Source: Eledone cirrhosa
Lineage: Eukaryota
Direction of reading: 5' to 3'
DNA length: 64,000 nt
Assembly: GCA_964016885.1 (NCBI GenBank)
Contig: OZ024741.1
Span: forward strand, 199,144,001 to 199,208,000
Shown here one piece after another: positions 1-64,000 of the stretch. A program made the translations under genes and the position numbers. The notes under the pieces were generated by a model. The model saw nothing but the letters and a program-made list of their open reading frames with translations, was not told the origin of the DNA and did no database searches. Numbering within the stretch: position 1 is the first letter of the stretch; each line of letters opens with the position of its first letter.

Positions 1-2347
1 TTTTTCTGGGTCTGCCTACTCCGTGGCTACCGTCTATTTTTATCGCCCTGCACTTTTTTATACAGCTGTCGTCTTCCATGCGCATCACTTGACCGTACCA
101 ACGTAGTCTTCTCTCGAGTAAACAACATCTGATCCCTCTTATTCCTAATTTCTCCCTTAGTTCGTTTATGCTTTGCCGTTCACGTATATTACTATTACAC
201 ATCCAACGGAGCATGCAAGCTTCGTTCCTCTCTAGTCTGCGTATATCCTCTGCACACAATGCCCAGGTCTCACTGCCATGTAACATTGCTGTTCGTATGC
301 AGGCATCATACAGCCTGCCTTTCATTTTTAGAGAGAACCCTTTAGCGGCTAATAGTGGTATAAGCTCTCTGAACTTTTTCCATTCCGTTCTGACTCTAGC
401 TACTGTACTTTCAGAGCACCCTCCCCCACTGCTGATTTTGTCACCCAGGTAACGGAAGGTGTCCACTATTTCTATAGTACCATCTGTGCAATGGAATGAG
501 CTAGTATTCTGTGGGCACTTGCTGCTACTTATAGCACCAGAGCACCGGCCACATATAAAATCTATATTCTTAGTTAGCTTACCTGTGATCCCACTACATC
601 TTTTATGCACTCATACTTTGCATTTGGGACATAAAATGGAGTTTCTGCCTACTCCTTTCCTACACACTGAGCATGGCCATTTCCCAGATGGGACCGGTGC
701 CTTATTTTCCTTCCTACAAACTAGAACTTTAGTCTTAGACAAGTTAACTTTAAGGCCTTTGAGATTCTAGGCCATGCTTCCATGTTTGGAATTTCTTCTC
801 TAGTTCAACCATTGATTCAGCTATGAGCATATAGGAGTTCCCATGGGCAGCCGGTCTTGAACTCCTCTGTTATAGCCTGAAGGACAATAATAAATAGTAG
901 GGGGCTAAGAACGGAGCCCTGATGAACACCAACTTTTACGCTTAACTCTTCACTATATTCGTTGTTAATTCTAACCTTGCTGACTGTTTCTTTATACATG
1001 GCTTGTATAGCTCTCACAAGCCATTCATCAACACCTAGTTTTCTAAGCGCCCACCAGATAATGGAGCGGGGGACTCTGTCAAAGGCTTTCTCCAAGTCAA
1101 CAAAAGCTAAGTATAAAGGTTTACTTTTAGCTAGGTACTTCTCCTGTAGTTGTCGTACAATGAAAAGAGCGTCTGTGGTACTTTTACCTGGCACAAACTC
1201 GAACTGCATTTCATCTAGATCAATTCGTTCTCTGATTAGTTGCGCTATTACTTTTTCTGTGACCTTCATGACCTGGTCGATTAATTTAATGCCTCTATAG
1301 TTACCCCTATCAAGAGCATCTCCTTTACCCTTGTAACAGTTAATGATGATGCTGCTGCGCCAGTCCTTCGGAACAACCCCATTCTGTACGACTTGGTTAA
1401 CTATCCGGGTGACCATAGTGTGTCCCACCGTTCCAGATGCTTTCAGCATTTCAGCAACTATTTCCGAAGGCCCAGCCGCCTTACCCGTCTTCATATCTTT
1501 GATTGCCTTACCTATTATACTACCTTCAACTAACACTGCTGGTCCCTCTATTGGATCGATGTGGGGCAGACTGTCTTTCTCCCATTTATTCTCCTCATTT
1601 AGTAGCCTCTCGTAGTGACACTTCCAAGCTACCTTCTTATCAGCGTCAGTGATGGCAAGTACGCCGTCATCATTAAGTACACACTTCTCCCCGACAATAT
1701 CACTGTTTTCCTTGACACATTGCCTAGCAATCCTGAACACCTCACGTTTTTGGTTCTCGCTTTGTAGAACATGCTTGAACTTTCTTTCCTCTGCTTCCCT
1801 TCTTGCGAAGTACACTTGTCTCCTAGCTTCCCTCCTGGCCACTTGATAGTCTTCTCTACTTCCCCCATCCCGCCATACTTTCCAAGCCTGCTTTTTGGCC
1901 TTGATTGACTCCTCCACCTTACTATTCCACCACCATGTTACTCTCCTCCTGTCTATAGGCCTGCTCCAGCCACAAACTTCATCTGCCGCCTTCAGCAGGT
2001 TAGCTTTCAGGAATTCCCACTGTTCCTCTATATTGTACGACTCTAATTACTCTTCCTTACTGTCGAAAGCATCAAGTAATATGCTTTTAAATTTATTACT
2101 GGTTGTGGGGTCCTTTAGCTTCAATATTTTTCTCCTGAGGATAGTCCTCCTCTGTTTTCGAGTACATCTTGTCCTGACTACGAGGTTGCTGACTATGAGT
2201 CTATGTTGGGAGGTGCATTCTTCATGGGGGAGGGATTTAGTGTTTATGACAGACACTCTATCACGTCTTCTGGTAAGGATATAATCTATCTGACTGGCGT
2301 GTTCCCCTGATCTATAGGTGATCAAGTGATTGTCTCGTTTTTTGAAA
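1..2347 (-). mobile_element. RTE-clade LINE, copy A (end of APE endonuclease + RT + PHD; 5'-truncated, runs off window start; inactive)
   Basis: ORFs 2047-2325 (SQIDYIL, APE C-terminus) and 817-1917 (NYRGIKL, FVDLEKAFD, VHQGSVLSPLLF). A 14-nt deletion at 827/828 relative to copy B turns YADD into YAHS*. The 5' end abuts (TA)n. Confidence 0.95.
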
Positions 2348-3144
2348 TATACATATATATATATATATATTTCTAAATATCTATATCTGTCTTAGATACC
2401 AGCAATGCATGCACAATAATAGCTGAAAATGAATTGAAACCAGTTATGAATCTAAGCAAACAGCATTTGCACAGAAGAGAACTTTGTTTTGGGATGTCTG
2501 GCTATCTATCTGTCTATCTATGTGTCTATTTCTCTGTCTATCTCACACTATATATATATCTGTATACCTATCTATCTATTCATTTAACTATTTACCCTTA
2601 TTTATTATGCAATGCAGAGAAATATCTTTGGCAGCCATTGTAGAATAAATGCACATATAAAAAGAGAAAAAACACACACACAGACACATATACGAAAAAG
2701 AACATAAATACTTGGCAGATTCATACACACATGTGCCACACACACACACATCTAATAATAAATGACTTGAGAATGAGAGAGCAGGTAAAGGAGGTTCAGA
2801 AATATTTATAGAGAGTGAAAAAGAAGAGACAAAAAGAAGTTAAAATCCAGAACAAATGAGGGTAAATAAAGAAGGGAAAATTTGTGATATACAGTGAGAG
2901 TTGATGGAAGCATTTAAAAAAAAATTTTACATATGTGAATGAGTATGCATGTGGTCTATATATATATTTACACATAAACCTATATACACACAAACACTCA
3001 CATACATATGTATGTATGTGTGTGTGTGCATATATATATATATGTATATAGTTGTTATATAGTAAGGTGCATTATTGGTTGTGTAAAATGGTCCAATAAC
3101 TTTATGTTAGCAATATTAAGTTCTATGTATGTATATATATATAT

Positions 3145-3347
3145 AGTCCACGCTGTAATGTGGCCGTGTAGGCAACACGGTAAAAACCTCCCAGCCCCAC
3201 ACTGTAAATGTGGTTGCTGTTAGGAAGGGCATCCAGCTGTAGAAAACCCGCCAGACAGCAAGACGACCACTCTTGCCTCAAGTGGGAAAACCCCCGTCCA
3301 AACCCATGCAAGCGTGGAACACGGACGCTAAACCTTGATGATGATGA
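3145..3347 (+). mobile_element. Short 3'-end fragment of the RTE family with (GAT)n tail
   Basis: Matches the RTE 3' UTR at ~20155-20371; ends gatgatgat; TA tracts on both sides. Confidence 0.9.
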
Positions 3348-4279
3348 TATACACAGATGTATACATACATATAATAATATTGAAACAAAGTCATTGGAAG
3401 AACTGATGTCTCTATGACTGTTTTCTCACTCAATGTTTTAATTAAACCAACATCATTAAGACACCAACCAAAAGGGAAAGCAGAGTGCACACTTATATGT
3501 TAAATTTCATGTGGGTAGACAATTTAATTCTCTCTCTCCGGACTTATGCACTTGTTTCTGCTACCCCATCTGCTGGTGACAGTCTATGTTGTATTGGCGT
3601 GCACAGAAAATAGGTATTGCTATTAAAGATTATGCATTTGGCTAAGAGTAGCTTCATCGGCGGGAGTTAGCCTCTTTGGATCAGGTCAAACAGCAGCCCA
3701 CTGTATTTGATGTGGAATCGCCGTTACAGTAGTTAGCACCACTTTTAGTGTCATGTGACAGTGAAAGAGAGCTAAGCTAGTATTCCCTACTTTTGAGGAA
3801 CACACTCGTACGTTTTTACGAATTGAAAAAAGTAAAGAATGAGCCATTAAAACACTTGACCAGGCCTTCAGTATATATATATAGTGGTAAAAAACTCAGA
3901 GCACTCAGTCCAAAGGATGTGTTTAGTTATAGAGTTAGTTCCTCAACAAATTAGCAAACCATACTTGAGAACACATGTTTTACCCGAAGGATTCTTCAAT
4001 TCGGATATGGTTATAGTGAGAAAGGAAGTACATACGAGCTGGCTAGATTCTGCACAGCAGATGTCAGTATTTGAATGACAAGGGAGATAACTCAATTAGA
4101 CTATTGTAGGGGGGACAACCTTTGAAGAACGATCGTTTGTGATAGTTCAGTCCGGGTTAATCTTTTGGTTATCCTGGGTCCTTCCAGTTACATAATAGAA
4201 ACTTCACAGCATGGGAGCAGTGGTTATAAAATTGGCTCTCATGTTAAGGCAAGCACTGTTATGTAATCCCTGCAAGGTA

Positions 4280-4428
4280 TTTACTCTTTAATCTATGAGA
4301 TTTTGATGTTATTTATTTTGAGAACATTACCTTAACGTCAGTATGAGTGGCCAGTTACGACCAGTTTGAACAGAAAGAGATGAGAGATTTCTGACTTGTT
4401 ATGGCTGGTTTAAATGCTAAAGGGCTAA
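4280..4428. mobile_element. Partial piggyBac-like MITE (same family as 36058, 54262, 61774)
   Basis: Shared internal sequence and terminus aaatgctaaaggg; left end not resolved. Confidence 0.6.
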
Positions 4429-5169
4429 ACAATCTCAAAAGCAGCATTGCCTTCCTAAAATGTGTTCTTTCTAATATTTTTAGGCACTATATTGGGACAT
4501 AAGATAGAAGATAAGTTGCTCTATTTTATCATATATTAATATTCAAACTAAGCTAAATGGAGAGTTGGTTGGTGTCTTAATGATGAGAGTTCCATTAATC
4601 AAAATTGCTCCAGGAACGTCTACTGCTCCATAGGGAGCAAAAGGAACTAAAGAAGAAGAAAAATATTTAGTATGCTACCAGTTGGTACTTATTTGTAATT
4701 GCTTATCATGTCTCTTCTCATATATGCACTGGGTTGACTTGTGCTAATTTCTCTCTTGTCATTATCATATTTCTCATGAAAGACACTGCCTTTCATTTTC
4801 TAACAATTTTGAAAAAATTCAAGAATTTGGAAAAATTTAGTAATATAACTAATTTCTTCCCTATTTATTGCTGTTTGTAGCATAACTTAAAGGTTCCTAC
4901 TTAAAATGATGAAATGTTTTTAGCTTAATATAAACACTTTAAAATAAATAGTTTTGAATCATAGAATCAGAGACAGTTCCAGGAAGTATGGTAACAGAAG
5001 GGTTAAATTATAGTAAAAAAAAAACGATTTTAGTTGACTAGTTTATAGGATAGGTAAATTGATATATTTCCAACACCTCCACCCACATGATCGCCTTCTC
5101 TGCCAACTTCATATTCCCCTCCTTCTTGACCCCCAGTTTCTAGTTCGATGATGCCAGCATGGAAAGATA

Positions 5170-5438
5170 GTAGTGAGACATGGGCAGCAACTGCAGAGGA
5201 TATGCGACGGCTGGAGAGAAATGAGGCAAGCATGCTCAGTTGCATGTGCAATGTCAATGTGCGTGAACGACCAAGCATGGATGTGTTGAGAGAAAAACTG
5301 TGTTTAAGAGGGATAAGTTGTAGTGTGCGAGAGAGAAGACTGCAATGGTATGGACATGTGATGCGTATGGAGGATGACTGCTGGGAAAAGAAGTGCCAAG
5401 AAATGCCAGTCGAAGGAAGACGAAGTAGAGGAAGACCA
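5170..5438 (+). mobile_element. Older RTE-family C-terminal fragment
   Basis: SETWAATAEDMRRLERNEASML...RERRLQWYGHVMRM...RGRP. Confidence 0.85.
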
Positions 5439-6649
5439 TTTAGTTATAGAAACTATGCCAAAATGGAATGTATGAGCATGATGCAGGCATGCATGCATTG
5501 AAAGTAGATGTAAAATGGTGATGGTGATGATGATATGCATCTAAAGTTTCCTATATATTTGTGTGGTTCTTTGGTATGTGTTGAGATGGATCTGAAAAAT
5601 AGGGAATTTCCCACAACAAGCTTGACATTTCTGGAGTTGAGAAGTTTCCTCTCATTGGCTTCTTTTGAAATACCTATCTTTCCCTTTATGGGCTTTGTCC
5701 ATGGTCGGCCTTGTGTATATCAGCAGTGCATGACACCAAAAGTCTCACCAATTATATAGCAATCACCTGTTACTCTCTCTGCAGTACATGTTCTAATCTG
5801 AAAGAAAAGGTTGTTGCTAAAGCTTTGGAGCATCTTCATACCATTGTAATGCCAGATACCAAGAAATGGTGAGACTGAGTAGTCAAGTTGATGTATTTAC
5901 TGGTGATAGTACTCTTTTGTTAACATTAATGTACTATCATTAAATATTTGGAATAGGGAGAATTATAACTGCAAGAGAGAAATTTCTGGCAAGCCAAGTT
6001 TGTGACATGGTTTCTTGTTTGAAGTTAATTCCTTTCCTTTAATTTGTTGGGGTCCTTAAGAGAGGCGTTAATGCCATGCAATCTTATTTCCTTGCACCAC
6101 ATATTTATGGCTTCATGTTTAAATAGAAAATCAATATTATACTTTAATTTTAATTTCTCTAAAACATTAAACTATTTTCTAGAAAATCATGTAAAGCACG
6201 TTGATATTTTATAAAGAAATATATAGCATTAGTTTAAACATTTATTCCATCTAAACTATTATATATTATATATTATATGGTAGAAATTTTCTCAAAATCA
6301 CATCAATTTAGTTGAAAACTTGCAAGTGCAAAACGTATGTTTATGCTTCAGTTTAAAGATTTCAAGTACATGTTGCAGTTGAGATATTGTTATTGGCAGA
6401 AGAAATTCTCTTTAACAAGTTAGCTCATTGAACATTCCTCACTACTTTCATGCAGCTCACTCAACTATGTGGCATCTAATTTCCTTGAAATTACATTTTT
6501 GTCTGGTAGATTCTTTCAGGCCATAATCGAATCTGTTTCTTCTGGAAAATTAAAAGTTCTTTTTTTTTTTCATGAATCTTTATAATTTTCTGTCTTATCT
6601 CATTCACTCTCCAGCTCTTACCATCTGTTCTCGCCCCATCTCCCTCCCC

Positions 6650-6905
6650 ATATATATATATAGTGTGTATATATATATAGTGTGTGTGTATATATATATA
6701 TATATGTTTATATAGTATATATATATATATATAGTATATATATATATAGTGTGTATATATATATATAGTGTGTGTGTATATATATATATATATGTTTATA
6801 TAGTATATATATATATAGTATATATATATATAGTGTATATATATATAGTGTATATATATATATATAGTATATATATAGTATATATATATATAGTGTATAT
6901 ATATA

Positions 6906-6939
<34 letters not shown>

Positions 6940-7984
6940 TATATATATACACTATATATATATACACTATATATATATACACTATATATATATATACTAT
7001 ATATATATATATATAGTATATATATATATATAGTGTATATATATATATATATAGTGTATATATATATATATATATATAGTGTATATATATATATAGTATA
7101 TATATATATATAGTGTATATATACATAGTATATATATATAGTGTATATATACATAATATATACATAGTGTATATATACATAGTATATATATATATAGTGT
7201 ATATATACATAGTATATATATATAGTGTATATATACATAGTATATATATATATAGTATATATATATATAGTGTATATATACATAGTATATATATATATAG
7301 TATATATATATAGTGTATATATATATAGTGTACATATACATAGTATATATATATATATATAGTATATATATATAGTGTATATATATATAGTGTATATATA
7401 TATATATATATAATGTATATATATATAGTGTATATATATATAGTGTGTATATATATATATAGTGTATATATATATATATAGTGTATATATATATATATAT
7501 AGTGTATATATATATACATAGTATATATATATAGTGTATATATATAGTGTATATATATATAGTGTATATATATATATAGTGTATATATATATATAGTGTA
7601 TATATATATATAGTGTATATATATATAGTGTATATATATATATAGTGTATATATATATATATATATAGTGTATATATATATACATAGTATATATATATAT
7701 AGTGTATATATATATATATATATTGTATATATATATAGTGTATATATACATAGTATATATATATATATAGTATATATATATATGTATATATATATATAGT
7801 ATATATATATATATATATAGTATATATATATATAGTATATATATATATATATATAGTATATATATATATAGTATATATATATATATATAGTATATATATA
7901 TATATATATATATAGTATATATATATATATCTATTTATATATATATATATACTATATATATATATATATACTATATATATATAG

Positions 7985-8015
<31 letters not shown>

Positions 8016-10459
8016 TATATATATATATATACTATATATATATATAGTATACTATATATATATATATATATATAGTATATATATAGTATATATATATATA
8101 GTATATATATATAGTATATATATATAGTATATATATATAGTATATATATATATAGTATATATATATATAGTATATATATATATAGTATATATATATATAG
8201 TATATATATATAGTATATATATATAGTATATATATATATAGTATATATATATAGTATATATATATAGTGTATATATATATAGTATATATATATATATAGT
8301 GTATATATATATAGTGTATATATATATAGTGTATATATATATAGTGTATATATATATAGTATATATATATAGTATATATATATATAGTATATATATATAT
8401 AGTATATATATATAGTATATATATATAGTATATATATATATATGTATATATATATAGTATATATATATAGTATATATATATATAGTATATATATATAGTA
8501 TATATATATAGTATATATATATATAGTATATATATATATAGTATATATAGTATATATATATATATAGTATATATATATATAGTATATATATATATAGTAT
8601 ATATATATATAGTATATATATATAGTATATATATATAGTATATATATATATATATATATATATAGTATATATATATATAGTATATATATATATAGTATAT
8701 ATATATATATATATAGTATATATATATATAGTATATATATATAGTATATATATATAGTATATATATATAGTATATATATATATAGTATATATATATATAT
8801 ACTATATAGATAGTATATATATATAGTATATATATATAGTATATATATATATAGTATATATATATATATACTATATAGATAGTATATATATATATAGTAT
8901 ATATATATATAGTATATATATATATAGTATATATATATAGTATATATATATATATATATAGTATATATATATATAGTATATATATATATATAGTATATAT
9001 ATATATAGTATATATATATATAGTATATATATATATATAGTATATATATATATAGTATATATATATATAGTATATATATATATAGTATATATATATATAG
9101 TATATATATATATAGTATATATATATATAGTATATATATATAGTATATATATATATAGTATATATATATATAGTATATATATATATAGTATATATATATA
9201 TAGTATATATATATAGTATATATATATAGTATATATATATAGTATATATATATAGTATATATATAGTATATATATATAGTATATATATATATAGTATATA
9301 TATATAGTATATATATATAGTATATATATATATAGTATATATATATAGTATATATATATAGTATATATATATAGTATATATATATAGTATATATATATAG
9401 TATATATATATATAGTATATATATATAGTATATATATATAGTATATATATATAGTATATATATAGTATATATATATAGTATATATATATATAGTATATAT
9501 ATATAGTATATATATATAGTATATATATATATAGTATATATATATAGTATATATATATAGTATATATTTATAGTATATATATATAGTATATATATAGTAT
9601 ATATATAGTATATATATATATACTATATATATATACTATATATATATACTATATATATATATACTACATATATATATACTACATATATATATACTATATA
9701 TATACTATATATATATATACTATATATATATATATACTATATATATATATATACTATATATATATATATACTATATATATATATACTATATATATATATA
9801 TACTATATATATATATACTATATATATATATACTATATATATATATACTATATATATATATACTATATATATATATACTATATATATATACTATATATAT
9901 ATATATATATCTATATATATATATACTATATATATATACCATATATATATATACTATGTATATATACACTATATATATATACTATGTATATATACACTAT
10001 ATATATATACTATGTATATATATACTATGTATATATACACTATATATATACTATGTATATATATATATACTATGTATATATATACTATGTATATATATAT
10101 ACTATGTATATATATATACTATGTATATATATATATATACTATGTATATATATATATATACTATGTATATATATATATACTATGTATATATATATATACT
10201 ATGTATATATATATATACTATGTATATATATATATATACTATGTATATATATATATATACTATGTATATATATATATATACTATGTATATATATATATAC
10301 TATGTATATATATATATACTATGTATATATATATACACTATGTATATATATATACAATATATATTATATAGTATATATATATAGTATATATATAGTATAT
10401 ATATATATATATATAGTATATATAGTATATATATATATATATAGTATATATATATATAG
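6650..10459. repeat. ~3.8 kb (TA)n-derived array with G/C-interrupted units
   Basis: Units (TA)nG, (TA)nGTG, CATAG, then C(TA)n and CTATG; polarity switches near 9620. Confidence 0.97.
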
Positions 10460-12817
10460 TATCATCAACATCATCAACTTTTAACGTCCGTGTTCCACGC
10501 TTGCATGAGTTTGGACGGGGGTATTCCCACTTGAGGCAAGAGTGATTGTCTTGCTCGCATAGGACTGTCTGGCATGTTTTCTACAGTTGGATGCCCTTCC
10601 TAACACCAACCACATTTACAGTGTGGGACTGGGAGGTTTTTACCGTGTTGCCTACACGGCCACATTACAGCGTGGACTGTGTGTTTTTTTATCGTGACAC
10701 CTACACGATCTCATTTGTTTCGGCCTGGATGTTGTGGCACCAACATAACTTTACATAGGAGGGGATGGTGTGGATGGGGTGGGGGTGGTGGGACGGGGGT
10801 GTATTTTGTTAGAGATGCCTACTGGCTGTAGTAGGTTTTACTATGTATTTAGGTAAGGCGGGTCTTCTCTATTACTGAGTACCGCCAAAGGTCTCGGTCC
10901 AGTGACATTGTCTTGGAGAGGTGTAAGTGTGTGAGGTCGAAGTTTATCAGCTCGTCCCAGGATTTTCTAGGTTTGCCTATTCCGTGGCTACCGTCTATCT
11001 TTATTGCCCTGCACTTTGTTATACAGCTATCGACTTTCATGCGCATCACATGTCCGTACCAACGTAGCCTTCTCTCGAGTAAACAACATCTGATCCCTCT
11101 TATTTCTAATTTTTTCCTTAGTTCGTTTATGCTTTGCCGTTCACGTATATTACTATTACGCATCCAGCGGGGCATGCAAGCTTCGTTCCTCTCTAGTCTG
11201 CGTATATCCTCTGCGCACAATGCCCAGGTCTCACTGCCATGCAACATAGCTGTTCGTATGCAGGCATCATACAACCTGCCTTTCATTTTTAGGGAGAACT
11301 CTTTAGCGGCTAATAGTGGTATAAGCTCTCTGAACTTTTTCCATCCAGTTCTGACTCTAGCTACTGTACTTTCGGAGCACCCTCCCCCACTGCTGATTTT
11401 GTCACCCAGGTAACGGAAGCTGTCCACTATTTCTATAGAGCCCTCTGCGCAATTGAAAGAGTTAGTATTTTGTGGGCACTCGCTGCTACTTATTGCACCA
11501 GAGCACCGCCCACATGTAAAATCTAAGTTCTTAGTTAGCTTACCTGTGATCCCACTACATCTTTTATGCACCCATACTTTGCATTTGGGACATAAAATGG
11601 AGTTTCTGCCTACTCCTTTCCTACACACTGAGCATGGCCATTTCCCGGAAGGGACCGGCGCCTTATTTTCTTTCCTACAAACTAGAACTTTAGTCTTAGC
11701 CAGGTTAATTTTAAGGCCTTTTGATTCTAGGCCGTGCTTCCATGTTTGGAATTTCTTCTGTAGCTCGGCTATTGATTCAGCTATGAGTGTCAGGTCGTCT
11801 GCGTATAGGAGTTCCCATGGGCAGCCGGTCTTGAACTCCTCTGTTATAGCCTGAAGGGCAATAATAAATAGTAGGGGGCTGAGAACAGAGCCCTGATGGA
11901 CGCCAACTTTTACGCTAAACTCTTCACTATATTCGTTGTTAATTCTAACCTTGCTGACTGTTTCTTTATACATGGCTTGTATAGCTCTCACAAGCCATTC
12001 GTCGACACCTAGTTTTCTAAGGGCCCACCAGATAATGGAACGGGGGACTCTGTCGAAGGCTTTCTCCAAGTCGACAAAAGATAAGTAGAGGGGTTTACCT
12101 TTAGCTAGGTACTTCTCCTGTAGTTGACGTACAATGAAAAGAGCGTCTGTGGTACTTTTGCCTGACACAAACCCGAACTGCATTTCATCTAGGTCAATTC
12201 TCTCTCTGATTAGTTGCGCTATTACTTTTTCTGTGACCTTCATGACCTGGTCGATTAGTTTAATGCCTCTATAGTTACTCCTATCTAGGGCATCTCCTTT
12301 ACCCTTATGACAGTTAACGATGATGCTGCTATGCCAGTCCTTCGTAACAACCCCCTTCTGTACGACTTGGTTAACTATCCGGGTGGCCAAGGTGTGTCCC
12401 ACCGAGCCAGATGCCTTCAGCATCTCAGCAACTATTTCCGAAGGCCCAGCCGCCTTACCCGTCTTCATATCCTTGATTGCCTTACTTATTATACTACCCT
12501 CGACTAACACTGCTGGTCCCTCTATTGGGTCGATGTGGGGGAGACTGTCTTTCTCCCATTTATTCTCCTCATTTAGTAGCCTTTTATAGTGGCACTTCCA
12601 AGCTACCTTCTTATCAGCGTCGGTGATGGCAAGTACGCCATCATCATTAAGTACAGACTTCTCCCCGACAATATCACGGTTTTCCTTGACACATTGCCTA
12701 GCAATCCTGAACACCTCACGTTTTTGGTCCTCGCGTTGTAGAACATGCTTGAACTTTCTTTCCTCTGCTTCCCTTCTTGCAAAGTACACTTGTCTCATAG
12801 CCTCCCTCCTGGCCACT
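10460..12817 (-). mobile_element. RTE-clade LINE, copy B (5'-truncated, intact RT and 3' UTR, (GAT)n-like tail)
   Basis: Tail atcatcaacatcatc at ~10461; 3' UTR 10480-10848; uninterrupted reading frame; TA arrays on both sides. Confidence 0.97.
10849..12816 (-). CDS. RTE ORF, partial: reverse transcriptase + PHD finger + C-terminal domain (no natural start; the N-terminal Y/I tract of the ORF call is microsatellite)
   Basis: FVDLEKAFD, QGSVLSPLLF, YADD (11794-11805), C4HC3 motif 11503-11634, FRYLG, RLRWYGHV, GKPRKSW. Confidence 0.9.
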   Translation of the reverse strand: MARREAMRQVYFARREAEERKFKHVLQREDQKREVFRIARQCVKENRDIVGEKSVLNDDGVLAITDADKKVAWKCHYKRLLNEENKWEKDSLPHIDPIEGPAVLVEGSIISKAIKDMKTGKAAGPSEIVAEMLKASGSVGHTLATRIVNQVVQKGVVTKDWHSSIIVNCHKGKGDALDRSNYRGIKLIDQVMKVTEKVIAQLIRERIDLDEMQFGFVSGKSTTDALFIVRQLQEKYLAKGKPLYLSFVDLEKAFDRVPRSIIWWALRKLGVDEWLVRAIQAMYKETVSKVRINNEYSEEFSVKVGVHQGSVLSPLLFIIALQAITEEFKTGCPWELLYADDLTLIAESIAELQKKFQTWKHGLESKGLKINLAKTKVLVCRKENKAPVPSGKWPCSVCRKGVGRNSILCPKCKVWVHKRCSGITGKLTKNLDFTCGRCSGAISSSECPQNTNSFNCAEGSIEIVDSFRYLGDKISSGGGCSESTVARVRTGWKKFRELIPLLAAKEFSLKMKGRLYDACIRTAMLHGSETWALCAEDIRRLERNEACMPRWMRNSNIRERQSINELRKKLEIRGIRCCLLERRLRWYGHVMRMKVDSCITKCRAIKIDGSHGIGKPRKSWDELINFDLTHLHLSKTMSLDRDLWRYSVIEKTRLT

Positions 12818-13133
12818 ATATATATATATATATATATATATAGTATATATATATGTAGTATATATATAGTATATATATATATATATATAGTATATATATA
12901 TGTAGTATATATATAGTATATATATATATATATATATATATAGTATATATATATGTAGTATATATATAGTATATATATATATATAGTATATATATATGTA
13001 GTATATATATAGTATATATATATATATATATAGTATATATATATATAGTATATATATATGTAGTATATATATAGTATATATATATATATATATAGTATAT
13101 ATATATATATATATATAGTATATATATATATAG

Positions 13134-13164
<31 letters not shown>

Positions 13165-13275
13165 TATATATATATATACATAGTATATATATATATATAT
13201 AGTATATATATATATATATAGTATATATATATATAGTATATACATATATATATATATATAGTATATATATATATA

Positions 13276-13319
<44 letters not shown>

Positions 13320-13374
13320 TATATATATATAGTATATATATATATATAGTATATATATATATATAGTATATATA

Positions 13375-13414
<40 letters not shown>

Positions 13415-13445
13415 TATATATATATATATAGTATATATATATATA

Positions 13446-13485
<40 letters not shown>

Positions 13486-14300
13486 TATATATATATATAG
13501 TATATATATATATATAGTATATATATATATATATATATAGTATATATATATATATAGTATATATATAGTATATATATATATATAGTATATATATATATAG
13601 TATATATATATAGTATATATATATATATATAGTATATATATAGTATATATATATATAGTATATATATAGTATATATATATATATAGTATATATATAGTAT
13701 ATATATATATATAGTATATATATATAGTATATATAGTATATATATATATAGTATATATATATAGTATATATATATAGTATATATATATATAGTATATATA
13801 TATAGTATATATAGTATATATATATATATAGTATATATATATAGTATATATAGTATATATATATATATAGTATATATATATAGTATATATAGTATATATA
13901 TATATATAGTATATATATATAGTATATATAGTATATATATATATATAGTATATATATATAGTATATATATATATAGTATATATATATATATAGTATATAT
14001 AGTATATATATATATAGTATATATATATATAGTATATATAGTATATATATATATATAGTATATATATATATATATATATAGTATATATAGTATATATATA
14101 TATAATATATATAGTATATATATATATAATATATATAGTATATATATATATAATATATATAGTATATATATATATAATATATATAGTATATATATATATA
14201 GTATATATATATATAGTATATATAGTATATATATATATATAGTATATATATAGTATATATAGTATATATATAGTTATATAATATATATATATATATATAT
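12817..14300. repeat. (TA)nG array
   Basis: Direct inspection. Confidence 0.97.
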
Positions 14301-14605
14301 TCTATTCTAAGGCGGGTAAAATTCCCGAGATCCATGGACGAGTTCTCTCCAGCGGTCTCTGTCCCTCATTATCGCTGCCATGTCCTGCGTCTCCAATAGA
14401 CCAGTGTCTGTCCTTAGGGCATCAACATACGTTAACCTTGGTCTTCCTCTTCAAGTGTGTCCATGTAGGGGCTCCCACAGGAGCACTGAGTGCAATGTCA
14501 ACTCTGGATGTCGGTGAGCATGTCCAGCTAACCTCAGTATCTTCTGTGTCACTTTTGAGCTGACTTTTGGGATGCTCCCATACAGCTCTGAGTTTTTCAT
14601 CCTCA
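14301..14605 (-). mobile_element. 3' end of a second, divergent non-LTR (RTE-like) retrotransposon family
   Basis: Minus strand reads LRLAGHAHRHPEL...LLWEPLHG..RGRPRLTYVDALRTDTGL...DRDRWRELV; embedded in TA arrays. Confidence 0.75.
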
Positions 14606-14691
<86 letters not shown>

Positions 14692-15550
14692 TATATATAT
14701 AGTATATATAGTATATATATAGTATATATAGTATATATATATATAGATATATATAGTATATATAGTATATATATAAATAGATATATATAGTATATATATA
14801 TATATATAGTATATATATATATATATATATAGTATATATATATAGTATATATATATATATATATAGTATATATATATAGTATATATATATATATAGTATA
14901 TATATATAGTATATATATATATATATAGTATATATATATATAGTATATATATATATATATATAGTATATATATATATATATATATATAGTATATATATAT
15001 ATAGTATATATATATATATATATAGTATATATATATATAGTATATATATATATATATATAGTATATATATATATATATATAGTATATATATATAGTATAT
15101 ATATATATATATATATAGTATATATATATAGTATATATATATAGTATATATATATATATATAGTATATATATATATAGTATATATATATATAGTATATAT
15201 ATATATATATAGTATATATATATATAGTATATATATATATATAGTATATATATATATAATATATATATATATAGTATATATATATATAGTATATATATAT
15301 AGTATATATATATATAGTATATATATATAGTATATATATATATAGTATATATATATAGTATATATATATATATAGTATATATATATATAGTATATATATA
15401 TAGTATATATATATAGTATATATATATATATAGTATATATATATATAGTATATATATATATAGTATATATATATAGTATATATATATAGTATATATATAT
15501 AGTATATATATATAGTATATATATATAGTATATATATATAGTATATATTT
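14606..15550. repeat. (TA)nG array
   Basis: Direct inspection. Confidence 0.97.
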
Positions 15551-15829
15551 ATATGTAGATAAATCTACCAAAAGTTTATGGTAGTGTCCAATCCATATGA
15601 AGAACTCAATGTAATCCGGATATCATGAAAAGAGAAGATGCATTCAAAAACTACTTTCGGCGAAAAATAAGCGGAAAACGGAGTCAAGATAAATTAATAA
15701 AATAATGAATAAACAAAGAAACAGTTCCTTATATTAAAAAAATTGATCATTTTACAATCGTTTTTAGGATATATATGTGTTAGAGTTGGTATGCATATTC
15801 TATAGATCTATGTACAATATTTATACAAA

Positions 15830-16500
15830 CTATCAGAGGGAATATACATACCTACACATATATATGCTGTCTTCAGAAATGATGATATTTGTTTATTGAA
15901 AAAAACAAAGATTCAATACAATAGGTCTGTTTGGGAACAGGTTTTGAGTTGACCAATAGAGAGATAGTGAGGGTCAGGATAGTAATATAGTAGTAGAAGA
16001 ACCTTAAATTATGGGTAGAGGAAGGTAGATTTCAGTTTTCGATGGAAAAGAATATTATGAATGAAGGATTATTTTAGGGAAGAAATAGGTCTTATGCTGA
16101 CCTCAGAAATAATTTTATTTGTTCATTGAATAAAAGCAACAAAGATCTAATATATTCTGTCTGTTTGGTAAGAGGTTTAGAATTAACCAATAGAAAGTTA
16201 ATAATTGGCCAAATGGTAAAATAGTAGTAATTGAAGCTTATTTTAGGGGTGAAAATAGGTCAGGTGGTCAATAAAAGGTATACAAGCAGTTGCTGTTATA
16301 AAATAGTAATGCCAGTACAAATATCTAAGGTGACTAAAGTTTTAAGATAAGAATGTTAGTGAAAAAAATACATCTATGAAAAGAATATAAATTAATTTAA
16401 TTGATGGGTATATTTATATTGATAAAATTATACTAATACATATAGATATGATAAATAAGAGTTAGATGCAGTTGAAAAGTGCTGTTAAAGATGAGGGGAA
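15830..16500. repeat. Unclassified interspersed repeat, homologous to 27176-27920
   Basis: Shared blocks such as tatcagagg.aatatacatacct, gctgtcttcagaaat, ataggtctgtttgggaacaggttttg, aaattaattgat.ggtat. Confidence 0.7.
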
Positions 16501-16570
16501 ATTAAAAGAATATAAAAATAATATATATATATATATATATACTTATACATATATATATATACACATATAT

Positions 16571-16644
<74 letters not shown>

Positions 16645-16700
16645 TTATATATATATATACACTTATATATATATATACACATATATACACATACACACAT

Positions 16701-16731
<31 letters not shown>

Positions 16732-16988
16732 CATACATATAGACATATATATATATATATATATATATACATAGATATATACATGCATACATACATACAC
16801 ATATATATAGACACACATATACACTTATATATACATATAATTATTGGGTGGGGGGAATTAAATTTATTAGTGAGAAATAGTAAATATATATAGTTTTCAA
16901 GGAACATAGAGTCATAACCTGAAGTTAAAGCATTATATATGTTTACTTAATGGTATCAGTTTTAGGAAATGATATTTGTAAGAAGGAA

Positions 16989-17218
16989 AGCAAAATTATG
17001 TAGTTCATCAGTAGTAGAATATTAATTATAGGTTAACTAAATTAAAAATAGTATTATATTAATTTCTAAAGTGTATATTAATTAGGTTTATAATTTTTAA
17101 AGCAGAATTATGTAGTTCATCAGTAGTAGAATATTAATTATAGGTTAACTAAATTAAAAATAAATTATAAATTAATTTCTAAAGTGTATATATATTAATT
17201 AGGTTTATAATATTTAAA
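16989..17218. repeat. Tandem duplication of a ~112-bp AT-rich unit
   Basis: agca(a/g)aattatgtagttcatcagtagtagaatattaatt... occurs at 16989 and 17101. Confidence 0.9.
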
Positions 17219-17234
17219 GGTTTTTCTCAGTTTA

Positions 17235-18208
17235 GTATATATATATAGTATATATATAGTATATATATAGTATATATATATAGTAATATATATATTATAT
17301 ATATAGTATATATATATAGTATATATATAGTATATATATATATATATATAGTATATATATATAGTATATATATAGTATATATATATATAGTATATATATA
17401 TAGTATATATATATAGTATATATATATAGTATATATATATAGTATATATATATAGTATATATATATAGTATATATATATAGTATATATATAGTATATATA
17501 TATAGTATATATATATAGTATATATATATAGTATATATATATAGTATATATATAGTATATATATATATATAGTATATATATATAGTATATATATATAGTA
17601 TATATATATTGTATATATATAGTATATATATAGTATATATATAGTATATATATATAGTATATATATATAGTATATATATAGTATATATAGTATATATATA
17701 TAGTATATATAGTATATATATATAGTGTATATATATATAGTATATATATATAGTGTATATATATATAGTATATATATATAGTATATATATATAGTGTATA
17801 TATATATATAGTATATATATATAGTGTATATATATATATATAGTATATATATATATAGTATATATATATATAGTATATATATATATAGTATATATATATA
17901 TATAGTATATATATATATATATATATAGTATATATATATATATATACTATATATATATATACTATATGTATATATATATATATATATATAGTATATATAT
18001 ATATATACTATATGTATATATATATATATATAGTATATATATATATATATACTATATGTATATATATATATATATATACTATATGTATATATATATATAT
18101 ATATATATGCAATATGTATATATATATATACTATATGTATATATATATATACTATATGTATATATATATATATATATACTATATGTATATATATATATAT
18201 ATATATAC

Positions 18209-18240
<32 letters not shown>

Positions 18241-18390
18241 CTATATGTATATATATATATATATATACTATATGTATATATATATATATATATATACTAT
18301 ATGTGTATATATATATATATATATATTTACTATATGTGTATATATATATATATATATATACTATGTGTATATATATATATATATATATAC

Positions 18391-18429
<39 letters not shown>

Positions 18430-18446
18430 TATATGTGTATATATAC

Positions 18447-18489
<43 letters not shown>

Positions 18490-18563
18490 ATATATATATA
18501 TATATACTATATGTGTATATATATATATATATACTATGTGTATATATATATATATATATATAC

Positions 18564-18595
<32 letters not shown>

Positions 18596-18805
18596 CTATA
18601 TGTGTATATATATATATATATATACTATATGTGTATATATATATATATATATACTATATGTGTATATATATATATATATATATACTATATGTGTATATAT
18701 ATATATATATATATACTATATGTGTATATATATATATATATATATACTATATGTGTATATATATATATATATATACTATATGTGTATATATATATATATA
18801 TATAC

Positions 18806-18837
<32 letters not shown>

Positions 18838-18838
18838 C

Positions 18839-18870
<32 letters not shown>

Positions 18871-19449
18871 CTATATGTGTATATATATATATATATATAC
18901 TATATGTGTATATATATATATATATATACTATATGTGTATATATATATATATATATACTATATGTGTATATATATATATATATATACTATATGTGTATAT
19001 ATATATATATATATACTATATGTGTATATATATATGTATATATATATATATACTATATGTGTATATATATATGTATATATATATATACTATATGTATATA
19101 TACTATATGTATATATATATATATACTATATGTATATATATATATATATACTATATATATAGTATATATATATATATACTATATATATAGTATATATATA
19201 TATATACTATATATATAGTATATATATATATATACTATATATATAGTATATATATATATACTATATATATAGTATATATATACTATATGTATATATATAT
19301 ATACTATATATATAGTATATATGTATATATATATATACTATATATATAGTATATATATATATACTATATGTATATATATATATAGTATATATATATATAT
19401 ATATATATAGTATATATATATATATATATAGCATATATATATATATATA

Positions 19450-19483
<34 letters not shown>

Positions 19484-19507
19484 TATATATATACTATATA
19501 TATATAT
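17235..19507. repeat. (TA)n-derived array; (TA)nG units switch to CTATATG(TG)(TA)n near 17945
   Basis: Direct inspection. Confidence 0.97.
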
Positions 19508-20371
19508 ACCACTATTAGCTGCTAAAGGGTTCTCCCTAAAAATGAAAGGCAGGTTGTACGATGCCTGCATACGAACAGCAATGCTGCATGGCAGTGAGAC
19601 CTGGGCATTGTGTGCAGATGATATACGCAGACTAGAGAGGAACGAAGCTTGCATGCTCCGCTGGATGTGTAACAGTAATATACGTGAACGGCAAAGCATA
19701 AACGAACTAAGGAAAAAATTAGAGATAAGAGGGATCAGATGTTGTTTACTCGAGAGAAGGCTACGTTGGTATGGACACGTGATGCGCATGAAAGTCGATA
19801 GCTGTATAACAAAGTGCAGGGCAATAAAGATAGACGGTAGTCACGGAATAGGCAGACCTAGAAAAACCTGGGACGAGCTGATAAACTCCGACATCACACA
19901 CTTACACCTCTCCAAGACAATGTCACTGGACCGAGACCTTTGGCGGTACTCAGTAACAGAGAAGACCCGCCTTACCTAAATATATAGTAAAACCTACTCC
20001 AGCCAGTAGGCATCTCTAACAAAATACACCCCGTCCCACCACCACCACCCCCACCCCATCCACACCACCCCGTTCTATGTAAAGTTATGTTGGTGCCGCG
20101 CCATCCAGGCCGAAACAAATGAGATCGTGTAGGTGTCACGACAAAAAAACACACAGTCCACGCTGTAATGTGGCCGTGTAGGCAACACGGTAAAAACCTC
20201 CCAGACCCACACTGTAAATGTGGTTGGTGTTAGGAAGGGCATCCAACTGTAGAAAACCTGCCAGACAGTCCTATGCGAGCAAGACAATCACTCTTGCCTC
20301 AAGTGGGACTACCCCCGTCCAAACCCATGCAAGCGAGGAACACGGACGTTAAACGTTGATGATGATGATGA
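19506..20371 (+). mobile_element. RTE copy C: 3' fragment with (GAT)n tail
   Basis: ORF 19542-19979 nearly identical to the copy B C-terminus; full 3' UTR; tail at 20357-20371. Confidence 0.95.
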
Positions 20372-20421
20372 TATATACATATAGTATATATATATATATA
20401 TATATATACTATATGTATATA

Positions 20422-20457
<36 letters not shown>

Positions 20458-20460
20458 TAT

Positions 20461-21006
20461 TTGCGCATGAAAGTCGATAGCTGTATAACAAAGTGCAGGG
20501 CAATAAAGATAGACGGTAGCCACGGAATAGTCAGACCTAGCAAAACCTGGGACGAGCTGATAAACCCCGACCTCACACACTTACACCTCTCCAAGACAAT
20601 GTCACTGGACCGAGACCTTTGGCGGTACTCAGTAATAGAGAAGACCCGCCTTACCTAAATACATAGTAAAACCTACTACAGCCAGTAGGCATCTCTAACA
20701 AAATACACCACCTCCACCCCATCCACACCACCCCCTCCTATGTAAAGTTATGTTGGTGCCACACAATCCAGGCCGAAACAAATGAGATCGTGTAGGTGTC
20801 ACGACAAAAAACACACAGTCCACGCTGTAATGTGGCCGTGTAGGCAACACGGTAAAAACCTCCCAGACCCACACTGTAAATGTGGTTGGTGTTAGGAAGG
20901 GCATGCAACTGTAGAAAACCTGCCAGACAGTCCTATGCCTCAAGTGGGAATACCCCCGTCCAAACCCATGCAAGCGTGAAACACGGACGTTAAACGTTGA
21001 TGATGA
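20461..21006 (+). mobile_element. RTE copy C2: shorter 3' fragment in tandem with copy C
   Basis: RMKVDSCITKCRAIKIDG...KTRLT*; 3' UTR with a small deletion near 20938; (GAT)n tail. Confidence 0.95.
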
Positions 21007-21225
21007 TATATATATACTATATATATATATATAGTATATATATATATATATATATATATATACTATATGTATATATATATACTATATGTATATATATATA
21101 TATATAGTATATATATATATACTATATATATATATAGTATATATATAGTATATATATATATATAGTATATATATATATAGTGTATATATATATATATACT
21201 ATATATATATATACCATATATATAT

Positions 21226-22653
21226 GCCCAGGTCTCGCTGCCATGCAACATTTCTGTTCGTATGCAGGCATCATACAGCCTGCCTTTCATTTTTAGTGAG
21301 AACCCTTTAGCGGCCAATAGTGGTATTAGCTCTCTGAACTTTTTCCATCCCGTTCTGACTCTAGCTACTGTATTTTCGGAGCACCCTCACCCACTGCTGA
21401 TTTTGTCACCCATGTAACGGAAGGCGTCCACTATTTCTATAGAACCATCTGTGCAATGGAATGAGCTAGTATTCTCTGGGCACTTGCTGCTACTTATTGC
21501 ACCAGAGCACCGGCCACATATAAAATCTATATTCTTAGTTAGCTTACCTGTGATCCCACTACATCTTTTATGCACCCATACTTTGCATTTGGGACATAAA
21601 ATGGAGTTTCTGCCTACTCCTTTCCTATACATGGCTTGTATAGCTCTCACAAGCCATTCATTAACACCTAGTTTTCTAAGAGCCCACCAGATAATGGAGC
21701 GAGGGACTCTGTCAAAGGCTTTCTCCAAGTCAACAAAAGCTAAGTATAGGGTTTTACTTTTAGTTAGGTACTTCTGTAGTTGTCGTACAATGAAAAGAGC
21801 GTCTGTGGTACTTATACCTGACACAAACCCGAACTGCATTTCATCTAGATCAATTCGCTGTCTGATTAGTTGCGCTATTACTTTTTCTGTGACCTTCATG
21901 ACCTGGTCGATTAATTTAATGCCTCTATAGTTACCCCTATCTAGGGCATCTCATTTACCCTTGTAACAGTTAATGATGATGCTGCTATGCCAGTCCTTTG
22001 GAACGACCCCATTCTGTATGACTTGGTTTACTATCCGGGTGACCATAGTGTGTCCCACCGTTCCAGATGCTTTTAACATCTCAGCAACTATCTCCGAAGG
22101 CCCAGCCACTTTACCCGTCTTCATATCTTTGATTGCCTTACTTATTATACTACCTTCAACTAACACTGCTGGTTCCTCTATTGGATCGATGTGGGGGAAA
22201 CTGTCTTTCTCCCATTTATTCTCCTCATTTAGTAGCCTTTCGTAGTGACACTTCCAAGCTACCTTCTTATTAGCGTCAGTGATGGCAAGTACACCATCAT
22301 CATTAAGGACACACTTCTCCCCGACAATATTACTGTTTTCCTTGACACATTGCCTAGCAATCCTGAACACCTCACGTTTTTGGTGCTCGCGTTGTAGAAC
22401 AGGCTTGAACTTTCTTTCCACTGCTTTCCTTCTTGCGAAGTACACTTGTCTCATAGCTTCCCTTCTGGCCACTAGATAGTCTTCTCTACTTCCCCCATCC
22501 CGCCATACTTTCCAAGCCTGCTTTTTGGCCTTAATTGACTCCTCCACCTTACTGTTCCACCACCACGTTACTCTCCTCCTGCTTATAGGCCTGTTCCAGC
22601 CACAGACATCATCTGCCGCCTTCAGCAGGTTAGCTTTCAGGAATTCCCACTGT
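21226..22653 (-). mobile_element. RTE copy D: internal fragment with 345-bp in-frame RT deletion, no 3' end
   Basis: ORFs 21951-22547 and 21387-21899. AIQAMY is joined directly to RKGVGRN, equivalent to loss of copy B 11624-11968. Confidence 0.93.
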
Positions 22654-22744
22654 ATATATATATATATATATATATAGTGTATATATATATATAGTATATA
22701 TATATATATATATATATAGTGTATATATATATAGTGTATATATA

Positions 22745-23595
22745 CAGGGTGCAGATGATATTTGTTCGCAAGATTACTGTCTAGGAAAAAATAACACAGT
22801 AGTTTTATTTTTTAAGATATATTTATCAAACTTGGGTCAGTTTGTCTTCATGACTTGCTCTTTCGATCTCACTCGATAAACCCGCCATTGGTTTTGATGA
22901 CGGCCTCAAGGCGGCCTCGGAACTGGCTACAGGACTTCATCACTGTCCCCCGACTTAGGCCCCTAAAGGCACTTGTGATCCTGGCCTTCAGATCATCTTT
23001 CGTATTGAAGCTAGATCTGTGGTGTCTCATTCCACTGCGCCCCACACAAAGAAGTTGAAGGGGTTGCAGTCAGGCGAGCTGGGAGGCCAGATGTCAGGAT
23101 TGGGTCTTTTGGCTGGTATGGCAGGGCGCTGAGTCTTGCTGCCACACGTACGGCCTACCTGCAACTACCTGGTCGATCCAAGTCAACTTTACTACCTCGC
23201 TCAGAACACTGAGCTAGCCATCGGCATTCAGGTTGAGGCCCTCAGGAAGAAATGAGGTGGCATGACGTCACCTTGACTGCTGACGACACCTAAGACCAAT
23301 GTCGGTCGCTGGAAACTTTGTCTGCATGACTCTGGGTACGTCTTTGGATGAGACAGCGAGCCACCTTGCAGTTGATCTTCTGGTCTTATTTGTCATTCCG
23401 GCGTGGATTCCAAGAAGAACTCCGTGTCTATTCCACAAATTTGGAGGTTCAAAATTATTCATAATCAATTATTCTGAAAATAAATAATGTTAATATAGTC
23501 ACTGTTTTTATAAAGACAAGACTGACAACGGAAGTAAAAAAAATTTGCATAAAATTAGCAGTTGAAAATTGCGAACAAATATCGTCTGCACCCTG
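22745..23595 (-). mobile_element. Internally deleted Tc1/mariner element (maT/DD37D-like)
   Basis: 27-bp TIRs cagggtgcagatgatatttgttcgcaa / ttgcgaacaaatatcgtctgcaccctg; TA on the left. Transposase relics VMQTKFPAT, GDVMPPHFF, YVWQQDSAPCH, WPPSSPDCNP. Confidence 0.9.
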
Positions 23596-23667
23596 TGTAT
23601 ATATATATATATATATATCATCATTATCGTTTTACGTCCGTTCTTCCACGCTAGCATGGGTTAGACG

Positions 23668-23709
<42 letters not shown>

Positions 23710-23753
23710 TATGTATGTATACGTACATATATGTATACAGACGTACAGTAGCA

Positions 23754-23799
<46 letters not shown>

Positions 23800-24195
23800 T
23801 ATATGTACGTATCAGTTTAGCGAACATTTATTATAATGTTCGCTTTGTTCGTTTGTAAACAAACGGTCAGCCTGATTTATGCCGTACTGTGTTAAGGCAA
23901 CCACGTCACCTTTTTGTTCAACACTGACACAGGAACGATGTACTAGTTTCAAGCTTGTTAGCTATCGTCAGCACCGTATAACCTTCTGCCAGATGGTTGA
24001 ACGTTCGAAAGTATATACTTTCCTTATGAAAATTAACGGCTGAGCAGCCTAATTTGCATATCGAGTGAGTTCAGTCGGTCAGGCACACCGAAAACGATAA
24101 ATGGAATAGAATAGAATGAAACGAAATTTCATTTCTCACTCTTAGTACGGCACTTACTTAAATGTAAGTATGTATGTATACATACATACATATAT

Positions 24196-25110
24196 GTCTC
24201 TTGGCCTTAACTGCCTCATCTACCTTATTGTTCCACCACCAAGTCACTCTCCTCCTGCTTGTGGTCTTACTCCAGCCACAGATCTCATCCGTCGCCTCTA
24301 GTAAGTTATTTTTTAGGAACTCCCAGGGCTCTTCTACATTGAATGTCTCTATCTGTTCTTCTTTACTGTCATAGGCGTTGAGTAAAATATCTTTAAATCT
24401 GTTACTGGCTGAGGGCTCTTTCAGCTTCCAGATCTTTCTTCACCAAGTTGGTCTCTGTTTCCAGGTTCGTCTAGTTCTGACCGTGAGGTCGCTGACAACT
24501 AAGCTATGTTGGGAGGTAGATTCCTCACTCGGGAAGGCTTTTGTGTTTACGACCGTCCATCTGTCACGTCCTCTGATGAGGATAAAATCTATCTGACTAG
24601 AATGCTTCCCTGATCTATAGGTGATCAGGTGGTTGTCGGGTTTTTTGAAGTTTGTGTTACATATCGACATGTCATTGGCGTCGCAGAATTCTAGAAGTCT
24701 GAATCCTTCTTCATTTCTTGTGCCAACCCCATGGACTCTATTGAAGCCATCACAGTGTTTACCTACGTGTCCGTTAAAATCTCCTGCGATGATTAGGAAG
24801 TCATTGTCGTTTGTTAGAGCATAGTGTGCATTAAGGACTTGTAAAACCTATCCTTAAGTTCGTCTGGCAACCCCAATTGGGGTGCGTAAGCTGATATTAT
24901 TGTGGTAATTGTTTTATTCAGGACTAGTCTGAATTTAATGATTCTTGCATTTACCCTGTACAGTGAGATTACTTTATCTACCCACTTGTAAGCTATTAGT
25001 ATACCTACACCACCCATCCCATCGTCATTTCCCACCCAGAAAAATTTGTAGCACTGACTTTTTCCTACAAGGACTCTAGCAGACTCTCCTCTCCATCTAG
25101 TCTCTTGTAC

Positions 25111-25113
<3 letters not shown>
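24196..25113 (-). mobile_element. RTE copy E: APE endonuclease fragment (related subfamily, frameshifted)
   Basis: VQETRWRG, GGVGILI, ISAYAPQ, AGDFNGHVG, SQIDFIL. Confidence 0.92.
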
Positions 25114-25150
<37 letters not shown>

Positions 25151-25224
25151 TATAGAGAAAAATACTGCAGGTAGCACATGGTAACATGTAATAAAATACG
25201 TCCCTCATCAGTGATTTGCCGAAG

Positions 25225-25312
<88 letters not shown>

Positions 25313-25654
25313 ATATATAGTATATACTCTCTGTATATATACTCTCTCTCTCTCTATATATATATAATGTATATATATATATATATATAGAGTATATATA
25401 TATATAATGTATATATATATAGTATATATATATATATATTTATTAAAATAACAGATTAAAGTTTAAGTAAATAATCGCTGCTTTCACCCTTGGATTTTAG
25501 TCTTCAAATTTATTAATATTACTAACCCATGCTAGCGTGGAAAATGGACGTTAAACGAAGATGATGATGATGATGATGATATATATATATGTGTATATAT
25601 ATATATATAGTGTATAGTATATATATATATATAGTGTATATATATATATATATA

Positions 25655-27175
25655 TCATCATCATCTTCATTTACCGTCCATCTTCTACGCTAACATGGGT
25701 TAGATGGGAGTTGTCACTTGAGGCAAGGTTGGTCGGGTGACCGTATTTCGCTCATATAGGACTATATGGCAGGTTTTCTATGGCTGGATGCCCCTCCTAA
25801 CACCAACCACATTTACAGTGTGGACTGGGAGATTTTTACCGTGTTACCTACACGGCCACATTACAGCGTGGAGTGTGTAGTTTTTTGTCGTGACACCTAC
25901 ACGATCTTGATCTCATTATCTCATTTATTTGGACTGGATGTTGTGGTACCAACTTTACAGAGACAGGGTGGTGTTGGTGGGAGTGGGAGGATAAGGTAGG
26001 GGTAGTGGATTGGTGTGTATATTTGGTTAAGAGGTGCCTACTGACTGTAGGTTTCGCTTTGTACATAGGCAAGGCGGGTCTTCTGTATTACTGCGTAGTG
26101 CCAAAGATCTCAGTCCAGTAACATCGTCTTAGAGAGGTGCAAGTGTGTAAGGTCGGAATTTATCAGATCATCCCAGGTTTTTCTGACTCTACCTACTCCG
26201 TAACTACCATCAATTTTGTTTGCCCTGTACTTTTTTATACAGCTGTCGTCTTTCATGCGCATCACGTGGCCATACCAACGTAGTCTTCTCTCAAGTAAAC
26301 AGCATCTGATCCCTCTTATTCCTAATTTCTCATTTAGTTCATTTATGCTTTGCCGTTCACGTATATTACTATTACACATCCAACGGAGCATGCATGCTTC
26401 ATTCCTTTCCAGTCTGCGCAGGTCCTCTGCATGTAATGCCCATCTCTCACTGCCATGTAGCATTGATGTTCGTATGCAGGCATCATACAATCTGCCTTTC
26501 ATTTTTAGAGAGAAACCTCTTGTGGCAACAGCGGTATAAGCTCTCTGAACTTTTTCCATCCCGTTCTGACTCTGGCTACTGTACTTTCAGAACACCCTTC
26601 ACCACTGCTGATTTCGTCACCCAGGTAACGGAAAGTGTCCACTACTTCTATAGAACCATCTGGGCAATAGAAGGAGCTAGTATCCTGTGGACACTTGCTA
26701 CTTATTGCACCTGAGCATCGGGCACATATACAGTCTACGTTCTTAGATAGTTTACCTGTGATCCCACTACATCTTTTATGTACCCATACTTTGCATTTGG
26801 GACATAAAATGGAATTTCTGCCTACTCCTTTCCTACACACTGAGCATGGCCATTTCCCTGAGGGCACCTGTGCCCTATTTTCCTTTCTACATACTAGAAC
26901 TTTAGTCTTAGACAAGTTAACTTTAAGGCCCTTTGATTCTAGGCCATGCTTCCATGTTTGGAATTTCTTCTCTAGTTCAGCTATGAGCATTCTGCGTATA
27001 TGAGTTCCCATGGGCAGCCGGTCTTGAACTCCTCTGTTATAGACTGAATGGCAATAATAAATAGGAGGGGGCTAAGGACAGAGCCTTGATGATCACCAAC
27101 TTTTACAATAAATTCTTTACAATATTCATTGTTAATTCTAACCTTACTGACTGTTTCTTTATACTTAGCTTGTAT
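25655..27175 (-). mobile_element. RTE copy F: RT C-half + PHD + 3' UTR + (GAT)n tail, degenerate
   Basis: ORFs 26981-27196, 26505-27011, 26110-26559; YADD disrupted (YAECS*). Confidence 0.93.
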
Positions 27176-27230
27176 ATTATCAGAGGAAATATACATACCT
27201 TCACATATATATGCTGTCTTCAGAAATAAT

Positions 27231-27333
27231 TGTTTCTACTTTTGGCACAAGGCCAGCAAATACCCAGTACATTACCGGTACTTTATTTTATCGACCTCGT
27301 AAGGATGAAAGGCAAAGTTAACCTCGGCGGGAT
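27231..27333 (-). mobile_element. 5'-truncated SINE with 16-bp target-site duplication
   Basis: TSD tgtcttcagaaataat at 27215-27230 and 27334-27349; body matches SINEs at 35034 and 50248. Confidence 0.9.
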
Positions 27334-27984
27334 TGTCTTCAGAAATAATGATATTTCTTTATTGAAAAAAACCCAACAAAGATTTAATATAATAGGTCTG
27401 TTTGGGAACAGGTTTTGTATTGACCAATAGAAAAGTAGTAAGTGGTCAAGTTGGTAGAATAGTAGTAGTAGATATTTAATTTAGGGGTAGAGGAATGCAA
27501 ACTTAAGTTTTGAATGGAAAGAATACTTTGAATGAAAAGAATACTTTGGGGATGAAAAGAGGTCAAGCCAGTGAGGGGTACACGAAAATTTGATGTTATT
27601 AAAGAATAATGTTAATGTTAAAACCGAAGGAGAATAAAATTTTAGGGTAAAGGTGTTAGTGAGAAATACCAATCTTATTTAAAACACAAGGAATTTAGAT
27701 CTATAACAAGAAATTAAATTAATTGATAGGTATACTTATAGGGATAAATTTATATTAATTCATGGATGTGATAAATAAGAATTAGATGTTATTAAAGAAT
27801 AGAGACGTTGTTAAAAACGAAGGAAAATAAAATTTTGGGATAAATGTAGTAGTGAGAAATACCAATCTTATATAGACTACAAGGAATCTAGATTCATAAC
27901 AGGAAATAAATTAATTTATATGTATACTTTTAGGTATTAATTTTAGGAAAAGTTAATACCAATAAATGAATTGAGAGAGAGACT

Positions 27985-28528
27985 GTGTGCAGGAGAGGCA
28001 GTTGCGTTGGTATGGACATGTGATGCGTATGAAGGATGACAGCTGCATAAAAGGTGCAGAGCACTAGAAGTCAATGGAAACCGCGGAGTGGGGAGACCCA
28101 AGAAGACCTGGGATGAGGTGATAAAAGCCGACCTTACCCAATTACACCTCTCAAAGGTCATGACACACGCCCGTGACCTCTGGTGTCACGCAGTAATACA
28201 GAGTACCCGACCTCCATGGGTACAAGCTGAAGCATATAGACAATATGCCCCCACAGCCTCCCACTGCAAAGTGGTCATGGAGGTGCCACGGCAAAAAAGC
28301 ACCCAGCCCACACTGTAAAGTGAACGTGTAGGCGCCACAAAAAAAAAGCACCCAGCACTCACTGTAAATGAGGTTCGTGTTAGTAAGGACATCCAAAATC
28401 AGTTCCTGTATGAGCAAGGCATGGTCAGCCGACCAGACACTGCCCACAACAGCATGGAAGAACGGACGTAAAATGGTGGTGATGATGGTGATGGTGATGG
28501 TGATGACGATGATGATGACGATGACGAC
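27985..28528 (+). mobile_element. Older RTE-subfamily 3' fragment
   Basis: RQLRWYGHVMRMKDDSCI...GRPKKTWDEVIKADLTQLHLSK; (GAT/GGT/GAC)n tail. Confidence 0.85.
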
Positions 28529-28618
28529 AAAGGAATTGTGGTAAGGAACCAAATAGACCATAATGCACCAAAGTACTCAATACTTAGTGTAGTAGAGTGG
28601 GTAATAGGAGAAAGTATG

Positions 28619-28714
28619 ACCCCGACGGCAGAGCTCAAGCTGTTTCGACGGCTATTTCTGGACTAAGTAAGAATTTTTAGCCTGGTAAATAAATAGACAA
28701 ACTTATCAAGGGGT
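28619..28714 (-). ncRNA. Degenerate type I hammerhead ribozyme motif (PLE pseudo-LTR type)
   Basis: Minus strand: acccc-TTGATAA-(stem II ..ctattt/aaatag..)-GAAA-cagc..gccg-TC-ggggt; core is mutated. Confidence 0.5.
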
Positions 28715-28996
28715 ACTTCCTTATATGGGAAGATAGTAGTTGTCAAGAGGATTGGCTAAAATTTGTTATAAAGACAAATAAATCTATCATGACATTTGGT
28801 GGGAGGTAGGGGTGGCTGAACTTGCCGGTAGAACAAAGAGGGAGTGAAGAAAGCCAGTCAGGCGTTGAAAGTGAAATCTATACAGCAGATTCTAAGGATA
28901 GTGTATGAAAAGTCGAAAAATAGTACTGGAGAAAAGGAGGAGGGCAGTTGAAAGAATAGGTAAGTCAAAAGGGAGTAAAATAAGAATAAAGAAATA

Positions 28997-29797
28997 CGTG
29001 TCCGTAAACAACTAATCAGCTTCTTCCGGGACTGGGGATTTAAAATAACCCTACAAACGTCACTAACCAAGTAAACTTCCTGGACGTTACTCTTAACCTC
29101 AAAAATGATCTGTACTACCCATACAGGAAACCAAACGACAACCTGCATTACATCCACCGCCGCTCTAACCATCCCAGAAACATCACCAATAACCCGGTTA
29201 AAAACATCTCCCTCCGCATATCTCATTTGTCCGCTAATGAGCAGATATTCGACGAACATGCACCTTATTACAATCAGGCCCTCAAGCGGAGTGGCTTCCG
29301 GGAGGAAATATCCTTTTATCCAGTTTCCATTAGCGGAACCAGCAGACGACAGCGCCGATCACGCAACGTAACGTGGTTCAATCCTCCCCACAATGCTGAG
29401 GTGGCAACACCCATCGGGAAAATCTTCTTTAGGCTCCTCGAAAAACACTTCACACTACAACACCGCTACTACAACATAATCAACAAAAACACCATAAAAC
29501 TCTCCTATAGCACCACACCCAGCTTCGCACAAAACATCGTCTCCTCTAACAACAAAAAACTCAACCCCTATGGAAGAAATAACCTAGACATCAGTGGAGA
29601 GCTGACCTACAATCTCACTTGGAGCTTACTGTCCAGAGCTAATTCTTACACGGGAGGACGCCGTCCGTGTAACTTATGCTCGGAGGAAACATTACATGCT
29701 GTTTTCGAAGGGCCAACTCCTAAACAAGAAAGCCGAACTGATAACCACATGCAAACACAGATTGCGTAGGACTTACCTCGCCTTCAAACCCCATAAC
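28997..29797 (+). mobile_element. Penelope-like element relic (RT thumb/linker, internally deleted GIY-YIG)
   Basis: NFLDVTLNL, SNHP, VTWFNPP, IFFRLLEKHF, INKNTIKLSYSTTP, CNLCSEE; homologous to 57164-59173. Confidence 0.88.
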
Positions 29798-30441
29798 GAC
29801 CCGGGTGGGTAGAGAAGGGTTGATACCCCTCACTTGCCGATTTTGTAAGGGGAAACCCCTGCTTACATAGGTAGACGTACCTTTTTCTTTTCCTCTACGT
29901 TTCCTTCTTCCCCCATCTCATCCTATCACTTCCTTCCACCCCTGATCTTCTTCCTCATCTGTTTTTCACCCTTCGCCTACCCCGAATTGTTCTTTGTGTA
30001 CCACTGAAAAATTTAGAATTCTACAAAACTTGAAAGCCACTTCAACTTGCCGGAACTCCAAGACCGATATTCTCAGATGTTGTCCTCACCTGAAATCACA
30101 TCTGCTCTGTAACTGGATTGACATTCCTATGAGGACTCAACCACCTTGAACTTCTCTGCTCTGTACGCCTTACATCCACTACCATTTTTATTACTCTCTG
30201 AACTCACTTTCTGTACTCTTATATTCTTTTTCTCCCTTATCTCCCCTTATATTTAAACTTTTTCCTATATTATTTATTTTCCTTATTCCCCCCTACTTTC
30301 TACCTTACCCTTTACATAACCACCTTTTTTATTTATAGATATTTATTTCTGTGTGTATGTATGTGTTGTGTATATGTGTATATATGTATATATATATATG
30401 TATATATATATGTGTATATAATTATATCTGTATGTATGTGA

Positions 30442-30493
<52 letters not shown>

Positions 30494-30556
30494 ATATTAG
30501 TGTGTGTGTATATGTGTATTTTATATATATAAATATATATATATTTATATATATGT

Positions 30557-30668
30557 AATGGCCGTCGAAACGGCTTGAGCTCTGCCGTCGGGGTCATACT
30601 TTTTCCGACGAACGAATGAGGATGTTTCTTGTATTCGTCTTATTCGGGAAACCTCTGGTAATGAGGTA
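30557..30668 (+). ncRNA. Two adjacent hammerhead-like motifs (3' half of one, near-complete second)
   Basis: GAAAcggc-ttgagctct-gccgTC (30567-30589), then CCGACGA (30605-30611), stem II cgaatgag/cttattcg, GAAA, stem III cctc/gagg, TA (30667-30668); stem I weak. Confidence 0.5.
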
Positions 30669-30969
30669 ATTATATTGTATTGTTTATTATACATTATATA
30701 TATATATATATATATATATCATAAAACATGTCTATAGAATCACCAGATAAAATATATACCATTTCCTCTCCCAACTAGCATAATTAACCATGTAAAAATC
30801 GATTAAACCAAGCTATAAGAATAAAGGCTTCTTCAGATGGAGGGTTTGTGTTTCTCTTGTGCTATGTCTCGCATCTAATTGGAGTTTGAAAATTCTTTCT
30901 TTTCCTTATATTTTTACCTGTGTGGGACATTTAAGAAAACCTTACTTTCTTTTATATATGTATTCATAT

Positions 30970-31858
30970 AAAAGAGCGAATAAAAAAGTAATGCCTTTTG
31001 TTTTATTGCAAGAAAAATAAGAAGATCACATCAGAAGATCACATTCCTACTTCTCAATATAGTCACCATCTCTTTTGATAACAACATTTCACCTGCAAAT
31101 GAGAGCATGTATCCCAGTTTCATAAAACTCTGCTGGCTGCTCATGAAGCCAATTCTTGACAACAGTTTTCACACTCCTCATCATTTCCATTACGGTCGCC
31201 TCTCCTCTTGATGCTTCTTTCATGGGACAGAAGAGGTGACAATCTGATGGTGTCAAATCAGATGAGTATGTAGGGTGCGGCAGAGTTGTCAACCCAAATG
31301 AGGTGATTTCCTCCTTTGTCCTGATGCTCCTGTGATCTCTGGCATTGTGTTAAAGAAGAACTTTATTCATCTCCAAGTTAGGTCTTGTCGAATTCTTGCT
31401 TTTAGTCTTTTTAGTGTCTCAATGTATGTTTCAGAGCTAAATGTTTCCCCTCTTGGCAAGAAATCAATAAGAATCCTTGAGTATCCCAAAAGACAGTCAC
31501 CATGATTTTTCTGGTTGACTTTTGTGCCTTGAACTTTTGTGTTTTTGGGGACATCAGATGATGCCATTCCATCGATTGCCTTTTTTACTCAGGTTCACCT
31601 TTATAAACATTTTTTAGTCTCTTGTGAATATTAACAGGGGTTTCTCCTTCAGCAACACAGAATCTAATTACTGCTCTTTGCTCCCGAGAGACTTCCAAGG
31701 GGACAGCCATCTTGAAATCAGCTCAGTCACTCATACAAATCTGAAATACAAAATTACATATTTTAGTCTGAAGAAGATATGTACCTTTACCTTTGTGCCA
31801 AATTTCAACTCATTCTATAAAAAAATGAGCCTGGCATTACTTTTTGACTGGCCATCGT
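30970..31858 (-). mobile_element. Degenerate mariner (DD34D-type) element
   Basis: LPHPTYSSDLTPSDCHLF (YSPDLAPSD motif), LIDFLPRGET..YIETLKRL; decayed TIRs containing aaaaagtaatgcc / ggcattacttttt. Confidence 0.85.
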
Positions 31859-33250
31859 GTATATATATATATATGCTTTTATGCCAAGTGTGTGTGCAGT
31901 TAAGATGCATCAACTGCATATGGTGAGTGTGCATTTGTTGCAGGAATGTGTGTGGTTAGTAGTAGAGCTGTGTCAATATGTTCATGCTTTTATTGCATAC
32001 ATATCTGTGACTTTGCAATACTCAACCACTTAGACTATTGTTCAATGAATATATAGTTTAGTTGATCATATATCTGGAATGTCTATAATTGAAACTAATG
32101 GAGGAACTATTTACTGCTGTAATTGTTTCATATTGTTTGTCTATAGTTTAGCTGAAAGTTAGAGTAGTACTTATATGTCTTATGTACAGATTAGTTTCTA
32201 GAAGTTGCAAATTTTGTATGTGTTAATGATTGAATATATATTTTACATTGCTCATTTGAAATCTATTTCGGGAGTTTGGCTACTGAAGGTCAGAAATTTC
32301 AATTCTGGAAACAACAAATGAAAACAAGATGTAACACAACTGTCCTTTATTGCACTGTTATAAATACATCAACACATACCTACATACATATGCACATTTA
32401 GTCACCCCTTTCTCTCTCTCTCTCTTTCTTTCTCTCAACACACATACATGGTTATACACATACCTACATACATATGTATTTCAGCCACCCTTATATACAC
32501 CTACTCTCTCTCCTCACAAACACAGTTATACACATATATATTTATGCAAATAACTTTAGACAGTTGCTGCTGCTTCCCCCTCCCTCTCTGGACCAAAAAT
32601 AACATTCCCTCCTTTATTCAAAACTGACATTCAGAGTAGATTTTGGTATCCATACAGTGCAGTATATGTAAATGTTCAAAGCTTACAATTGAACATACAG
32701 CAAAGCATCGGGGAAAATTTAAATATGTTCAATTAACAATTTGTCAATTGAAATCAATATGGTGTTCTATAGATTTCTCTGCCTGTAGCATGTCATAAAA
32801 TTTTACCGATTTTTCATTGAATCAAAGAAAGATGAAACAGAATCAGTATGATCTGAGAAGCTGGCGAGAGATTTATTGGAAAAATTATAACACCATTATT
32901 GATTCTAATTCACTTATTCCCCAACCCTCATCATTCAAATTCATATTGTCTACTTTCTCTTTTCTCTCTGTCTTTCCTTCCTCCATTTTTTAAATTTCTT
33001 ATTGAAAAAAACAAACAAACAAAAAACAAACTAGAATATATAATTGTTTTATTATTATTGCTAAAATTCTTCCTATACACAAGTCTTCTATAACAGTTAC
33101 TATACTAACTATTGACCATTCTATTACTTTCTCTACGATCACAACCACATTATCATTTGCCAGATACTATAATTAATACTAACTTTCATATTCTACTATA
33201 TTGGTTGCATTCACTACAACAGCACTACACGGCAGTGTTAACAATACACT

Positions 33251-33537
33251 CTACTACTACTACTACCATCACCACCACCACCACTACTACTACCATCACC
33301 ACCACTACTACTACCATCACCACCACCACTACTACTACCATCACCACCACCACCACCACTACTACTACCATCACCACCACTACTACTACCATCACCACCA
33401 CCACTACTACTACCATCACCACCACCACTACTACTAGTACTACTACTGCTGCTACCACAACTGCCAATACTACTACTCCTACTGATACCACCACCATCAC
33501 CAACACTACTACTACTATCATCACCACCAACATTACT
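33251..33537. repeat. (ACT/ACC)n compound trinucleotide repeat
   Basis: Direct inspection. Confidence 0.95.
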
Positions 33538-35033
33538 ATGAAATCCTATATATTAAACCACTGTTATGTATCCCTTAAACTACATCATTGCTATAGTCTA
33601 TAAACAACTACTATATTATACCTTATAATATACTCCCCTTTAACTCTGGACTGTGTCATTAAGGTGGTGGATTGGCAGAATTGTTAACACATTGGATAGC
33701 ATTCTTTACAGAATTTGTTCCAGTGCTTTTATATAATATTATTTTTGATATTTATTATATTATCACTGTAAGCACTTGCATGACTGTGTCATTAACATAA
33801 TTTGTTTTAAAACCAACTGGTTTTGGGTGCTATATGTCACTGGTGAAATCTTCGGCAAGTATCTTCTACTATAGCCTTAACCAAATTCTAATGAAAGACA
33901 ATGCTTTGGTATGTGTCTTCTCTACTATAGTCTTAACTATATTTCCAATGGAAAACACTACCTGTGATTTTCAAAGAGTAAAGAAAGAGATTTAGTAATG
34001 CCGAAAACTTTCTCATTATTTGTCTGGTGTTTGGAACATAACTTCAGAAAGGTTCTTACATAAGATTAAGATGGAAGGTTTTTATATAAATATAAGCAGC
34101 TTTGTATTTTAGAATCAAGGTCAGTTTTAGGCAGCTTAATATTGATGCCGTGTAAGTGAAATTTGGTGAATGGAAACTGCAGAAGCCTATCATATATGTG
34201 TGTGTTTGTGTGTGTCCATGCATATGTTTGCATTTGTATTTGTGCCTTTGTTTATATCCTGTAACTTAGTGGTTTGACAAAAAAAGATGATAAAATAAGT
34301 ACCAGGCAAAATACTGATGTCAATATGTTTGACTGAATCCCTTTAAGGTGCTGCCCCAATATGGCTGCAGTGTAACAACTGAAACCAGTAAAAGGATGAA
34401 AGAATATTTCTTAATATTAGGAATTATTAAATTTGATATGTGAACATATAAGGAATCTTGGTGGGGCTGAAGGTTTCATTCTTTAGCTATAGTGGCAGCA
34501 ATAAAAGTAAAAATCCTGATACTGTAATAGCTGGTCGCATAATCTGTTTTCTTGTATCTTAGATACAAAAATCCATTTCCAATAAAACTATTTACATATA
34601 TCCAATTTTAATTAGTAATAATCCGTGTTGTATAAGCCATTGCTGATCAATTTAATCAATTAGAACTAATTGATTCAATAAACGAAATATTTTCAAATGT
34701 TTGAGACATATAGTGTCATTGTCATCATCACCATCATCACCATTGTTTAATGTTTATTTTCCATGCCTGCATGTAATAAATGGGTTGTGATGTTCTGAGG
34801 ATAGACAGTTTAGATGACCACATCTTGCTCATACTTTCTCTTCTGGCTTCGTTTCTGTGGCAGGATGCCCTTCCTAATGCCAATCATTTCATGATATGTA
34901 CTAGGTGCATTTTATTATGAAACCAAGCCCCAATTTGGTAAGGTAGTGCATGTTGTCAGTAATTTCAATTTCAAAAGCTTAGGTGTTCAATTTTAGGAAG
35001 TTTCATATAACCTGTAATATATTTTGTTATTTT

Positions 35034-35398
35034 GGGCGGTGAATTGGCAGTATCGTTAGAGGGTCGGACGGCATGCTTTGCGACAGAGTTACGGCCCTTT
35101 ATCATCTGAGTTCAAATCCCGCCGGTTAACTTTGCCTTTCATCCTTACGGGGTCAATAAAATAAAGTACCAGTTACATACTGGCGCCGATTTAATTGACT
35201 TTCCCTCCCCCAAAATTGCTGGCTTTGTGCCTATATAAGAAACCATTATTTTGTATCAAATCCTGCCGATGTTAACTTTGCCTTTCATCCTTACGGGGTT
35301 GATAAAATAAAAGCACCGGTAACGTACTGGGGTTGATTTAATCGACTTCCCCTCCCACCAAATTACTGGCCTTGTGCCTATACTAGAAATCATTATTT
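35034..35398 (+). mobile_element. tRNA-type SINE plus tandem partial second copy
   Basis: A-box-like tggcagtatcgttag, B-box-like gagttcaaatcc, conserved body ttaactttgcctttcatcc...ataaaataaagtacc, (ATT)n tail. Confidence 0.8.
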
Positions 35399-35635
35399 TG
35401 TATTAATACATAAGCAGCAATTAATAATTGTTGGTGTAAGTTTGACAGTCATGCCCATCAATGAGACCTTAACTGATGGGGTCATTGCTGTGCTGATGTG
35501 TCATATGACCAGGGGCGATGGGTGCGTGCATGCAACGTGTGCAGTGCATGCATTATAGAATCTTGAGTTGATCAATTGCATCGGTTGAAGCAAGCAGAAT
35601 TTTGACTGCTTACTAAATCGTAGATACATAAAAAG

Positions 35636-35686
<51 letters not shown>

Positions 35687-36057
35687 CAGCATCAGTTGAA
35701 GCAAGCAGAATTTTGGCTGCTTGCTAAATCGTAGACACATAAAAAGATAACACACACACACACACTAGATAACACTACATGCGGCTTTGACCGGGAGAGT
35801 CATTTAGAGGGAAATGGGGGGGGGGGGGTAAGGCTGCACAGCCCCACTTTCCGCCATGGCGATTGGACTGCATGCCTTGCTTTCCAAGTTACCCTTCGCT
35901 CTGTATATGACATGTCTTAGGTATTTAAACCTATGGGAGCTGATTTCTTCCATAGAAGAGAGAGAAAGAAAGAAAAAGAGAATCAATTCTAGTATTGAAC
36001 TGGTAATTTATTTATTGATCTCCAGGATGGAAGATAAATTTGACATTGATTAGATTT

Positions 36058-36280
36058 AACGCTTTAGCATTTACATTACTTTATATCTATTACTATAGTT
36101 TCATGGTAAAGGCTTTACCTCACATAATTATCTCACATAATATCGAATCTAAGAGGTTTTGATATTTATTTGGAGACCAATACCTTAACATCAGTATGAG
36201 TGGTTGGTTACAACCAGTTTGAACAGAAAGAGGTGAGAGAATTATGGTCGGGTATGGCTGGTTTAAATGCTAAAGGGTTA
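36058..36280. mobile_element. piggyBac-like MITE
   Basis: TTAA flanks; TIR c(g/c)ctttagcattta / taaatgctaaaggg. Confidence 0.75.
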
Positions 36281-36599
36281 AACTCAGAGCATCAACAGCT
36301 GGAAAATATACTGTAAAGAATCCTTTCCATTATTCCTATGACTGCCACTTTGCTGCCTATAATTGTGACAACTAGTTAGCAGAATTAATAATGGAAGACA
36401 TCATAGTGTTTGAACTAAGGAGTATAGTATATGAAAATATACCTTTTATTACCATATTTTTATTGAGATACACTACACTGTATATTAATTAATTCATGGA
36501 AAATTAGGAAGGATTATTAATTATTTCATTATTAAGAAAGTATTTCTAAACATTTGAGAAATATAAAGTTATTAAGATTGTATTGATAACATAACTTAC

Positions 36600-39480
36600 C
36601 TCCTTTATACTCTCACAGCCAAATCAAACCAAAACCTTATCAAAATTATTAATAAACATAATAACTCTACTGGACAATCCTCCCCTTTCCTGGGGACCAA
36701 CCACAGACTTTGGTGCAACCTGAATTCACACACAATCCCTTATTAACACACAAATCTCTCACACATTATCTGTAAAGCCCTTTTCTGCAGTTCAAGACAC
36801 ACTCTGTTCTCCCATCACCCTTCACTCTCTCATTGGGATATCAGTAATAAGGACTTCTTATTCTTCTGGATCAAAGCTTACCTTCTTTGTTATTCTAAAT
36901 CCACCTGCTCCCTCAACTTCCCTGAGCAGATAATAAATCTTTGCTACATTTTATATATTCAATAACATGTATCTCTGATCAACACACAGAGACATTCCAA
37001 ATACGCTTTCTCATATCTAAAATTAGTCTTTACCAAGCTAACACTGTTTCTGTCTCTTGGATAATCTGATCACTGCCTTATCAAGGTCACACACCACACC
37101 CATAACCACTCCTCAACCAATATGAGTCCTTAAGTAATACTTCTGTTGAGTAAGGTTCTACATTTACTGTCTTCTGTTATTCAACTGACAAAACCTTCCC
37201 TTCTTCAATTCACAAGTTTTACTACCATGAACACGTACATATGATGTATCAAAACACCCAAGACCACAGGCCCCAGCAACACTCCTAATAACCTTGAACA
37301 TTTCATTCCAGAACTAGCCCTATATCTCATCAAACTCCTCATCCTTTTCCAATGATTTTCAGAAGCATACATTAGTATGTCCCATCACAAGATGGGCAAC
37401 CTCTCTGACCCTGCCAATGACCAGCATGTTACTTCCAACATCTTATAGGTAATGGGAACACTAATTAACCACTTCATTACTATGTTTCTATTGAAAATCA
37501 CTGCATATAATTATATTTTAAATCAAGTATTTGGCATGATTTAGTAATATAACTAACTTTCTTTTTATTTATCTGGTATTTGGAACATAGCTTAACAGGT
37601 GTTCTTACAAAAATTATTGGTGGAAGGTTTTGAATATTTTCCGGTTCTTAATGACTAGCAGTACAGTTTTGGGAGAACCAGGATCTACTGCTGACTTGCT
37701 TTCCTTTGTTATTCACCAGTGAACTTTTGTCATTGTGAACTTTCATCATCATTGATTTCATTTTTTTGTTCATTTTTTTTTAATCCTTGCATGTGTTGAA
37801 CAGGTCCTTTTCAACACATCATCTCTCCACTCATCACATTTCTTCATGAGTTCATGAGTCTCAGTGAATTGAGATCAGCTCTCACCACCACTGCCCAGAT
37901 CTTCCTTGGCCTTCCTTTATTGCAATTTCCTTCCACTGGAATTTCCTGGCACTTTTTTACCCAGTGATCATTAACCATTTGTATCACATATCTGTACCAA
38001 CACAGTCTTCTCTCTTGCACACCATTTCTGATTCTTCTTAAACCCAAATTCTCCCTCAGTTCATCCTAGCTCTGCATTTCTCTCACATTTACATTGCACA
38101 TCCAAAGAAGCATGGCTGCTTTATTTCTCTCCAGCCTACGCATGTCCTTTGCAGCCACTGCCCATTTTTTACAACCATACAGTATCATATTTCACACACA
38201 GGCATCATACAGTCCACCTTTTGTACATAGAAAGAAACCTTTTGTTGTTGACAGAGGATGTAACTCTCTAAACTTCTTCCATTCTAACCTTATTCTAGTT
38301 TTTATACTCTCTGTGAGTGTAAGCAATTTTGTTGGTCCTGACTTCAGTAATGAATTGAACTGTGTCTTGCATGAGGACCCCACCACCTTGCAAACTTCCC
38401 ACTTCATTAGATTATCACTTTGGGTGGTTTTCTGCTAGCATGTGTAGTGTGTATATTGATATTATACGCAAGTATATATACATGTAGATATGATACATCC
38501 AATAAAATCGTAATTGACAATATAAACAGAAATTGAATGAAGACGTTACACTGTCTTATGTAATCAGTAACGTAATCCACGATACATTAAAAAAAGACGA
38601 TATTATATATAAACTGCATTAGGAGAAAATTAGTGACAGAAAATTAGTATGTTTATTTAAGTGATCGCCACCGGAAGTGTTGACATCACACACTCTCTCT
38701 TTTTATATATATGGTAGTTGAAGTGGTGGTGGTGATGGCAACGATATACCGGAAGTGCAACTTTGAAAATAAGTCAATTTTAAATTATTTATTTTTACGA
38801 AATTATTTTTGTTTACGAAATTTAGTAGATAAATTATGTAATATTCATTCATTATTTATTCAAAGTAATCCAACTTATTTTACTATCGGGATAAAAAAAA
38901 AAAAAACCGTACGCAGTCCCGCAGACCTTCCTTTATTATAGTTTAGATTTGATGAACTGGAAGCTTGCCATCAGATCACATCACCTCAGAGTCAGTTGAT
39001 AATGCACTCTCTGATCCACACTCTATTAACTGTGGTCTAACCCAAGCTTCAGCTATGCCCCCTACATCATTCCTCCCTGTACATTAATGATGGATTACAG
39101 AAAATACTTAAGCTGTTATCAGTTGCACACCCTCTTTAAAGTTCAAATAAATCATCAAAGACTGCATTCAAACAAAAGCCCTCTGCTGGTTGATTTGCAA
39201 TGAATCGTATAGCAATACACTACAGCCTCTACCTCACAAATATATTGTATCCTCATTCGACTTCTTGTATCACTACTATTATAGCCTTTGCACTTTGTAA
39301 CTAGCTAATTATAAATCACCTCCATTCAAGCCTGCAGGATACAGCCATCTCTCCTATTGTTGTCATTCATTCGGTGTATTTTCCCCTGGACTCATACTAA
39401 TCATTAGGCTTAATCCTTTTCCCCAAGAATCCCAATACTCTGAAAACCTCACCCACCTATCCTTATTCTGTAGTCATTAA
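36600..39480 (+). mobile_element. Highly decayed CR1/Jockey-group LINE relic, interrupted by younger repeats
   Basis: Scattered motif remnants: KTTGP, PELA, SDPAND (NYRPI-like), GSTADLL, INCGLTQAS (VPQGS-like), INDGL. Confidence 0.5.
37760..38305 (-). mobile_element. Degenerate RTE 3' fragment
   Basis: WKKFRELHPL..KGGLYDACV; VQERRLCWY..KGRPRKIW. Confidence 0.85.
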
Positions 39481-39975
39481 ATGTATTGGTCTGACCAATG
39501 CTAGAGGGCCTGCAAAGGTCAAAGCTACTAAAAGTAACCTAAAAAAAAATTATCTGATGACTTAAGCCATGTGTATACAGTATAGATACTCCTGTTGGTT
39601 CTAAGATGTATCATGTGTATCCAGTTTAGAATAGGGACATCATATCCCTGCATTTTGTAAGAAGCAACTAAAAGGGTTGGTGTCAGAAAGGGTATCCAGC
39701 TATAAAACATTGCCTCAAAAAGTCCCATCTAACCCATGCTAGCATGGTAAAGTTGACATAAAAATGATGATAATGCTGACTTCTTATTTTCCTTTTCTTT
39801 TGATGTTTTGAATTACTTGTATATTATATAGTATAGATGTGTAAGCTTCATTTACCCTTTTATAACAATTGATATGCAAAAAAAAAAAAAGCATATGTGA
39901 TATCTAAAACTACTGAGGCTTTTTATATTTATATACATTATTAATCTGTTGAAAATAATTATCTTTTTTTCCCAG

Positions 39976-40115
39976 CATCTGCTTGGAGTTCGCCTTGAAG
40001 ATCTTGGTGGACGTCAAACTATATCCCGAACTGCGAGAAACAAACCTACTGTGGCTGACACATTTAAGCACCAACTCTCTGCCTTAGTCGATGTTCTGAA
40101 GTTAACGAATCCTTG
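39976..40115 (+). CDS. Internal exon, unconventional myosin motor domain (myosin-22/MyTH4-FERM-like), loop 2 region
   Basis: ttttcccag acceptor, gtaagt donor; HLLGVRLEDLGGRQTISRTARNKPTVADTFKHQLSALVDVLKLTNP+TG; phase matches the next exon. Confidence 0.93.
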
Positions 40116-40417
40116 GTAAGTCATCTATAAATGAAATAAATAATTCTGCTTTAAATAGATTATTTTTTTGAATAGCTCTTTGATCCATAAAGTTGGTATT
40201 GGCTTTTTTTGCAGGATGTTTCCTTTGGGATTTCCCCCTAGTCCTTTTATTCATAGGTTTTGAGAGATTGCAAGAACAGACTGAGATACAATTTATGTCA
40301 CATAACATTGTCTTTTCACATATCTTCTCTTTAACTGCCATAACTACCATCATCATTATCCCTATCATCATCATTATCGATACCATTGCCATCATCAAAC
40401 ATTATCATCAATGTTAT

Positions 40418-40625
40418 TGGCAGTGTCAGTAGAGTGTCGGACAACATGCTTTGCAGCATATAGTTACATCCCTTTATGCTCTGAGTTCAAATCACACCAA
40501 GGTTAGCTTTGCCTTTTATCCTTGTAGGGTCAATAAAATAAAGTACTAGTAACGCATTGGAGTCAATTTAATCGACTTTCCCTTCTCCCCAAATTTATGG
40601 TCTTGTACCTAAATCAGAAACCATC
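40418..40625 (+). mobile_element. tRNA-type SINE (family of 35034)
   Basis: ctgagttcaaatc, ttagctttgcctttt, gtcaataaaataaagtac, (ATC)n tail. Confidence 0.75.
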
Positions 40626-41397
40626 ATCATCATCACACCATCATCATTAAAAGGACTGAATCATTAATATAAAAAAAAAAATAGTATTGTTTCTCATGCA
40701 TTAAAAACCCTTCAAGTTTTATGAAACATTCAATTATCAAGAGTATATATAAAATATGAAAACTAGAATACACATTAACTCAGACACGTAAACTCACTCT
40801 CACATATCCATTCTTTTTCTCTTTATCTCTCCTTGAATTCCATAATGTACTCACATCAATCAAGTAATTCTGGTTTTAATATTTAAACAATTTTATGTGT
40901 AATTAAAGGTTTGACTTTAACAGCCAATAATTAATTCAGTCATGTTAATGAGAGTTTTGGATCTTGGCACTATAAAACATGAAACAACTTGTCATCTGTT
41001 TTACACCTGACCTTCTTAGACAACATGCCTTGCAATAAAGGTGAGACAGCCAGAGCTAGAAATGTTGATTAAATGCTGTATGACATGGGCTACCTAGTTG
41101 TATATCTTATTAAGGGTGGGGAGTAGTCAACAAAAACGTTTTCAAGAGTAACATGTTTTATACATTTATTTATATTTTTATTTAAATATAAAAAAAAAAT
41201 TAAAAAGACAAAAAAAAAACATCATCAGCAAAATCTGTATTCTTCACTATCTCTGTTGCCAAATAAGTGAAAGAGTGTAAAGGAAGAAGTTTATTGCCTT
41301 TCCCAAGTCACTGGATAACACCAAGGAAAAGCCACATTAGCTAATAGGTAGACACTTTATCAATTCCATCATTGCCATTCCTAAACAAAAATCATAT

Positions 41398-41642
41398 TAA
41401 CCCTTTTGATACCACCTGAAACCACCCTAGTTTTATGATACAAATCTGTTCATTTTCAAATGTTTGAACATCATATCAAAAGTGACCATCAGAATTATAT
41501 TTAACAAATTTTTCTTTAGTAAACATCAGTTTACTAATGGAAAAATAATTTATTTATTAAATCCCTCTTGAATTATTATTTTCAATATAAATTGAAACAC
41601 AGGCATTATATTTCATTAGAAATATGGTAACAAAAGAGTTAA
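41398..41642. mobile_element. Second piggyBac-like MITE family
   Basis: ttaa-cccttttgatacca ... tggtaacaaaagag-ttaa; related pieces near 4800-5005, 50020-50245 and 54200-54790. Confidence 0.6.
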
Positions 41643-42639
41643 TGCATGGCTCATAATCATCACTTGATGAAAAACTGAAAATAGCATAAACATTGTCTTA
41701 ATGTAGAAGATGGTTTTCTATTAGCCATACTAGTGATGAACTTAATAAACATGGCATGTTATATATACTTACACTCAATAAGTCATTGTGAAATTTTTTT
41801 TTTATCTCAGACACCAGTTTTCTAACCTCTAATGATTATAACAACAATACAAATAAAACAAATAATAATAAACAGGCCACCACCATCATTGCCACAATGA
41901 TATATTCCTGGACAATGTGGGAGAATGTTATCCAACATGCAGAACCCCAGGCACATCCCAGTGAAGAGAATAGAGAAACTGTTACCCCAGAGTATAGTGA
42001 GGGAGACACATTGAAATAGCCATTCCAACTCATAGGCCCACTTCAGCAGGTGGTCAACTCCATCTCCATAGCAGTATGTTGGGAGGTGGTTCTGTGACCC
42101 AGAATGTCAGAAGTCTCCACCATTATAGATCCAATAATAACCCTATTGGAAAGTAGTCAATACTTCAATAGCTTGCAATCTTCAGCTTGTTGGACAAATG
42201 TACCAGGTTGCTATTGGAGAAAATGTCACTACATGTTGCATTCCAGGATATTGCCACACATATCTGGATTAATAAGAATATTGTAACACAAACTAGTAAA
42301 CCTTTAGGTAATAATTATAAAAATAGGAAGACATGCACAGGTATGAATGGGCAAAACATTAAGCCTGTGAATATTATTCACTCAGTTAAAGACCACCCAC
42401 CTATATCTTATAATAATATAATAGACTCTTGTAGATACCCTGTAAATAATAGAAATAAGCTCCCCCCACCTAACACTAAATTTTGAATAAATACAAGTAA
42501 CAATCCTATATATTCAGTAACACTTCTTAATCACAAAATGGATAAAAGTGGCCTTAACATTATAATAAGCAACCACCTAACACAAATTCCCCAGAATAGG
42601 GAAAATGGTAGATTGAATAAAATAACTAGCACACACAAA

Positions 42640-43360
42640 TGAAAAATTTCCTGGTTCAACCCTCCATATAGCTTAAACATAGCCTCTAATATTCCCAAAA
42701 TATTCTTTAATATCCTAGAAAGAAATTTCCCACTGGACCACAAATACTATAAATTAATCAATAAAAATACAGTTAAGTTATCCTTTTCTACCACTCATAA
42801 CTTAGAAGATTATATTGCTTTTAGCAACCACCAGAAATTATACAAGCATAAATCATCCAATAATATAAATAATTCATTACAACACAATCTGCTTGATACC
42901 AACTCAAATAACATATCTGGTACTTCTAATACAAGCATGCTGATCATGCCTAGGGATACAAAGGTTAACACATTAAACTCTCCAGTTGATACCACCCCTT
43001 TATCCAATATAAAGTATAACTGTAGGAATCCTCATAAATATCCACTTGGCAGTTTATGCCTTATTAGCAATGTAGTATATAAAAACCCGGTACAATTCAT
43101 ACTTAGATTCATTTAAAAATAACAAGCTGAGGCACACTACTTCTTTAGCACAATATATTACTAACCTAATCAAGTCTAAAACCACCTATAAAATGCAGTG
43201 GGAAGTTCTTGATAGATCTACAATGGAAATAAAAAAATCACGCCATTTATGTTTATTGGAGGTGTTCTACATCACAATGTCGACCCCTAACCCCATCAAT
43301 ACTAGATACAAATTAGTAATAGAGTGTCTTCATCACCTCTCACATTCCTTCTTCAATAGA
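42640..43360 (+). mobile_element. Decayed Penelope-like element (linker + GIY-YIG region)
   Basis: ISWFNPPYSLNIASNIPKIFFNILERNFPLDHKYYKLINKNTVKLSFSTT; LCLISNVVYK; WEVLDRS..LCLLEVFYI. Confidence 0.8.
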
Positions 43361-44149
43361 ATATATGATCCTACTTAGACACCCTTAGATTACTCAAGCA
43401 TCCCTTTCTATTCTCCTTAATCATTTATTTCCTGTTTTTTAACATTGACTGTTTACTATAAATATGGAGCTTATCATATGTATCTTACCAATAGAATACA
43501 TGATCCTACTTAGAGATCCTCATATTCCCTAACCATCCCACCTGTCACCCATTTTCTTGCTCCTTTGTTTTCTGTTCCTTTACTCTGTCTATATACCTTA
43601 AGTGTGAAGCTTAACATAAGTATAGAGATATGAATGAGCATACACATATATATGTACATGGGCATCTGTGTATATGTTTATGTCTGTATGTGCATGTGTG
43701 TCTGTTAGTATAAGGATATGTATGCACATGCATTTGTTTTGTATGTGTGTGTATATGGAAGTATAGATATATAAACACCCAGGTGAGTGCATATATGCCT
43801 ATGTGAGTATTTACATATGCATTCTGTATACTTAAAAGTTTATTTATATATACTCATATGAATATTCATACTCATAAATATACACGTAGAGGAATTTAAC
43901 AAGAAATATTTATTTGTGACCCTAGGCATGGGTAAATAAAGAGGGTGAAGTGTGATCAGAGAATCATATCTATTCTATAGATACAGATGTAAGATGTATT
44001 TTCCAACAACTCACAATTCAACCAAAACATTTGTAAGAGATTAAAAACAATTATTTGATGAGAGAGGATTGAGTTTCCATTGATACTTTAGTATATGTAC
44101 GCTTTGCTTTTCCTTCTATGTATATCTACTCTTCCACCAGTTGGCCACT

Positions 44150-44990
44150 CCAAACTCTTCTCACAGTGGAACCATAGTTTGGGAGCCACAACCCCATTTA
44201 CAGTGTGGAACTGGTTGGCACTACTATGAAGAAAGGCAAGCAAGTTGGCCATGCCATACCCTGCTCACAGTGGAACCAGTCTGGAATCGGGACCACATTC
44301 ACTGTGTGGAAGTGAATGACACCATTATGAGGAGGAACAGGCCAATTGGCTGTGTCAAACCTTTCACACAGTGGAACCATAGTTTGGGAGCCGCACTCAT
44401 ATTTATAATGTGGGACTGGATGACAGTTTGGGTACCACATGGCATTGCTATGAGGAGAGACAGGCCAGTTGACCATACCAAACACATCTCACGGTGGTAC
44501 CACAGTTTGGGAACCTGAACCACTTTTACAGCCCAGTATTGGATGGCACCGCTGTGAGGAGGCACAGGCTAGTTGGCCATGCCAAACCCTTTTCACGGTG
44601 GAATGACAGTCTTAGGAGCCTTGGGACTGGATGGCATTGCTATGAGGAGGGAAAGGCGAAATGGCTGCATCGAACCCTTCTTACAGTGGAACCACAGTTT
44701 GGAAGTCGCAACCATCTTTGCAGTGTGTAACTGGATGGCACTGCTATGAGGAGGGACAGACCAGTTGGCCATGTCAAACCCTTCTGACAGCAGAACCATA
44801 GTTTGAGAACCACAACCACATTTACATTGTGGCTCTGCTGTAAGAAAGGACAGGCCAGTTGGCTGCGACAAACCCTTCTTACTGCAGAACCACAGTTTGG
44901 GAGCCCGGTACTGGATGGCACCAGTATAAGGAGGTACAGGCCAGTTGGCCGCACCGAGCCCTTCTCACAGCAGAACCATAATTTATGAAG
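44150..44990. repeat. Diverged tandem repeat, ~8 units of 85-125 bp
   Basis: Anchor cacagtggaacca(t/c)agtttgg recurs at ~44161, 44266, 44367, 44490, 44594, 44682, 44787, 44881, 44966. Confidence 0.9.
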
Positions 44991-46142
44991 AAGTTTTGGC
45001 CAGCTGGCTGCGTCAAACCTTACTCATAAGTTACTGGGTGTGCCTACCGTGTTTGCTGTGTGGGGCTTGGTGGCACCCTTATGAGCCAAATCCAAGGTTG
45101 CGTTGTTGACAAGGGTCTTTTATCGTACATTGTAGTGCCAGAGAACTCTTAGACGACATCAATGGAATTAGTCATGACATGCCAAGCAAGCTGGCGATGG
45201 AAAATAAACCTTACAAAAACGAAAAAACAAACTGAAGGCATCATTCTGGAAGAACCTCTGAACTGACAGGCCATAGGCCTACCTGGCGTTGGATAAAAAC
45301 GATGAAGTCTTCACTTCCTACATGACTAGGTAGAGATACAGTCGGTGTTGGAGTAGTTGCTTTTAAAGAAAAGATATATTATAAAATATAGGGGCTATGC
45401 CATGATAAAGTATATAAGGGATAAATGTAACTGGAATTTTATGTCGCAGTTTAGTCTACTGGGAGTTTGCTCCAACTCTACAAAGAAGTGTATTCCATTT
45501 AATCTTGTTTGTGTTTCTATGAATTGAAGTGACATATGTCAGGTGTTGGGCATTCGGTGTATGTTTATTTCTATTTAGAACAGACAATAGTGAATATATA
45601 CAGTAATTTAAAAAAAAATGGAAAATAGAAAGAAACAATAAAAAGGGGAACAAGTTTGAAAGAAGTGTTGAAACTTGGGAGTGTTTATAATAAAAGAGGT
45701 GAAAATATTACATTATGTTCTATTTCATCTGAAATGGTTTTGGGCAAACTGCCACAGCTTCTTGGCCTCTCTACAAATAGAACAATTGTAAGAAACAAGA
45801 AACTGGAATGCAAACAAACCTTTTGATTAATTATTATCTAGTCATATGACTTCATCATCATCATCATCATCATCATCATTATCACTATCATCATTATCAT
45901 TATCATCATCATTATCATCACCATCATCGTTTTGTACCCCCCCCCCATTCTAGCATGGGTTGTATGGGTCTTTTCCAGCAGAGCATCTCACCATTTTGTC
46001 AAGTTCAACTTACTGAGATCAGCATTCACCATTTCTTCCCATGTCTTCTTTGGGTTTAAAATCAAAGACACTGTCTGACAGGATGTCATTATTTGAAACA
46101 TTTGTGGTCACCTATTTTATAAATAAACATTTTCCTCTTCAG

Positions 46143-46260
46143 GTATGTGCGATGTTTGAAGCCCAACTCAAAGAAAGTGCCTAATAATTACCAAGAATCT
46201 GAAGTATTGTCTCAGTTGAGATATTCTGGTATGTTGGATCTTATCAAGATTAAAAGAGAG
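46143..46260 (+). CDS. Internal exon, myosin motor domain (SH2/SH1 region)
   Basis: ttcctcttcag acceptor, gtaagc donor; (W)YVRCLKPNSKKVPNNYQESEVLSQLRYSGMLDLIKIKRE. Confidence 0.97.
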
Positions 46261-46899
46261 GTAAGCAAAATTACTTATTTCTATTTAAATCTATAATAAC
46301 ATTCATTAAAATGTTAGAATATTCCAGATTAGCCAAACCACACTGTAGAAACCATGCCTATAAAAAAATGGGGTTGAGGGGACCCTTCAGTTATGTCACA
46401 GCACGACAACCTCTCTAGTGTTGATGATCTACATGCTAAATGCACCCAGTACATGTTCTAAAGTGGTTGGTAATAGGGAAAGCATCCAGCCGTAGAAATC
46501 TTGCCAAAGAAAGTGTTGGGAGGACCCTTCAGTTTGTATAAAAAGACTTGACAATTTCTCTTGTGCACACAATAGAACGTAAGACCTTACATAAGCAAGA
46601 GGCAACCCCCACCCCTGGCCTGTCTGGGGCGTCAGTAGACATGCTTCAGTAGTGATTTGGTCTATATAAACCCACTAGAAATGCCACTGTTTGGAATCTT
46701 GGGCAGAGTGAGAGAGTAATTTGTGTGGCTGATAGAGAGAGAATAATTTGTGTCAGAGAGAAAGAGTGTGTAATTTGTTTGTCTAAGAGAGAGAGAGAAT
46801 GGTTGTTAAGAGAGCTCATGTAAGTCTTTTTTTGTTGGACATAGAAAATTACTTTTTTAAAAATAGATTGGTTTGAGTTTAGTGAATGATTTGAGTTGC

Positions 46900-47860
46900 T
46901 TGTGGTGCATCTATTGTTTTGTTGTGTTGATTGTGGTGCAGCTGTTGTTATGTTGAGTTAGTTGTGATGCAGCTGTTGTTATGTTGAGTTAGTTGTTGGG
47001 CAGTTGTTGTTATGTTGAGTTGGTTGTGGTGCAGCTGTTGTTATATTAAGTTGGTTGTGATGCAGTTACTGTTATGTTAAGTTGGTTGTGGTGCAGCTGT
47101 TATGTTAAGTTGGTTGTGGTGCAGCTGTTATGTTAAGTTGGTTGTGGTGCAGCTGTTGTTATGTTAAGTTGGTTGTGATGCAGTTACTGTTATGTTAAGT
47201 TGGTTGTGGTGCAGCTGTTATGTTAAGTTGGTTGTGGTGCAGCTGTTATGTTAAGTTGGTTGTGGTGCAGCTGTTGTTATGTTAAGTTGGTTGTGATGCA
47301 GCCGTTGTTATGTTAAGTTGGTTGTGGTGCAGCTGTTGTTATGTTAAGTTGGTTGTGGTGCAGCTGTTATGTTAAGTTGGTTGTGGTGCAGCTGTTATGT
47401 TAAGTTGGTTGTGGTGCAGCTGTTGTTATGTTAAGTTGGTTGTGATGCAGTTACTGTTATGTTAAGTTGGTTGTGGTGCAGCTGTTATGTTAAGTTGGTT
47501 GTGGTGCAGCTGTTATGTTAAGTTGGTTGTGGTGCAGCTGTTGTTATGTTAAGTTGGTTGTGGTGCAGCTGTTGTTATATTAAGTTGGTTGTGTTGCAGC
47601 TTTTGTTATGTTGAGTTGGTTGTGGTGCAGCTGTTGTTATGTTAAGTTGGTTGTGGTGCAGCTGTTGTTATGTTAAGTTGGTTATGATACAGCTGTTATG
47701 TTAGATTAGTTGTGGTACAGTTGTTGTTATGTTGAGTTGGTTGTGGTGCAGCTGTTGCTATGTTAGATTAGTTGTGGTGCTGTTGTTGTTATGTTGAGTT
47801 GGTTGTGGTGCAGCTGTTGTTATGTTAGATTAGTTGTGGTGCAGCTGTTGTTTTCTTGAG
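46900..47860. repeat. Minisatellite, 28/31-bp unit gtt(gtt)atgttaagttggttgtggtgcagct
   Basis: About 30 tandem units, homogeneous in the centre and degenerate at the edges. Confidence 0.95.
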
Positions 47861-49224
47861 TGCAATACTAAGAATATTGATGAGCAAATGTCTGCCAATA
47901 AAGACAAATATAGAGAATGGAAAAAAATGGAGAAATGTTAAAGGACCATGCAAACAATGTCTACAAAGTTATACTATTATGAAGTTGGTGGTGGTGGTCA
48001 TCAACATCACCTTGTGACAGTAATATTGATGGTGTCAATGATGTTGGTGATGGTGAAGATGGAAATAGTAGTGATAAGGTGATAATAGCGTTGGCAGAGC
48101 TGAAGATATAGGTAGTATTGATATTTGTAACATTTTATTAATAAGTTGCTGTTGGCAGAAATATATTTTCAAAGAGGAAAAATATTTAAATGCAAATGTA
48201 TATATGTTTGTGTGTGTGTGTGTGTGTGCATATTTGTTGTGGCCATGTTTTAAATTACCAATAGAGAAACAGCCAGTTTTCAACTGAGGACTTTTCTGTT
48301 ATGCCATAGAAACAACAACCTCTGAAGTGTTGGTGATCTAGACAATAAATGTACCCAGTACACTCTCTAGCGTGATAGAAAAGACATCCAGCCATAGAAA
48401 ACTTGCCAAATATAGGGTTGAAAAATGACAACTAATATAGGCACCCAGTACACTCTGTAAAGTGATTGATGATAGGAAGGGCATCCGGCTGTAGAGAACC
48501 TGCCAAAAAAAGGGTCAGGAGGACTCTTGAGTTATGTCAATGACATGGTAACCTCCATAGTGCTGGTGTCATAGTAAAATGCACTTGGTAGAGCATGGGA
48601 ATGTATGTTAGTGAGATGTATGTATATATGTATGTATTTGTGGGCGTATGTGTAAAGTGAAGTCATGAGGATTAGAGGTTAAGGTTTTTAGCTCATGATT
48701 ATAAGATCATGAGCTGTATTTCTGCTGGCATGTTGTATCATTGAGCAAAACACTTTATTTCACATTGCTCCAGTCCACTTAAATGTCCAAAATGAGTTGA
48801 GCCTGTAATTCTAAGGGTCAGCTGTATTACACTGTGTCATTTTGAATCTCCCTGAGAATTATGTGTACCTTGTGTCTGTTGAAGGCTTAATTAGTTACAT
48901 GTTAGTTTCACAAGCTGGTTGCCTAGTTACTCAAACCACCTGGAATGCCCATTGTCGGATTTGTGAGAGGTCCAACATTATGTATGTATGTGTTCATGTA
49001 TGCATGTTGTGTGTGTATGTGTGAATCTGCATGTTTTGACTTATGCATGTACACATACATACGTTTGTATGTGCACACCACTGGTGAAACCTTTGCCATG
49101 TTTTACATATTTTTACAGTTCCATTAATAGTTTGTAATTGTAATTTCCTTATTAGTGCTGGCCTGTCTGGTCTTGTTAAGCCAAGCTTCTCAAGATTTAT
49201 ATTACAACAGTTAATATGTATATA

Positions 49225-49279
<55 letters not shown>

Positions 49280-49457
49280 TTAATGAGGAATAATGGGTTG
49301 GTCTGACAACATCTGTTGAAGAAATGTGTGAATGGGATTGGAGAGGGATTTTGCTAAGATGTGTGAATGGCAGAGAAGAGACTGTTAGCTTTGAAAAAGA
49401 AATAAATGCCTTATTATATGAACATTGATAGAAACCCTGTTTGTTCTTTTTCCATAG

Positions 49458-49613
49458 GGATATCCTGTACATGTTTCTCTCGACAAATTCCTTGCTCAAT
49501 ACTCATGTCTTCTTGAAGAGAAAGATTCTTCACTGGATTATCGAGCCCATGTAATCAAAATCATGACAGGCTTGTCCTTACCAAAAACAGAATGGCAAGC
49601 TGGCAAAACAATG
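49458..49613 (+). CDS. Internal exon, myosin motor/converter region
   Basis: tttttccatag acceptor, gtaaat donor; GYPVHVSLDKFLAQYSCLLEEKDSSLDYRAHVIKIMTGLSLPKTEWQAGKTM (..GKTKVF-type motif). Confidence 0.95.
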
Positions 49614-50247
49614 GTAAATTAACTTTTCTTTTATTACCCTATCTTTATGAAAATTTCTAACTAAAAAACAAAAAAAACAAACATTTTTCATGTGAAATGC
49701 TACAAGTTTTTGTTTAACCACCAAGTTGGGATTGATCAAGCTGACAAATGATAACTGTGGTTATCTGGTCTTTCTTGTATATCTGTGACTACACTGCCTA
49801 ATGTGTCTGTTTTTTAAGATGGCAGGATGAGATTTGAGGGATGTTTGACTAATATTTCCAGCAGGCTGAATAGCCAGTTTAGAAGCTGCCCCAGTATATC
49901 TCCAGGCAATAATATGAAATAATTCCAGTGCAGAATTTGTGGTGCTTATTAGATTTTGATCAGACTAAGAAGAATGTGTAAAAATGGGTTTGAAATAAAT
50001 AAATTAAGACATACATTTCACCCCTTTGATACCAACCCACCCAAATCCACATTTGGTTCTATGCAAACAAACCACTCATTTTAAAGGGATCCTATATAAA
50101 TTATAATCTTTCAATACAGTTTGATACAACAATCTTTTGTTGTCTTACAAATAGCATCTTAATAATGTAATAATTTATAATTTTAGTGAATCCTTCCAGA
50201 TTTTTCATTAATTAATCCAGGTGTATTATATTTCATTAGAAATATAA

Positions 50248-50400
50248 TAATTGTTTCTACTTTTGGCACAAGGCCAGCAATTACCCAGTGCATTACTGGT
50301 ACTTTATTTTATCGGCCCCGTAAGGATGAAAGGCAAAGTTAACCTCGGCGGGATTTGAACACAGAATGGCAAGGGCATCAAAGCATGGCGTCCAACCTTC
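50248..50400 (-). mobile_element. SINE, same short subfamily as 27231-27333
   Basis: Near-identical body; same internal deletion relative to the 35034 copy. Confidence 0.8.
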
Positions 50401-52659
50401 TACTGACAAGGGTTAATGTTAAAAGTGGAATATTTACTGAGAATTTTACTTTTTGGAAATGTATTGTGTTTGAAATTTGCTGATTTTAAGGTTGCTTAGT
50501 GAACAACAGTTGCAGTTTAATCGGAGGCTAGTATTGATTGAACAAAGCTATGAATAAAGGTGTTCCAGCTATGACCATCCTGCCTTTGTATATTGATGAC
50601 TACATTATCCACTGTGTCTTTCCTTTTTTAAAGACAATAAGGTTTGATTTGAGGGAAATTTGGTTTATATCTCTAGCAATTGCAGTATTACAACAACCAT
50701 ATAGAGGCTCTGTCATTGGTTTGGCATCACAGAATTTATTGTGCTTTCTGAATTTTGATCAGATATAGAAGGATACATAACATTGCTTAAAAATCAAAGA
50801 GAGAAAAGAGTGGGGGAGACATATTAATGATGAATATAAAATATTTACTAAGAATTCAACTGTTTGAAATGAATTATGTTTGCAGTTAGTGATTTGTTGG
50901 CAATATTAAGCTATTTGATGGTTCATTGATAGTTTTATGGGTGGTAGACAAAATAATTTCACTATAATATTCTGTCTAATGCTCTTTAGACTTTCATAAA
51001 TCATTTGAAGATCTCAGCCTAAAATGGTATATTTTGTAATCCAATCACAATTTCTTTTATTTTATTATTTCACTAAAGGTAATTATTATCATTACCATTA
51101 TCTCCCCCCCCCCCCCATGTTTCACTCTATTTCTGTCTCAAACATTCACACTCATATATTCTCAGAATGCCGAAATGATTATGAGATAATAAAGCTGGAG
51201 TTCCAACATGGCTGCAGTCCAATGACTAGTTAGCTAATATATGAACCTCATCATAAAAAAACAAATATGATCGGTAGTAATGTTTAGGGGTTTTTATTAG
51301 GTTGATAACCAAGGCCCTAGTAGACCCAAGTCATCTGTTTCATGACAGCTGATAATTCTTAACTACTAGATCAACACCACTTGATGTCATGCCGCCCTTT
51401 CTTTTGTCATGCAGCAAAGTTTTGAAACTCAGATTTCAACATGCTTCAGATGTGGAGAGTTAGCTGGCAACAGACATCTGCACCGGCCAAGCTGAATGTC
51501 AACCCCAATATAGCCCTCCCTCCAGGTGCTAACCTCTCTCGGAGATAGTGGGTGTTCCTGAATTGGCTACACACAGGTGTCAGCCATTCAATGCAACCAC
51601 CAGCAGCTTGCCAGAGCAGACTGCAGAACACATACTGAGGGAGAAAAAAATGTCTCAGCCCACCTGAGAGTTTGGACCTCACACATCCTAAACCCAATAC
51701 TGTGAGCTAGTTGCAGCATATGGAGGATGTTATGTGATTGTGAAAGAAGAAGGGTTTTGATAATGGTAATGACAATGTTGGTGCTGACACTTTTGTTAAA
51801 TTTCTGTTACATACTAGATTGATTTCAAAGAAGACTCAGCAGCAAACAATGTTTCAATCTATTTGCCTGAGAGCTTCATCTAGCGAGCTCTTTAGCCAAC
51901 AGATATCTCAAATAAACATCCATAATGAATAATATAATAATTGCTATTTTAAGACTTATTATCTGACATGCTTCCTGAAGCAGGTTAAGAGGATCATCTG
52001 GAAATTGGTATAAAATAACTTCTCTCTGTTATTCATTTAAAAATATAAAACAAATTTAGAATATTTCAAACAAATGAGAAAAAAAAATGTAATTTCATTA
52101 TTTTTATTAATCAGGTAATGTGTTTTTGAGTTTTATCTTTTATTTTTATTTTGTTTTTTGGGAAGTTTGTTGTGGATGAGATGTGATTAATATGCATGTA
52201 AACTGAAGTTGAAATATAATTTTCTCTCATATTAAGTTCAATGCCTCAGTACAAATCAAATTGTTATCATGTCTTGAACAATATTTGATTTGGTTAATCT
52301 GGCAGCAAGTGAAAGTATATCAAAGCTGTTTTTTTGTTTAAAGAAAATTGTTTATATTAGATAAATAGGCAAATAAACTAAACCATGTGATTAAATAACA
52401 ACAAAAGAAGCTCTTCTATCAAACTGTAGCTTCTTTGAAAGCCAAATACTAGGATTTTTTAATTACAACATTTTTGAATTACAACTTAATGAATAGGAGG
52501 GGCTGTATTCATTTTAATTAATTTTCAGTATATTACTGGTACACATTTTGTTGGAACTAGAAATATCAAATGTAATGTGAACCATGTTCAGATTACAGGT
52601 TGAAACAGATGACAAGATACAACTCCTACTTTAATCAATACAACTACACTGTAACAAGT

Positions 52660-52694
<35 letters not shown>

Positions 52695-52829
52695 ATACAA
52701 CATATTCAAACTTGCTTTTTACGTGCTGGCATGGGCTGGACAAGACTTCTTAGTAGTATTCTATGGATGGATGCCCTCCCTGATGACAACTATAACTTAT
52801 TTTTAAGTAAGCTACTTTATTTCACTGAG

Positions 52830-53400
52830 AACAACTACCACAACTATTACAACACTTACAACAACTACAACTACTACCTCGATTACCATACTATCACCAC
52901 TGATATCACCATCAAAACTGCCTATGCTACTACAACCATCATCAATACCATTTTCACCACCAGTATCAGCAGCACTACCACCACTACAGCTATTACCACC
53001 ACCACCGTCTCTGCTATTACGACTTGGACCATTGCAACTGTCACTGCCACCACCGCCACCGATCCACCACCACTGCCACCACATCCACCACCACCACCGT
53101 CACCACATCCGCCACCGCCATCATCACAACAACTGTCATCACCACTGCCACTACTAGCATTACCACTGCCACTGCCAGCACACTGCCATCACTACTGCCA
53201 TTACCAGCACCACCACCACCTTTTCCACTACCACCATCACCACCACCACATCCGCCACTACCATCATCACAACAACTGTCATCACCACTGCCACTACTAG
53301 CACTACCACTACTACCACCACCACTATCACTACCAGTACACTACCACCACTACTGCCACTACCAGCAACCACCACATCCACTGTCACCACCACTGTCATA
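52830..53400. repeat. (CAC/TAC)-rich low-complexity tract with internal ~55-bp duplication
   Basis: ccatcatcacaacaactgtcatcaccactgccactactagca at ~53117 and ~53261. Confidence 0.9.
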
Positions 53401-54261
53401 AATAGCATCATCAGCAATAGTAATATTAGTGGCAGTTGTAGTAGCAGTAAGAGCAGCAGCAATAGTTCATCAAGATCAATTAATTAATTATTATTTATAT
53501 AATCAACTCTATGTGGATTCTTTCATTGTTTTTTCCACCACAGTTTCCAATTAAAGAGTATTTCGCTGCCATTGTTTACTGTTGCATTTTGGTGCATTTT
53601 TGATGTTTTTAATTAGAGCTGCCACTGACTAACTATATTACTATAGTGATGGTCGTCATCATCATCATCACAATGGTGATAGTAGTGGTGGTAGTCTTGA
53701 TCGTGATGGTGGTGGTGGTAAGGTTGTTGATGGGTTGAGAGGGGGGAAAAGATGGGTGAGATAAGGTTTTCACTCCATACACAGACATAGGGAATACATG
53801 TATACATTCAAACATGTAGATACTTACAAACACACAAACTCACCTTAGTACAGACACATTTATTGCTGGTCATTGCAGTCATGAATATATGTACACAGTA
53901 ATTTTAGTTGAATACTTATCAGACTCACATCTACACATACACATTGGGACACAGATATTTACCGCCATTTTTGGCAGACATACATAAATGTGGACACTAT
54001 GAAAGCATCACAGGACAGATTCACATACATGCAGTACACTATACCATTGTTACCACAATACTAACAGCAGATACATTATAGCAGATACATACAGGCATAT
54101 GCTTAAGCAAACATAAATACATACATACAAACATTTACTCCAATACATGAGTAAACACGTACACAAGCACACACATAAAAAAACCCACATTTGTATCAAC
54201 ACTTTTGATACCAACCCTCCTAAAATTGGGTCTTATTCTATGAAAGAAAACCACCCATGTT

Positions 54262-54462
54262 AACCCTTTAGCATTCATATTACTCTATATATACTATTGT
54301 ATTTTCATGGTAAAGGCTTTACTTCACATAATATCGAATCTATGAGATTTTGAAAGTATTTATTTTGAGAACAATACCTTAACATCAGTTTGAGCGACCA
54401 GTTACAGCCAATTTCAACAGAAGGAGGTAGAGAATTCTGGCCGGTTTGAACATTAAAGGGTT
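54262..54462. mobile_element. piggyBac-like MITE nested in the second MITE family
   Basis: ttaa-ccctttagcatt ... ttaaaggg-ttaa. Confidence 0.75.
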
Positions 54463-55234
54463 AAAGGGTTCCTATTCAAATCAAAATCCTCCAATTTAAT
54501 TTTATATAAGAACCATATATTAAGTTATCCCCATCATTGACAATAGCAAGCAACACCACTGATCGAACACATTTCATACAATACAAACTTTAGCCTGCTT
54601 CTTAGGACCAACTGACATGCGTTTGACTATATTGGTATGGAACACTTCTCCACTGTGGTCTTTGAAAGTCACATTCAAATATTTGCTACTCCCACTGAAG
54701 TTACTATCTTAATGAAATAATTAATAATTTAAGTAAATCCCTCAAAATCAATCATGAATTAATTGAAATAGTGTATTTCATTGGAAATCATCCCCATTAT
54801 CATCATCATCCTTTAATATCCATTTTCCACACTAACACATGTTAGATGAGCTGATAAGCACAACAGGGATAACAATCATACACTTTCTACAAATGGCTGT
54901 TTAATTCAGAGTTCAATCTTATTGTTCAGCACATTGGCCATGTGTCTTCTATAGACCAATACCTTGTCAGTGAAATTTGTTTAACACAAATTGTTCAGAA
55001 GCCAGTAGTTTTAAATTTTTATATGGTTTTTATGACTGGATGCTCTTCTTTATACCAACTACTTTACAGCATGCACTGGGAATATTTTATCTTGACTCCA
55101 GTGCTACTTCCATACAGGGTACACTGAGTACTTTTTGTTGTGGCACCAGTACTACCTCATTATGTCACTAGGGTGTCCATCGTGTCCTTGGCCAGGCTAG
55201 GGAGGTACACACACACACATGAGTATATGATGAT

Positions 55235-55592
55235 TATTATCATCATCATTTTTACATCCATTTTCCATGCTTGCATAGATTGGACAGGTTTGTTTCAGCT
55301 GAGCATCTCTTCACTCACCGCATTCCTTCATCATCTCCTCTGTGAGTTTCATAGATTTAAGATCAGCTCTCACCACCTCTGTCCAGGTCTTCCTCTAGTG
55401 TGGCTTCCTTCCTCTGGGACTTCCAGGAACTTCTGCATCCAGCACTAATCATCCATGTGCATCACATGTCTTGCACACCACTTCAGATTACTCTTAAACC
55501 CAGTTTCTCCCTCAGTTCATCCAAACTCTGCCTTTCTCTTACATTTACATTGCACATTCCACGAAGTATAGTTGCTTCACTTCTCTCCAGCA
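55235..55592 (-). mobile_element. Degenerate RTE 3' fragment
   Basis: Homologous to 37760-38140; (GAT)n tail. Confidence 0.75.
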
Positions 55593-55997
55593 TATTAAAT
55601 GAGGCTAATCAGCCCACTGACACAGGCAAAAAAGCTATATATTTTTGCCTGCCTCAAAGTCCAACAGTAAGCAGGGGGAAGCATTGTTCTGATGAGAACC
55701 ATTTAAGTTCAAAATGCATAGACAATTATTCCCTGCAGCTTCTGCTGGATTCTGCTAGACAGAGTTGGCCGTCAGCTGGGCTTTCAAAATGTTTATTTAT
55801 TAAACATACCATATATCTTTAGATATACAACATTCACAAACACACACAAACACACACACATCTCCCCAACGACTGGCATCTACAAGGGATGATTTGCATA
55901 ATGTTGAGTGATTTAATTAATTTGTTGCATCATCATTTACCAACTAGAACCACTGGTTCTACTCATTGGTAAACGGCCTAACATAAATGATAAATAT

Positions 55998-55999
<2 letters not shown>

Positions 56000-56053
<54 letters not shown>

Positions 56054-56331
56054 TGTCGTTTAACGTCCATATTCCACGCTTGCATGGGTTTGGACGGGAG
56101 TTTTCCCACTTGAGGCAAGAGTGGTTGTCTTGCTCGCATAGGACTGTCTGGCGGGTTTTCTACAGCTGGATGCCCTTCTTAACACCAACCACATTTACAG
56201 TGTGGAACTGGGAGGTTTTTACCGTGTTGCTTACACGGCCACATTACAGCGTGGACTGTGTGTTTTTTTTTTGTTGTGACACCTACACGACCTCATTTGT
56301 TTCGGCATGGATATTGTGGCACCAACATAAT
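56000..56331 (-). mobile_element. RTE 3'-UTR fragment with long (GAT)n tail
   Basis: Matches copy B 10483-10748; (ATC)n at 55998-56052. Confidence 0.92.
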
Positions 56332-56551
56332 CATATATATATATATATATATATATTAGGTATAGGATTATCCAAGATGTAGTAATGGTTAATTACTACA
56401 CTGGATATGGTTGACGTACGGTAAGAGGTTACTCTACGAGTTATGGAAGAATTGTTGAAGAAACTTAGTTCCTGATCCTTCAGTATTCCGGAGTGTATAT
56501 AAAGAATGAATAATAACAGGTTGACATCATAAAAAGGTAATTTATTCCGTG

Positions 56552-56663
56552 TGCTTACAAGTGTTTCCACGGTGGTACTGCAGCCTAGTTATGCTACGTG
56601 CAAATTCACAAGTACTTGCAGAACTCAAATAACCAATGCTGTGACCACTGTTTCCTCAGAGCA
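56552..56663 (-). ncRNA. Type I hammerhead ribozyme in the PLE 3' region, sense to the ORF
   Basis: Stem I UGCU/AGCA, core CUGAGGA (56659-56653), long stem II (acagtggt/accaccgt), GAAA (56567-56564), minimal stem III AC-actt-GU, cleavage triplet GUA (cut between 56556 and 56555). Confidence 0.8.
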
Positions 56664-57163
56664 GAATGGTAAAATGTACAATGTAAATACCCTTAAGTGG
56701 GGTTGTTGGGGAAGATAGAGTAGAAAAGGAAGAGAGAAAAGTAGGGAAGAGGGAGAGAGAAAGAAAGATATGCAGGGGTTGGAGAAGTAGGAGAGAGTGG
56801 CTTGTAGATATCTTAATCAAAATGTTATGGTAGGGGTTTTATTATACTGGTTACTTTTGGAGAGATGCGTTGATAGTTAAGGTCGGACTTATTTATTGCC
56901 CCAGAGGGCAGGTTCATAGATGTTGAGAGGGAGGTAGGCCAAAGGTGAGAGAGAGAGAGTGTAATGGATGTAGAGAGAGATAGGTAGAGAGGGGACAGAC
57001 AAAGTTTGTGTGGTGAGTGAACTTTGGGTTTGTAGTAGTAATCTAGGAATTGCACTGAGTTACCATGTCTAGTGATAAGCAGTGTATTGTCTTGGAGTGT
57101 GGGGGGGGGGGGGAAGAGAAGGTTGTTAGCTAGAAAGCGGTGTTATAGTTACGGGTTCGAATG

Positions 57164-59173
57164 TTAAGTTATTTTATAGTGAGAGAATTTAGCTTTTAGT
57201 TTGTGGTTGCAGTATAATGATCGTTCAATTCTATCGTTAAGTAGTTTGTTTTTGGATTTTAATATGTAAAAGAGCTCAAGGTTACATAACCTACAGTACT
57301 TCAATCCACTCCGATATGCACTTGCGCTGGAAAGTATATCCCATTTTAAGGTGAACTGTTGGTTGTGTTCACGGAGTTGCCAGGTCTTGTTGGCGAGCGT
57401 GGTCACAAAACAGTGATTCGGATGTTTGATTGAGAATCGATGATGGTACCAGCGAGATTTAAACGAGGTGGTGGTAGATCCGATATAATACCATTTCTGG
57501 TCGTTCGATTCAACCGTGCATTGGTAAACAATGTTGGACTTTAGGCATTCATTCTTCAATGGACATCTTTCAGGTAGATGGCAGTTACATTCTTTGTTGT
57601 GGGTAGCGGGTATACCATGGATAGGTTGTGATAGCGGTACAGGTGGGTTGTGTAATACCCGTCTCCCATTTAGTGGTTGGGAGGCAGATATTGCGTTCTG
57701 CCCATCTGTTACTAAAATGTTTTGTTTTGTAGAGTTGTTTAATTGCCTTAAGTTAAGTTTTTTTTATGTATGCTTCAAGGTTTGGTGCCGTGGAGTATGA
57801 TAGTCTAATAGTTTTAGAGTTCAGAATTTTGCTGTATTTATGGGAACTAGGGAAGTGTTTGTTGATTAACTTAAAGAATGAGAGAGATAGTTTTGTACTA
57901 ATTGAGGCATTAAAAATAGGATTGTACCAGATATACTTTCTACAACGTGATTTATTTGGTGGTGATCTTCTATTATTAGTATGTCTGGTAGTACTGTGTG
58001 TGTGTGCTTGTATTTTAGTCCCCCGGTTACGCATTCCTTGATTTCGTGTAGAGCTATGTGTGTTATGGAAATTCCTATCAATGTATTCCATTGTATCCCG
58101 GTGGTCGGCCTTCCTTAATGCATTATTGTAGTATTCAGCGTGTTCACTAAAAATATCAGAGTTAGACGATAGGCGAGATATTCTAAGAGAAATACTCCGG
58201 GGAACTGATTTGATCATGGAGAGTGGGTGGTTTGAGTTAAAGTTAATATATGTAAGGTTCTCATTTACCTTGTGGAAGGGTCGTATCTGTCCGGTATTTA
58301 AATTAAGAGTTACGTCCAGAAAGTTTACTACTTTAAGATTGTATTCGTATGTTATTTTTAGACCCAGTTCACTAAAAGATTTTCTAATATTTTTCCGTAG
58401 CCTTTCAAGATTTTGGTTATTCAAGTTATTAACTAATAAGAGCCCGTCATCTCTGTATATCCCCCCCTGTAGATTACTAAATTTTCCATGTAATATGTGG
58501 GCTATGTAAATTCCCACGAGATCCGTGACCTCCGCCGAGTCGTTGGAACCCATGGTAATATCGAAATTTGTGGGTCTGTCCTTACGTTCCCAGTAGCAGT
58601 TATCGAACTTAATAATGGTTTTTCTAGCCTCGAGAATAATATTAATTTCGTCCTCCGTTAGGTCGGAATTGGCCTTAGCAAACGATAGGGCCTTACGTAA
58701 AGTGCTTGGTGAGATGGAAGAGTAATATTCGTCTATGTCAAATTGTATAAACTTAGATTTATTCTTATTCTTAACATTATTAAACCAGCGAATTGCTTCG
58801 CTAGTGTTGCCCCATAATTTAATTTCTATTTTCTTTTTCACTTGAGTTATTACTCTGTCAAGTATATGTTTGCTAATTTTCCCTATGTCTGATTTAGAAG
58901 GGCATATAAGTCTAATCTTAGGGTTAGAGTCAAAATTTACCTTATGGTCCTTCAGGTTGAAGGTGGGGGTAGTGGGTATAATCGGCTCGGTTATATCGTC
59001 TATCTTGAGATTCTTCACCACTTTATATGCCTCGTTGTTAATATTTGCTAGCGTAGTTTCATTTGTTTTTCTATATTTTTTGTGTAGTTCGTTGCGTATG
59101 AAGTTATTGTACGTATCAATATCCATGGTATACACGTTAGAGGTCTTGTCAGCTTTCACAACAATTCCATTCC
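57164..59173 (-). pseudogene. PLE RT-endonuclease ORF, single frameshift in an A8 run (57758-57765)
   Basis: ORFs 57753-59180 and 57164-57559 join into one open frame if one A is removed. Confidence 0.85.
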
Positions 59174-59227
59174 AGCACACGGAATAAATTACCTTTTTAT
59201 GATGTCTACCTGTTATTATTCATTCTT

Positions 59228-59253
<26 letters not shown>

Positions 59254-59258
<5 letters not shown>

Positions 59259-59859
59259 ATTTTCATATGGAACTGTGTAAGTTGTTTCAACTTAAAAGTA
59301 GAATTAAAATTTAGCTCCGACATACCTGTATACATATAAGTAGGTGAATTTCGTTTATCTAAAGATATACGGTATGTTTAATAAATAAACATTTTGGAAG
59401 CTTTCTAACAATGAATATTGAAAGGCTGGTAGGCAGTGCCATCTAGCAGATTCAACAGAAGCAGTGGAGGACAACTGTCTATGTGCATTTCATGTTTTGG
59501 CTATCCTGGTAAAAGAGGCTAATCAGCCCACCTACAGAAGCGAAAAAACTATATATTTTCACCTATTCCAAGTTTCTGCAGAGAGCAGAGAAAGCACTGT
59601 CCTAATGATAACCAGAGCTTGAATTTCGCAAAGACAGTTGTCTCACACTGCTTCTGCTGGAATCTGCTAGATGGCACTGCCTACCAGCCTTTCAATATTC
59701 ATTGTTAGAAGGCTTCCAAAATGTTTATTTATTAAACATACCGTATATCTTTAGATAAACAAAATTCACATACTTATATGTATACAGGTATGTCGGAGCT
59801 AAATTTTAATTCTACTTTTAAGTTGAAACAACTTACACAGCTCCATATGAAAATTAGAC
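59254..59859. mobile_element. Foldback/MITE with ~227-bp near-perfect inverted arms, inserted in (TA)n
   Basis: 59254-59480 is the reverse complement of 59632-59859 with few mismatches; 151-bp spacer; older relative at ~55597-55840. Confidence 0.9.
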
Positions 59860-61318
59860 TATATATATATATATATATATATATTTATCATTTATGTTAG
59901 GCCGTTTACCAATGAGTAGAACCAGTGATTCTAGTTCGTAAATGATGATGCAACAAGTTAATTAAATCACTCAATTAATTAAACATACTGAATATCTTTA
60001 GACATATGAAATTCGCATACTTGTATGTATAGTTAGATTGGAGCTAAATTTTAAAATATAATATACCACCCTAATTTGCATACCAAGCAATTTGGCAGCC
60101 GACTTTGCCAAAAATTAAAAGAACAAAATTTGTTTTCGTTCTTAACGATATATACATTTGAGAATGCTAAAAGCTTGACTTTGACTGTCCAATTCACATA
60201 CCAACATGTGCGCACACAAATGCATGAATTGTTACACACGCACATGAACATATGTGTATATATACACACAAAGTTGCCCTACCGATTGTACTCCAACACC
60301 CACATATGCCAATAAGGTCAATGTACTCCAACACCCACAAACAATAAGGTCAATGCTTATATATATACACCCATCATCTCACAAATCACAACAAACACTA
60401 TCATCTTTTTTGTTGCATCACCAGTCTGAAGAGCAGATCGATAATAGAGTCGGGTCCATAACCTCTATGGGTGACCCTGAGCCAATTCCTCTGCGAAATG
60501 CACATAACAGTGTGATACACAATATATATATAATGATAAGAATGCTGAAGTTTCATTTACAAGTATTCAAATTTTTATTGGGTATCACCTTGGTACGCAC
60601 ATTTCGCAGAGGATTGGCCTAGGACAAAGACAAAGGAATATATATCTATTTATCTATCTATCTATATGTATGTATATATCCCTTTGTCTTTATATATATA
60701 TTGAAAAGATAACAAGGACAATTGGTTACTCCTTCATTACATTTATTGGTAGGTGACGCGCGTTTCGCCACTGATCAGCTCAAAGTTTGATCTGTATCGA
60801 TCTTACCCAACTCTATAATCCGCAGCTCGACATATGTATGTATCTAAAAGGTAAACAGAAATAACAACACAATTGGTACAGTATATGGAAGGTATATATT
60901 AGGTTAACGCTTTATATAGCAGGAAGAGGGTCTTAATGTTTTGGATGCTAGCCCTATATCAGAAGGAAGAATGAGAAATAAAATAGATCGAGGGGACGGG
61001 CAGGATGGAATTGGAAAAAATGTCTTTAGATAAAAATAACAGGTCCATTCATTTAAAATGCTAGAGAGAACATTTATGAATACATATTAAATATGATTTA
61101 TGAATACATTTAAATATGATTTATGAATACATTTAAATATGATATTTTGCTCTGCTTATAATACAATTGTTAAACCATCTCTCTTTCCATCTAATCGCAT
61201 GGCTCACTAGTCTAGTAAACTATATGCATTGAGCTAATTACATTCTCTCTACTCGCTAGTAATCTGTATAACTAATCACTTCTCTCGTCTCCTGAATAAC
61301 TTACTTGCTTTTTACTCA

Positions 61319-61352
<34 letters not shown>

Positions 61353-61513
61353 TTAATTATACTATTTATGGTTATGTAAATACAAAAACCTTATGCAGTT
61401 ATATGTATTTTTTATACAAACCCTAAATAGTGGTAGGCAGTAATGTATTACTACCTTATTACCAGTAAGTTAAGTAGCTCAATGTAAAAACATCAGTTGT
61501 TCTACAGAGCAGT

Positions 61514-61579
61514 TATATGAAATATAAGAATCAAAGAACTGTTCAAAACATTAATGTTTTGAACAGTTCTTTGATTCTT

Positions 61580-61591
<12 letters not shown>
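61514..61591. repeat. Perfect 78-bp spacerless palindrome
   Basis: tatatgaaatataagaatcaaagaactgttcaaaacatt|aatgttttgaacagttctttgattcttatatttcatata. Confidence 0.95.
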
Positions 61592-61630
<39 letters not shown>

Positions 61631-61669
61631 TGAGTAAAAAGCAAGTAAGCTATTCAGGAGGCGAGAGAA

Positions 61670-61706
<37 letters not shown>

Positions 61707-61773
61707 TTGTCTTTGTCCTGTGTGCCCCTATTTTGAATTTATATCCTAAAGTCTTAATCATACATACATACAT

Positions 61774-61983
61774 CCCTTTAGCATTTAAACCAGCCATATC
61801 TGGCCATACTTTTTTCACCTCTTTATGTTCAAACTGGCTGTAACCGGCTGCTCATATTGATGTTATGGTATTGTTCTCAAAATAAATAATATCAAAATCT
61901 TGTAGATTCCATATTATGTGAGATAATGTGTTTACCGTGAAAATACAATAGTAAATATAGAGCAATGTAAATGCTAAAGGGTT
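61774..61983. mobile_element. piggyBac-like MITE (opposite orientation to 36058)
   Basis: ccctttagcattta ... taaatgctaaaggg termini. Confidence 0.75.
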
Positions 61984-62062
61984 ATACATATATACATCAA
62001 GCATAGAAAAATGGACGTGTAAGGATGATGATGTTAATGTGTCCAAGTTGATGAATTTAAAT

Positions 62063-62381
62063 CAGGAGTGTGCAACATATTCCATTGGCTGGCCACTTTG
62101 GAACATTGGAACAACCATTAGGGCCATTAATATTTATTAAGCACTATTCCAAAGATTCACCACAACTTCTTTCCATAACATGGAGCTGGGAAATTATAAC
62201 ACACATAGCCCTATCAGTGAAGCCCTTTAGTATAGGTCAACTAACAGAAAATTGTATTATGGTTACGAAAAAAATCCTAAATAAGCCTACAAGGTAAAAA
62301 TTTAAACGGTCTTCACGGGCCACTCTGACTGGTCTGGCAGGCCAGATTGTGGCCCGCGGGCCACCTGTTGCATGCCTCCTG
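62063..62381. mobile_element. hAT (Charlie-like) MITE
   Basis: 8-bp TSD atttaaat (62055-62062, 62382-62389); termini caggagtgtgcaac / gttgcatgcctcctg; subterminal gcgggcca motifs. Confidence 0.85.
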
Positions 62382-62449
62382 ATTTAAATGAATGCATGAC
62401 AGGAACTTCAGCATACAGGTGGTTTGATATCTATGTCTCTGTGAAGACA

Positions 62450-63780
62450 TGCATGAACACACACACACATCACACACCACACCTCATCATAACCGCATTA
62501 CACACATCACGCACATACACACACACACTACATCACCCCTTCCCCCTTGACACCTCACTAGCCATATCACACACATCAAACTACCTACCATATCACACAC
62601 AATGAACACACATCTCACCATATCACAAACAGACTCCTACTACACTGCACCACACCACACCACACCACCTCACACTCACACACAATACATACAGAAATCA
62701 CACACCTCACCAGACATATCTGAAGACTCAAACACAGACAAACTCACGTCACACACCAACCCACATCACATAACATACATCATCACTCACTTTACAATAC
62801 CACACACACACACGTACACACATACACATACACCACACACAAAGCACACACCATAACACACATGTACACATCCTACTACATACTACCATACACACACCAC
62901 CTTCAAGTACCATAAGCACACTCATTCTACCACAAACACACACCACATTCACACACACAATTTCATTATCATCATACATAAAATTATACATCTGAGAAAC
63001 AGATACTCAGACACAAATACAAACAGACTCTCTCTCTCTTCCTCTTCTCTCTTCCTTCCACCACTCTCCCCCTTTCTCACTTTTCCTTCACTCACTCCTC
63101 TCTCCCCCTTCCTTCATCTCTCTTTCCCCCCCTTTTACTTTCTCTCTCTCCTTTCATACACAAATGAACATAAAATTTCACATGTATATATAACAAAGAT
63201 ATGTATAACACACACACACATACACACACCTAGACACATCATACACACACATCATACATAGACACACACACACATACACACACCTAGACACATCATACAC
63301 ACACACATACACATGGACATACACACACCTAGACATCATGCACACACACACATCATACATAGACACACACACATAGACACACACACACACACACACCTAG
63401 ACACATCATACATAGATACACACACCTAGACACATCATACACACACACAGACATACATAGACACACACACACACACATCATACAGACACACACACACACA
63501 CACACATACATACATACACACACATTGCACAGATACAGATCATATGCACATACACACACACACAGACATACAGACACATCATGCACGGACACATACATCA
63601 TACAGACACACATACAGACATACATCATACAGACATACATCATACAGACACATATACAGACACATCATACACAGACACATATACAGACACATCATACACT
63701 GACACACATACAGACACATCATACACTGACACACATACTCATGTGATACACATAGACACACATACAGGGACATATAGACA
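62450..63780. repeat. (CA)-rich compound microsatellite/minisatellite tract
   Basis: Units such as cacacctagacacatcata and cagacacatcatac. Confidence 0.9.
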
Positions 63781-64000
63781 GGTTTCCACAAGCTACAGGT
63801 CTTTAAAAAGCTGGTGCTTTGCTGCAGACTATGGCTCTTGTGTTGAGAAAACACATATACCTACCTACTATGGTCCTGTCTAAGTCATGTGTGGGGTGGA
63901 AGGGGTGAGGATTTAGGGTCCCTGTGTGGGGTGGAGGGGTTTCTATGTACACAAAGAAACTCAACCACTGAATAAGTTACCCGAGTTCATTGAAATGATT

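Follow-up and report, generated by a model that had tools for sequence, protein, structure and literature searches.

Paired 3' ends and scattered 5' ends in a Hydra-type Penelope-like family of Eledone cirrhosa, with one insertion arm that starts at a predicted hammerhead cut

When an arm of a retroelement insertion begins exactly at the base where a hammerhead is predicted to cut, does this record the cleavage of an RNA in a living cell, or is it one start among many? The question is raised by a Penelope-like element (PLE) on the minus strand of the window (the whole stretch of 64,000 nucleotides of Eledone cirrhosa DNA that was analysed), a two-armed, 5'-truncated copy whose arms lie head-to-head (Table 1). 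The first-pass annotation had described a 60-bp inverted copy, with one mismatch, starting base-exact after a predicted GUA cut, and the comparison of the two arms confirms it: the pair 56496-56555 / 59174-59233 spans 60 nt with 1 mismatch, and base 59174 is the A of AGCAC, the first base past GUA (between 56556 and 56555, minus strand). Such a start hints at a ribozyme cutting in living cells and does not show it, and a single junction cannot be assigned to cleavage; the copy itself is an ordinary, inactive insertion of a known clade. Positions within the element are given below as e, i.e., 59174 minus the window position, with the predicted cut lying between e2618 and e2619.

Table 1. Features of the window copy and its flanks (window positions; a dot marks features without strand)
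Feature	Position	Strand	Basis or remark
(TA)n target, left side	56333..56356	.	sequence
142-nt tail, ending at site B (~56354), where the long arm has its true 3' end	56354..56495	-	alignment coverage; read-through of tandem copies into the ORF
60 nt from the predicted cut to site A (56496, pLTR end); the sequence of the short arm	56496..56555	-	inverted-pair comparison; coverage drop at site A
Type I hammerhead motif	56552..56663	-	constrained fold; subfamily covariation; Hydra HHR form as listed in PMC8557442 File S2
Hammerhead stem I	56663-56660/56555-56552	-	
Hammerhead core CUGAGGA	56659-56653	-	
Hammerhead long stem II	56651-56569	-	
Hammerhead GAAA, then stem III (2 bp, ACUU loop); predicted cut at 56556|56555	from 56567	-	
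C-terminal ORF part, comprising the CxCX5C linker and the GIY-YIG endonuclease	57164..57763	-	out of frame with RT here
RT part of the ORF, 5'-truncated	57753..59171	-	begins just upstream of the DKT motif; N-terminal RWK part lost
2-nt junction insert, CC on the plus strand	59172..59173	.	comparison with intact copies; junction sequence
Short inverted arm, from the first base after the predicted cut to site A	59174..59233	+	inverted-pair comparison
(TA)n target, right side	59228..59253	.	sequence

Other parts of the layout had been read differently. The element had been taken to end at 56496, and it continues instead through the 142-nt tail as far as about 56354, where it joins (TA)n; the RT frame had been run to 59173, and the element-derived RT stops at 59171, the last two bases being inserted and absent from intact copies; and the arms, described as joined tail-to-head, meet 5' end to 5' end. 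The insertion into (TA)n was rightly recognized, TA repeats being found at both ends of this copy and at most ends of the other copies examined. The junction has no microhomology accounting for its position, and the two inserted bases, together with the next three, would make a 5-bp snap-back on the short arm. RT and endonuclease (EN) are separated in this copy by a frameshift at an A-run near 57757-57764.

A DNA search of the species' own genome (3.0 Gb) returned 2302 candidates, and an anchor of 26 nt taken just downstream of the cut matches perfectly at 2112 places there, which gives at least 2112 arm copies; tandem copies set the unit length at 3186 nt. The DKT motif is present in the ORF of the window copy, and the RWK motif, truncated away in it, is present in a tandem copy (L244). 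The ORF at 57164-57763, read by eye against section 11 of PMC8557442, carries CNCHLPERC (the CxCX5C linker), CRLC (CxxC) and CNH (CxH), and no CCHH motif was seen in the EN, also by eye. The match to GIY-YIG (PF01541) is weak (E=6e-4, 20.4 bits, against a Pfam cut-off of 22.6), and the Pfam search gave no match for the RT part. RT and C-terminal EN share one frame in 19 of 27 copies, as judged by the length of the A-run. Placed by its motifs, its target and its hammerhead form, the family is a Hydra-type C-terminal EN+ PLE. The sections of Craig et al. 2021 (PMC8557442) that deal with the Hydra clade, which includes Hydra-1_Obim of Octopus bimaculoides, describe the same combination: RWK, DKT (changed from DKG), the CxCX5C linker, CxxC and CxH near the end of the EN, a C-terminal GIY-YIG domain, a (TA)n target and a 3' hammerhead. 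In contrast to those descriptions, the unit measures 3186 nt and not "generally <3 kb", and the tail 142 nt and not the usual 30-40; identity with the Hydra-1_Obim family was rejected, by eye only. Just 5' of YRDD, in the RT catalytic region (about 58461-58467, minus strand), a G-run is 6 to 15 long among 28 copies and 7 long in 13 of them, a slippage or assembly hot spot.

The hammerhead had been called a complete fold, which stands as far as the core is concerned and not for the strength of the fold. The order in the RNA (56663-56552) is CUGAGGA...GAAAC ACUU GUA, and the conserved bases C3-A9, G12-A15.1, U16.1 and H17 are all present (in CUGAGGA, GAAA and GUA); the core differs between subfamilies at N7 only, three older copies with a changed G12 having been selected by the search pattern. 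Under a constrained fold of the window copy, on the other hand, the active structure lies 3.3 kcal/mol above the minimum free energy, with a stable stem II, a stem I pairing probability of about 0.3-0.4, a stem III of 2 bp with a pairing probability of about 0.11, and an A.G mismatch adjoining the core. The G10.1-C11.1 pair closing stem II is absent, its place being taken by A.G here and by U.G, U-A or A-U in other subfamilies. The Hydra hammerheads listed in PMC8557442 File S2 have the same layout, stem II being flanked by one extra base per side and stem III having the AC...GU form, and differ in their loops of 4-9 nt, against a stem II of about 83 nt here (56569-56651, minus strand), whose length and pairing are kept in older subfamilies. 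An Rfam scan of 54000-62000 gave no hammerhead family at E<=1 and only microRNA-model matches to TA-rich hairpins. Among 9 copies spanning subfamilies, 89% of cells are paired, 5 of 15 pairs have changed on both sides, and the covariation score is 0.25 against 0.03-0.12 for slid controls; these are chosen copies, effectively two or three subfamilies with few independent events. Pairs have changed in compensatory fashion across subfamilies, and the structure is kept by selection; its weak fold agrees with a motif that depends on dimerization or on a helper, of the kind considered in PMC4209133.

Where the arms end is much clearer than where they start. In a coverage profile drawn up over selected loci, the aligned coverage drops at site A (e2678), from 213 to 112, and again at site B (e2820), from 95 to 12. 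Both outer ends are visible in 75 inverted insertions, and in 74 of them one arm runs to site A and the other to site B. The first 30 anchor matches on one contig, unselected for breakpoints, comprise 15 rows with A+B, none with A+A or B+B, 11 without a partner found, and 4 cut off or other. Where two arms meet, 54 of 95 inverted junction rows have an overlap of 1-6 nt, 34 have inserts, 6 are blunt and 1 is other. The family thus displays two fixed 3' ends, a pairing of A with B, scattered 5' ends and these junction signatures, and the pairing is a firmer result than any signal at the cut site.

The sharp ends at e2678 and e2820 and their near-constant pairing argue for priming at two sites, and the pathway of nicking, priming and repair that we infer would run as follows. 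An endonuclease would nick both strands of the TA repeat, one nick priming a cDNA at site B (the tail end) and the other at site A (the pLTR end); each cDNA would end prematurely at a mostly arbitrary point (in the window copy, some 2.8 kb along in one case and 60 nt in the other), and host end-joining would link the two cDNA 3' ends via microhomology or a short templated insert. Nearly all templates would be intact across the cut site, either uncut or cut and re-ligated into circles, and the match to the cut would come from chance or from a bias of local structure. The window copy would accordingly be a two-armed, head-to-head, Hydra-type insertion in (TA)n whose short-arm start is probably one draw from the scattered truncation points and not the product of RNA cleavage, and this is the account that we favour. 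Polymerase-theta-type joining and LINE-1 twin priming are familiar background here. In twin priming, two cDNAs from two target nicks are joined by microhomology, leaving an inverted 5' piece; there the internal site at which the second primer anneals varies, and the arms are free of overlap, whereas in the present family both starts are fixed and the arms share sequence.

A precedent is the Poseidon PLE of Anolis carolinensis (PAc), reconstituted in vitro by Frangieh et al. 2024 (PMC11167929): reverse transcription begins at either of two internal sites downstream of the cut, matching tail ends, both strands of AT-rich DNA are nicked and extended, uncut RNA is the main template, hammerhead mutants insert normally, and among the RNA-seq ends described there none was found at the cut. 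PAc belongs to another clade, the two start sites are 142 nt apart in the present family, and the PAc experiments, as described in that paper, gave no strand difference in the start site, against one of each per insertion here. The canonical PLE insertion, as described in PMC8557442 and PMC3846280, has an inverted 5'-truncated copy at its 5' end and a tail at one end only, and it shares with the present insertions the head-to-head arms, the tail on one arm, and the microhomology and palindromes at the junction. What goes beyond these descriptions is that A+B pairing has been counted across a family and junctions have been mapped against the ribozyme.

Could a single cDNA have given both arms? 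If a cDNA folded at an internal palindrome or hairpin and copied itself, with the endonuclease trimming at site A, the hammerhead stems would serve as the hairpins and no cleavage would be needed. Self-priming has been proposed from such palindromes in PMC3846280, and several observations agree with it: near-symmetric junctions are common (4 inverted pairs among the 30 unselected matches start 20 nt or less apart), 38 of 94 partners start in e2590-2678, and stem I supplies microhomology exactly at the cut. Folding back cannot, however, yield a tail-only arm that is not contained in the other arm, as found for 14 of the 56 arms partnered with an A arm and for 8 more that are very short, and the arms of the window copy start 2.6 kb apart. 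As the sole route it is refuted by insertions in which the longer arm does not include the shorter one, and we regard it as improbable here, two-site priming being retained as the preferred reading.

Two features of the arm starts are to be recorded in their own right. The two arms of an insertion often start 20 nt or less apart, even deep in the ORF (e.g., L179, L182/L183, L189/L190 and L201/L202), which would fit two RTs colliding on one RNA. In addition, when one arm starts near the cut, its partner often starts at e2499-2518, the 5' edge of the hammerhead (L036, L043, L085, L091, L092, L101, L109, L112, L123, L154 and L173), where the RNA fold may cause pausing or provide microhomology.

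How do the 5' ends lie against the predicted cut? The arm search asked for the anchor to be kept and the consensus to be lost at a fixed distance upstream, a design that favours no position. Fixed-distance searches gave 101, 119 and 107 matches, and the junction counts rest on the matches listed, i.e., all but 1, 19 and 7 of them; 23 listed matches (12, 8 and 3), judged by eye to be small indels or subfamily variants, were left out of the counts. Rows were dropped as same-orientation indels, older-subfamily substitutions, duplicates or re-calls (21 of 142 in the first set and 19 of 47 in the added set). A direct search at the cut site, which alone has no control, gave 13 matches, 5 of them substitutions and 8 breakpoints, and because all 8 breakpoints recur in the pooled set, capture appears near complete for well-preserved copies. 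Among the matches listed, 6 of the 102 junctions over e2608-2637 in the first set lie at the cut, where 3.4 would be expected (P=0.13, or 0.25 with the window copy omitted), as do 3 of the 28 over e2608-2627 in the added set, against 1.4 (P=0.16). The pooled count among the matches listed is 9 of 87, tied with e2612 (9), with P=0.03 (0.066 without the window copy). Arm starts occupy 18 of the 20 positions around the cut, elsewhere than at the cut there are about 3-4 junctions per position, and junction density has no step at the cut, all of this among the matches listed. At such a frequency several exact matches to the cut are expected by chance in the family, and the match seen here goes beyond chance only mildly.

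The tandem copies bear on this from another side. There are 52 copies that extend from the tail, past site B, into the ORF, and of the 50 examined none starts at the cut, the nearest starts being e2605 and e2628; 35 start upstream of the cut and 15 downstream. A linear RNA with a cut 5' end cannot yield those 35. A re-ligated circular template, as proposed in PMC4209133, could be read through, so the read-through limits the number of cut ends and not cleavage itself. In favour of cleavage as a general rule for arm ends there are the one exact match in the window and a mild excess at the cut; against it, about 0.4% of arms start there (at least 9 found, with 2112 exact anchor copies), no tandem arm does, and at each of the fixed ends A and B roughly half of the coverage or more is gone from one base to the next, with nothing comparable at the cut. 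Cleavage does not set arm ends in general: starts are scattered, the idea that a cleaved RNA end defines the cDNA end as a general rule is refuted for this Eledone cirrhosa family by the tandem-arm and junction counts, and we give it practically no credence. As to where the tandem arms do start, the upstream partial units of L244-L293 begin mostly no more than 400 nt from site B (the start was called at e2400 or later in 33 of 50, and a CT-repeat break is the start in 3 of these 33), with a fall-off as steep as that of ordinary short arms in cDNAs that should already have crossed 3 kb; this clustering could reflect a transcription start, or else a template jump, within the pLTR.

A narrower claim fares better, namely that a few templates carry a hammerhead-cut 5' end, that RT primed at site A ran 60 nt off this end, and that the cDNA was joined to a long arm, such events numbering about 5-6 in roughly 2000 arms, the window copy included. 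Its main evidence comes from two-armed junctions, the kind that the first-pass annotation proposed to tabulate: within 20 nt of the cut, and among the matches listed, the cut base ranks first, holding 9 of 69 junctions where 3.45 would be expected (P=0.007; 0.02 once the window copy is set aside; 0.005 and 0.014 under a chance-extension null), single-arm ends lie there in 0 of 18, and the added set leans in the same direction (3 of 28). The upstream-most start is at the cut in 4 of 26 near-symmetric pairs (P=0.01), pairs that were chosen afterwards, with the window copy and the stem-I pair left out and L031 included. The conserved motif, with its compensatory changes, agrees with this claim, and so do the 3' ends: measured downstream from the cut, site A comes at 60 nt and site B at 202 nt, so that cut RNA gives only short arms from the first unit and a long arm needs an intact junction behind it.

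The same nine junctions, however, can be thinned. L036 and L043, separate loci, are joined through a 4-nt complement of stem I as microhomology, and a junction at another position, with a substitution or a 1-nt deletion next to it, could account for L031 and L128; leaving out these four along with the window copy brings P to about 0.3 among the matches listed, a trimming that was done at the cut position only and leans against the signal. With the 30-nt first set P is 0.07, or 0.15 without the window copy (among the matches listed), and several subsets were tried, which makes all these P values optimistic. Two further tests were dropped. A 3-nt window (e2617-2619) looked enriched in the first set, with 19 junctions against 10.2 over 30 positions (18 against 8.8 in another count), and the excess was not repeated in the added set (4 against 4.2), besides which the microhomology of L084/L106 needs bases upstream of the cut and the insert of L102 copies those bases. 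Partners lie downstream of the cut for 38 of 64 arms starting at or after it against 18 of 55, with an odds ratio of 2.3-3.6 at every threshold from e2611 to e2628, which is a general symmetry of the arms without a peak at the cut.

The histogram of breakpoints that had been suggested as a check therefore gives a divided answer: starts fall at nearly every position and do not pile up at the cut, and the cut base nevertheless ranks first among two-armed junctions, with a mild, fragile, 2-2.5-fold excess. That this excess is real seems to us close to an even bet and no better; if it is, about 60% of the junctions at the cut would be run-off products of cut RNA. The narrower claim of a minority of cut templates is possible and, on balance, unlikely. 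The same doubt applies to its fuller form, in which PLE hammerheads would cut in the germline, a small class of insertions would record run-off to the base, every inverted insertion would consist of one A and one B cDNA, and the read-through of the other arms could stem from re-ligated circles. Truncation at scattered points after two-site priming is the reading that we continue to prefer for the window copy.

The role of PLE hammerheads is at issue here: they are conserved, show weak activity in vitro, and can be dispensed with for insertion in the one reconstituted system. The counts given here set a genome-wide bound, with cut 5' ends making up at most a fraction of a percent of arms in this family, and this bound implies that the ribozyme does not trim the template at its 5' end in the way the R2 ribozyme does; templates are either uncut or resealed after the cut. 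The near-strict pairing of A with B, in turn, gives the known "tail at one end only" the form of a model that can be tested, with each insertion primed twice. In a literature search that covered mainly papers outside subscription, no paper was found that maps PLE junctions against the cut or counts A/B pairing, and no printed genomic evidence of PLE hammerhead cleavage in vivo. If the excess at the cut holds across families, it would be such evidence.

The surroundings of the window copy show further inverted structures. A MITE-like element (59229-59884, with 225-nt inverted repeats, 98%) shares a TA run with the short arm, and pieces of it recur at 55596-55841. A 96-nt inverted pair (97%; 55904-55999 / 59879-59974) surrounds the entire cluster, which suggests nested insertions into an older fold-back element. 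Farther on, a perfect, spacerless palindrome of 39+39 bp (61514-61591) ends in TA repeats and sits within another inverted pair (61275-61349/61600-61674); it could be a head-to-head micro-insertion of another family.
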